64,000 bases of DNA from Trypethelium eluteriae (lineage: Eukaryota): assembly GCA_051942245.1 (NCBI GenBank), contig JAVECL010000001.1, forward strand, positions 1-64,000. The letters run 5' to 3'. The position numbers were made by a program, and so were the translations under genes. Below, one piece after another: positions 1 to 64,000 of this stretch. Below the pieces are notes generated by a model. The model was not told the origin of the DNA. It ran no database searches and saw nothing but the letters and a program-made list of their open reading frames with translations. Position 1 is the first letter of the stretch. Every line of letters starts with the position of its first letter.

Positions 1-356
1 AAATTTGGAGCGATTTGGACAAGGTTAAAAGCAAAGGACCCTACCAAAGGACCCTACCCCCTGTCGTGCTAACCCTAACCCTATTTTGCTAACAAAAGCA
101 AAGGACCCTTATAAGAGTCCTTCGCCCCATATAGGTTAGAAAGTCTACCCCCGTCCCTAGCGCGGATATTGCCACCATCCAACCCCCGCCTTATAGCCAT
201 CTATCCACCTGCTCCTATCAATCCACCACCCCCGCGTAATAATATCCACATGCCAGCTCCGCTATAACTGCTTTACATTATGCCCAGCTTTTACAATATA
301 CCACCCCTCTCCATCCCTCTATTAATTATTAAGTCTGCTAATAACATATCCCTACT

Positions 357-853
357 TGTTACGAACGCTCCTAACCAAGGACGCGTTGGAGGTAGCCACT
401 ACTTATAGTGCACCAATCGCGTAACACCGAGCGCGTCTCGCAACAGGAGTAAGCAAGGACGTGGCACGGACACCTCGACCATCTCGCAGCAAGATGAGCG
501 AGATCTCACCTCGCAGAGAGCGAGACGACATCTCGCCCTTCTCGCTGCGACACCAGCGAGAAGGAAGGTTGTAGTGGAGAAGGAATGAATATTTAAGGAA
601 CCAAGTTTTAAGCACACTCTTATTCTTCTCCTTGCGTTTTATTACTTTACTGTATTATACTAAAACTGTATCTATAATTAGTTATAAGCTAAATTAAACA
701 AGTCCTTATTTATTACTAAATTGTTCAAAGCTTAGTGACCCTTCTTACATCATTGGATCCTTGACACTCCGCTCTTACGTGAAAAAAACCCTAAGACCCT
801 TCTACGTACCTGCTACAAGCTGTGCTTATACCAGGGGGTATAGGCTTATAACA
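357..853 (+). repeat. 5' LTR
   Basis: Starts TGTTACG and ends ATAACA; aligns without gaps to 6540-7036. Confidence 0.96.
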
Positions 854-872
854 CAATAAAACACCCTCAAGG

Positions 873-2609
873 ATGAGTTAATCAGGATCTACTCCACAGC
901 CGGAGTCCCGCACCGAAGCCCCATCAAAGGAAGGTAAGGTGGGATAACCTGATAAGTACTTTGGGGAAAGAAGCAAGTTGGAAGAGTGGCTATGCTAAAT
1001 CCAACTCCACTTCTTATTTAAAAGAATTCTAGATAATTAATAGACCTTGGTAGCCTTATCATACTTAAGAGGATAGGCCCAGCACTGGATAAAACCCAAA
1101 TTAATTTTATATCTTAACAACTTAGAGGACCCTAACAGTTTTTTTACAAGATTCCCTTAATTTAAAAAAGAGCTTAAACAAATTTTTGGGATTTTTAATA
1201 AGGTTAAGATAGCGGAGTGAGCAATTTAGAACCTAGTACAAAAAACTTTAATAGCGGATTACGCAGCCAAATTCTAAAAGTATTCCAATAAACTGGAATA
1301 GAACAATAAAGCATTACAACCTATGTACTAGAGAGGACTTAAGGATGATGTTAAGAATGAGCTAATGCGCTACAGCGGCTTTATTAACATGTTGCAAGAA
1401 CTTATTAATGCCTTAATTAAATTAGACAATAAGCTTTACGCAAGGCGTATAGAAAGGTGATTAGCCCCATACATTCCAGCAGGAAGAATGGGAGGAATTA
1501 CTTAATATTATAATAATAATAAACTAATAGAAGGAGTTTAATACTCCAACCTTGCGCAAAGCAAGAAGGAAAGAGGTGCCTAAACCAAAAGAAAGTGCTA
1601 TACTTATGGAAAACCAGGGCATATAACAAGAAACTGCCAATCCAAGAATAAGGTAGATCGCAGGGAAGAATTTAATATGGCAACCTAAGTCCACCTAGGA
1701 GAAGATAAGATTATTATTAATAAACTAATAAGTAATAATAATACTAGGAACTTAGATGTTTTTTAGTATTAAATATTTAACAATAAATCCAACGCAGAGG
1801 AAAGTACTTTATGGGAAAAAGTTACAAACCCTGTGAACAGCTAAGAGGACCTACTAGAAGTTACTTACAGTATCCAAGGAGAGGTAGCAACGCAAAAGAA
1901 GCATGAGGATTATGTGCACTTAATGTCAAAAATAGAAGATTACCCAGATCATAAAATCCTAGGAAGATGTGTAATGCAAAACTGCAAAATCCATTGTGCT
2001 TATGTTGCAACACACCCCAAACTCCTAACAACTATATGGAATTTAGAATAACGGAATTTTAGATACTGGAAGGAGGTCTATGGACTCTTACAGCATCCCG
2101 ACCATAATCGGATAACCGGATGGGAGCAATATTAAGACAATGCGTGTAAAAAGCATTAATAGGACAAGGAACAGAATAAAAAGAGGTTATGATACTAATT
2201 TCAGCATTTTACTAAATGCGGGCTTAAGGATTATGCATTCTACTAAGAATAGGAAAGCGAGCACAGTTAACTAAGCGAAAAGTTCTGTAAAGAAAAGGAG
2301 ACCTGCCCATACCACAGACCAGGTAATAGTGTAGCTTAAAGAAGGAGCAGATCCGAACAGGGATTATATCCAAAACCACCCTATAAACTGTCTGTGTGTA
2401 AAATAATAAACTGGCTGAAATGTGTTAGCATTATGTGTGTTAAACACCGCCAAAAGCAAGCGGACTATTGTGCGAAATATTAATGTAATAACCTAAATTG
2501 CTACAAACATCGCCTAAGTTATAAGGATATAAAACCAGAATAGCAAGCCTGCCATAACACCGCTAAGAAGATAAATAATAAAAAGGGAAAAATTAACAAC
2601 TTCTTATAA
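873..2609 (+). pseudogene. gag: Retrotransposon gag with an extended Cys/His-rich C-terminal region, RIP-inactivated
   Basis: ATG at 873. Capsid-like PDKYFGERSKLEEWL and ALSYLRG*AQHW. Zinc knuckle CYT(Y/C)GKPGHITRNC at 1596. The same frame runs to about 2609 with many RIP stops. Confidence 0.85.
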
Positions 2610-5600
2610 AGGGGTTATAAGCAAGTTATAATATAACATCCCCTAGCAAAGCAATGACAGGATTGTTTAAAATTAAGGTTAAGATTAAGAACTAACAGGT
2701 TAAAGCAATAATTAATAGTAATGCATTAGTAAACATAATAGCAGCAATAACCACTAAAAAGATTGGACTTAACACTAGGGAAAAGGAAAAGCTATACAGT
2801 TTATATGGAGCTACTGGACTATAACTTGCAGAACAAGGATAGGTGGATACTAAGACGGAACTTATTTTTATGACTACGCAAGGGCACACTAAGGAAATCC
2901 AATTTGATATTATAAATCTAATTAGGTATAATATTATACTTGGATTACCATGGTTACAAAATTATAACCCGGATATTAATTGGGAAACAGGGGAAATTAC
3001 GTTCTTTAGGTGCAAACACGGCATTGCACGGGACCCTAGAGGAGCAGAGAATTGCTCTAGGGATAAGATAAGGACAAGCTATAGTGTAGCTTTAATGTCG
3101 ACAAATAAAAATGATTAAGAAGGACAAACTGGATCCGGCGTATCTGACACTTTAATAAAGGTAGAAGGTTAATTAAGGGATAACATAGAGCGTAAGGACG
3201 CTGAACTTATGACGATACCTCTTAAATATAAAGAGTATTTGCCACTCTTCAAGAAAGGGAGGGCAGACTAAGCACTGCCTCCGCACTAACTGTGGGACTA
3301 TAAAATAAAATTAGAGTTAGGGAAGCAACCCACTTTTAGACCTTTATATCCCCAGTCACAGAGAGAACTAAAGACGCTTTAAGAATGGCTAAGAGAAAAC
3401 CTTAGGAAGGGATTTATCCGAAAATTAGAGTCTTTAGTAGGATACCCCATACTTTTTATTCCTAAGAAGAATGGCAAACTGCAATTATATGTTAATTACT
3501 AAAAACTTAATGCTATTATGGTTAAAAATAGGTATCCGTTACCTAATGCGGCAGAACTGAGAGACCGCCTAACCAGAGCAAAGTGGCTTATATTATTAGA
3601 TCAGAGAGATGCTTATAATTCCATCCGCATGAAGGAAGGTGAGGAATAGAAAACTGCATTTAGAACAAGATACGGACTATTTAAATCCTTAGTAATGCTG
3701 TTTGGACTAACAAACGCACCTGCGACCTGTTAGGAATAAATCAATAACGCATTACAACTATATTTAAACATCTTTATGATTGTATATCTTAATGATATAC
3801 TGATTTATTCTAAAATAAAGGAAGAATATGTAAAACATGTAAAGATGGTATTAGAATGTTTAAGGAAAAGGAATCTTAAATTATTATTAGAGAAGTGTAT
3901 CTTCCACTAAGAACAAGTAATATTCTTAGGATATATGGTAAGAAAAGATTAGATTTAAATAAAACCAGGAAAGGTATAATTAGTTTTAACATAGCCGGAG
4001 CCAACAAATATTAAGGGGGTTTAAAGTTTCTTGGGATTTACAAACTTTAACCAACAGTTCATCCTTAAATATTCTAAAAAAGCAAAACCACTTACGGACC
4101 TTATAAAGGGTAAGCAATTATTTAAATAGGAATAGCCACAAAAAAGAGCCTTTAAAGTTATTAAAAATAAGATTATAAAAAACCTAGAACTGATAATCTG
4201 CAACCCAAAGTTACTACTAAAGCTTAAGACGGATGCTTCAGATTTTATAATAAGCGCCTGCTTATTACAATGGGTAGATGGGAAGTAGAGACTGATAGGA
4301 TACTACTTAAGAAAAATGACTCCTGCTGAACTAAATTACAACATCTATGACAAAGAATTGCTGGCAATAATAGCAGCAATGGAGCACTGGAGAGCGTACA
4401 TAGAAGGAACACCCAAGCTAGACGTTTATACCAACCATAAGAATCTGTTAACATTTATAACAATAAAACAGTTAAATTAAAGATAAGTTAGATGGGCAGA
4501 ACTCCTTAGACAATATAAGTTTACTATATATTACGCACCAGGAAAGGAAAATGGAAAAGTAGACGCTTTAAGTTAATAAGAAGACTATTAAGGAAATAAA
4601 AAAGTGTACTAAGCAGTGTTTAAAGAAAAGAATAACAGCACTCTTAAAAGCATTTCCTAAGAGTTTGGATTAATTCTTAACATCTTAAAAGATAAGGATG
4701 AACAGTTCCCTATTGTTACTTAAAAATTACGGGTTCTGAATAATAAAGTTAACCATTATATTCAAAGATATTATAATAAACCGCGATATGGACATCCTAG
4801 AGCTGTACAGACACTTAGGAATATATCTCAAAACTGCATTTTTGATGATATAAAGCAGAAAGCCCAAAGCTATGTGGAAAAATATGATTATTGCAAAAGA
4901 AATAAGCACAGTACCCAAAAAAAAAAAGGCACCATCCAACCAATTTAAGCACTAACAAGGCCTTAGGAGCAGATCACAATGGACTTTATCACAGACTTAC
5001 CTGCGTCAAAGCACCCAGTAACCGGAGAAGTCTACACAGCAATCTACGTGATAGTATGCAGACTGACAAAGTATACAATACTAATTTTATTTAGCAAGAA
5101 ATATGGAATAAAAAAAACAGCATGGATACTCTTCAAAAGAGCGATATCATACTTTAGATTACCTATCTTAATAATATCAGACTGAGATAGAAGGTTTATA
5201 GCCAAATTCTTCCAAATGTTAATGGCAAACTTAGGGACTAAAGCCAAGCTATTAACAGCATATCACAAGGAGACTGACAGACAAACTAAATGGATAAACT
5301 AATTACTGGAATAATTCTTAAGACACTACATTAGTAATCTATAAGATAATTGGGTATTGTTATTACCTATAGCATAATTGTATATTAATACAAGAGAATC
5401 CAGTACAATAAAGTTCGCGCCTATTTAAGGGCTAATAAGATATATACCACCATTAGTTTAACCAATACCTATTGGAATAACATTAGCATTAGGGGAAGAG
5501 CATGGAAAAATAATAAAATGAATACATAATAAAATAGCCAGGAATATTAATAAAAAAAACCAGAGTTTAATTAAAAACAACAAAAAAGTAAATAGACCTT

Positions 5601-6019
5601 AATTAAAGGAGGGGGATAAAGTATATTTACTTACAAAAAACTTAAAAACAAAAAGACCTTACAAGAAGCTTAGCGCGGTAAAGGTCAGTCCATTTATTAT
5701 TAAAGAAAGAAAAAATAAGGTTAATTATAAGTTAAACCTTCCATAGGACGCTTAAGTTCACCCGGTGTTTTATTTATCCCTATTAAAGTTAGCAGATAAA
5801 AACACACTATGTGCAGAAATATTTAGGTATAAATTAGAGGAAGAACACAAGTTTAAAGTAGAAAAAATCCTGCAAAAGAAAAATAAAAAATATTTGGTAA
5901 AGTGGAAAGGATACCCAAACTCGGAAAACACTTAGGAGATGGGAGAAATACTGTCCAAGTGTGGAGAAAAAATATAACAATATCTAAGTTTAAGAGAAAA
6001 AGGAAAAACCTACCTATAA
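2585..6019 (+). pseudogene. pol: Retrotransposon pol (protease, RT, RNase H, integrase, chromodomain), RIP-inactivated
   Basis: All motifs lie in one frame: VKAIINS (from AMIDSG) at 2699, MLFGLTNAPAT, YLND (from YLDD) at 3785, TDASD at about 4229, MDFITDLP at 4979, and FKVEKIL...YLVKWKGY at about 5852-5914. Confidence 0.93.
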
Positions 6020-6461
6020 TAACCATATTTTTAATACCAGCAAAAGTTTCCCATAATAAGGGAGAAAGACCAATAATAGCGGCAGCGGCAGGATAGTTAT
6101 CCTTACTAACCGCACCCTTGTTAAGCTTATTAAGAGCATGTTTAGTTTTCCGTTTTATATATTCCTTAGCTTAATAAAAAATCTTTTTATAACGCATGAG
6201 GTAAGCAAGCACTTTGGCAAGCTCTTCCTCATCCTCTAACACTCTTTTAGCATATTCCTCTTAAGTGCGATTAAGAGAAGACCACAATAAGTTTACACAC
6301 AGTTTCCCTATTTTCACATACTCAGAACACTTAGCATAAAACTCCATAGCAATATAGACACAACCACAAAGGAGGCAAAGGTTATAAGGCGATGGAACCA
6401 GAAGACCAAAGTTTTCAATCTCTAAGGACAAGCAGTAGCGATAAAGTTTGGAGGAAGACAT
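6010..6461 (-). pseudogene. Antisense accessory ORF of the retrotransposon: Zn(II)2Cys6-like motif plus coiled coil, RIP-mutated
   Basis: ATG at 6461. Restoring three TAT codons to TGT gives C-x2-C-x6-C-x8-C-x2-C-x6-C. This is followed by the helical EEYAKRVLEDEEELAKVLAYLMRYKK. The 3' end is approximate. Confidence 0.7.
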
Positions 6462-6522
6462 CTTGCTAAATGGATGGAAGCAGGGTCACTCCTACTTATG
6501 TTCCACGTAAGGACACGTGACT

Positions 6523-6535
6523 AAGGAGGAGGGGG
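6523..6535 (+). other. Polypurine tract (plus-strand primer)
   Basis: AAGGAGGAGGGGG ending 4 nt before the 3' LTR. Confidence 0.85.
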
Positions 6536-6539
6536 CTAA

Positions 6540-7036
6540 TGTTACAAACGCTCCTAACCAAGGACGTGTTGGAGGTAGCCACTACTTGTAGTGCACCAAT
6601 CGCGTAACACCGAGCGCGTCTCACAACAGGAGTAAGCAAGGACGTGGCACGGACACCTCGACCATCTCGCAGCGAGATGAGCGAGATCTCACCTCGCAGA
6701 GAGCGAGACGACATCTCGCCCTTCTCGCTACAACACCAGCGAGAAGGAAGGTTGTAGTGGAGAAGGAATGAATATTTAAGGAACCAAGTTCCAAGCACAC
6801 TCTCATTCTTCTCCTTGCGTTTTATTACTTTACTGTATCATACCAAAACTGTATCTACAGTTAGTTACGAGCCAAATTGAACAAGTCCTTATTTATTACC
6901 AAATTGTTCAAAGCTTAGTGACCCTTCTTACATCATTGGATCCTTGACACTCCGCTCCTACGTGAAAAAAACCCTGAGACCCTTCTACGTACCTGCTACA
7001 AGCTGTGCTTGTACCAGGGGGTATAGGCTCATAACA
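6540..7036 (+). repeat. 3' LTR
   Basis: Starts TGTTACA and ends ATAACA; followed by the TSD CTACT. Confidence 0.96.
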
Positions 7037-10000
7037 CTACTGCTGTCTTATATCTTATACCATCCTCACACCACAATACTGTATATTAAATATTCGCTTA
7101 AATTATACTTACCCAAATATATTATGCACACCGGATGTGTATATTATTACCCAACTCTTTTTCTAACACCAGCAGAAGTATTGCCATTAGCAGTACCAGC
7201 AGACATCCCAGCACCTAAAGCTGCTTTAGCTCCGCCAGCTTCTATTATTACTTGCTTGCGGTAAAAATTAAATAACACTTATTAATAACCACCCATCGCA
7301 GTAGCTGCTTATGCTGTAACACACGCGCATACCCCAAAAATCTATTGTCCCCAGTAATATCCGCACTAACAACCACCACCGCCGCCGGATCCGTTTATCC
7401 GTACTGCCACTTAATTGCCTTAATCCCAGCTCCTGCCAGCTGCTATAATAAATCCCTAATTAATACTTAAAATAGGACTATTACCACTATAACCCCAGCA
7501 TCCGCTAATTATGCTAGCACCATAAATAATAAGCTTTTTCCTCCCCCTGTTAGTAAAATAACTATAAGCGGCATTACCCCAGTAATAACTGCCCGGATTG
7601 CTTAACTTTATTCCACTGATTTAAACTGCGCATCCGGACCACCCAGTACTTACTGCAGTGCCTGCTGTATTACTATATCTGTGTGTTTAATCCGTTTAAC
7701 TTATTTATTGTAGCAATCCGAATTAATTAGGGGTTCGGTTATGTTGTACAGTTGTTAATTCCTAATGCGTCCTTTATTAATCCCTTCCGCCCTCTGCTTA
7801 GTATCTACTCCCACTTTTATCTATTCCTCTTTTTTAATTTTCATACCGCTATTCTTCTTTACTGTTATTCTTATTTACTTAATTCCCAGCCCAGTTATTT
7901 AATTTTAAATCTCTCACCTTAGCTTTTATTATTAATCCCAGTTTATAATAAGCCCTAAAAACTGATGCTATTATTTACTTAACAGCCAAAAAACCTTAAT
8001 TAATTGCTTACTTAAATATTTAATAATATCAACCGGAATACTGTAATTATTAATCCCAATCTGTGTTATACAAGCACTCTGCAACTCCAGCACACTCTTA
8101 CCCTCTTCTTTTTCCACTTTAGCTTCTTCCCTTTCTCCAATATTATCCTAATACCCCTAACTAAATTACTCCCCTACTATCCGCTGTTTAATACTTACAG
8201 CAACATATTAATAATCTAGTGTTATTAATATCACCCCCAACCGCTTTGCTGTTTTGTGCTTAATAATATATATTATACAACCCATATCCTATAGGCCCCG
8301 CTTATCAGCCCATATATAATTATAATCCCTACTGGTTTTACCCAATACTTATACTTGGAGATATTCTACCCACTGCTGCACATATGCTAAATAAATTACT
8401 ATTATATGCCCTAGCTGTACCGGCAAAAAACAGGGCATAATCTTTGGTTTGTCCCATTGTGACTATAATTTATAATACCGGATTACAGTTATTACTTACC
8501 CATTTACCACAAAAATATTACAATCCTATAAAAAGCTATTGCAATGCCACATTATTATAATTTCAGTCCCCTATGCCGGTTGTCTGGATGTAATGTGTAT
8601 GCTTATAAGCAGCTATTTTAGCTACTGCTTAACTTAACATAAGTATCGCCATACATCTTATTGCTTCTACTGCCCACCTTATAACCGCATGTCTTATCCA
8701 GTCAGACTTCTTAATATCTATTCTAGCATTTACTTTAGCCCCCCCTTAAGTTAATTTCCAGCTTGGTTAACTATTAAGACTCCTTGCTATGTGAATGTAA
8801 TATTATTAACTAACTGCTCCATTAGAATAATAAACCGCATTATACAGTCTGTTACCCATATTAATTTTTCCCAAAAATTATCTTCTACTTTATGCACAAG
8901 ATTTTGTGCTATTTATTAAAACTATTAAATTATAATTAGTTATCTATAAATGTAAAACTATTTGCCATCTTATAACCATTGCGTTTGCCCTGCGTTATTA
9001 ATATTCAATCTAATAGCTTTGCCATATGCGAGTAGACTAAGCATTTTGCTTATCAGACTGTACAACCCGTTAATTAAGTATTGTTTATGTTTATTTAAAA
9101 AGTACGCCCATTGTTTATCTCCCTGCTACTCTTATTTACTTAACAGCAGCAAAATCTTAACAGCAACTACCCGCACATAGTAGACCACACCAGCAAGTAT
9201 GTATAAATAGCTTTTTGCTGTCCGCAGTTAATCCATCTCTCTATTAATCCCAAGAATAGCTAAAAAATAAATTAATCTACTTATAAATAGGTTATCCCCA
9301 GTTATTATTAAAATAAATAACTGCAGCACTGCAAAGAAACTGCTAATATGCTCCTATTTATTTGCTTTATCTAACCGCTGCCATAGTAAAGTTACCAACT
9401 TTTTTTATGCTCCTTACCACAGAAATATCTTACAGGCATCTTAAAAGTAATCCAGTCTCTTATCCTCCCAGTAAGAACCAGCATAAGTAAGACTAACATT
9501 AAAACCAGAACCAGATTTATTATTACTTATTTTATTACTTTTACTCTCTTCCTTGCTGTGCTCTTTATTGCTATTATTTTATTATTATTACTCCCACTCT
9601 TCTTTATTCTAAATAATCCGGAGTGTATAATAGACAAATATAATAAGATACCCAGTATATTATTGCTGACTCTTAATATTCTACAGTCGCGCTAACAGCC
9701 GTTAATCAACCTCTTCGCGCTTCGCACTCCGCAGCCAGCGCCGCGTTTCTTAAGCCAATATCAACAATCCTCAGACCCCCTGCTCCACTGCCCGCTTAAC
9801 TGCTTAAGCCGCTTATTGTAGCTTAGTTTTATTCTTTTTTAGGAGCCAGATTGCAGCAGCTAGATATCAACAGTTTCGGTTTGCCAGATGTGACAGCCAA
9901 CCTGTTTAATTATACCAGCCAGTTTGGTTATTTTTAGCCACTTTTACATCAACCACCTATGCCTCTTACTCCACTCATTCTTGTGTGCTCTTCCATTCAT

Positions 10001-10849
10001 CCAAAAGAGAATCAATAGTTGCTTGCTGCTTAGATAGTGCACTAATGTGACTTGCTTAAACAGTAAAGTATTACCGCTGTGCACCCGCTTGAAAAAACAT
10101 CTATAAAGAAACTTGTTTAAAGTAGCTATCCACATCCTTTTTACACCACAATAAGCAGTGTTTTTGTTTTTAATATATCCGTAGCGCGTCTTAATTAACC
10201 ATTAGATAATCACACATTATGACGGTATAGTAAAACCCTTCCAACAGCAGACCTAGTACCAAAAATGGCGGGCACATTAGCGGCGGCTAATCCACTTCCT
10301 TGGGCTTTTTAATCTATTAATAATAGTATTTCTTAATAAGTGCTGTCTATACGTTAATTAGGAGTGTGTAATGGTTGCGGAGATGTGTTTATAAATTCTT
10401 AATTATAGTTGCATATTGCCAACAGATAAGAATATAATATCGCTAGAGATAATAAAGCTGCTGTTCAGCCTCTTCTATAATAACAGTACATTTGGGGGCG
10501 GTTGCTGCTGCTTATTATTATTTTAATATTCCTCTTACTGCGGCGGTCACAGTTTGTGCATTCCAGCAGAACTTTATTACTACAGTTATGAGAATCTCTT
10601 ACACTCTTCTTCCACGCTTCTATTTCTGTAATTTAAAACAGAAATCAGGTTCTCCTAAATTGTGCGACGCAATTAATACTATGTTTGCCTCCAGTAACCG
10701 GGGTGGAAAAGTGAATGAATAAACCCTACGGACACCGCGAAAGAACCCCTTGGGCCCGCCCGAACGGGTCTAGCGATACCCCAACCCTAGCCCGATCGGG
10801 ACGAATCATGGTTCGTTCGTGCGATCCTCTCGGATAGGGTATTCTTAAG

Positions 10850-12190
10850 TACTTATTATATAATTTTATAAAAAAAAATAAGTTTTAATATAAAAAATAT
10901 TAAAAGGGTAGAATACCTAAAAAATTGGATTTAAAAAGAAATTTTATAAATTAAAATTATATATAATAATTAAAAAAGCTTCCTTTAATTTTACTCTTAT
11001 ATTATATATAAAAAAGTTACTTATTTTAAGTATTATAAAAAGGTAAAAGCTATGAGCTTAAGGGGGTATATAATTAGGTATTTATATTATATAAAAATAA
11101 AAAAAAATATATTTATAAATAAAGAAGATATTATACATACCTATAAAGAGAGTAATTAGTATTATATAAATATAAAAAGATTTATATAAAGGTTTCCTAA
11201 AGCATTATTAAAAATAAATAGGTATAATTACCCACCCTTAATAAGCTCTAATATAAAATAACTCCATAAGTAATTCTGCAAATTAGGAATCCTTATTATT
11301 CCCCTTATTATCCTTCTTAGGATTTATATAATTAGGCCTATTATCTTTAGAGGAATCTTTATTTAAAAATAAAGAAAGAGGGGATAAAGGTGCTTATACA
11401 TAATAATTATAACGCAGAGCATAATCCCACTATTTGCAATTAGCGCACGCCCCTCCAAAATAGCCTTATATATAGCAATATTTTAAAAAGGGAGTAAAAC
11501 CATATTATATGTATTTATTACACGCAGTTGCCTCTTATTATCCTTTACTCTGGATTAAAAGCATATTTATTATTAAGGGCTGGGCTTTTGCTATTTACTT
11601 AGGAGTAATACTAATTTATACTTATCATATAAAAAGGATATCAACCCCTAGCATTATAAGCACAGTTAGGCCCTAAGGGTTGTAAGTCAGTAGCGCAAGC
11701 TGTTGTCCTCTAATACCAAAAATAGGAGCAGGGCCCGGACGGAAAAAAAAAGCAGTAAGGACAGCAGCAACAGGGGGGGCAGGAGCAGCAAAAGCAGCAG
11801 GAGCAGCCCTATCATACAAAGGAAGTTAGCAAAATTATTTTAAGAAGCATTATACAAAATAAAAAATACTTACATTATTGTTATTATTATTATTGTTATT
11901 CTATATAATATTAGCGTATATTCTTATTATATAAAGTTTTGTTTAAGGGTTTATCTAAAGCTTTAAACTCATAAGTTGGAGGCAGCAGTAATGGTAATTA
12001 TTAATCTATAATATTTGTTAGCTAATTAATGCTTAAAAAGGTCTTATTTACCTAATTTAGCAAGCTTTATACAAAGCTAGGGCTAAAACATACCGCTGCT
12101 GTTTATAAAGAGAAGAAGAAGTAGATTGGATCGGCTATGTGGAATTTTAATTTTAAACACGCACAGCTAGACTGTTTTAGGGTTAGTACA
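10850..12190 (-). mobile_element. Heavily RIP-degraded repeat relic containing a DUF3716-like Cys-rich coding remnant
   Basis: Extremely AT- and TpA-rich. The minus strand at about 11410-11560 reads IQSKG..ACNKY..GFTPFLKYC..GYFGGACANCK*WDY, resembling the DUF3716 pattern. Element class and ends are not resolvable. Confidence 0.55.
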
Positions 12191-12283
12191 CGCGTATGGA
12201 CGAGTCAAAGTAAAGAATCAACTATTGTCTGATTCACGCTTATGCATGCTTATGCAGCTTTATTCATTTTTATTCAATTCATT

Positions 12284-14196
12284 AATGCTTACGAGCGCTG
12301 TTCAGGCTGGAAAACTTGGTTTCCAAATGGTCAGGAAAGGTAAAATACCTACCTCATAGTGTTCTAAGCCTGTACACGTGCTGATGCGTTTGCTAAGCGC
12401 GCGTCGTGTTCTGACGAGCAACTCGATGCATAACTACTAACTATGCGATAATAGTGGAGAACTCGAAGAGGCGCGAAAGGTTCGAAAAGATCATCGAAAT
12501 TTTCTACAGATTCTCCCTAGACTCGGCAATTCCGTCAAGTCTGACCTTGCAGAATCCTTTGCGGCAAGCAAGAAGGAAAGCACGTCTACACAATCGACGC
12601 AGAATATCCTCTTGAACTCCTTGAATACCGCTTCGTTGGACGATCTAGAACTTTACGTAGCCAACAGTGTTCAAGATATCACTGAAGCAAGCTCTGAGCT
12701 TGTGAGGAAGAGACATAGAGGTTTGCGCAAATATGTTTCGACTCCTTTTCAAGAGTTTGCCAAGCTTTTCTCTGACTTTTTGGTCGCGTATGGGGGATTG
12801 GTTGATATTTTGAAGAACGCAGATTCACAATATGGCAACATCGCTTCATCAACATTCTCATTGCTCTTCGCGGTAAGTTATCCCTTTCAAGTATTAAAAT
12901 GGTGCTCCAAAGTTAACGAAATGTATTAGATTGTCAAGAACAAAACAGAAGCCGAGGAACATCTTCAGAGATGCTTCAAGAATATTACTGAGGCGCTGCC
13001 GAATCTCGAAGTATACAAGAGAGTATATCCGGACCAAGAATTAGGCCGGCTTCTGTCGGAAGTCTACAAGAACGTTATTCTCTTTGGTCGAGAGGCTACT
13101 ATATATCTCTTGGGCCATGGTTTCGGTACGTCGAGCTTATTCTTAAAGTAAATTGTCTTAACAATGTTACATGTAGAGCGAGTGGGTCACGCTCTTGGAC
13201 GTCCGTACAAATTTCAGTCTTCCGAAGACACGATACGTCAGCGATTAATTGTTGTTCATCATCGTTGCGATGCCCTTTTCGCAGGCCAAGTTTTATCACT
13301 TCAGAACCTGAATGAGAAGATCAAGAACCAGAATGACGAGATAATAATAAAATTAGCAACCCTTGAAGAGGAAAATAGAGGTGTGTGTTCTCTCACTGGA
13401 AATAGCCTTCCACTCACTGCTGCTAGATTTAAAAGCGCTTCAAGTTAGCTCCAGAATTGCTCAGTTGCGAAACACACTAGCAGTTAAAGAATTGACCCAC
13501 GAGGAAAGAGAAGACAAGCTTCGGACATATGAGCTTTTATTGGAAAACAGCTTCTCGCCACCGAGGCGTCCATTTGCCTTCCGTATCTCGGATCTCGAAT
13601 CGGCAGAAGAATACAAGCGTTGGAGAGCGGCGAGTGCCCCTGTTCTGGTTAGCCGTGGCAGCAATCATCATCGTCTAACCATCGAACGTAATTCTTGACT
13701 CTCACCTGTTGCAATTCACATGATACAAAGTGCACAGAAATCTCAGCAAATGATTGCATATTTTCTCTGCGACGACGAAAGTACCCACAAGCATGTCCTC
13801 TCTTCCATACTGTTTCAGATCCTTGAGAAGAGCGCTCATCAATGGTGGAGTAAAGAGGATGATAACCACATGAGTACTCAGTTGTCAAGAAGCAGCGACG
13901 CAGAGACTGTACTCAGAGTACTTATTCGAGTAGTTCAAGCACTGCCAGAGCCATTACTGATCGTGATTGATAGACCAGAGCTTTGTACAAAACAAAATTT
14001 GGTTCGACAGGGCATATCAAACAGTTTCGTGAAATTGGCTCGAGAAATTGGATCTGGTGTCAAAATTCTAACAGTACAAAGAACTGAGTATGGTAATTTA
14101 GTGGATCTTTCGGTTAATGATCGAAGACAGAGCAATGATTTTCAAGATCTGTATCTCGTTATGGAACGGAATCAAGAAGAATGGCCATTATATTAA
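12284..14196 (+). pseudogene. NACHT/NLR-related protein with helical N-terminal domain and degenerate NTPase; in-frame TGA at 13696, 5' end uncertain
   Basis: Exons 12455-12872, 12930-13125, 13177-13380 and 13427-14196 join in frame through GT-AG introns. Motifs FLVAYGGLVDILKNADSQYG, IAYFLCD, VLSSILFQIL and Walker-B-like LLIVIDRPE. No Walker A. One TGA in NS*LSP. Confidence 0.6.
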
Positions 14197-14289
14197 CAGA
14201 TAATATTAAATCCGAATATAACTATATTTTCTCCCTACATTAATTAATTGAAATAAGTAAGTAATTAGATTTTGTTACGAATTTTGATA

Positions 14290-15450
14290 GAATTGTTATC
14301 GTGGTTTGATTACATACAGACGCGTAAATGTACTTAATGCGCTGTTGTGGTAATGCGCATTGATTACTGAACGAGAAGTGAATAGAGGTCTCTTCGAGGA
14401 GCTGCAGCACGTCTACACCAGTTGGCAGCAGGCGTCGCTCGTGAGTAGAGCTGAAGACCAGTCGCGATCCGATGATGCGTGCCAAGATAAGGACTTCTTT
14501 CTGAGGTCCTGTTAACAATATGCTACACCTGCCGGCACGCTGTACAGAGATCCTCCCATGGGGTGATGTCGTCTCCATAGAAGATGGTTGTTTTTCGTGT
14601 CATTTTTACTTCTTGCATAATCCAGATCCTATAAAACCAAGGTCGCTTGAAGAAGTTCTGGAGTGCCTTGACGACGTCTGTCTCTGGCTAGTGATATATT
14701 TTTTTTTAGTCGAAAGGAATATTGCAGCACAGCTCCCAGAAGCGGAAGCCATTTCACATCCCATGTAGCGTTGAATCTCGAGGCTGCCCATGACAAAAGC
14801 ATGACTTGGACGATAGGTGTTTGGTAGAGAGTATAGACACCGGCGCTACATAAAGCAGCAACTCAAAGCAGGGAGTTCCTTCAAGAAGCCGAGGGTTCGA
14901 TGAGGCACCGTAATCTTGCTGTCCCATGTAGAATTTCGCACAAGGTAGTGGAGATAGTAATTTACAAGAACACGATCATGCGAATCCTCTCTGAGTCAGA
15001 TGAACACGTGAGTCGCGAAATGATAAATCTCGGCCATGCGGGTGACTTCGTGATGCCGCTCTAAGATGTCATCCTGACTAATAGAGATGCTGTTGATCCA
15101 AATATATCAATACTTATCGCCCGCTCCTGCATCGTTGTTCAAGTCCTTGTTGAGAGAGCGAAGAGGTTGAAATAGATTCTCGGTAATCGGAAAGTCATGG
15201 CCTAACAGATTTATGCTTCTTGATCCATCGCTACCGCCTCAGGTGTATGAAAGCGCCGTGTATATGAGCTGATTATCCAGCGTAGCGTGTATGAGATGCA
15301 AACTGATGGGTTCTTTGAGGCTTGCAGTGCTATCGAATCGAAGCAAGCGTATCTCGTTCCTCTCACGATCAAGTGGACTGTATTCGAAGTGCGTCGAAAT
15401 TTCCCCGAGAACAGCATCAGATCTTCTTGAGCAGTATTCAATGCATAGTG
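14290..15450 (-). pseudogene. HET (heterokaryon incompatibility) domain pseudogene
   Basis: Minus strand at about 14995-15195 reads PITENLFQPLRSL ... YIWINSISISQDDILERHHEVTRMAEIYHFATHVFI*L. This matches the HET consensus VT.NL..AL / WIDAICINQ.D..ER..QV..M..IY..A..V.VWLG. Stops and frameshifts present; ends approximate. Confidence 0.75.
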
Positions 15451-16348
15451 CAAATTTTTATACTGCGGACTACTCGACTTTGAGCATACCAGAACAGACT
15501 CATGCTAAGGTCCAGACTAACGAGCCAATGAGCAACTTCCGTCTGGCTTTCCAAGGTACAATTCATGCACGGAACTTGCAGAACGAAAAAAGGCATACGG
15601 CGAGATGGTTGCGTAAATAACAAGAGGCCGTAATTCTTCCCCCCAGTTCATGCAGCTTCCCGGGCACAATATCCTCGGTCGAAGCGTTATTGAGTTCATG
15701 GGGGTGGTGGACGCCGATCCCTGGAAGAAATGGCTTCGCACATTTGGATTGCGTTTGCAGAATACTGTTGGAGCTTTTTTCGTGGAAGTTCATGGTAGCC
15801 TTGCTGGCTCGCTGGGCGGTAGAGTACTTAATAGGTATGTTCGGCGGCGCAACCTGGATCATTTTCTCGTTGGGCCCAGCCAGACAGACATCGTCTTTCG
15901 ACGGACTTAGACTCTTCGGATTCGGCGCACGGTATATAGAGGAAGTGGACGCGTTTCTGTTCTATTCGCTAGATAAGGTAGGTAGGTAGTACGGAGTACA
16001 ATGAAGGGATACAGTACGGAGTATTACCTCCGTACCATAACAAAATCGTTCGAGCAACCCCCAGCAATTTTCCCGCGCCAGCGAGCGGACACTTCTTTCA
16101 CATGACTGTAACAACTACCAAAAGATACCCAACGGTGCTGCCTCTCAACAATTTTCGCGAATTTCAGGTGAGCAAAAGCGCTTTGGAAAGGTTTCTGTTA
16201 TGTCTGGTTTACTGTCAGGAACAGGATTCTCAAAAATTAACGACAGCCTTTGTTTCATTGAATTGAGTGGGGCAACTCCAGACGGGACCACCACGCGTTG
16301 GGGGTATCACGTGACAGGATCGCGCTCCAATCTCTCACCACAACAGAA

Positions 16349-16750
16349 ATTGACGAATCGAACAACGAGGAGTTGACAACAGCTAAAATTCTATGTTTAT
16401 GTGGTATGAAAATACAGTAAACTGCTACGCGTACCTATCGAATGTCCCATTCATGCACGAGACGGCAAATATGTCGACGTGAAATGTGAGTCCAGTTTTT
16501 GCAACAGTCGATAGTTTGCGCATGGACACTACAGGAGCTGCTAACCCTCAAAACCTGGATCTGGACGTTCCATATCGTCGAATGAAAGATTATCTGCTAC
16601 TTTGTACTCGAATGCCAGCGTGCGAGCTATCACTTGGCTGAATATCAACTATGGCCAAGAAGAGTAGCGTGGAGTGACTCTGCAAGTCTGGTCAACTCAA
16701 ACGATTCATACAGGAAACGGAGATGTCCTAATAATTGGGAAATAAGTTCA
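16349..16750 (+). pseudogene. Second HET-domain pseudogene fragment (HET-E-like subtype)
   Basis: IDESNNEELTTA / NSMFMWYENTVNCYAYLSNVP / AWTLQELL matches CIDK.SS.ELSEAINSMF.WY..A..CYAYL.DV...RGWTLQEL, with frameshifts. Ends approximate. Confidence 0.72.
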
Positions 16751-17416
16751 CGAATTTGGTACGCTCTAATCCAAGACAACTCTGCTCGTTCTTGACCTCT
16801 TACTTTTTGTTAGGTATTCATCGACGATTGAGGCAACTCTACCAACCAGACATGACTACGGCTCCACCTCAGCAATTTGCCCTCGAACTAGCACCCAGCA
16901 TCTAAGACGAAGATCGAGATTCGGATGTTCATACTCGAGAATCTTGTCAATTTCTGACTGCAATGAAATAGACAAAGTATATGGAAGAGGATTGTTAAGC
17001 AAGCATTCAAACACACCTGAGGCCAAAAAGAGGATGCTATCGGTACCATGGGAGAAAAATCAAGATGTGGACAATGGAGGTACATAGGTAGGCTCAGCAA
17101 GGTAAGAGAGCTGCAGAGTGTGCAGTACAAGAAGAACATAATCACACTGCAATGGGGACCTCGGCCTTCTCAAGCTACAGATGCAGAATATGTCGGAAGG
17201 ACTAATGAGATTAGGCTGTGTATTCTTTAGACTAGTAATGGATGCATCCTGTCCTGACTATGATCTTTCTCCGATGTAGTATTACAGTGTGGTTTGTCGG
17301 TAGCGATTTGCTCTCAGAACCATACCTAGCTTTGTTAACGACAAGACGATTACGTTGACAATTTTTAGAACCATTTGCGTCTTATCTCACAACGTAACGG
17401 AGAACCCCAAGTCGGC

Positions 17417-18650
17417 CTAGTCCATCAGGCGCGTCCCAATCTGCCCAGACGAGATCCTGCGCTCCATCGGCATTCAGAAGCACTCTCGGATCAACAACAA
17501 GCGCCACCGAGTCAGAATCCGCCAACTGAATGAATCTGGCTACCGTCCCGCTACTATTGGAACTTCAACCGTTGGGACCCACGCAAGACCTGGCGAACCG
17601 GACATTCCTGGTGCAGTCACTATTTGCATTTCATTGAACATAAGTGTCCCATTATCTCCTCCAACCACCGTGTTGGGATTCTTCTTGGCAATGACTACTT
17701 TCTGAAAGTCGTCCCGAGTGATCGTATGACCAGCTGCGACTCTCAATCCGCCAAGATAGAATTCCGACAGATCTGCATATCGATTGATACTTCCGGGATA
17801 ACCGGCAACTACAAAACCTAGTTGGTAAGTCGCCGGCAGGTCAGCCATGCTCGGCAGCATCGACGTGATTTTTGGAGCTTGCTCCCACCAGGAGGCCGGG
17901 ATTGCCGAGTTGTTTATGTACAGTGCGGCTCCGCCGCAGCGATGTTCATGTTTATTCGGGGCGAAGCCTTGCATGGCGGCCCTCTTGTCAACCCAGCCAG
18001 TGAATATCTTCGGGCCCCAGATAGCCAGGACAAAATACCACCAGCTTTTGCGTGCTGTGACCCATCCATACCTTACGTGTTACATTGCGATTCTCGTCAT
18101 GCGGTGGCACAACGGAAAATATACTATGGACAGCTTTCAGTGAGGTCTTCCTGTAAATCTAGTAGCGACAGGAGAGACTGCCGTCTTATCCTCCCTTTTG
18201 GCCTGTCTTTACGCTGCGGAGAATCCAGCAAAAGTCGAGTGTCATTAGAGTACCTTACCGCGAAGGGGGGGTTCCTCAACTGGTAATCAATACAATGTTA
18301 CCTCAGTTTAACTGTTATGACCATTTTGGCCCATGTTAACACGGCCTTAACGTGGGCCAATAAGGTTATAACAATAAAGTTGAAATAATATTGTGTTGAT
18401 TACCAGTTGAGGAACCCCCCGGCCACGGTAAGGAATGGCGTTAAGGGCAGTATGAGGCGTACCTGGAAGCTCTTTTGGTTTCCTTGATTACTTTTGTCAC
18501 AGATTACAATTTTGAGCGTGCCCGTGGTGTGATTCTGTAATGGTAAAGCCTCCGAAACGGCCGCAACTGCTTCACGCTGCTCACAAACAGCTCCACAAAT
18601 TGCCCACCGCATTTGGGAAGCCGTCATTCTGGAGTCTTTTCGAATACTCC
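17417..18650 (-). pseudogene. Trypsin-like serine peptidase relic, probably disrupted
   Basis: ORF 17540-17974 contains VVAGYPG and TAPGMSGSPG, the trypsin-fold nucleophile motif. No clean catalytic His exon was found. The MITE lies in an apparent intron. Confidence 0.45.
18258..18428. mobile_element. Hairpin MITE, TA-flanked (Tc1/mariner-type non-autonomous), copy 1
   Basis: 171-bp imperfect palindrome CCGCG..GGGGGTTCCTCAACTGGTAATCAA ... TTGATTACCAGTTGAGGAACCCCCC..CACGG, with TA on both sides. A homologous copy is at 48529. Confidence 0.88.
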
Positions 18651-19454
18651 ATTCTCAACGGAGACGTAGTAGCCTGTCCTTATGCAAAATGTCGAGATTC
18701 CAGGGAGGAGGATTGAACGCAGATGGATGTTGAACTGGGGACATGATTGACAGAATAAACAGAGCATTGAAACAAGAATGGAGACGATGGACAGAGCAAG
18801 AGTTCACTTGTTCGATGAAGCCAAATTAAAAACAGTGAGCAATATCGTGCATGGACTGTCAAGAGTTTCACGGTCTGATAGCAGCAGGCAGGAAGACGAC
18901 ATGTGGTTTCTCGATACATGGGATAGCCGCTGCTTGTTTTCGCTACAGACCCTCCTCGAATGCATGTGATATGTTTGGCAGGGTAGGCAGAACAGACCAT
19001 TACATGTCAAAATGACCTCACGGCCCATCTAACATGTCGCTGCGGGTAGGTACGTGCATGGGCAGCAGGAAGTCGTGGGACTTACTCATATATACCTTCT
19101 ACAAATACCGAGGATGGTCGCTGACCGAACCCCGGTAAAAACCGCATTTTTATCAGGCAGATTAGGGCAATCTGTGATTAATCGTTGGATTGACAAAAGC
19201 ATAGACAGTGACCGAGAGACCTGTCTGGATAAGATGCCTACAGCAATACGCAATCTCTTTGATCGCCAGAAAAAGGGCAGCAAATCTACCATATCTCGCT
19301 TCATGTTTCTATACTCGCTTTTGATTCTGTGATTTAGTTATGTTTCTGAGTTATCTAATTAAGATTCTCTACAAACAATGAGACAGCCCGCAATGATTCG
19401 GTAAAGTACTGACAGCCGAAACCCCATACCAAACACTGCTCGCTCGAAATACAT

Positions 19455-21119
19455 TTAGTAATCAATATTGTCACATACGCTAAAAGATGCCCAGTTACCA
19501 GGTGCATCAACAAGAATACCACCGCCAAGATATGCATGTGGTACATCAATACTCGAGGTATCATCGGTTGAACCTATGCATCCACTCACACCCATAAATG
19601 GGAGCACGGCATTCTTATCAGGCAGATTAGGGCAGTCTTGGAAGGGACCGTAGGTTGAATACGTCCATGTGCAAATCCGAAGGGTACTCATACAGTTGTA
19701 CTGCGTCGGATCCTGAGAATTGATAGTTGGACCGGCTCCACCATTTTGACCGCTGGACTGAGCACATTGTAAGCCACCTGTAAAAAGCAATTTGCCAGTG
19801 GTAAGAGGGTTGCTTCCATTGAAAAAGGCGTTAAGCTCGTTGTTGTAGTTTTTGGTCATATGTTCAGGATCGGTCAGGCCGTAGGTGTCGGTGCCATCCC
19901 AGAAGAAAGTATCGCAAACACCCCACTCAGTATAACCTGATCCACATCCAGTATCCCACTCTAGCTTGGTGCCATTGGTCTGAAGAGCATGCACATCAGT
20001 ATTGACCGCCCGAGAAGCGACAAGACCTTGGGTATTGATGATATCGGAGATGGCGTATGTATTGAGAGCTTGAGACATGGAGTTTTCGAGACCATCGAGC
20101 GAGGGACGAATTCCTGAGAGACCCGATTGCTGATTGAATGCGATGAAAGCGGTGATGTTATTCTGGAGCTCTGGCAGGCCAGAGGCAACAGAGTTCTTCC
20201 AAGCATCGGTGACTTTACCAACATCTCCAGAGACTTGAGACCAGTCGGAGAATTCACCATCTACAGTTCCGGATGGGAATAGTTTACCAATCAGACTTGA
20301 TGTTTGGGGAGCGCTTCGCAGTAGCGCTTTGGTAAGAATACTGCCTTCTGAGTATAACGAAAGGCCGAACGTGAGAGCATCGAGAACGTATTCGAGTGGT
20401 TTGGGGGCCCCGGTCTCCTGAGGTGGATCCAAGAGGGTGACGATTGATGAAAGACCGTCCTGGACAGTTTGATCAGCACCACCGATAGCATTGTAAAGAT
20501 CCAAGAAGAAGCCTTGCGTATTCCAAATGACCCAAGTGACGTAGAAGTCTTGAACGGCGTTTTGCGACTCGCTCTGAAAATCGCTCCATTCGGGCTGCTC
20601 GCAAGCGGGATCAATATTGAGTTGATCGCATTTCGATGGAGCGTATTTCGTTTTCTTTGAATACCAGCAGTCGGCAAAGCCATCAGTTTCGCCGCAATCA
20701 TTCTGATTATCATTCCACCAGTGTATGATATAGTCTGGTAGATCTAGCGAATTGAAACACGCCTCGTCAGGCGCAGCAGGGTTGGTGCATCGGGGATCGG
20801 GAGATTGTGCGGACGTACTCGAAGAGGCTGAATGAACGGATAGGGCAGCAGGGCCAGGCGATGTGTAAGGGCAGATATCACTGCTGTTCGCGAACGAATA
20901 TTTATTGCCGTCTGAACATTGACAATATCCTTTGATCCCATTATCTGGATCCTGATACGGCGTACAGAATGGTGTGGGTTCTGGGGACGACGACGCGCCA
21001 TCGCGTGGAAGCACACTTTGTGTCTTTGTTGGGATGAAGCTATCGAAGCTGCGGGCTGGAGAGGCAGAAACGGAGAGGACGGCGCTAGCCAGGAGCACCA
21101 GTGCTCGATATCTAGCCAT
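19455..21119 (-). CDS. Secreted cysteine-rich hypothetical protein, 554 aa
   Basis: Single long ORF with a signal peptide (MARYRALVLLASAVLSVSA), Ser/Thr linkers and Cys-rich modules. No family recognised. Confidence 0.88.
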   Translation of the reverse strand: MARYRALVLLASAVLSVSASPARSFDSFIPTKTQSVLPRDGASSSPEPTPFCTPYQDPDNGIKGYCQCSDGNKYSFANSSDICPYTSPGPAALSVHSASSSTSAQSPDPRCTNPAAPDEACFNSLDLPDYIIHWWNDNQNDCGETDGFADCWYSKKTKYAPSKCDQLNIDPACEQPEWSDFQSESQNAVQDFYVTWVIWNTQGFFLDLYNAIGGADQTVQDGLSSIVTLLDPPQETGAPKPLEYVLDALTFGLSLYSEGSILTKALLRSAPQTSSLIGKLFPSGTVDGEFSDWSQVSGDVGKVTDAWKNSVASGLPELQNNITAFIAFNQQSGLSGIRPSLDGLENSMSQALNTYAISDIINTQGLVASRAVNTDVHALQTNGTKLEWDTGCGSGYTEWGVCDTFFWDGTDTYGLTDPEHMTKNYNNELNAFFNGSNPLTTGKLLFTGGLQCAQSSGQNGGAGPTINSQDPTQYNCMSTLRICTWTYSTYGPFQDCPNLPDKNAVLPFMGVSGCIGSTDDTSSIDVPHAYLGGGILVDAPGNWASFSVCDNIDY

Positions 21120-22784
21120 AAGAGATTGTCTGTGTGGTTTAGAAAGCCTTCAAAGGTTGCAGGTCGCGTAGAAACGGTGCGATTGCTAAAAGGGACAAGT
21201 AGAAACGTAATCTCGAACCGAGAGAGGAGAACGACAAGTTGCTCGATTGTACAATGGAACGAAAAGCATGTAAAACTCTTATACGGAGACAAGCCTTATA
21301 TAAACCTCCACCAGGCCTACCAGCGAGTCGCCTTGACATCTCAGCTCGCATGTTATACTCGCCTAGGGCGAGATTGCCAAGAGAAGAGTAGGTGACACAA
21401 TGACGGCAGACCACTCGTTATGGGATTTAGAAGCATTCAATGGCCGTTGAACAAAGTAGCACGTTTTCACCGTATTATGAACGCCGTAAGAATAGCTTTG
21501 GCCACCAACGCTGGGAGCGTGGAGATCACTTCTGGCCTCCCTGTCCGAGTCCGTAAACAAGGAATGTTTTTAAGCCTCGAAGGATGCAGAAACTGCAAGA
21601 CCCTTACCGCACAGATACAGAGATGTCCTGACCTGGGGAACCTAGCACTTGTAGCCATTTCCTGTCCCTTTGACGAGACACTAGGAAGGTGCCGGGAAAT
21701 TGAGCAAAGTACTTGATGGCTTCTGGACGCGAAGCATCTATTCTTGGAAGTTAACCATTATGACAGAAGAGCTCCAAATCATTATTTAATTGAAGATCTT
21801 GGTACTGATCCAGACAGTCGTTCGCCGATTGAGTCAAGAGAACGGGGGTAAAGGCCAATTCCCCCTAATCGACTAAGAGCGATGAGCCATGAGGCTCCGT
21901 CAAGCCGTCACAAGCAGTGCTTATCTTTCGGAGATCTCTCTGAGTCCATTTCGAACCCGTAGACACAGTTGCTCTGTGCCCGCAAAATCACTCCAGCGTT
22001 AGCATGGAAAGTGCTTAAGAGACTCGCAGCTGGATTGTAGTGATGTTGCCGAAGCACTTGTTAATCTCCCGTCATTGAGTATTTGATTCAAGGAGAAAAC
22101 TAGAAGAGCGGTCTTCACCTCCGGATCTGTTGTTGGTAATTGGGATATCGCCATAGAGAAGCGTGTTGCGGCTAACGACCGTAGATCTAGGTCTGAACTC
22201 TAAAACAATCCTTCCGCATGAACGTGATGGGAGCTTGGGCCGCGATTGGTGAAAAATCTAAAGGGTTCGCCCCAATGTCAGATTCCGAGGCTACGGTGCA
22301 CGGCTTCTCGAAATCGCCTTTGTTGTCAACAAGAATAGCGACATCAGTTTTTGATGATGTACAGGTTCTCTGGCAAATGCCGCCTTTTCGCGGGCGAAGT
22401 ACGATAGAGTAGAGGGATCGGGCCGCGACGGTGCGAACGCGACGCGCATCATTGGGGATGGGCGAAATTTTCTTTGAGGGTCTCCACGTTCACGAGGTAC
22501 ACAGCGATAAGTTCCCATCACACATTCAAATATCTACTTTGTCTCACCTCTCGGAGCATTGCAAGCCTCAGATATAATTTTTGCACATGTATGCAAGACA
22601 CTCGCCGAAGACCTCTCAATTATAAACGAGTAGAACTACCGGTCACCTCCATCGTCGCGAAACTTCGTACAGCCCTCAATTCCTCCTTACTCGTCAGTAC
22701 CGGGCACTTCTACCTATTTCGTACGGTTAAAGACTACATGCTACGGGCTTTTGGCGCGTTCAACATCTTCAACGTGGTCGAGAT

Positions 22785-23747
22785 ATGCTCACGTCGAAAG
22801 AGCAATCATCAGTAACACCCAGTGTACCCCATAAACTTGAAGAGCATGCGACGCATTCGCCTTCCAATAAGCTAGCTCAAGCTTTATCCTCACCCCATCA
22901 AGAATTCTCCGATTTAGCGAACCCCTTACTCATCGGACTCTCAGGTCCATCATCTTCTGGGAAAACAACACTTGCTCGGCAACTGAAACGCATTTTGCCC
23001 AATACGAGTATCTTGTATCAGGATGATTTCTACCTCGAAGACTCTCAAATCCCTTGTCGAAATATACCGAAAAGGCATAAAGTGACGGGCGACATTCTGA
23101 GATCACCCTCAGGCGAAGTCGAAACTCATCAAGTCCAAGATTGGGACTGTGTTGAGGCACTCGACATTTCAGCCCTGCGTGATGCCCTTTCGCACCTCAA
23201 AGAGCACGGCAATATACCCCAGCTAAAGAGTATACAGAACCAAAATACGGTGGGTTCAGGTGGAGAGATAGAATCTGCTATCATCGATGAACTGCGAAAA
23301 CACGTCCTTGAGACTGTTCCATCTATGAAAGAACGACGCATAGTTATCGTCGATGGCTTTCTGCTTTTTGCTAACAATACAAAGCATTTAATGTCCATGT
23401 TCGACATTAAGCTTTTTCTTCGTACGTCATTCTCCGATGCTAAAACGCGGAGGGAGAGCAGAACAGGCTACGTCACTCTTGAAGGCTTTTGGGAAGATCC
23501 TCCTTTCTATGTCGATGACATTGTCTGGCCCAATTATGTGAAGGAACATGCATTTCTGTTCAAGAATGGCGACGTGGAGGGCGACTTTGATGAAGACGTT
23601 TGCAAAAGTATTGGAATTAAGGGCATGCCGAAGAATTGTAGTAACGATGTTGTCAGGCTAGTGCGCTGGGCTGTCAAGAGTATTACTGAATACATTGAAG
23701 ACCCAAAAAATGGGACAGGCAATCCTTCCTCTGGACCCGACTCTTGA
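22785..23747 (+). CDS. NRK1: Nicotinamide riboside kinase (uridine kinase-like P-loop)
   Basis: IGLSGPSSSGKTT, QDDFY, DWDC, IVDGFLLF and RRESRTGYVTLEGFWEDPPFY. Confidence 0.9.
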   Translation: MLTSKEQSSVTPSVPHKLEEHATHSPSNKLAQALSSPHQEFSDLANPLLIGLSGPSSSGKTTLARQLKRILPNTSILYQDDFYLEDSQIPCRNIPKRHKVTGDILRSPSGEVETHQVQDWDCVEALDISALRDALSHLKEHGNIPQLKSIQNQNTVGSGGEIESAIIDELRKHVLETVPSMKERRIVIVDGFLLFANNTKHLMSMFDIKLFLRTSFSDAKTRRESRTGYVTLEGFWEDPPFYVDDIVWPNYVKEHAFLFKNGDVEGDFDEDVCKSIGIKGMPKNCSNDVVRLVRWAVKSITEYIEDPKNGTGNPSSGPDS

Positions 23748-23800
23748 AACGGCGTTTATGGAAGTGTACCGACAGACTCGATCGATCCTTGGCCTACTTC

Positions 23801-25149
23801 CTATCCAGCTCCTCCTCTGAACCAATCATCAGGACCCTCCATTGGCAAATTGGAATCGTCCGAATTTTGTTCGCTCTCATTTCCATCGCTCGACTCCTCG
23901 CCAGCACTGTTTTCTGAGACTGCAGACTCAGGCTCATCATCCGACGGAGTCAAGACTTGGATTGCATCTCCGTTATGCACAGTCTGAAAAGAGTCCCCAG
24001 AACCCTGACATATCAGAAACGTGCTCTGCCTCCCACAGGCAATGCTCTTAATTGTGGGCACTTTTTCTGTCGATATCTGACGCCAAGAAGCAGCAAATCC
24101 CTTCAATTTTTCAGACATACTTCCTAATTGTCCGTCCACTCCCTCACCGACTCCAAACACTCTTCCATCGGACGTCAATACCACTATGTGACTGTCTCCA
24201 ATTGCGACGTCTGCTACAGTATCCTCGCGGGTAACAGTAATGTGCTCAAAGATAGTTGGCTCATCTCCAGTCAATATTGTTACTTGAGGACCACCAGGTC
24301 TTGCAACACCCCACACGAATAGTCTGCCATCCTCTATCAAAGCTGCTGTGAAGAATCCTCCGGCAGCAATTTTTTTGACTTTGCTACCCTGCAGCGCAGC
24401 TACCCTTGACGGTATATCAAATCCGTCCTCTTGTTGCCGACCCAATGAGCCATAACGAGGATCTCCCCAGGTATATACGGTACCGTCTTGCATTAACAAT
24501 GTAAAGGCCAATGCATTTGCAACAAGCTGCCTCGCTTGGCCTGGCCGAACAAGGCGGGATAAGTTTTTTGATTCCTGGTATACAGCATCGCTCGACACGA
24601 TGAGGTCCTGAAGGGCCGAACTTGTAACTATGAGCGTACTAATAATATCACCATTTTGTCTGAGAAAAGTAGCTGCAGCCTTCCCACTTCCTGCGACAGC
24701 CAGGCTAGTGATTTCATTCCTGTATGAGGGCTTACTGCCTCCTCTCGTTCGTAATTTAGATTGCTCGAGCACCGCAGTCTGTTTCCTGTGCTTTCCGGGT
24801 AATGAGGAATAGAGCCGGCGATTACTGGTCACAAGGCCAATTGCGCCTTCTTCATCAGTGCCGAACACACAACGAATGCGAGAGGCTGGGACGGGGATCA
24901 GGTAGCTGTTCGGAATTCCGATAGTGTACATATGCCGTTCATCAGCATCTAGCAGTTGAAAAGTAAGCAAGATTTATAAAGACCCGAAGTTGCAAGTAAC
25001 CTACAAATAGTTCTTCCAAAACTAGAGAACAAGACCCTGAGAGAGTTTCCTCGAGCAATCAGCTCGAAACTAGGCGTGCTACTTCGTGTATTCTTGTGAC
25101 CAGTAAGCTGGCCAAGCCCATCGAAGCCGCATGCGTAGAGCTGCTCCAT
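23801..25149 (-). CDS. RCC1/BLIP-II beta-propeller repeat protein
   Basis: Start LYACGFDGLGQL, intron about 24950-25004. RCC1 repeats VYTWGDPRYGSLGR, KIAAGGFFTAAL and VAIGDSHIVVLTSDGRVFGVGEGVDGQLG. Acidic tail. Confidence 0.88.
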
Positions 25150-26322
25150 CGTGGAATATCTATCTAAACTTCGCTTCTCAAAAAATCGAAGAATTTATCA
25201 CCGAAAATCCTAGCCGGAGGTGCTAAACTCTGCAAGTGCTTCCAGGAGCGTAATACCAATGGCAATCTCCAGCTAGCGGGCCTCATCGATCATAACATTA
25301 AATCTTACTTTGCCAATGTCCAAACACAAAATTGAGTTCCTTGTCCGCTTCGGCTGAGGCTTTTAAGCCATTCGCTCCCAAGGTCCTCGCTGCCACTCTA
25401 TCATGAAAATCTGATCAGCATTCGTTGAAAGCCATACTGCAAATGACACATCAGAGATGCTTGCAATTAGAAATGTTGTGATAGTGAAACTATATTCACG
25501 GCTTCCAGACATAAGGGTGGCCGAGTCCCGCTTGGGTTCGAAGAGTTCCTGTCCTCGTTAAGAAAGCTTCAAAAATGGTCGCGCTTCACTTTGTTGACAT
25601 TCTGTAGTTTCTGCAATTGACGCATCCTCGAAGAAATTAAGAGTCTGGTTGAGTCACGTTCAGGCTCAGGGTCCGTATTCCTCTATCTCGTGAAAATCAG
25701 TGTTTCGATATTGTCATTTCGCACAAAAGTATGTACGAATTTCACTTCTCATCATGCAACCCAGATTTGTTCTATGGACTGATGGTCGGAATGTGTCTCC
25801 GAGAAGATGAAGCATCAGCCACACAAAAAAGGAACAAAGCCATCCTTTCTCGCCAAGTCGTAATTAGCAGGCTTCATCTACTACAATCATATTTGAGGCC
25901 TCATTACATTCTTTACACAGTCAATACGATCCTATCCTCATAATTCAGAGGCAATTTATTGAATCATTAACCAAACAAAGCGTTCGATTAAACCTCCGGT
26001 AATCCCAGGCACCAGTTACATTCATGCAGCTTTCGAAATGGATCAAGGTACGCAGCAACTCTCAGGTTTTTTGTTGTCGGCCAAAGATCAACCTGATCTG
26101 AATATACTTTATCACAAAACGCACTGGGAAACGGCAGTCATCCATGCGCCAAGCCTCAAGATCATGTGTAAAGTACTTCTGAGGATGCTTTCTCTTCTTC
26201 CGAAAGAAACTTGCGATTCAGTTTGTTGATCGACTTTCATACGGAACTATGGCCCTGATAAAATTACATGACTCACCCAATATTTAAACGCCTCTTTTCC
26301 CTGCGCCCTGTTCAGCGACTTA

Positions 26323-27139
26323 TCACCGGAATTTACTGACAACAATCGCCACGATCAATATCACAAGAACTGTAATTATTGCAATGGTAATCATCCGATT
26401 CGTAGCCATCCTAAAAGAAGCCATGCGTTAGTACGTTTTGCTGGCAGATGAAATATGTAAGGTCAAGACGATTCAAGTACCTACGTGCCATCCCCCTCAA
26501 AGTTTTGATACTCCGATCAGTGTAACCTTCGCTTTCTAACAAATGCTCTCTTGTGTTCTGGATCTGTTCTCTTTGCCGATTTAAATCAGCTAGAGTATTG
26601 GCACCGATCTGCTCAGTCTCCAAGCCCATCCTTTGAGCATCCCGTAACCTGCCCGAACTTCGCTCCAATCTATCTGTTCCTGAAAGTAGCTGTTGCCGTT
26701 GCTCTTGCTGTGGGTCACTCGACGGGTCGTCATCGGTATAACGATTTCCAAACAAGGCAGCTTTGTCTGATGATAAGGAATTTAACCGTCGCTTGAGCGC
26801 ATCGACATCTGATTCATGGTTACGAAAGCGGGCATTCGTTTTGGGTTTCAGAGGCTGCGGAATATTTTGTTTTTCTAGGCGAAGAGAGTCCAGCTTGACA
26901 GGGCTCATTAGTACACTTCGGGATGATCGCATTGAGATCGGTACGAAGACGAGACTCACCATTTCATTTGCTTCTTCGAGCGCGCGTTCGGCCTGTCTTA
27001 CTGCTGCTTTCCTTGGCTCACCGGAGAGATCAGGAATTTGATCGAGCTTCTGTGACAGGTCGGCTTGAATGAGCTTCAGCTCCGCTTCGTAGCTGCTGAA
27101 GAGCTCGGAACCCGCATCGGTATCAAGAGGATTCGCCAT
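26323..27139 (-). CDS. VTI1: Vesicle transport v-SNARE Vti1
   Basis: MANPLDTDAGSELFSSYEAELK, SNARE motif QRQQLLSGTDRLERSS...RQREQI, and a C-terminal TM exon MATNRMITIAIITVLVILIVAIVVSKFR. Two introns. Confidence 0.95.
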
Positions 27140-27776
27140 ATTGATTGTCGTCTTCGCGGACAGGGTAGATAGGGTAATCGAAGAGGCCGTGTTGCAGGTA
27201 ACGATATGACGTTCGTTATTACAGGCCGGCAAAGTCTTGGGCCGAGTCACGTGCACCTCAATCCTAGCTGCATGTGATACCTCTGGGTACCTGCCGTAGA
27301 TCGAAGTCTGGATCGGCCCCATTTTAGGAAATCGATGAATTCAACGATATGCCAGCCTTCAACACCTAAGGGAGGAGATTCAGTTGGCAGAATAGCCAAT
27401 CCTCCAAGCTCCCTTTGGCGCGCCCATATCGTGCAGAATCGAGATCAAACCAAGCATTGCATATCATGACTTAGTGTAATTCTAGTATACCTGCGCGAGC
27501 CTATTCTATATCTGCATGAAATAGCCCGCATATCTGGACCTGGATCGTTGGGGGGCATCCTAGTCTTGCTTGTCTTGCTTGTCTTTGAACTATCTGCACT
27601 CTGACGCGGGGAGGAAGCTGTGGCGAGGTAAGCAAGTCCTTCTACTGCTTCTCGGCATTTTGCTTTGTCGCATTCAGAGATCCCCCAATGTATTCTTTAT
27701 ATTATTTGTTCATGCCGCTGTCAATACTTCCCTTGAAATCAAGTTCAAGCCCTGAGAACATTTTCTAATTCTTCAC

Positions 27777-29571
27777 ATGGTAGCAACAAAGTTGCCGAAG
27801 TCGATCTTGAAGAGGCCTATGAAAATGACTCGAAAACAAATCGCCATTGTTGGTAGCGGTTGCGCGGGATTAGGTGCTCTATGGGCTCTCAAATCTACCA
27901 ACCACGAAGTCCATATATTCGAGGCTGATGACCGACTTGGCGGACACACGAATACTGTTACATTCACGCACCGAGGACACAGTACACCTGTTGACACTGG
28001 TTTTATTGTACTGAATACGGCTACCTACCGTTAGTAACCGAGCCCACCCACGAAGGATGACAGACTGAATTACTACAGCAAACTTTATCAATTTCCTAAA
28101 ATGTATCAATGTCAGAACAGTGGAAACTGAGATGAGTTTTGGGATTTCAAGAGATCAAGGGGCATTTGAATGGGCTGGCAATTCCCTCTCCTCTCTTTTC
28201 GCGCAATGGTCCAACATTATTTCCCCTCGACACTGGCGCATGATCTTTGACATTGCTCGGTTCAACCAATTTGCCCTGGATCTCTTGTCTGACGATGATG
28301 GTCATGACAACGCATCTTCTCATCAAACGATGGAGGAGAGTATGGGGGATTACCTCTGTAGAGAAGGGTATTCAAACGCCTTTCGCGACAACTACATCAT
28401 ACCCATGACTGCTTGTGTATGGAGTACCAGTCCCGATGACTGCTCATTGTCTTTCCCTGTTAAGACACTTGTTCGATTTTTGTGGAATCATCATCTACTA
28501 ACCACAGTCTCGACACGACCTCCATGGTTAACTATTCCTGGGGGCTCAAAGTCGTATGTTGATGCTATTATGAGGAACTTCCCTGAAGAACGAATTCATC
28601 TCAACAATTCCATAACTTCCATTACAAGCAATCGTTCCGGGAGTATGATTCTACACACCGATATTGAAGGCGAACAATGGATGTTTGATGAGGTCATTCT
28701 CGCCTGTCATGGCGACCAGGCACTCGATATCATCTCTGCATCTGCGACCGAGGTAGAATCAGATATACTTGGTACTTTCCACACATCCGCAAATAACGTG
28801 TACCTCCACTCAGATCTAAGCCTCATGCCTAAACGAAGAGCAACTTGGTCCAGTTGGAATTATCTCACCACGAGCCGGCAAACCTCATCTAGCACTAGCC
28901 AGAAACCGCCAATCTACGATATCTATCGCGGGGATGACCAAAAGTCAAGACACCTTGGAAACGGCCACAGCAATCCCTCCCCGTCTTTGGAGAAAGTCTC
29001 GCTAACATACAATATGAACATTCTACAACACATACCTGCCTCTCTCTTCGGCGATGTACTTGTCACTATGAATCCTCCCCATCCTCCCGCTTCATCCACT
29101 ATCCAAGGCGAATATCAATACTCTCATCCGCTATATACCCCGGAAGCTGTTGCAGCGCAGGGTCGACTTCCTGAAATCCAAAACACACGTGGTCTGCTAT
29201 ATTGTGGCGCCTGGACCAAATATGGGTTCCATGAAGATGGATTTACTAGCGGTCTGGAAGTGGCCACAAAATATCTAGGTGCACAAATACCGTTTGAAGT
29301 CGTAGATTCAAGGTATAGTCGAGGGGTGAAGCCAGAGTTGAAGATGAAAGATCATGCGACAAGGGCGGTAATAGGTTTCATTCAAACATGGATTGTCCTG
29401 GTGGAAAGACTGTTCCGTTTCGCTTGGAACATATTCATTTTGCCATTCTGGGTACTTGAACAAGGTTGGGTGACAATACGGACCGGCCTCTCATGGGCGC
29501 TAATGGTAGCGGGTGTTTGGGAACAGGATGAGGCACACGGAAGGGACTTGAAAGGGCGAAAATTGCTTTAG
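27777..29571 (+). CDS. FAD/NAD(P)-binding amine-oxidase-like protein (COG2907 type)
   Basis: IAIVGSGCAG...EADDRLGGHTNTV, VDTGFIVLN..TY, intron about 28030-28079, and GAWTKYGFHEDGFTSG. Confidence 0.9.
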
Positions 29572-29823
29572 TCGATAATTACAACCCGAGCATGCCCAAG
29601 AACTCCGGCTGATTTGTTGTTGTCGGCTCTAATTATTCCATGGCTTTGTGCAGAAAGGGCATTATCTAGTCCTCTTAAAGATAGATGAAGCACATATACA
29701 TATAGACGAACTAATCGGAGTCTCGAAAAATCCTGCTAGACAACCTAAAAGCGCCATCGCTGTGCTGCAAAGCTCAAGCCTGAGTACTTCAGTAACTCAG
29801 TTTTCCTAGAGACAGATCCAAAT

Positions 29824-30888
29824 CTATCCCGCCATCCGCCAGAACCCAAATGCTGCATTGACTACCATTCCCGTGAATACCGCAATCTGCCTCCGTTGCG
29901 TCCAGACTCCCTCCTCTCTCAATAGCCAGCACAACGCCCCCAAAGGCCAAAAGAATCCCATCAAATTACCAATCAACATGTCTTCCAGCCCACTGTCCTC
30001 CCCAAATCCCGAACTCACTCCCACTCCCCATCCACCGCCTCCTCCTCTCGTGTTATCAGCACCAGTAATCCCACCTCCCTCCATCACCGTCGTCGGGCCA
30101 CCACTTTCGTCGCCGCGGTTGCCAGATTGATGTTCATTGTTCCCACCCGTTGGAGGTCCAAATGCTTCACTGTCAAGCCATCGTTCCTCAAGCAAGCGCA
30201 GCGCGTTACCATGTGGCATGGTATCTGGCGTGTGGGTATACTGTTGGAGAGCAAGAAACTGGGCACGGAGGCTGGCGACATCTTCGCGTGTGAAGTTGGC
30301 AGAGAGAAGGCGGTCGAAACCAAGAAGCTGAGTTTCGGCATGTGGCAGGCTTGGCGACGGTATAGTGACATGCGAAGTGGAGGGTTTCTGCTGGGAAGTT
30401 GACACTGGAGGCTGGCGAGGGGAGTGGGTGCTGGAAAGCGCCGCATGAGCTTCTGCTTCGAGCTCGGCCGGTGAGAGGGCATCGCCAACAGAGCAGTGGA
30501 TATAGATTCGAGATATGGCACGCGTACTCTCTAGGTTGCGGCTGTCTGTATGATTGCTGTCTCGTATGGGCTCTTTACCTTTGCTCTTGGTCGTCTTCTC
30601 ACCACCGTAGGAGTCTGGTCCGGGGCGACTGTCAATGGGTGCATCTGAATCGGAGCGCGGTGGCGGAGGAGGTATATGAAGTGCTGAGGAGAGAAGGGCC
30701 GTGTCTGGGAGCACCTTTCCAGCATATATCAAACGAAGACGGTTTGAGGATGCGGGGGGAGGAAGGTGAGTGCGTATTACTTGCTTAAGGCTCAGGGTAG
30801 AGGTCGATTGTGGGGAGGCAATGAGGAGAGGGAGATCCGGCGTGGAAGTTGCAAATCGAACAATTAATTGAATAGAACTGTCCTCCAT
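29824..30888 (-). CDS. DSC3: DSC E3 ubiquitin ligase complex subunit 3 (DUF2407)
   Basis: N-terminal ubiquitin-like domain (RLRLIYAGKVL, YIHCSVGD), GFDRLL...LRAQF, LEERWLD, and C-terminal TM region GFFWPLG...W..RRQ.AV..G..VN. Confidence 0.88.
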   Translation of the reverse strand: MEDSSIQLIVRFATSTPDLPLLIASPQSTSTLSLKQVIRTHLPPPASSNRLRLIYAGKVLPDTALLSSALHIPPPPPRSDSDAPIDSRPGPDSYGGEKTTKSKGKEPIRDSNHTDSRNLESTRAISRIYIHCSVGDALSPAELEAEAHAALSSTHSPRQPPVSTSQQKPSTSHVTIPSPSLPHAETQLLGFDRLLSANFTREDVASLRAQFLALQQYTHTPDTMPHGNALRLLEERWLDSEAFGPPTGGNNEHQSGNRGDESGGPTTVMEGGGITGADNTRGGGGGWGVGVSSGFGEDSGLEDMLIGNLMGFFWPLGALCWLLREEGVWTQRRQIAVFTGMVVNAAFGFWRMAG

Positions 30889-31266
30889 TGCTGATCATCT
30901 TGGCATGGTCAAAAACCGTTGTGTCCATGAGTTCTTGCGCGACCGATATCCCAGCGTGGTGATCTGCAAAGATGGAGGATGATGGTCGATGCCGGATCCC
31001 ATTCGCGCGAGCCGCTTTACAGAATAGTACCCTTATTGAAATGATGCCAGAAATACCACTTGTGTTCTAAGAAACGGTACGTAGTTGTTGGATAATTAGT
31101 CTCCTAGATTAAAGTCTGCATCCATTGATCATGTTCGATGGTCTCCAGAGTAAGGTAGTCTGGGGGAACGACGGCGACGTCATCTTTTGGTTAGATGGAA
31201 TCCACCCCACCTAACTTTTTCCGGGAATAGAAGTTCACTCTCGCAAGTTGCTTCTCCGACTTCAAG

Positions 31267-31714
31267 ATGACAATCGTACACGTTGTGTTGTTCGAATTCA
31301 AACCGAACACAACTCACAAGCAGGTTCATGATGTACTCACCCCTTGCTTCCAGCAAAACATTGCACTGTGCCATGGCTCACTCGAATCTAATAGGTCTGC
31401 AATCGAATGCTAGGATTAGGACAAAAATGCGTTCACCCGGACACTCAAAAAAAGTACATCAAATCGGCAAGGGGAGGCAGAGACAATAGTCCAGAAGGGC
31501 ACCAAGTAGTAGTCTTACCATCCATCAAGGATACTTCCATGAACTGACAATCATACAGGGCGGATTCAGCCATGGTTTTGTATTTGAATTTGAGAATGAA
31601 GACGATCGCAAGTATTATCTCGAAAAAGATCCGGCACATCTCGACTTTGTCAAAGATGTTGGAACGTTCGTCCAAAACGTCAGAGTTATAGATTTTACTA
31701 CGGGGATTTTGTAG
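31267..31714 (+). CDS. Stress-responsive A/B barrel (Dabb) domain protein, three exons, absent from the ORF track
   Basis: MTIVHVVLFEFK | VCNRMLGLGQKCVHPDTQKKYIKSARGGRDNSPEGHQ | GGFSHGFVFEFENEDDRKYYLEKDPAHLDFV...VIDF, joined by GT-AG introns. Confidence 0.9.
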
Positions 31715-31867
31715 ATTTAGGATCGAAGCAAGAATCGACAAACCAAGGATGTGATCGAGTCTGTATTATGAGATACTATCTAGATGACTCGTGATGGGAA
31801 ATTTTACAAGGACGCTATGCTCCGCTCAATACAATGGTCATGAATGTCTGATAAAGGCTATACAGCA

Positions 31868-32746
31868 CTAGCCCACGCTGAAAGATTCTCCACATCCGCA
31901 TTGGTCCGCTGTGATACGTTAGTCGAAATACGCCTCTTTGGAAAAGGTCCAAGATGATCCGAACACAGTCGTAACGGAAGGACGAGACTTACTTATGTTT
32001 GGATTTTTGAAGATGAATCGCCTATTCAACTTATCCTCGATCCAATCCATCTCACTACCAATTATGCTGAAGAGCGCTTTCGAGTCTATTAACACCTTGA
32101 CGCCATCTTGCTCAACTATTTCATCAAATTTGCCAGGCTTCTCAACGTATTCGAGATGGTAAGCAAGACCCGAGCATCCACGGTTCTTAACACCGACCCG
32201 GATGAACTTGGGTTCGGGTTGATTAAGCAGATCTTGTAATTGTGTAACGGCGGTAGGTGTAAGGTTCATTGCAGCTTTTCGAGGGCGTAGTTTAGGTCGC
32301 TTTGATTTAGTGGGCGAAGACGAGGATTCGGATGGTCCAGTAGGTATGGATGATGATGATGTAGAGGTGGTGGGCTTGGGTATTTGAGCTTCGGCCTCGG
32401 ATTTCTTGATACCAGACGACTGGTCTTGGTGTGGCGTAGGATTGCTTTGGCGGAAATTTTCCAATCCTGGCCGACTTGCAATGTCGATTTCAGCAGCCCC
32501 TCTAGCTATGGATGTATCAGGAATGCCAGTGTTTCGAGGAGGTGGTGGTGGAGGCTCGAGAGCCGGTGGTCGATGTGTAGTAGCGGTCTGCAGCCATCGC
32601 CCTGAGGATGTCGTCGACAGTCTTGAGGAGGGAAATCTACGAAGGCATTGCGGACATCGCAGAGGTGCTGTTTGAGTTGGTCCCGCGAAGCAGGCGGCCT
32701 TGAAGGCTAGAGCTGCTGATGACGTTACTGTTCGAGCAAAGGACAT
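31868..32746 (-). CDS. ISA1: Mitochondrial iron-sulfur cluster assembly protein Isa1
   Basis: RVGVKNRGCSGLAY, IDSKALFSIIGSEMD, FKNPN, then an intron and a final exon QCGCGESF. N-terminal mitochondrial-type presequence. Confidence 0.95.
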
Positions 32747-33387
32747 GGTAATAGAGATAGAAGTGTCTTTAGGTATCACGCCGAGAGGGGTTTGTTTGAA
32801 TGCCGGTATGATTTTCTTATGTCAAAGTAGTTGACAAGCATGGAAACGGAATCATGTCATACAAGAAGTCTTCGAGCTGGCCAGCCAATGATATTCAAGA
32901 TGTTGTCATAAGGTGGCGGAGCGGAGGAGGACGGGGGCGCACGGGACATCAGAGCCTCTTAAGCGCTCGTGATCTTGATTTTTTTCCCACTTGGTTAATG
33001 ACCTTCTTCATGTGTCTCTTACGGCGTTACCTCATTAACACTCACGAACTATCCCATGTCGCGGACGCTTACGTCTTCGTCACGAACGCTGGCCCATCAA
33101 AAATATTTGCACTGGTCGATGGAAGCATGGGTTACGATATAGAAATACCATCTAATCTGTATCCGTACGGAGTACTATGGTATCACCTCTGATAGTTCCA
33201 CACATCGACCTTCACATGACTTGGCCAGAACTGGATACTACAAAAATATAATTTGCAGCCAGTTCTTGTCTTCATTCCAAATTTGCCAGTGGCGTACTGA
33301 ATTCTAGTTCCAAGATTTAATTTTACAACAATGCGCGTTTGACACTACGAGACGCCTTGCTTGCTCCAGAGCTCTAGTACGATTTCC

Positions 33388-35560
33388 TCAAGATCCTCCT
33401 TGCAAATAATAATTCAGGCTATAATTCAAGAAAGCACACTGAGGTACGTCCGGAAAGTCCACAGTCAAGCTTGGCCAGTCCAGGGCTTTTGTTGGGCCAG
33501 TCGCACTACTCACTGGCTCCCACGATCCTCCTTGTTGAGCAGCTTCCAATGTGTTGTTATAACCCCTGACTTGCAAATACTGGACTGGTGGATTTGGCTG
33601 CCCACTTTTCGCAAATTCAGCGTAATATCCACTGATCAACTGGCTAGCCTTCAAATCGCGGTCGTCTCTCAATGGATATTGATTTCCATAGCTAAAACCA
33701 AGATCCGAGCCGTGCAACCTAAAGTACGGAAGTTCAGGGTCTCCATTCGGAAAGACGGGCTCTACTGGACCAGCCGAAAGATTTGCTCCTAAATTGTTTG
33801 GATCATAGCCCTCATATGTCCGTTCGATGGTGTAGTAGTATGCTCGAGGGAAAACCTTGGATACGGAAGCGGCATATATGGTTGCCTCGTCAATGCAGCG
33901 GAACTGGACATCTGTGGAGACGCGTTGAGAAACATTGAAAGAGTCGAGTGTAAGATTGCCGGTGCTGTAGTAGGGAAAGAGGCCACTGTCGATGATGCTC
34001 TGGGCCTCACTTTCGGTGATGCTGAGGGATGCCGCGATGCCTTGAACTTCGGAAGTAATGTTTGCCGGTGGGTAAGTGCAAAAGGAAGCACCATCATTGG
34101 CTGTGGTACCAAAGATGACAGGAACGTAAGCTGAGCTGCCATTACGGTTCGTGACATCGAGCTGTTCAGTATTTACGAAGGTACCGTCTTGCACGACGTA
34201 CCGAGCTACTGTAGGCAGGTCGACAATCGTAGCTGCTGGAACGGTTTTCAGACATGCAATTTGGGCAGAGAGACTTGTCTGATTGCATCCCACGGCCTCA
34301 AATATTTGCTGACCTGCGATCGCATAAGATTGTGAGACAGTCAGGTACGAGCTATAAGTCGTGGCATAATCTCCGGACAGACCAAGGTCAACCCCACCAC
34401 CAAGATTTGATTGGGAAATGCCACCGGAGATGAGATGATTTGAGATGACTGGAGGAGAACCTAAAAGAGTGCGAACTGAGCCTGCACCAGCCGATTCGCC
34501 AATGATAGTGACCTTGGTTGGGTCGCCGCCGAATTGGGCAATGTTTTGTCGAACCCACTGGGACATGTCAGTCTGTGGCCAAGATTTGACTGATTCTACG
34601 TACCTTGAGAGCAGTCACTTGATCTCCAATGCCAAAGTTGCCCTTGATACTCGTCCCTGGAATGGCGAGGAAACCAAGGGTAGATAGCCGGTAATTGATT
34701 TCCACTGCAACAATATCTTCTCGAGAAGCTATGTTTCCTCCATCTAATCCAGAGTTAGGACCTCCATTTCCACCAGTAAAACCACCACCATGGATGCTGA
34801 ACAAGACCGGCTTTAGACCGCTGGTTGAGCCAGCCCGAGGTATGTATGGTGTTTGGATATTAATGAATAGGCAGTCTTCACTGATGTCACTATCTCCGGC
34901 TTGGGAGCAATCCGGTCCATAAGCTGTGGCGTTGATTGTTTGACCAGTCTGGCTATAGACTGTCGAGTACTCAAATCTTTGTGGTGGATTTGCGTAGGGG
35001 ATGCCCTCGAAGCGGAAGGATTTCTGATTCCTAAATCCAACAAAGCTATTCCCGCTTGATGAGATGATCACCTCGTTCGAAGCAGTAGCAACCGCATTGT
35101 CCGGCCCATTTTGCATGCTCGATTGTGTGCAAAGAATCGGTAGGCGCGTCTGGTTGTTCGTCAGGGTTGGATAAGTAAGTTTCTCCGACTGCTCATCCAC
35201 AGAAAGAATGCCATCTGAAATGTAATAAAGCTGCTCCGAGGCTGCCTGTCCTGAGTATGCGAGGTATGAGAGCGAGCTTTCGAAATCGGCAGAGTGACTC
35301 TGAATTGTGGATCGAGGAAGCAGAGACTCTCCGATAGAAGCACATGCTGCTGCACCATTCGTCAAGGTCATAGAATCCAACAAAATCGCTCCAACATGGT
35401 TCACATCGTCTGAAGCATTAAGATTGTTTTGATATAACAATGTCAATGAAGTTCCTGCATTAGTAACGTTACCGGTTCCGTACGATCGAGTGGAAGGATA
35501 GCATGAGACCGGGGAAAGCAAAGATACCAAAGAAGCGGCGACAATCACGATAGACCTCAT
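33388..35560 (-). CDS. Secreted type-B carboxylesterase/lipase (alpha/beta hydrolase)
   Basis: Signal peptide, SEDCLFINI, IHGGGF, NYRL..LGFL, GNFGIGDQ, and WV..NI..FGGDP..VTI.GESAG. One intron near 34560-34603. Confidence 0.93.
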
Positions 35561-38268
35561 GTTGGACACAAAGACAGAATAGAGGAAATGCTCACCCCCT
35601 GCTGTTATTCCTAGCAATGCCAAGGAAAGGCATTACGCTCTTATAGGGCGATAGGCTTTGATGATGAAGATGAGATTTGCAGATTCCCGTCGCGATCTAA
35701 TGCAATTCTTCGTAAACCCCCTCCGGCTAATGCCTGAATCGTTATGTACACGGGCTACTCGCATCTGCATTTCCGTTGCGCCGTCGATCTAGATGTTCCA
35801 TTTCACACCGTAAGATGGCAGCAGCTAAGATTTTTCTATTTACCCGGTACCTGACTAACCGGTGTAAGGCTAAAGTCATTTTTCCGAGTTGGGTATAGCA
35901 GTGATGCATCTTCAGCCATTGAACCTCACTAGTGCATACTCTGTATCTGCCGAAATAATAATGACTCTCAGCATAGTCTTTGCTCCAAAAGCTGGTGTCG
36001 AAAATGATGGTGTTTGTGTAGCATAATCATGATCGCAGGCTGGCTCATTCAATCAATCAACCTGAGAAAAATACCAGCGCAGGGTGTGCTGCGAATTAGA
36101 GCGGAAAAAGGGGGGCATGTAAGTTCGAGGTCGTTGGTAATGGTTGCTCAAGATCCCGTCCCTTCCTTTTGCCGCGTGTTCCTGATTACCGCTACTTGTT
36201 TCAGCCTTTGCAGCCTATGCGACCCTATCCGGTGGCAACTTTGGGCGGAAAGCAACATATCTATGTCCACGGCAGAGATTTAGTAGCTTTGCGGGAGCAA
36301 ACCCGGCTGGTATGGAGCAATGATGGCCACTTCGTGTGCGTAAGATCTCGGACAAGGTTCAATCGAATCTACTTTCCTTGAGGGGTGCCAGGAGGCGAAT
36401 TCCAGTAGAGTACCAGGGAGTCATTTGAAGTTCGCCAGTTGCATTCAAGTCGCCTTAGAAGGTACCTCCCTTGCAATCTTGGATATCTGGACTAGTACCC
36501 AACATATCCACCATATCCATCTCATTCCGGCAAATACTCACAGCGTGATGGCTGGTATAATGGATTTTTTATTTTATGCAAGCAATATCCCAGACTTGAA
36601 CGCCACAATTCCGAGTGACCCGTAGCGAGCATTGCCCAATTCCGACTCTCAACACCATCTTGTCTTCTACACCAGTCTTACAAGATTGTGTTTCAGAAAC
36701 AGCACAAGCTTGAATAAGACATATGATAGTCACCAAGCTCACTCTTCTATTGATGCGAATATTCGGTAATAAATGCATCTATATAGAACAGTCAGAGTAA
36801 GCCCATGGTGACAGGTTTTTGTGTGGTGTAGCTTGTTTCACGAGATGCCCAGCCAGTCCTAGATCTGAGGGCTTTCTCCATTGCAGAAGGCTCATGCTAA
36901 AAATATGTACTCGGTGGAAGCGTGATGGACTGCTGTATCCGAAAGCCGCAACCATGTCCCCTCCATCATCTACCTTCAGGGTAATTGCTAGGCTCCGAAC
37001 TCCCGCGCTTCGTAACACTATGGGCTCGCATCTATGCACTTATTCGCCGGCGACCAGACATCTGAGAGACGAAGAGGAACGGAAGGTAAGAGATATGGAT
37101 TTCCGTCAAACGATGCCAGGGTGAGCTGGGGAGCTCCATGGCGAAATATCGTCCCCACTCCGGGGCAGATCGAAGTTGATATGAGGAGGTATCGAAATGT
37201 CAAAAGTTTCAGGATTTCATGTCATTTCTCACCCGGGCACGTTAGCCCATCCCTTGATCCATAGCTGAAACCAAGAATCATGCAGCTAGCAGGCTCTTTG
37301 GTAAGATATCGCGGGGTCGATACGCGAAAATATCTAGCTTCTCTTGCAAGCGGTTGACAGAAACAATCGCACATTATAACTGGGGGGGGTCGCCTCATCG
37401 AAAGAAAGTAGCATATACTAGCAGAGTCTCCCTATTGCAATCTAGACCGGACGAATGCTGACTCGAGAGGTTGCGCATGGTCGTATCCTATGCAAAATTT
37501 CTATTCACCCATGGATGTCGAAAAAAATATCTTCGTTCGTCTAATAGGATAGGTAGCCACTCAAGTCAAGCTACTCATTGGTAGATTGTGAACTTTTTCC
37601 GATATACCATCAACATCGTCCTCACTTCAAGTTGTCGATTGAAACGCTGCGATTGTGTTAAAAGGTTGCTAAATTGATTCCAGTGACTAAAATTCTGGAT
37701 GCGAACCATGACATTTTCTTCCGACAACCCCAGGTACTTTCGTCGAATAGATCATCTATTAGCGAATTCACGAGACGTCGACTGTCATTGGACCATCGTA
37801 GCTCCTTTGAGACCTCGCCGATCCACCACTGAAAAGGATGGCTACTGTCTTGTGCTTTGCAGAATCGGATGACCTAGATAAATTTTTGTGACCGCTACAT
37901 ATACCATTCTCTTGTAATGGTAACTTCCCGCAATAGCGGTAGGAAGAGAATCGGCGAGATCGTCGTCATCGCGACTGGGCCGACGAATGCGGAGAGGCGG
38001 GGTGACCTCTAGAACGGCGTCATGACCGACCCACAACCACTCCTTGAACCCTGACAAGTAAATTTTGCTGGCCGTCATCCGGAGTACGAAATGCGGGTGA
38101 GATTTCCCGCTCTATCGTGCTGACCATGAAGGAAGTTTAGGTATGCATACCTACCTCATCCTTCCTTAGCAGGACTTCTTTGATATCCGACATTGGCGTT
38201 GAAGTATCAAAATTACACGCTCTGGATGCCATGAGAAGCAAGTGTCAGTAGTGGAAAAGCTCTACACA

Positions 38269-39952
38269 ATGGCAAAGCAATACTTCGGTCTTCGAGGCAA
38301 GGCTCTCAATGCTGCCCTGATTTGGGCGGTCATTCTCCCAGCTTTCCTAAGGTACAGTCCTCCATCGAATATGTGTTAGGAGAAGGAGAGAACGTGAAAT
38401 TAAGATTATGGTATAGCTTCGGCTACTTCAACGCAGCTGCCGGACAGCTCCTGGAACTCAATTCTTGGACCGAAACGTTTCCATCCATCGACGCCTCCAC
38501 CGTTGCCGCCAGTGATCAGACCCACGTATCCATCCTCCAAGGTACTGTTGTCGCGACTTACAATCTCGGTGCACTATTCGGCTCCATGTCGTGTATCTGG
38601 ATTGGTGACCGCTTAGGCCGGATTCGTACCATGACGATTGGCGCTAGTGTCAGTGTCATTGGTATCATTATCCAAGCTTCATCCTTTTCGCTTGCACAGC
38701 TCATCGTAGGCCGCGTGGTCATGGGGCTTGGTCTTGGTATGGTCGCTGCAACAGCGCCGACTTGGCAGTCAGAGTGCAGCACTGCCGAGCATCGAGGCGC
38801 TATCGTCATTCTCGAAAGCGTTTTCATTAGTCTGGGGATCTGTATCGCAGGCTGGCTCGTATTTGGCCTATCTTTCGTCCAAGATAACAGTGTGGCTTGG
38901 CGTTTTCCGCTTGCTATACAGGGTCTTATGATCGGTAGCTTGGCGGTCAGCGCTCCATGGTGGCCGGAATCTCCCCGATGGCTTTTGAGACATGGTAGGG
39001 AACAAGAGGCAAAAGAGGTCATCTCTGCGCTCAGAGACCTGCCGATGGACAGTGAGCAGTTGATCCTCGAGGTAGCAGAGATGGAAGGTGCAGTAGAATT
39101 GCTTGCCAGTGGGCGCTTCAGGGATCTCCTGCACAATGGTAACCAGTGGCTATTCCACAGGACTGTGTTGGCTATCATCGCCGGCAGCTTCCAACAGCTT
39201 TGTGGGATCAATGCGCTTGCACCATACGTTTCTTTAATCTTGAAAGAGTACTTTCATCTCAACGCCACTGATTCGCGGATCGTCGCAGCATGTCTCTTTA
39301 CCTTTCAAACCTTATGCTCGCCAATTGGTGTTTTCACGGTGGACCGGGTTGGTCGAAGAAAGCTGTTCATGTTCGCCTCGATCGGTATGGGAGGTAGCAT
39401 GGCCATCGTCGCAGGTCTGGTTTCACAGACACAAAACGATTCCGCACTTGAAGCCGCAATAGCGTTTATTTACATTTTCTTCGCCTGCTTCCCAATAGGT
39501 GCCCTCGGTGAGTTTGGTGACCCTCAGACAATTAATCTGATAATCTTTGCCTAACAGTATCAAAAATCTTAGGGATCACTTTCTTGTATGGCTCCGAGGT
39601 CGCCCCTCTGAACGCCCGTGTTCCCATTACTGCTATTTCGGTCACTGGTCTGTGGGCCACAAACTTCCTCGTGGCCGAGGTCTCGCCTTTAGGATTCGCA
39701 AATATCCAATATCGCTATTTCATTGTCTGGGCTTGTGTGAATTTGTGCGGGTTCTTGCCCGCATTCTATTTTCTCTTCCCGGAGACGAATGGAAGGCATT
39801 TGGAGCAGATTGATGAGATTTTCTTGAGAAGTAAGAGCATCTTTGACCCCGTCAGAATTGAGAAAAGACTTCCCCGAGGCACGGCTATTGGGCAGGCACT
39901 GCGTTCGGATCTGGAGAAGCAAACGGCGGCGGCAGCGGAGCATAGGGAGTAG
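38269..39952 (+). CDS. MFS sugar transporter (sugar porter family, STL1-like)
   Basis: YFGLRG start, GDRLGR, WQSEC, WRFPLA, PESPRWL, QQLCGIN, VDRVGRR and PETNGRHLEQID. Two introns. Confidence 0.93.
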
Positions 39953-40458
39953 CGATCGAGACTCAATGAAATTGGAACTGGTCAATATTCTGATTTGCAT
40001 GCGTTTGTTAAGCTCCTGACGAGTTTGTGAAGATTGCAGTACGAGAGCTCCGAGAGGTAACCAGCAAGAATTGAAGGGCTATCCAAGAGCTCTCCTGCTC
40101 CTCCGTGCAAGGTCAAAGCTTCCCAACTAGATTCCGGATCATCGCATGAACAGCCACCTTTAATCTCAACAGCATGCTACAGCGGGCCGAGTATTAGTTA
40201 TCTCTCTGGTTGGGAGGCCCATTGAATGACTGTACAAAGCAATTGAAAGAAAAGCACTCGACCCTTCGCTCCTTGTTGAGCAGTATCGGAAGAGAGGCAT
40301 GGAAACGCAGCCCTTCCGCCACCTAACGCGACTTACCTCGTCGCTGGATTCTTCTTGTTGGCGCGTCCTTGGGATGTTCTCTGGCAAATGAACCTTCACG
40401 GATTGTCTTATGCAGGTCAGATAAGCTAATATAGCTCATAAAGCAGAAACAAGATTTT

Positions 40459-42657
40459 TCATGCTCTTCGAGATGCGGCATTGTTGCTAGAGTCGGCGGA
40501 ATCGGTAGGCAATTGTGCCTCTGCATTAGAGGCTGATCTCGATCTGTCAACGCTACGGCGCCCAAAGACCTGCGATCGAGCACGAGAAAATGCTTCTGAA
40601 GCAGAAGCTCCACCTACACGTAGCTTTTCGGCTGTCCAGCCCATCATGGTTTGCTGAGTCTTATCACTAACTTTCTTTTGCATATCGTCAGCTTGTTCTT
40701 CTTCGCTTTTGCCACTTTCGATTTCGGCCTGCTCCCTCTCAGCGTCTTCCTTCTGTTTATCTGCTTCAGCTTCTCGCTCTTCCCTCGCTACCTCTTCTTG
40801 GTCGAGGTCTTCGAAACCAATATCCTTAAGGATACTTCCAGTCAGGAATCGATATCTTGTATGCCCACTGACCTTATCATGGACATCAACATTTTCGATT
40901 CCTTTGATACCGTCGATTTTTTGGAGGCCCGCAACGCCGTACTGGACACTGCTACTGCGATAGATGAAGCCAAGGATGTAGTCGTCGGGATTATAGACGT
41001 TAATGACTCGACCTGAGACAAGACTACGCATTTTTCGCCAGTCCAATGTCGTAGCTGGAGCAGGAGCACCGATGAGGACAACGGATTCAATCAGTCCGAA
41101 GGCCTTGCGTTCAGCCATTACGGTGAGACAGCTGTATATCACACGAGCTCCCAACGAATACCCCACAAGAGTGACAGGTCTTTCACCTTGGGCCTTGTTT
41201 ATCAAAGCGTCGGCAAGGACCTCACCTGCCTTATCAGCCCGTGCCTTTGCCACACTAAAGGGATTATCAAGGACACGAGATACTTTGAGCAGCCCGAGTG
41301 GCCAGAGGCCGGCGGCCAAAGCACCGAAAACAGTATGCTTGATGACCTCTCTCGAGGCAAGACCCCAGGCTGCACTCCTTACCATTGTGGTCATGGCGTT
41401 TCCAAGATTGAGGAGAGCCTCAAGTTCGTATCGCAGAGCAAATGCTTCTTCACCGCGTCCAATCACTCTCCATGGGTCAACGACTTCTTTTTGTTCCGTA
41501 AGCCAGCCACTGATGCCTATGGCAACGCGCAATCGTCTATATTCTTTTTCAATCTTTCGTGGCTTGTGATTTTCGCGCACAGGAACGAAACCGAAGTCTT
41601 CAACCTCTTTCGCGTATTTGTCCATCATTTGTCCAGTCATACGACCACCGTAACCGCCGAATAGGCCACCTACGAGTACTGCGCTGCTGGCCATCGTCCC
41701 GAGATATCCCGCCGCCGCCGTCGCCCCGAGGCCAAGACCTCCCATGACGCTGCCAATACCAGCAGCCAGAAAAGGTGCGGCAAGGCCACCTGTGATTCCG
41801 ATCACAGCGGCTCCGGCGACAGAAGCAAGCCCTACCTTCCATTTCCTTGCAACAGCATTCTCCTCTTGTTTCTTTTTCGTCTCTTCCTCAGCTGACATTT
41901 TATCTGCCGCCGCTAATAGTCCTCTCGCAACCTTACTCTCATCCTCGGCCAAGAAATCAATCGTCAGACCGAGACTGCTGGTCAAATACAGTAGCAATAT
42001 CCTAGAATGTGCTGTGTAGTGTTCCAGACTCAATAATAACAGCAATAGACTGTGAAGTATAAGCGCCTTCTTCTTCTTTTCCAAACGCTTCAGAGGTGTT
42101 TCGATTGGGGGATATAGCTTTTGTAATGCTCGTTGCACTCTTTCTGCATACTGATTTGGTATGGCTTTCCGCGGCGGTAGTTGTGGAGTCCGTTCCTGCT
42201 GACTTGCTTCTTTCCTTTGCTCTGTAGCCTTCTCGCGAGAATTGACCACCTCGCCGACTCGCTGAAGCACAGTATCTCTCCAATCATTGAAGAATTCTAG
42301 TCCGGCTTTCTTCAGATCTTGTATCGAGTCAGAAGCGACTTCTTTTTCCCTTGCAGCTTCTTCTTTGCGTTGCCTATCGTAAGCTTCAACATCGGCATTA
42401 GCGGGGTCGGTGGTCTCAAACGCATCCTTAGCATTGTTTCCAGGTTCATCTGGTTTCGTAGTAGAAATGCCGGTTTTCTTGGGATCAAACGTATCAAGAA
42501 GATTGGTCTGCATAGCCTCGGTAGCATTGGCAATGAGGAGTGTGAGCTCAGAGCGTTCTTCAGGCTCGAGTATGGTAGTCAGAGATTCTTCCTGTTGCTG
42601 GTCTTCATTGCCGCTCTCTTTGTCCTTGGAGTGGGACCATGGAGCTTTTGAGAACAT
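40459..42657 (-). CDS. DUF726 (TMCO4-like) alpha/beta-hydrolase-fold membrane protein
   Basis: 732-aa ORF with VGLASVAGAAVIGITGGLAAP, DNPFSVA..RA.KAG.VLAD and RPVTLVGYSLGARVI. Confidence 0.92.
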   Translation of the reverse strand: MFSKAPWSHSKDKESGNEDQQQEESLTTILEPEERSELTLLIANATEAMQTNLLDTFDPKKTGISTTKPDEPGNNAKDAFETTDPANADVEAYDRQRKEEAAREKEVASDSIQDLKKAGLEFFNDWRDTVLQRVGEVVNSREKATEQRKEASQQERTPQLPPRKAIPNQYAERVQRALQKLYPPIETPLKRLEKKKKALILHSLLLLLLSLEHYTAHSRILLLYLTSSLGLTIDFLAEDESKVARGLLAAADKMSAEEETKKKQEENAVARKWKVGLASVAGAAVIGITGGLAAPFLAAGIGSVMGGLGLGATAAAGYLGTMASSAVLVGGLFGGYGGRMTGQMMDKYAKEVEDFGFVPVRENHKPRKIEKEYRRLRVAIGISGWLTEQKEVVDPWRVIGRGEEAFALRYELEALLNLGNAMTTMVRSAAWGLASREVIKHTVFGALAAGLWPLGLLKVSRVLDNPFSVAKARADKAGEVLADALINKAQGERPVTLVGYSLGARVIYSCLTVMAERKAFGLIESVVLIGAPAPATTLDWRKMRSLVSGRVINVYNPDDYILGFIYRSSSVQYGVAGLQKIDGIKGIENVDVHDKVSGHTRYRFLTGSILKDIGFEDLDQEEVAREEREAEADKQKEDAEREQAEIESGKSEEEQADDMQKKVSDKTQQTMMGWTAEKLRVGGASASEAFSRARSQVFGRRSVDRSRSASNAEAQLPTDSADSSNNAASRRA

Positions 42658-43546
42658 ATTGCAAATGTTCGATCGTGCAATGGTACGTCATGCGATGGAC
42701 GAAAAAGACTTTCACGAATCGGGGGAGATGGAGGGAATCCAAAGAGACTTGAACACGTTCAGAATTCCGTGAACGCCTCAATAAGGTAAGCAAGGTCCCG
42801 CCTCATCCCGGGCGGATGTTTTGCAGGGTTATTATTTACGTGTGAGAGCTGAGGCGGAGTGGCAGCTACTCATCGAGCCATGACATCATCTCACTCACCA
42901 CGCTCATCTTTTCGTTAGAGGATGTTAGAATTCACGATCATAACAAGTGAGATAAACAAAAGCTTGGCTAACTAATTTTACTTCTCATACTTGTCCGGGG
43001 TATCATATCTGGTTAGAAATCTTGGCAATACTGGCATCAAGGGGTGTAATAGGAAGTATCGTAGCTATCGACAGGATATAATACTTTTATGTTCGTTCTA
43101 TCCAGTGAAGAGTCCCCCAGCAAAAGATGGTAGCACACCTCCCTTGACGGAAGCCGACGTTACAACTAAATTTGAGCCTCGGTCATTCAGGAGCATCAAT
43201 GGCACCGCAAATTCAGTAGGTTGAAGTACAGAATAACAGGACAGATTTAGGGAACGATCTCGATCGATTCAGGGAGGATCTCAAGCTAAGGAAGTTAGGT
43301 AGACAAAACATTGACACAACTAGACGTAAGAGGAACGCGATAGTGTTCGTGCCTCCGTGCCTCCTCAGCTTTCATCTCATTCTTTACCAGTGCGGTAACC
43401 CACGCGAGCACTCAAATATATAATGGGTATCCTACGGTTTGTTGGCCAGGGACGCGGCTGTCAATCTTCTCATCGCTCTCTCTTGCACCACCTCATCTTG
43501 TAGAGTACAGAAGCTAAAGCAAGTCTTGCAAAGCTATCTGGTAGTG

Positions 43547-44851
43547 ATGGTGCCAATTGTTTATGCCTCCTTCCTTTCGCTCCTAAATATCGCAGTGCTC
43601 GCTCAAGACAAATCTGTAATTTCGATCCCTTGTCAAAACACTTTCCTTCTCCCGGATGGATTACACCAGCAATATATCTCTCTCTTGGATAAGCAGCACT
43701 CACACCTCCGATGCATCTTTGAACTCTCTGCTCTCCGTCGCCACAAATGCCTCCTTCATTTCTTACTCTCCTACCTTCACCTCGCTTTTAGGTCCTGCCC
43801 CACAATTCAAACTTGTAGCGGCCTGTCCTAATCAAAGCTTTGCATTCGAGGCCGGTCTGTGGGCATCCGATCGTAATGAAGTCTGGTTCACCAGCTCAAG
43901 TACCGTCTATGGAAATCAAACATTCGTATCAGTCCTGAGCTTACAAAACAACACCGTGACAACACCGCGATTCGATCCACCCCTAAAGGGTGTCAATGGT
44001 GGTTATTACTTCAACAAGACGGTGTACTTCACTACCTTTGGTACAGATGCCGGCATCATCAGCATCGATCCTCACACTTTGTCTTGGAAAACTGTATTGA
44101 ACTCGTACTATGGATTGCAGCTCGGTTTTGTTGATGACATTGCTTGGTTGAAACAGGAGGGGGAACGCGTACGCCTTCTTCAGTACCACTGGCAGCGTTG
44201 GTGCGTTGATTGGCGGCGGTCTATCAGACCTGCCCGCCGCAATATGGCGATTTGACGTACTAAGGGGCACCCTCCAACCAGTTATCCCCCAGAGCGATGT
44301 TCAATTCCCGAACGGTGTGCGCGTCAATGCCGAAGGCACAAAACTGTACGTGAGATAGCCCTCCATATTCTTGCAGACATCTGCTCCTCTCCCGCATATA
44401 TTTGACTCCTTTTCCTGCTAGCTACGTCAGCGACACTACCTCTCCGGTACTCGAGGCTGGCCTAACTAAAACCACCTTCTGGGGTTCCCCTTCGATCTAC
44501 GTTTACGACCTCGTTCCATCCACCTCATCCCCTTCCTCTCCGCCAAAACCGGTCAACAAGTCACAGTTCAGTCTCGTCCGCACGGGATTTGCCGACGGCC
44601 TGCATCTGGATGACAGTGGGCGCGTATGGAGTGCAGAAGGTGACGGCATTTGGGTGCGTGCATCGGACGGCGAAGTCCTTGGCGTGTTTGACGCTGCACC
44701 ATTGCTGGCTGGAGAGACCGTTGAGACGGGCGGAGACGTAGCGATTGCAAACTTCGCGCTGGCAGGGGATACATTGGTAGTGTTGGCGCATTCTCGGATT
44801 TGTACATTAAAACTGGCGGAGACAATTGTGAAGGGAGGGAATTTGAGTTGA
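43547..44851 (+). pseudogene. Secreted SMP-30/gluconolactonase-like beta-propeller protein with two apparent +1 frameshifts
   Basis: Signal peptide, FAFEAGLW...NEVWFTSS, VNGG, DDIAW, PNGVRVN..GTKLYVSDT and ADGLHLDDSGRVWSAEGDG. Frame breaks near 43661 and 44163; intron about 44346-44421. Confidence 0.8.
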
Positions 44852-45644
44852 ACCGAACCTTGAAGATACATGGTACATTAATACTTATGAAGCCATTGCC
44901 TACATACACTCTACAGTCTCATACAGATGAAACTTGCATTGTGGTAAGCAGGTGGACCATGAATGCACACTTGAACCTCAAACGAAATTTAGTCTTAGTT
45001 TGCTTCCTGGTCTAGGTAGACGTTCAAGCACGACCTGATTCCCCTAGTCCTAAGGGGATCGCTTTAGTATAAAAATTCCGAGGCTCTCATACCACGAATA
45101 CTGAACCCCTCTTCCAACCACTTTTCCATAATTTGTCTCTTTAGAAAGTTTTCCGGCTCGCCATCTCATTGTGTTATGTCCCCTGATCCTCGAAACATCT
45201 GGAAGAAGCTGCCCGGGAGATGTCTTCCGAGATCATCAACACCAAGCATGAAGCTCTTGGAAGTGCTAGTGACGAGGCGATGCTTTTTCATATGCCTTTG
45301 AACTTCACAATGCATGATTTACATGGACAGCGAGTTCTCCTGTTCTTGGTCTGAGTGGTGCTAATGACAGAAAGGGATTCTGCATTTCGACTGTCGACAG
45401 CCAATCTTAGACTTGTTCTCGGCTTGGTTGGTGGTTCGGAGTAAGTGTATGACGCATTGTTCTGATAGAGTTCACATCCCTATGAAGCCATGGAAAGGTA
45501 TGTGAGGGACCACTGAAGAATGGCTTGGTAAGTATTGAACCGTAAAAGTTGTTAACGCATCTTCGGCATCACCAGGTTTTTTTACTTCTTTCTTTCCTTC
45601 AACCAGCATTTGTCATAATAACGCGGAAGGACGAGGTACGGTTC

Positions 45645-46808
45645 TCAAGTTAGATCCCGTATCCTTGCCAGTGGATTCTGATTAACTCTGCCTGCGGAGT
45701 TCGTATCCACCGGGACTTCATCTCGTTTATTGCTTAAACTTGCCGCTGAAACTAGTGCATCCAGGCCGGCGCCTTGAGCACCCATATTTGGATCTCGGAA
45801 CGGACCCTGCCAGTTTGGTGCGATCAGGTAATCCTCATGGTTCATCGCATTATTAATAATACTGTCCGCATTGTGCCTGATGAAATTTGCATAACTGGGC
45901 TTCGGGGCGACGGAATGCAGTTGTTGAAGATTGCGGATGAATATCCCCTTGAACTGTGCGAAAGCGGCGCCTTCATCTTTGGTACCCTTCTCGAGGAGTA
46001 TACCGTCAGTGTTGGTTAGGTTGCGGATAGCAGCATCGGCGATGGCCTGTGCTTTCGGGAGCAGAGAGGCATCACCAGTAGCTTTGCTTAGCTCCACGAG
46101 TCCGCCGAGGATAACGCCTTGGTTATAAGTGAAGACGTCAGTGTGGTTGCGTGTACAGCCATTCAAATCGATACCGTCAATGACATCACCAAACTCATTG
46201 ATCAGATTTGCATGATCGAACCAGTCCACTTCTTTCATAGCCCAATTCGTGTACGAAGCTTTGTCGTCTCTATTTGGAGTGCGGTTGGCAAGATGGGCAG
46301 CAACGCTGAGGAATAGCTCGTTGGCAATAGAGGCAATGTAGGTTTGGGCGCGGTCCCACCAGATCCCTCCACCGCAAGGAGTTGGCCAGGAAGCGGCCAT
46401 ATCCTTGAAAAGGCTTTCGGCCTCATTCAAATAGATTGCATCTTTGGTGAGGTCGTACATACTGATCCACAGCAGAGCCCACCATCCTTCGTCGTCGTAC
46501 CATGCGTTTTCGAATGTCGCAATTCCTTGGCTTAGAGGGGCTTGTTCGAAGGCGGTATGAATTATCGGCTGTGCAGTTGCTTCAAAGGAAGGATCGATGA
46601 TAGCAAGATCAGCCAGCGCAGTAAGATCATTGGCGCTGTTCCACCATTGATTCTCATAGACACCACTGGTTCGGTCTAAGTAATGATCGTTCATCGAATT
46701 TGCAACTTTGTGCGCAATGGACAAGTAAGTATTATTCGTTGGTGCAGCAGATACGCTCGTTCCTAGAAGACCTGCTAGGAGCAAGAATGTAGTGTGAAAG
46801 AAAAGCAT
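45645..46808 (-). CDS. Glycoside hydrolase family 76 (alpha-1,6-mannanase-like), secreted
   Basis: Signal peptide, WWNSAN, catalytic YDDEGWW, CGGGIWW, IANELF, TYNQGVILGGL and QFKGIFIRNL. Confidence 0.93.
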   Translation of the reverse strand: MLFFHTTFLLLAGLLGTSVSAAPTNNTYLSIAHKVANSMNDHYLDRTSGVYENQWWNSANDLTALADLAIIDPSFEATAQPIIHTAFEQAPLSQGIATFENAWYDDEGWWALLWISMYDLTKDAIYLNEAESLFKDMAASWPTPCGGGIWWDRAQTYIASIANELFLSVAAHLANRTPNRDDKASYTNWAMKEVDWFDHANLINEFGDVIDGIDLNGCTRNHTDVFTYNQGVILGGLVELSKATGDASLLPKAQAIADAAIRNLTNTDGILLEKGTKDEGAAFAQFKGIFIRNLQQLHSVAPKPSYANFIRHNADSIINNAMNHEDYLIAPNWQGPFRDPNMGAQGAGLDALVSAASLSNKRDEVPVDTNSAGRVNQNPLARIRDLT

Positions 46809-48528
46809 GTTTGTTGAATGAATGATGTTGAGCGGGCAACCCAGAGAGTAGGTTTCATCCGAGCATCAACGCGTTGAGAAAAGATACTGGCGATGGACGT
46901 GTAGAGAAATTAGACAAGTCCAAGATGGTCCAGATAGTAAAACAAGACCCTGCCTGTCTAAGAAAGCAATAAAGGTCTTAGTACCTAGAATCGAAGGCTA
47001 AACATATTCTGGGAATAATTCAATGAGTAGGCGCAGCAGAACCGAGGGGAAAGTTTTAAGCCATGGCTAAAGAAAGAAGCCAGAAAGGAGCGAGATTGCT
47101 TGATGGAACTTGTTCTCTCTCTTGTCCACACGCCAGGCTTACCACATCCATTTCTGGGTGGCTGGTGCCAATTGAAAAGGTAGTTCTGGCCTCAATCGAG
47201 ATTGTCGGCCTGACTACGGCGGCCTTAAGTCGTGGAAGGAAGTCGATGAGCATGTTCTCGATCCCTCCCTGACACCTCATGCCTAAATTTGTACCCAGGC
47301 TTGAGGATCGAGGCCCTGTACCTCGTCTCTTACGCGACTGCCAAGGCCGCTGAGATCAGAGAAGAGTTTGGCTGTCCATGTCGGCTGAGGTCCGGGCTCG
47401 TTGTGGTTTGAGGTGGCGGCACCGTTCTCGTTAGATGTCGGAAGCTGATTGGCCCTGCAGATCTGCAGATGTCCGGCGCATGGTGCATGAAGGGGCTACT
47501 AGCCCGGCATGACCGATCGATCAAGCGTCGACTTAATGCTTTGCTACACATTGTGAGGCGCAAGCCGTCTTAACCCTATGTGGCTGACACTTTACGGAGT
47601 AGGATGGAAGCCATCGTGCAACTGCAGAGATGAACTTCGCGGCAAATCAGACCATGAAAGCAGTTGGTTGAGGAAATTACGGAACTTCCCCAACTGGAAT
47701 ATCACGGATACGTCGCTGCTACTGGACATACCCATTAAACTATATGAAGGCAGCTTAGACAGGGCACGACTGCAGCGGCTTCGAGAACAGAGGATACGAA
47801 GTCATATCCTCAACGCACGTATCCGCGGCATTGGTAAAGATCTGAATCTTGATTGCGTATGCCATGTCTTGAAGAAAGAGATAAGAAAGTCTGAGTAATT
47901 CCATACTTAAACATACCTCAAGGTGCACGCCAAAAGAAGCCTGCATATTATCTGATAATCTACATAAACTTTCTATGGTCTGCGAAGCTATTGTATGGTA
48001 CCAGTGGTGTGCATTCGATGGCCAGCATAAATAATTAAGAATATTTTGACCGGTGCTTTTCCCCCAAAAAATAATGGTATGAGGGCGTACTCTTGACATG
48101 CAAAATTTATAAAGACTCTGAACAATTGGTCTAAGCCTAGTCATTCTTGTGCGGATCTTCATGGAGGCCACCAAAGGATATCCTGCCCTAGCCATCGAAT
48201 GCGCCCTGACGGTGTGGATGGATGTTCTTACTACCCATGTATCATATTTCGTTCGATGACCCACAACATGAACCACCCTTGTGTGCGTTCTGCAACGACA
48301 CAAGGAAATTCCAAGCTACTAACTCTTCGCTGGCTGAGATCGAATGGAGACGTGGAGGAAAACGAATCTCTTTTGAGAGCAAATCCACAGCCAACATTTC
48401 CAATGATACATCGGACTCATCATTCTCGCTGGAAGCTGCCCAGGAAGACTTAGCGATAGAACAACCCCCGGAGCCATGATTCCAAGCAAGAACTAAATAA
48501 ATAAAGCATTAGGCAGGTAGGTACCTTA

Positions 48529-48700
48529 CCGCGGTTGGGGGTTTTCTCGACTGGTAATCAATATAATGTCATTCCAACTTTACCGTTATGACCATGTTGG
48601 CCCATGTTAACGGAGCCTTAACATGGGGCCAACATGGCCATAACATTAAAATCGAGGTAATATTGTATTGATTACCAGTTGAGAAACCCCCCAACCGCGG
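48529..48700. mobile_element. Hairpin MITE, TA-flanked, copy 2
   Basis: 172-bp imperfect palindrome CCGCGGTTGGGGGTTTTCTCGACTGGTAATCAAT ... ATTGATTACCAGTTGAGAAACCCCCCAACCGCGG, with TA on both sides. Aligns with 18258-18428. Confidence 0.9.
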
Positions 48701-48929
48701 TATGGTAGAAAAGAGGGAGCGGAGCAAAATGCCGTCGGGCTTTGGGCGGACTTAAGCCAAAAGTCCAGCAGAATGACCAGAATCTTCCGGAGTCGTGAGG
48801 TCCACGTTCGAGACGATTAAAATGCCAAAGGCTTGTTCCAATGACAAACTGAGTGGTTCATATTTTGCCCTGCTCAAACACAACCTTCCCAACCTTGATT
48901 TTTAGAATGAGCTAGCGCCTAAACCCACA

Positions 48930-49700
48930 ATGAACTCACCTCAGACCATCATTCTTATCACGGGAGCGAATACTGGTATTGGCTACGAGTGTGCGGCTAA
49001 CATCCTTCAAAGTTCTTCTGACTATCATGTTATCATCGGCAGCCGTGATCGAACAAGAGGTGAATCGGCAGTAACAGCTCTCCGCGCTCTTGCTGGTGTC
49101 AGGGGATCTGTATCAACTGTTCAACTCGATGTTACCAATGATGCATCTGTTGCTATCGCCGCAAGTCAGATAGAGGCGGAGCACGGGAGACTCGACATCC
49201 TCGTCCATAACGCTGGGATTGTGAGCAAACGATCTACAGCACGAGATACACTCCGAGAGACCCTCGCCACCAATACGATCGGACCTGTGGTAGTCACCGA
49301 GCTTTTCACAGCGTTACTGAAAAGGTCGAAGGACCCTCGGGTCATATTCGTAACATCGAGTCTTGGGTCCTTAACCTGTGCCTCGGACCCAGAGTCAAGA
49401 TACTACAAGACCGTGACGGGTAATCAAGTTACCGAATACCGCGCGTCAAAAGCGGCCATGAATATGTTAATGATTCAGTATGGGAAGGAACATGGGTTCA
49501 AGACTTGGAGCGCAGACCCTGGACCGAATATCACGGGCTTGATGGGACCGGCAGCGGAAGACCAAAGGGAGAAAGCGCGGAAGATGGGCGTGCCTACACC
49601 AGATGTAGGTGGATCGGTCATTGCTGCGGTGGTCAAAGGAGAGCGGGATGACCAAATGGGAAAGATTGTCGGGCGCTATGAAGGAGTTGGCTTGTGGTAG
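48930..49700 (+). CDS. Short-chain dehydrogenase/reductase
   Basis: TGANTGIG, LDV, HNAG, SS and catalytic YRASK. Confidence 0.93.
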   Translation: MNSPQTIILITGANTGIGYECAANILQSSSDYHVIIGSRDRTRGESAVTALRALAGVRGSVSTVQLDVTNDASVAIAASQIEAEHGRLDILVHNAGIVSKRSTARDTLRETLATNTIGPVVVTELFTALLKRSKDPRVIFVTSSLGSLTCASDPESRYYKTVTGNQVTEYRASKAAMNMLMIQYGKEHGFKTWSADPGPNITGLMGPAAEDQREKARKMGVPTPDVGGSVIAAVVKGERDDQMGKIVGRYEGVGLW

Positions 49701-50424
49701 AAGTCGTCTACTCAGTAGGTTTATGATCTTAAACTGTGGTCATGATTCTGCGAATGTGTTGTTTAGCTGTGCAGTGAAAGAATGACACCAGACGGCTCCA
49801 GCTTGAGGGAATTCCTACCTTTTAAGTCCCCTCCCCAAGCATGCCTTCTGGTGCTGTGAAAATGACACGAAATATCTTGGTCTTGAAAATGGTGACTTGA
49901 AACCTGGATGCGGAACAATGGAAAAAGCGAATCTAGCACAAAAAGTGGACTCTCTGATGAGTTGATAGGAATGGCTAGAGGTGCTAAAAGAAACGTCGCG
50001 GTTGGTACGTCGAACCGCTGGATCCAGGTCATGAGCCGTTGGGGGCTTTCAACAAGAACTGTAGGTATCTAGCCGGCACTTTGAGATCGAGGCGGAATTG
50101 GTTTCAACACTGGTACGAAGGAGACGCTACCACCTAAGCAAGGAGCACGTCGGACTAAGTAGCCGCTGGTTCCATTGGCATACGGAGCACACAATTCCTT
50201 GATAGCCACGGTAAGGGAACAACTGAAATGATTTAAAGCATCGACCAACGGATTGGGCGACATCAATCTCATCCAGAGACGAGGGTAAGAGGCTAAGCGC
50301 CAAGGGCATTCTAACTCCACATTTTAGTCAACAGATATATGATAACAATTTGAGAAGACATTGCGGATGGAAGCAGAAGGTACCGCTATATTTCTTACGT
50401 GGAGACGGCCGTCTAGCAGCAATC

Positions 50425-51790
50425 TCATTGAACTTCTTCCACCATTTTTCCAAAAGCCATAGGGGAGACTTTTTGCACCTTCTTAGCTCCTTCAAAAATC
50501 CTCCCAACCGGTGCGTCCAGCCATTCTTCTGGAATGCTGAGGGTGGTTCCTCCTACGTGATTCACCCAGCGCGTGTAAAACGGCGATGGCCTCTCTGACT
50601 CGCCCGAATCCTCTCCGGGAGTGGCACCATCTTCGGCTGCTGCCGCGATAACAGACGAGGTATTGACATCTTTGACACGACCTCGACGTTTGGGGGCTTG
50701 CTTCTTCAGCAGCCGGTTGATGGTGTCCATCTAGACATGGTCAGATCGAAGATCATTGACAATCTCTATTGCAATGCAATATGACCCATAGAGAAAGGAT
50801 TTTATTAATGACGACATACCTTCTCCTCTTCATTCCGCTTCTCACTAAGATTTTTCCGTCGTCTTGCCATTTCCGCTCGACGCATCGCATGTTCTTCGGC
50901 TGTAAGGTGCTTCTTCTTCTGCGCCTCTATGCGGACGTCAGAAAGCCTTAGCATAGAGATAGTGACGTACCGTTTGATAATGCCATAAGCCCACCATCCA
51001 TTTCCTCATACGCTGCTCTCTGCCTCCGTGTCAACTTGCTAAGATCGGGAGTACCACCTCTACTCCCACTGGGCGTTTCATCATCACTATCAATGTCATC
51101 ATCGCCCTCCGCATCTTCCTCGTCGCCCTCTTCATCTTCAACACCCTCCTCATCCTCGCCTAGCTCGTCAACTTGCTCTTCATCTTGAGATTCCATCTCA
51201 GAGAGTTCTTCATCCTCTTCTTCCTCCTCCATCTCTTTGTCTTCGATGCTCTTGGTGCCGTTGCTTGGATTAGCGCGACGAATCGTCACTTTAGGCCTTG
51301 CGATCGAAGGTTTTGGAGCTGGCGGGACAGGGAGCGATTTCTCGTATACGTCCTCCATGTCAACGTCTCCATCAGCGTCCTCATCATCTTCGTCGTCATC
51401 ACCCTCGGCGTCTTCGTCCAGCTCCTCGTCGTCAATATCGCCCTCGACATCTTCGTCCTCGTCTTCATCCTCACTAGATTCCTCGACTATCGCCTTCTTG
51501 CTGCGAGATTTGCGAGGTCCGCTTACGACCTCTGTACCCTCAAGAGAGTCTCGTGAATTGATGCTAACACCGCTCGTTACTTCACGTAATTTGCTTGGAG
51601 GGGCTTTCACTTTGAGATGAATGGAGCGTGCAGCTTCGGCGGGAGATTCGTTCGAGGCTCGTTCGATGCTGGTGATGGATGAAGCACCGCTTGGAGCGCG
51701 CCGAGGACGAGCGGATGGATTTCCAGGTGTCCTAGCCCATGGAGTGTCAGTACCGCCGATGCGAAGCCGAGTTGAGCGCCGGGTCGTCAT
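50425..51790 (-). CDS. IES2: INO80 complex subunit Ies2 (PAPA-1 domain)
   Basis: Acidic N-terminus, TPDLSKLTRRQR, LMALSN | EAQKKKHLTAEEHAMRRAEMARRRKNLSEKRNEEEK | MDTINRLLKKQAPKRR...RWV. Two introns. Confidence 0.9.
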
Positions 51791-52538
51791 TTGGGATGTG
51801 TTTTAGGGGGTGGAATTAGAGGGGGTGGTGGAGGAAGATATTGAATATTGAAGTGTGCATCGACGGGGCGAGGAATGGAAGTGGCATGTTTGTACTATTG
51901 GGAATCAGAAGCAAAGCAATTGCATGTACCCGACCGCCCCCGTCGTTTGGGAACTTGGGCTTGGATCGCAGTTGCAACTTCAACACCGACTGCGGCGCAG
52001 ACGCGCTGACAATGCCACTCCCGTTTAGGCAGCGCTCACCCGTCATCTTCAGATGGGCTAAGGGACGGGAGAAGAACTCACGACTGAGAAGCTCGCCCGT
52101 CGCCTGCGTTGCGATTCTTGGCTGGTTCCGGCATCCAATCGTCCGCACTTTCGGAGTCGTCATTTTCGGTGCTAAGTCTGCGCAGCCGCTTGACCGGCCG
52201 TTCAGCCATGTTGTCAAGCAATGTATGTTTTTCGAGCAATAAGAATAAGGATAGCAATAGGTAGCTCGCTGGGGGCCGTGGCCGTTGTTCCTCAGTGGCC
52301 TCCGGTTCAACTTCAGGCCTATGTGCTCCTCCACGCCCTCAACCCACAAGTACTTGGTACCCGAGGGTGGCTGCTTACGTCATCGCTGGTGGGAAGGACG
52401 AGCTGCCGAGGTTCGACGTAGCTCAAGCTCTTCGCTCACGCTCCAAGCGCCTCCATCTTTTCGATACGCTCAATCAGTCACAAGTCATCTGTGATCTTGC
52501 CTCTTCCCAGCTCTGGGCACTGAGTGCAGAATATCGTC

Positions 52539-53726
52539 ATGTCAAGTCCTGCTAAGCCGAAACCCCAAATTCCATCTTGGCAACGACAATCGGCCTCGTG
52601 CGAGTCTGCAGAAGCCCAGGAACAGGGAGCCTCGGAGCGGGAAAGAGAAGGTGACTCTATTATCACCCCATCCGTTCCAGTGGCAGTTGGCGCAGAAGAT
52701 TCAGTTGGCACAGAAGATTCAATTGGCAATGCGCACAAGGATGGCGAAGACGCGATACTAGACCAAGGTAGGAGGTTCTTGCAGGAATCAAGTGTCAAGA
52801 GTATGTCAAGAGATCGCAAGGTAGAGTTCCAAAAATTGAAAGGCATGAGCGACGACAAGATCGAGAAACTCATTCGCTCATCCACCGATCCAAGTCCACC
52901 AGAAAGTCGATCTCAAGCAGCAGATACTGCCGGGACACTTCGACAGCAATCTCGAACCCGTTCTGCTCCAGACGTACCTCCAATCATCACGTATCCTGAA
53001 TTCTTGGTGCACTCACAGAATCCTCCACCCCTCATCACGGCACGTCGATTACTTTACACAGCATACTTCACGGGCGGTATTGTGGCTGCTTTCTACGGTC
53101 TCTCAAAATACATCATTGGGCCAATGACAGAAAGCCTCACGGAGGCGCGTCATGACCTAGCTAGTCATACCCAAACCCTCATCCAGGAGTTGAACGAACG
53201 GATTAGCAAGATTATTTCTGCAGCTCCGCCAGCGAATAAAGTGCTTCATCAGCAATACGCGGACACTAGTTCTGACACCTCGGACACAGAATCTGACCCT
53301 ACAGAGCTATATCATCGCGATTTTGGTACTCAAACTAGCCCGTATGTGTCGAGACGGCCGTCCACCACCGAGACGACTGATACGACCAGACCTTCCGGGC
53401 GAGAAACTCTAGTCGAGGGCCATCAGAACAGGCTTCAAATAATGCGCTCTCACCTCTCCGAACTTCTCGACAAAGGCAAGAGAGAAGAAACTTCAATTGA
53501 AGACTCCAAGAACATAGTTAAAGACTTGGGCCACTACTTGGATACTTTGACCTATCCAGCGCTCAGTTACAGCAATTATAACTACGAAGGCATGTACGGA
53601 ATGGACAATGGTCAGAAATCCGTCAAAGACGATGCAATTGATGCAGTCAAGAAAGAAATACGCGGCGTCAAGGGAGTTCTACTTAACGCACGAAATTTCC
53701 CAAGCAGTGTCAGGGCGATACGATGA
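52539..53726 (+). CDS. Peroxin Pex14/17 (Pex33-like) of filamentous ascomycetes
   Basis: IPSWQR, Pex14-N-like QGRRFLQESSVK...KVEFQKLKGM, DVPPIITYPEFL, a TM segment, ESDPTELYHRDFGTQTS and KKEIRGVKGVLLNARNFP. Confidence 0.85.
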   Translation: MSSPAKPKPQIPSWQRQSASCESAEAQEQGASEREREGDSIITPSVPVAVGAEDSVGTEDSIGNAHKDGEDAILDQGRRFLQESSVKSMSRDRKVEFQKLKGMSDDKIEKLIRSSTDPSPPESRSQAADTAGTLRQQSRTRSAPDVPPIITYPEFLVHSQNPPPLITARRLLYTAYFTGGIVAAFYGLSKYIIGPMTESLTEARHDLASHTQTLIQELNERISKIISAAPPANKVLHQQYADTSSDTSDTESDPTELYHRDFGTQTSPYVSRRPSTTETTDTTRPSGRETLVEGHQNRLQIMRSHLSELLDKGKREETSIEDSKNIVKDLGHYLDTLTYPALSYSNYNYEGMYGMDNGQKSVKDDAIDAVKKEIRGVKGVLLNARNFPSSVRAIR

Positions 53727-54449
53727 GCGGAACCTAAGCCTCTGTTGAAAATAATGCATAACAAGTTGTTCCGACCCCGTCACTGCACTGCTTGATCTAC
53801 CTTCGAAAATCGCGGCAATCTCCTGCGTCGGAGACTATTACATCGCTTTGCAGCTCTGAGCTTAACGTCGTACCTTGCATGCGGAAGCTCCTTTCACCCA
53901 CATGGCAGGCCTGTTAGCTCTGCCTATCACAAGCAAACCGTCTTTAGTTCCAGAAGCAAGAGAAGCAAGAGAAGCAAAAAAAGAAGGGGCCTCACAACTT
54001 CAAATTCACCTAGCGCAAGCATTTTAGTATGAAAGTGGCAACTTGACGCAACATGTTTTAGCCAAAATCGGGTCTTCGATACCTGGCTTATCCTCATCCA
54101 CGTACAAGCTTCTCCAGCAATTGGCCTTGTGGATGGAGTCTGCGTCATCTCTGATAGGTGGAAAAATGAGCAAAAATCTAGAGGCCCGAACTTGGAAGAA
54201 ATATGATTGGCTGCATGCAATGTGGGACGAACAGGGTGTCCCACCATGGGGTTCCCCAGGTTAGATCATCGTAGCGTAAGATAATTCGGTGGACTCCATG
54301 CACGGCAATGCAGACGGGGAAAACGGTTCTCAAGAATGAGATGAAATAAAACCCCAATGAGCTGCCAACCCAGGTTCTGCTGTGGTGATACGACGACTTT
54401 CTTTCAACTGCAGGAGAAGTCATTCAATTCTATTCTCTTCTCACCGACC

Positions 54450-56198
54450 ATGCAGTCCCCAAAAATCTACAACACATATTTCCTTGCCATAGTGTCCACC
54501 ATTGGTGGTATGCTGTATGTCTGACCTCTCCTATATTCAAGGCTACGTCTCGCTAATAGCAATATAGCTTTGGTTTTGATATCTCGTCCATGTCAGCCAT
54601 TGTCGGCACTGATCAATATATTTGGTACTTCAATAATCCTCATGGAGTTACCCAGGGGGCCATTGGGTCTGCCCTTGCTGCGGGTTCCATCGTTGGTGCA
54701 GCGGCTGCTGTAAGCAGACATCTCCGGAACCCAGTGAGTCAGTCTTGTTGAAAATCTACAGGGTTTTATTTCGGATAAATTTGGTCGAAGGGATTCAATC
54801 GCCTTTGGCTGCCTCTGGTGGCTGGTCGGTACAGCAGTTCAAGTCTCTACCCACAGCGTTGGTCAACTGATTGCGGGCCGTATCATCAATGGAGTGTGTG
54901 TCGGTATTACGTCGTCTCAAGTTCCTGTCTACCTTGCCGAAATCGCCAAGAAAGACAAACGTGGATCCATCGTTGTTATCCAGCAACTTGCCATTGAATT
55001 TGGTATCCTGATCATGTTCTTTATTGGTTACGGATGCTCTTTCATTGGCACTGCTCATTCCACCGCTTCATTCCGTACTGCATGGGGTATCCAATTCGTT
55101 CCTGCCGCACTTCTATTGCTTGGCTTTCCGTTCCTTCCACGCTCGCCGCGTTGGTTAGCCAAAGTCGGACGTGTTGAAGAAGCAATTGACGTACTGGCCA
55201 AAATTCAAGCACATGGAGATCGTACCGACCCCCTTGTCGTTGCCGAGTGGGAGGAGATTACCACCACGCTTGCCGCTGAACGCCATTCTCTCCCTGGATG
55301 GCGCAAATTCGTCTACAAAGGCATGTGGAAACGAACATTCGCCGGTGCTTCCGTCCAAGCCTGGCAACAGTTGAGTGGTGCCAACGTTATGACCTATTAC
55401 GTCGTATATGTGTTCCTAATGGCCGGTCTGACTGGCAATATCAATCTCATCTCGGGCGGTATCCAATACGCCCTCTTCATCATTTTCACGGTCGTCACTT
55501 TCTTCTTCATTGACCGCACTGGGCGTCGACCTCTCCTGATCTACGGTGCGCTTGGCATGGCTATATGTCATCTTGTGGTTGGCGGTGTCCTCGGTATGTA
55601 CGGTGTAGACGTCCCTGGGGGTGTACAAGGTAATGCCAACGTCGTGGTTTCGGTTACTGGTGCTCCAAGTCACGTTGTCATTGCATTCTCCTACCTCTTG
55701 ATTATTGTGTATGCTTTGACTCTTGCACCAGTCGCCTGGGTCTATGCGTCCGAAGTCTGGTCTCTTGAAACTCGTGGTTACGGTATGGGTATAGCGGCAA
55801 CGGCAAATTGGTTATTCAATTTTGCCTTGGGCCTTTTCGTTCCTCCTGCATTTCACAATATCTCGTGGAAGACTTTCATCGTAAGTTTGCTCGCTTGGAA
55901 AAGCCTATTTTGTGACATATGAAGCTGACCTCTGAAGATCTTTGGCATCCTCTGCATTGGTGCAGCTGTTCAGGCTTACGTGTCCTATCCTGAAACCGCA
56001 AAGAAGTCTCTTGAGGAAATTGAAGAGATGTTCCGACCTGGTGGTCCTAAGCCATGGCAGACCAAGGTTGGTCAGTCATCTCTTGATGAGCACATTCAGA
56101 CAGTTCTGCAGGAACAGCGTAAGGGTAGTATCGAGTACACGGAAGATAAGACCGATGTCGTGCACCTTGACGGGAGAAACGTTGAGATGGAAAGCTAA
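54450..56198 (+). CDS. MFS sugar transporter (high-affinity glucose transporter-like)
   Basis: STIGGML|FGFDISSMSA, SDKFGRR, SSQVPVYLAEI, QQLAIEFGI, PRSPRWL, QQLSGANVM, IDRTGRR and PETAKKSLEEIE. Three introns. Confidence 0.94.
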
Positions 56199-56945
56199 TG
56201 GGCGTGAGACGAAACTCGGCCGTACCAGTGAGTGTAATAGAAAATGTCCGCGGGCTGCACCAAGACTCATAATGCCTGCCCCTGGCTAGAATCCTGCTGG
56301 GATCTTCCTATGTTGCGCAAGTTTAGAATCGAATTTTCAGGGAAATACTGTACATTATTCTTGAGTCTCCTACGGGAAGTTCTTAAATGGCCTCGTAGTC
56401 CATTTAAGTGGAGGTCTCCTCTCTCTGGCATCGACGTTTCTTAATTCACTCTTGGTGGCCGTTTGTGTGGAGAAGGATTTGCTTCACACTGTAGGGAAGC
56501 CCGTAGACTTGTATAGAAATCGTCATAGACCTGATTTCCGGCTCCATAGTAATTCAGTACATGTACGTCTTTTGACCTTCTATTCATAATAAACACCCCA
56601 CGGATGATCACAATTTTTGGTGATCGTAAAGTCATGCATGATATCTTGATACATGACTCTCATGTCAAGCTGTCGCGAGTTTGCAGTGCACTTATGATTC
56701 TCTGAAAAGCTTTCGCACAATGCGAGTCTTCTTTCGTCTTGCTCCATAGGCACACACGACATTGTCTTTTTGAACATGTACAGGAACAACTCAAATATGA
56801 AACACCAAAAATATAAGATAATCTGACAATACTGCAGGGTGCCTTGATTGCTGCGAGAACCTCACTGGAAATCCCCGGGGTATCTCGATGATGCAAACAG
56901 AGAGATCAAGGCATGTGCACCTCGTTTCCCGTATTAGATGTTATG

Positions 56946-58787
56946 TCATCCGGACTCCGTGGCGTGTCCAGTCGGTCCTATCTGTGAATCTGCGTACTAT
57001 CAGTAGACGCAGAGGGCATTTGGGAAAGCAGAAAACGTACAGTCAACAGTAACAAATGCGCGATCGACTTCCTCAAGACCTTTTGCGATATCAGTAATGA
57101 TGTCTTTGCGATCAGGATGTTAATCCTGATTTGGAAAGCCAGGCACACCTTCACAACAATACTGTAGTGTCTCCGCAACGTCATGAGCGCGGTGCACTTT
57201 CTCATTTTCATCCAAGATAATATCAATCTCCACCCAGACTCCATCACCGGCGTGATAGGCTGTTAATGTCTTGTATCCACCTAAAACAGGACTGAAGCGA
57301 TATGCCAATAGCATGAGCTTCTGCCACATTCGCTCCGATACTGCTGCGCCAGTGAGACGATTGATGTTCTCGAGGCAGGTATCGGCCCAATCATAGATTA
57401 TATAGAGGGAGAGGATTGCAGCCCCAACCGGGTCAAGCCACCAGACATTGAGGACGTGGCCGAGAAGAGGGAACAAAAGAGAGGCAGTGTTGAAGTAGAC
57501 ATCGGTTTTACAATCTAAGATCTTCCACGTAAGCCTCCACTACAAGGTAAAGAATAGCTTTATGAGGTAGAAACGCAGGTACAACAACATCGCTGATCAC
57601 TGACGAGTTCTTGTAGGACTTCGTATTCTTGCCTCAGTGAACCAAGTGTACTCCTTGGAAATGACTACTCACCTTGAACGAGCGCTTGGACCTGAGTGGT
57701 CTTGATTGGCCAACATCCGATACCAATTATGCCCTTCACAACCGCGTTCCCAGCCATGGCTCCAATCGCAACAGCTGGCAGAGAGGCAACTTCATGGTCT
57801 CCATTTGGCAACAGTTTCTGTACCGACTCTTGCAAGATTTGGAGGAATGACACGACCATAATGATACTGAATACCAGAATACCTAAAGGTTCGAGACGTC
57901 GCCGACCAACGGGGAACTTTTTTCGTAGCGATGCTAAGCGCCATTGCACGAGTTTGTTTGTAGTCCAAACGATGAGCGTACACAGGAGATCAAGGACGGA
58001 ATCCAGAAGTGATGCCAAGAGAGAGAGAGATCCAGTAGCAGATGCAGCGACGATCTTGATGACGACGAGCAAAACATTGGCCACAACATTAATCTAGAGC
58101 TCATGGCAATCGTCAGTGCTGGTTTCGTTAACATGGAAGACATGGTACAAATATATTTGGCTCATTTGTTCAGCTTAGCACGCAAGGCAAATGGCACGAA
58201 AACAGTCTGCACACTGAAGGAAGATGAGGAAAGCCAAGGGACTTGTCTCTTACATTGACAGCCCACTTGGCCTTTTTTGCGTCTCTCCTCCTCTTGTCAC
58301 GTTCATCCTCCGGCAGGAACGTTTCTAACCCACCCTCTGTCCTTTGAAGTGGACCCCATCTTTCTGCGACCCCATCATGGTCTGCATCTGGATTGAAACT
58401 ATCGACGACGTCGTCGCTCAACTCGACAACCAAGCTATCCACCTCCGCCCAATCATTGATCCTGTCGTTTTGTCTCTCGTAAAACTCCCTGACCTTTTTG
58501 TTCTTGATTTCCTCCAAATCTGTCCGACTCTTCCTGTACTCTTCGAAGCGGAGGCTCTCGATGCCCTCCAGCAGTGCTTTCTTCAAGCTATCGCGCCGTT
58601 GTTGAGCGATTTCGTAATTGACGGCGTCGCGAAAGCCGAATTTAGGTGCAACTCTTCGGCGTACGCCGACTCCGTGTGCTGCTGCAGAGCCACTCTCAAC
58701 GTCACCATTACCAAGCTTTTTTGCTGAAGTGCTTGTGCCATTGGAGGCGAGTTCGGGCCGTTGCCTTTTACCTACCATGCTGAGCAC
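56946..58787 (-). CDS. Cation diffusion facilitator (CDF/MTP-type metal transporter)
   Basis: FYERQN, SLSLLASLLDSVLD, PVGRRRLEPLG, DCKTDVYFNT, WWLDPVGA, AYHAG, AHDVAETLQ and EVDRAFVTVDY. Several introns. Confidence 0.92.
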
Positions 58788-59118
58788 AGTGCTGAAAACC
58801 CTGCCAAGGAAAGATATGGGGACCGACTCGTCTGCACGACGACTGTTTTGACTGTCTTAGAGGACTTTAGAAAGGGTACCGTGGTGATTGGAGGAAGGAT
58901 GAAGCTCGTAAGCAGGTCGAAAACAGCGCGTTCCTTGGAAAATAGCTGGATGCTAGTCACCGTAATTACCCCTGCGCCTCCGCGTCATTGGCGGCAGTCC
59001 GTCCCGGATCGGCGCCTGGGTTCTATCATGCCGAATGCAGGTTTCAGGATAGTTAGTTAAGGTGGATAAACTAAATACTCTTCCATAGCGGACTGCAAAG
59101 GCTGATTCTCTCTCTCTG

Positions 59119-59146
<28 letters not shown>
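59119..59146. repeat. Poly(T) tract preceded by a short (CT)n
   Basis: About 28 consecutive T residues upstream of the CDF gene. Confidence 0.9.
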
Positions 59147-59150
<4 letters not shown>

Positions 59151-60382
59151 AAAATCAATGTATACTTCCCGGGGTCCCTTACACCTCATAACAACATACT
59201 GAACAAACTGAGGGTGGTCTCACGCTGGCATTTGATTTCTATCGCATATCACTGTAGTGGTCAGGCATAGTACTTTTATGGGGTGAGCTGGCGCATGCAT
59301 TCCGAGTCATAAATTCAATGAAGAGACTGATGATCGAATTGATCGTCGTTATCAACAGCTGAACTAGAATTGGGTACTGTGGATAGAGTTGTATTGACGG
59401 AAGGTTTTAAAGTTGCAAGTTTGGATCAAAGAGAGACAAGGACAGGCACAACAGGTCAGACAAAGCAGAAAGGCCGTGTGAATATTGGTCAGATATCTAA
59501 GCAACCAAAGTCACTGCGTCTGAAAGTTGATATCTGTACGGACCAACAATGAATAACAATAGCAACCCAAGCGTTTACAGAAGGAGGAGGTGACTCAAAA
59601 GTAGATTCGATTTATGTACAATGGCTACTACAGAAGGCTGCACGAAACGCGCAATGCAGACGGCCAAATGAGCCAATATTGAAACACCAAATTGGATGAG
59701 ATGAGAGGTTTTGGGGGTGTAGCGGTCCTTGTCAATTTCGGACACTAATTAGTTGGACGTGGAGTCTGCTTCTATCACTCTCTCGTAGCAGAGAAAGCTG
59801 TGCAGGGACTATCCAAGCAGGCTAAGGTTGGTAGAAACAGCGTCTTCCTCCTCCGATGTCTACGTCATCCTTCAACGGGGCCATTTAAACCTATCCGAAA
59901 GGGTTTCCCAAGGACCTTGGCGAATCAGAGGTGAGAGAAATACTCCACAATCTTCCAAATTTCCCTCTGGAATAGTAATTTTCATGACTCTATATGAAAG
60001 CATGCTAATGCAAGTCGGAAGGTGGACATCGATGTAGAAAGATGCTTTACTCTGTTCAAGCCCCTTCGTTTACGGCAGCCTTGTAAAAGTTAACTGCATA
60101 AGGCCTACAGTATTACCCTATTAAGTCGGATGCATTCTCTGAGAGCACGCAGTATACTTTACCTCAATTCATCAGCTGATTTGCCTGATACTTTTTTTTT
60201 AGCCACCTACTTTAGGCCGCCCTAGTGAAAATTTCAAGCACGTTGACAACTGGTAGAAAATTCTGATCTTACTGCAGTGATCTATTTCATCGTGAGGGTA
60301 TGCCCTGATTCATCCAACCCATCGCCCACTGTGTACTGTCACGCATCCTATATCAGGTCTATTCCTGCTTCAAGATGGGCTC

Positions 60383-60843
60383 TTAGACTTCTTCATCATC
60401 TACGTCATCACTTTCTTCCTTGACCTTAGTCTGCTGTTCAATGTTGGCTTTCGCTTTCTTGGGTGCCGCTTTCTGGGCCTTGGGAGTGCCTGACTTGACT
60501 ACCCCACCACTCGGGACACCCGACCCTAGGTACAAATGAGTGAGCGCCTAATTGAAGTGAGAAACTGGATATGTATACCGCCGCTAGGATTATCGCTCTT
60601 TCCAAGCTTGTTCTTGCAAAGACGAGAAAACATTGTCTTCGCGTTCGCTACATTCTTGTATCCTGAATCGATAGCGACTTGGTCCCAGTCTGTCATATCC
60701 TAGAAATCGACACCGTCAGATGCACAGACGAGGAGATGTAGATGTTGACTTACTGCTATATTTCCTGTCTTGTGACGGATGATGCTCATAAGCAGTGTCA
60801 TCTCCTGTGGTGACAAGCTTGTTCCTTCGGTCTTGGGCGGCAT
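60383..60843 (-). CDS. Small basic protein with a Myb-like helix motif, three exons, absent from the ORF track
   Basis: MPPKTEGTSLSPQEMTLLMSIIRHKTGNIA | DMTDWDQVAIDSGYKNVANAKTMFSRLCKNKL | Lys-rich then acidic tail, joined by GT-AG introns. Confidence 0.68.
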
Positions 60844-63365
60844 CGTGATTGGTGCCGAAGTGATTCTTAGCTGGTTGAAGGTGAAAAGGCTGACGTAGCG
60901 TATGGAAATTGTTCGTGAGCTTTGTAAGGTAAGAGATCAAGAAGCACCTGAAGGATGAGTAAAGTTGTATCTGTCGGAGGATGTAGATTTTGTATCAGTC
61001 ACTTAAGTGGGCCACGTCTGCGGTCGTATTAGTCACGCCGACATGGACGTCTTTGGAAAGTGAGGTGATCTTTTTCCGACGCTCGTGTTGCAAACGCCGA
61101 CCATGTGATACATCTCACGAGCAAAAATTCCAAAGAACGCCACGGAGCCGTCATTATTACATCTGATTTCCTCTCCACTGGGACGTCACGGAACTCCTGA
61201 CTAGCCGGTAGCCGAAAGTTTTGCTGAGGGCCTTGTAGCTGGTATAGAAAATCGAAGCCTGTATCTGTGCCCAGGATTCACCGCCAAGTCTTCTCAGTGT
61301 CGTGCGAAGGAAGACTCACAACATCGTGTCATATACGGTTCAGCCACAGAATAGCGAGCTAGCCAATCATGAATACGAGAGAAATGCCAGTTCTGTTTTG
61401 GATATTGATCGTAGCTGTTGTCGATCTATGAGATGGGAGAGTGCTGGATTTCGGAGGGAACTTGTTGATTCACTTCCCACCTTGCTCACGCCTCGAGGTC
61501 GTATTCATGCTATTATCACGGTCAGTCTGCATCGCGTCTTGACAAGGAGGTAGAGAATCCGACGATTGCGATCTCTTTTCTTTCACTTCCAGGTCACTCA
61601 CTTCGAACACCTTCGGATCTAGGTTTCGCATCTTCCTGAGTAGGCCGAGGCGGCTATCCTTCGCGGCCGTATTGACGTGCTTTTGCAAATCCTCGAGATA
61701 AGTCGAAATCTCCTGCCTTACAATCTCTGGTGCACCGTACATGGTCCCAAAATAAAGCTAATCGAGCCTCTCGCCCTGAGCCTTGCAATTGAACATCCAA
61801 AGCTTTCCGGCTCTACAGCACGTCTTAAATTCCATGACGAGAGTTTTTAACAGCTTCGACCAGCGGCGAGGTTCCAAGAATACTCAAGTGGTTGGGGTTT
61901 GCCATGCCTGATCTTGATATCACTGCTGATCTACGTTGTCTGAAGTGATGAAACTGTGGTTCCTAGTAGAATGACTGTAGACGCCAGTGTCGCTGGCTTG
62001 TCTAACGAATACGGGCAAATCCGTTCTGAAATTCCTGGAACCCATTTTCTATCCTTGTCTTGTTTCAGTTCCCGAATATGAGAGTAGGCCTCGTACTTGA
62101 GCTACGAGTCATCATCAGAGAGCTTTTTCTGTATGTGTCTGATATGCAAAAGGTTTTCCATTTCCTTTTTCTTCAAGACAAGTTTTTTCCAAGGTCAAAT
62201 GGGGCCCGTCTTTGACTATGTAGCTCATCCTCAAGCGGCCGCTTTGTCTAAAAATAGTTCAGATAGTGCTCAATCTGGATTTCAGAGCAGAGGGTTTGTC
62301 GTCGGGTCTGACTGAGACAACTGGACCACTAGCCATTGGTTGATTGTCTAGTTGAGTCTCGATATCCTTGATCCGGCACAGCAGGCACGACAGATTTTTC
62401 TATGTCCTTGAAGCGGTCTTCAAAAGCACGACGCTCCTCTAGCTCATTTCAGACGTCTTGTATCCACGGAATGGTGGCCCGTACAGGCGTGATGAAACGA
62501 GCCACGGTAGACCAGATACTCCAATGAGTCCATAATGATGACAACGATCTTCAAGAACCCCGCCGGTATGAATCGTTCTGATGATGATATGGGATCCGAT
62601 TTCTCCATTGGTAGTTATCGTGGAATGCTTCACTGGGGGAGTCCTGGACTAGGAGGTGGAGTTAGAGCATCGGCCAAATCTTATGATGGGATGAAATTCA
62701 ATTTCTCTCTCAATTGTCAACGTCGTTTCAATTTTTGACTGGAGGTGCCAACCTCTCGGAGTACCTCAAACAGGGTTCTCCGTAAGATAGAGTACAGTTG
62801 GAGAGGAATGCAGCTTGATGACGGACGCTTTGGTGCTTCGGCAGTTGGGCTTCTGTCTTGTCTCACACCGTCTTTGGGTGGCGCTGCGTGACGGACGATA
62901 AGTCGACAATATGCGACCAAGCAAGTTCCCTAGGCGAAGGTCCAAGCCATGCTTTCTCGACGAAAAGGAAGATCGACTCCTCTCTCTCATGTAAGTCGCA
63001 AACGTGGAATGTTTCGCACACTTACAGGCGCAGCAGGACGTCGGACTGCAGACTTCTACCTAGCAGGGGCAGGTCTAGGGTCGCCGAGTCCCAACAGCGA
63101 TCGTCCACTGACCCACCTCCATATGACTGCTAACTACCTAGGTGCTTGGTAGTGGCGATAGCCTCCTGCCACGCTTGCGCCCTTCGATTCCAATAGCTCC
63201 TAGCCTTTGTCTAGGAAATCTTCACCTTCTTCTATCCCGCCTCGTCGGATTATTTGGCGAAATGACCATCCGCATGCTGGACTCGACTCGACCGCAAAAC
63301 TTGTATCTCACTGCGCGCGTCGCCTCCGGTGCATTACAATTCCCATCTCATGCCAACTGTTAGGC

Positions 63366-64000
63366 ATGATTGGGTTGACCGTAGAATCATGGATCTGGTA
63401 CGGGTTCGTTCTGGCCGTCACCATTGCGCGGTTGTAGGTCATCAACTCTATTCCCTCAGGCCCGTATGAAAAACCAATGTCATCGAACTAATATATCATC
63501 TTCGTCGCTAGTATCTCCCGGAGTCTCGCGCTTGGCTCCTTTCGCAACCTCCAGGCTGACGACTACGTTGTCTTGTTGGCGTTATGTACATACACAGTGC
63601 TTATCGTGACCATAAACATTGTTTCGGATGACGAGACGAATCTCCTGCCTCCGGGCTTTGATATAAATAGTCTTACGAAAGATGACATCAGGGAACGTAA
63701 AATCGGTAGCAAACTGGTGCTAGTTGTTGAACAAACCCAAATCCTCACTGGTACTTCATCCCCAATCTTCAGTACTCATGGCCGAACTCGTTCTGATCAA
63801 GTCATAGTCTGGGCTGTGAAGACATGCCTTCTCATCATGTACTACCGCTTAACGTAAGTCTGCTCCTACGATTGACGCACCTGTTCAGCCCAACCGCGCC
63901 TCCCCCAAGATACACAACATCAATATTGCGAGTTTTATTTCATTTTACTCCAAAGGGACATTGGCTTATAATATGAACAGTATAGTGCGGAAGGAAAATG
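63366..64000 (+). CDS. Pth11-like (fungal rhodopsin-domain) integral membrane protein, 3' part outside the window
   Basis: ESWIWYGFVLAVTIARL | ISR...LQADDYVVLLA, TNLLPPG, ERKIGSKLVLVVEQ | WAVKTCLLIMYYRLT, then an intron. Confidence 0.85.

Follow-up and report, generated by a model that had tools for sequence, protein, structure and literature searches.

An antisense accessory gene between pol and the 3' LTR of ascomycete chromoviruses, its RIP-inactivated copy, and a candidate Gal4-like zinc cluster in its product

A clade of ascomycete Ty3/gypsy chromoviruses owns an additional gene that is encoded antisense to gag and pol and occupies the interval that follows pol and precedes the polypurine tract and 3' LTR. 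The frame described here lies in a window of 64 kb (the whole stretch of DNA that we analysed) and, judged from its sequence and that of its relatives, is a RIP-inactivated copy of this real, element-borne accessory gene, which purifying selection has kept in its clade. We think it fairly probable that the gene encodes a small Gal4-like zinc-cluster regulator, which is dead in the window copy. Below, we take an inventory of the element, the frame, and its relatives, and weigh this reading of the product against its alternatives.

The host is a chromovirus remnant at 357-7036, degraded by RIP (TpA/ApT index of 1.24-1.67 in the element vs. 0.65 in genic DNA); its two LTRs measure 497 bp each, and the duplicated target site reads CTACT. 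Mapping the LTRs, the target duplication, and the end of pol bore out the original prediction, which had placed an antisense frame between pol and the 3' LTR of an LTR retrotransposon. The parts of the element are as follows:

352-356, unstranded: 5' target-site duplication CTACT, identical to 7037-7041
357-853, plus strand: 5' LTR, 497 bp, TGTTA...TAACA, 95.4% identity to the 3' LTR
948-1679, plus strand: gag remnant with many stops and a CCHC knuckle (tblastn with the gag of the relative L002: 36% identity, E 3e-37)
2705-6022, plus strand: pol remnant, PR-RT-RH-INT-chromodomain, ending at a double stop at 6017-6022 (tblastn and Pfam)
6523-6535, plus strand: polypurine tract AAGGAGGAGGGGG (sequence reading)
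6540-7036, plus strand: 3' LTR, 497 bp, 95.4% identity to the 5' LTR
7037-7041, unstranded: 3' target-site duplication CTACT, identical to 352-356

The two LTRs differ at 23 positions, all of them transitions. The element is recognisable as a Ty3/gypsy chromovirus by its TG...CA LTRs, target duplication, polypurine tract, order of gag and pol, and C-terminal chromodomain (Chromo PF00385 at 5765-5932, E 1.4e-6, in a Pfam search of the window). By tblastn, its gag and pol align colinearly, at 36-56% identity, with their intact counterparts in three relatives found on metagenome contigs, L001, L002, and L007; the window pol matches those of L002 and L007 at 39-40% identity over ~870-890 aa, and L002 contains the Pfam domains RVT_1, RT_RNaseH, Integrase_H2C2, rve, and SH3_Tf2-1. 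The antisense frame lies in a 0.5-kb spacer that separates the pol end of the window element from its polypurine tract. No second copy of the element or of the frame is present elsewhere in the 64-kb window. Outside the element, the window consists of ordinary fungal gene space.

Codon reading on the minus strand places the start ATG of the frame at 6461-6459, and codons 25-56 (6389-6294, minus strand) read PYNLCLLCGCVYIAMEFYAKCSEYVKIGKLCV. It also confirms that tyrosines encoded by TAT occupy three positions where cysteines would be expected, namely Tyr26 (6386-6384), Tyr36 (6356-6354), and Tyr48 (6320-6318); changing all three to Cys yields the spacing C-x2-C-x6-C-x8-C-x2-C-x6-C. The frame had been described as ATG-initiated, and of this description the ATG at 6461 and the reading frame stand, but the uninterrupted ATG-initiated ORF has only 66 codons (6461-6261, minus strand), and a frame of ~150 codons is obtained by reading through two TAA stops inside it, at codon 67 (6263-6261) and codon 97 (6173-6171). 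Its 3' end had been set at 6010, which proved incorrect: the frame has no stop there, and after codon 97 it is open down to 5856, the next in-frame stop being at 5855-5853. The features of the frame are as follows:

6012-6461, minus strand: antisense accessory ORF, RIP-killed, 150 codons; family homology reaches Trp137
6297-6386, minus strand: Cys6 region, codons 26-55, with three of six Cys now TAT (Tyr) (codon reading and family alignment)
6261-6263, minus strand: TAA stop at codon 67; Arg in 96% of relatives
6171-6173, minus strand: TAA stop at codon 97; Gln in 94% of relatives
6051-6098, minus strand: C-terminal motif (DCPAAD..VG.SPAxW in relatives), the Cys of which is Tyr (TAT) here (family alignment)

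The Zn2Cys6 consensus is C-x2-C-x6-C-x5-12-C-x2-C-x6-8-C. When either Cys or Tyr is accepted at each of its six positions, as [CY]-x2-[CY]-x6-[CY]-x5-12-[CY]-x2-[CY]-x6-8-[CY] without a stop, a six-frame search of the 64-kb window finds the pattern once, in the antisense frame itself, while its strict all-Cys version has no match in the same six frames. In second-order Markov simulations, a match arose in 7 of 1000 sequences as long as the internal region (5685 nt), or ~0.007 per element, and in 1-2 of 3000 sequences as long as the spacer (521 nt), figures that are generous because the Cys/Tyr pattern was defined after the frame had been sighted. This after-the-fact choice of pattern, in DNA where RIP makes Tyr codons frequent, is what speaks for a chance open frame carrying a chance Cys/Tyr pattern in an AT-rich, RIPed spacer. 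The uniqueness of the pattern in the window and its low expectation per element speak against such an accident, and the existence of homologues whose frame is under selection refutes it; we have rejected this explanation and give it a negligible probability. Since homologues exist, the antisense frame is real independently of the chance figures.

The homologues make up a large family. A phmmer search of 1.84 billion representative proteins returned 56 matches at E<=1e-3, of which 17 reach E<=1e-10; none of the 56 is longer than 263 aa, and no long fused form was seen among these representatives at the sensitivity of phmmer. With a profile built from 12 close members, 287 proteins were retrieved at E<=1e-3. 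Among the matches listed, the named members all belong to the Ascomycota (Cercospora, Periconia, Elsinoe, Sporormia, Pyrenophora, Xanthoria, Variospora, and Candelina), and the label 'hypothetical protein' is attached to those of Cercospora kikuchii, Elsinoe australis, Sporormia fimetaria, Pyrenophora tritici-repentis, Xanthoria, Variospora, and Candelina. Pyrenophora tritici-repentis has several members, on up to 19 contigs, and the UniRef name of one Periconia member starts with 'Zn(2)-C6 fungal-type doma'. The closest clusters in the ESM Atlas are again Ascomycota proteins called 'hypothetical protein', and a search of the Atlas with the N-terminal part alone gave scores of at most 0.83 and no Pfam family. 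A word-indexed protein search found no match with the RIPed window query and 12 proteins with a family alignment; the viral contigs that we scanned contained no relative of the antisense gene. Because its members are nearly all nameless or hypothetical and come mostly from metagenome, JGI, and Logan assemblies, genome annotation largely misses this family.

In an alignment of 78 members, Cys1 to Cys6 are present in 77, 77, 76, 78, 78, and 78 sequences, respectively, and an invariant Met lies between Cys3 and Cys4. The gap between these two cysteines runs from 7 to 13 residues and falls inside the consensus range of 5-12 in 75 of the 78 members. Two further cysteines outside the six are found in 75/78 and 73/78 members. 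Tyr26, Tyr36, and Tyr48 of the window align with Cys1, Cys3, and Cys5 of the family, and a fourth conserved Cys, at codon 123, has likewise become TAT in the window. The proposal that these tyrosines are RIP products of cysteines is thus upheld, in that the relatives carry Cys at the three sites, and Arg and Gln at the two stops, and the changes are of the RIP type. Of 57 family columns conserved at >=80%, the window retains 37 and differs at 20; 15 of the latter are reachable by C>T/G>A changes alone vs. 1 by the reverse changes, where reachable means derivable from some codon of the consensus residue. An excess of transitions is also seen outside the window, in a DNA sequencing run that contained, at 80% likeness, 15,030 short diverged pieces of the element family, with transitions at 1289 of 1319 variant places. 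With two stops in the frame, Cys changed to Tyr at four of the eight conserved Cys positions, and gag and pol ridden with stops, the window copy cannot work and is itself a dead relic without a function of its own.

Relatives of the gene are found in the same position. Metagenome contigs were scanned with a narrower family alignment, the broad one being too diverse, and yielded eight loci, in each of which pol occupies the other strand, with its integrase/chromodomain end directly downstream of the antisense ORF. Homologues therefore sit antisense and 3' of pol in 8/8 related loci, the arrangement that had been proposed as a check. The junctions between the two reading frames are as follows:

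L001: ORF end overlaps the pol end by ~68 nt
L002: ORF end overlaps the pol end by 4 nt
L003: ORF end overlaps the pol end by ~198 nt
L004: ORF end overlaps the pol end by ~92 nt
L005: ORF end overlaps the pol end by ~161 nt
L006: gap of ~151 nt between the ORF end and the pol end
L007: ORF end overlaps the pol end by ~68 nt
L008: decayed copy, with pol pieces on the minus strand

A tail-to-tail overlap of ORF and pol, of about 4-198 nt, is present in six of the seven intact loci. C>T/G>A changes cannot remove a stop, so the missing stop after Trp137 in the window suggests that the ancestral ORF also ran into the end of pol, as it does in L003 and L005. In three of the eight loci (L001, L002, and L007), the opposite strand upstream of the ORF shows a gap of about the size of an LTR and, beyond it, an intact gag, followed by pol in L002 and L007, from which we infer that these contigs are assemblies closed through a single LTR. 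What the window and its relatives share is an antisense accessory gene in the plain sense of the term, that is, an opposite-strand ORF between pol and the 3' LTR that is conserved in related elements.

The antisense ORF is intact in 7/8 loci, with a length of 167-178 aa, and is conserved in the family at about 165-178 aa; an open ORF of ~150 aa had been proposed as a test. Neither outcome that had been named as refuting the original reading, Tyr or stops in the consensus or an ORF not conserved among related elements, has come up. Over 140 aligned codons, pN is 0.15-0.32 vs. a pS of 0.60-0.86, and dN/dS is 0.10-0.20 in 9 of 15 pairs, the remaining six pairs being dS-saturated. When the reading of the identical columns is shifted by +1 or +2, dN/dS comes to 0.94-2.56. 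Antisense transcripts of retroelements are common, and this, together with the tail-to-tail overlap with pol, is what favours the idea that the functional product is the antisense RNA, acting as a regulatory RNA or as dsRNA against the pol end, while the reading frame is incidental. We consider this very improbable, as strong purifying selection is found in the frame of the ORF and is absent in the shifted frames, the seven ORFs are intact despite saturated synonymous divergence, the Cys residues are invariant, and the ORF lies mostly outside pol.

If the gene acts through a protein, as we prefer to think, this protein would be made from the gene's own antisense transcript. Two features lie in the short stretch from which such a transcript may start, which measures 78 nt from the ATG to the edge of the LTR:

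6493-6500, minus strand: TATA-like box CATAAGTA, which starts 39 nt upstream of the ATG; putative function
6504-6519, unstranded: hairpin adjoining the polypurine tract; its stem covaries and its loop, which reads TCCT along the ORF strand, is conserved (alignment and stem listing)

Read on the ORF strand from the LTR edge, the order is the complement of the polypurine tract, the hairpin, the TATA-like box, and the ATG. A similar TATA-like box is present in 4/7 relatives and is less clear in the other three. The stem of the hairpin has a different sequence in 7/8 elements while the loop (TCCT, TCC, or TCT) is kept; the stems were compared sequence by sequence, as their loops are of unequal length. 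An antisense promoter in the 3' LTR had originally been suggested as the source of the transcript, but the TATA-like box sits in the internal spacer, outside the LTR, so a promoter inside the 3' LTR is not needed.

We next consider what the protein may look like. AF2, given the 78-sequence alignment, produced a model with a mean pLDDT of 83 and helices at residues 4-19, 28-32, 49-54, and 63-118, of which the short helices 28-32 and 49-54 come right after the first and the fourth Cys. Among 350,542 chains searched with Foldseek, the best rows are Gal4 (1d66), Put3 (1zme and 1ajy), and Pho7 (6e33), followed by Leu3, Hap1, Ppr1, and 1cld, the E values of these zinc-cluster rows being 1.2-9.4 and hence not significant. 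In VIA, zinc-cluster chains superpose with Z scores of 2.0-3.7 and a core rmsd of 1.4-1.9 Å over 32-35 residues, and two long-helix chains outscore them. A domain-only AF2 model (first 69 residues, seven sequences, pLDDT 66) retrieved mostly unrelated matches, among which Pho7 ranked 11th and Leu3 50th.

Sequence profiles are less forthcoming. A Pfam search with the native window translation matched no family, and the Zn_clus HMM (PF00172), which had been put forward as a means of recognising the domain, did not pick it out: four of the 78 members score at E<=0.01, and a single one, at 21.4 bits, reaches the gathering cut-off of 21 bits, which the other 77 miss. DUF3716 (PF12511) has a best score of 18.2 bits vs. 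a cut-off of 22, with 4/78 members at E<=0.01, in weak matches that cover the N-terminal helix and the first half of the Cys region; DUF3716, Bunya_G1, and others score as weakly in the family as Zn_clus does. The family profile, run against the sequences of the PDB, found no solved Zn2Cys6 chain at E<=10 and only coiled-coil noise. The GAL4-type binuclear cluster read from the window is therefore upheld in its spacing and in the helix after the cysteines but not in its Zn_clus score or its domain-only model, which gave noise; its fold matches point to the right family without being significant. We conclude that the Cys spacing and the predicted local shape of the family are compatible with a Gal4-type cluster, and that such a cluster is likely, as the candidate identity of the Cys6 module.

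C-terminal to the cysteines, the helix predicted by AF2 at 63-118 spans 56 residues, consistent with the coil that had been expected there. When residues 1-125 were modelled as two copies, the homodimer passed with a score of 0.44 vs. 0.00 for the best of three controls; the dimer mark was reached by 21/30 solved pairs and 0/23 solved single chains in calibration and, among eukaryotes, by 17/29 pairs and 0/30 single chains, but by only 1/7 pairs without an older solved relative. The dimer runs share >=80% of their contacts, with a partner pLDDT of >=76. Residue 77 contacts 91-98, residue 87 contacts residue 87, and residue 70 contacts residue 98, with pair sums of ~171, and it follows from this pattern that the helices pair antiparallel in the model. 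Two copies are thus predicted to pair through the ~56-residue helix in an antiparallel manner. Gal4, Ppr1, and Put3 dimerise via parallel coiled coils. The linker and the tail that follow the helix in our family have a median of 0 for K/R and medians of 6 and 4, respectively, for D/E.

These features could also be arranged differently. The gene may be real and yet its product may not bind DNA in a sequence-specific way, the Cys module being a general scaffold built on zinc or disulphides, in which case the long-helix dimer would work via protein or RNA contacts, be it in assembly, nuclear entry, chromodomain-aided integration targeting, or blunting of host silencing. We judge this rather unlikely, though several observations lend it weight: the Zn_clus cut-off is missed by 77/78 members and no solved relative emerges by sequence; the consensus is without the basic residues typical of the DNA-contacting stretch; the antiparallel model would separate the two modules by ~56 helical residues; two additional Cys are conserved beyond the six; and there is a weak similarity to DUF3716, a domain that occurs in proteins of one fungal DNA transposon according to PMC8232023. 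Against it, Zn2Cys6 domains have this spacing of cysteines and likewise a short helix behind every CxxC, the closest structures among the 350,542 chains are nearly all Zn2Cys6 DNA-binding domains, and the acidic, aromatic tail may resemble an activation region.

Returning to the reading that we favour, a small Gal4-like zinc-cluster regulator, the proposed design and action can be summarised in three steps:

(i) The protein would consist of an N-terminal helix, six Cys, a pairing helix of ~56 residues, an acidic linker, and an acidic and aromatic tail (DCPAAD..SPAxW). This predicted layout would amount to a Gal4-like design, in which a DNA-binding module is combined with a dimerising helix and an acidic tail.

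(ii) The protein probably acts on the element's own nucleic acid, and its most likely action would be to bind LTR DNA and tune transcription of the element.

(iii) In the strongest form of this reading, which we regard as a long shot, the protein would be a miniature Gal4, that is, a sequence-specific transactivator recognising its own LTR, e.g., through arrays of hexamers upstream of the TATA box. One such array is the following:

436-561, unstranded: array of seven TCTCGC/GCGAGA motifs in U3 of the 5' LTR (motif count)

The two LTR arrays account for 14 of the 37 TCTCGC/GCGAGA matches in the window, seven per LTR, and precede the LTR TATA box; the relatives L001, L002, and L007 have other hexamers (GTGATC-, GCTCAC-, and CGTGAG-type). 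If the strongest form were true, each lineage of elements would carry a matched factor and set of binding sites, a fungal counterpart of self-regulation of the Tax/HBZ type.

Extra genes in this antisense position, 3' of pol and ahead of the 3' LTR, have precedents in Botrytis (brtn, in 2011) and in plants. As described in excerpts of four later papers, brtn is an additional antisense gene of Boty-like elements in Botrytis and Sclerotinia (Zhao et al. 2011, cited in PMC7264820, PMC8365987, PMC4227169, and PMC5987419). By its description it resembles our gene, in that an ascomycete gypsy element with a chromodomain carries it as an extra gene on the antisense strand, after pol and before the 3' LTR; it differs in its hosts, which are Leotiomycetes, whereas the named members of our family come from Dothideomycetes and lichen fungi. 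Neither a zinc cluster nor a coiled coil is mentioned for BRTN in the excerpts of the same four papers, and the name BRTN does not appear among the best 120 of our 287 profile matches or among the cluster names of 30 matches. A review groups brtn with the antisense ORFs that plant elements carry in the same interval, and gives their function as unknown (PMC7264820). The antisense ORFs of the plant gypsy elements Grande1, RIRE2, Retand, and PvRetro13 have the same position and orientation as ours and are conserved within families; compared by description, they belong to non-chromovirus lineages of plants, and a zinc-cluster design goes unmentioned in these excerpts (PMC7264820). Our search for literature joining an antisense ORF or Zn2Cys6 to fungal LTR retrotransposons found no report, and a broader search led to brtn. 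Some fungal elements are marked 'add. ORF ... with unknown function' in a legend of PMC2864245. DUF3716 is present in REP9-1 and REP9-2 of a DNA transposon of Zymoseptoria tritici (PMC8232023), and is comparable in being transposon-borne in fungi and in its sub-threshold matches to our family, in which its cut-off is never reached.

To these precedents we add a large family of at least 287 Ascomycota proteins, with purifying selection and a recognisable design that would consist of a Cys6 with Gal4 spacing, a pairing helix, and an acidic tail. Such a design turns an unexplained accessory ORF into a testable hypothesis, namely that the element brings along its own nucleic-acid-binding regulator. 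The closest protein models are Gal4-type factors (Gal4, Ppr1, Put3, Leu3, Hap1, and Pho7), with which the family shares the Cys6 spacing, the predicted helix after each CxxC, and a predicted pairing helix that follows. Typical Gal4-type domains have a basic run between Cys2 and Cys3 and a Pro before Cys4, both of which are lacking in our family, which also differs in its 56-residue helix, in its predicted antiparallel pairing, in the size of the whole protein (~170 aa), and in being carried by a transposon instead of forming part of a host regulon. HBZ of HTLV-1 is an antisense-encoded bZIP factor expressed from the 3' LTR. It has a bZIP fold, a host in another kingdom, and no homology to our family, yet by analogy its logic may be comparable, as both would be retroelement-encoded, antisense nuclear factors with a dimerising helix, located beside the 3' LTR.

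Beside the polypurine tract of the element, a small hairpin recurs at matching places in the eight related metagenome loci that carry an antisense ORF just 3' of pol (L001-L008):

6504-6519, hairpin directly adjoining the polypurine tract

Its stem comprises 6-7 pairs with at most one mismatch, both in the window and at the matching places, and the stem sequence differs in seven of eight elements (CACGTG, CGCGATG, AGTCTCG, CCGCTAG, GACTTG, GGATACG and TTAGCCG). The loop is kept: read on the ORF strand, the minus strand of the window, it is TCCT, TCC or TCT, and on the element strand it is AGGA-type. The hairpin has the look of a structure under selection, at the RNA or the DNA level, and could have to do with plus-strand priming, with the antisense mRNA's 5' end or with a protein site.

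In the antisense-ORF protein family, all 78 members of alignment A5 share an invariant Met that lies between Cys3 and Cys4 (position 40 of the database member P0003). Several database proteins, among them P0004, P0007 and P0016, start at this very residue and so lack the N-terminal half of the cysteine module; such starts reflect either errors of gene calling or an internal start site.

At the element boundaries (351-357 / 7037-7043), we observed a few short contigs from X1, a DNA sequencing run holding short diverged pieces of the element family, that fuse the left and right flanks and skip the whole element. At a likeness threshold of 80%, the joint, with five letters common to both sides, is carried by one or two contigs with sides of 21-30 letters; it may reflect either an empty site or an artefact of repeats, the evidence being too weak to call.

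To the right of the element lie two stretches:

7038-12000, DNA rich in AT (GC 0.29-0.38) whose indices are RIP-like (TpA/ApT 1.24)
12000-64000, gene-bearing fungal DNA of the ordinary kind, with Pfam matches to:
RCC1 repeats
v-SNARE
Dsc3
Fe-S biosynthesis
carboxylesterase
sugar transporters (two)
DUF726
GH76
short-chain dehydrogenase
Pex14

The AT-rich stretch, whose GC skew is strongly negative as far as about 10000, gave no match to the gypsy gag and pol queries used on the window and is probably what remains of a different repeat. The gene-rich block has the retrotransposon at its edge.

Within the LTRs, a hexamer is repeated in both orientations:

436-561, TCTCGC/GCGAGA array in the 5' LTR
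6665-6744, TCTCGC/GCGAGA array in the 3' LTR

Each LTR holds seven copies within a span of about 125 bp, and a TATA-like AATATTTAAGG lies downstream of them. The two arrays account for 14 of the 37 matches to this hexamer in the window. The LTRs of L001, L002 and L007 carry comparable arrays, built of other hexamers and preceding TATATAG boxes; the LTR arrays may act as enhancer arrays or as binding arrays for factors.
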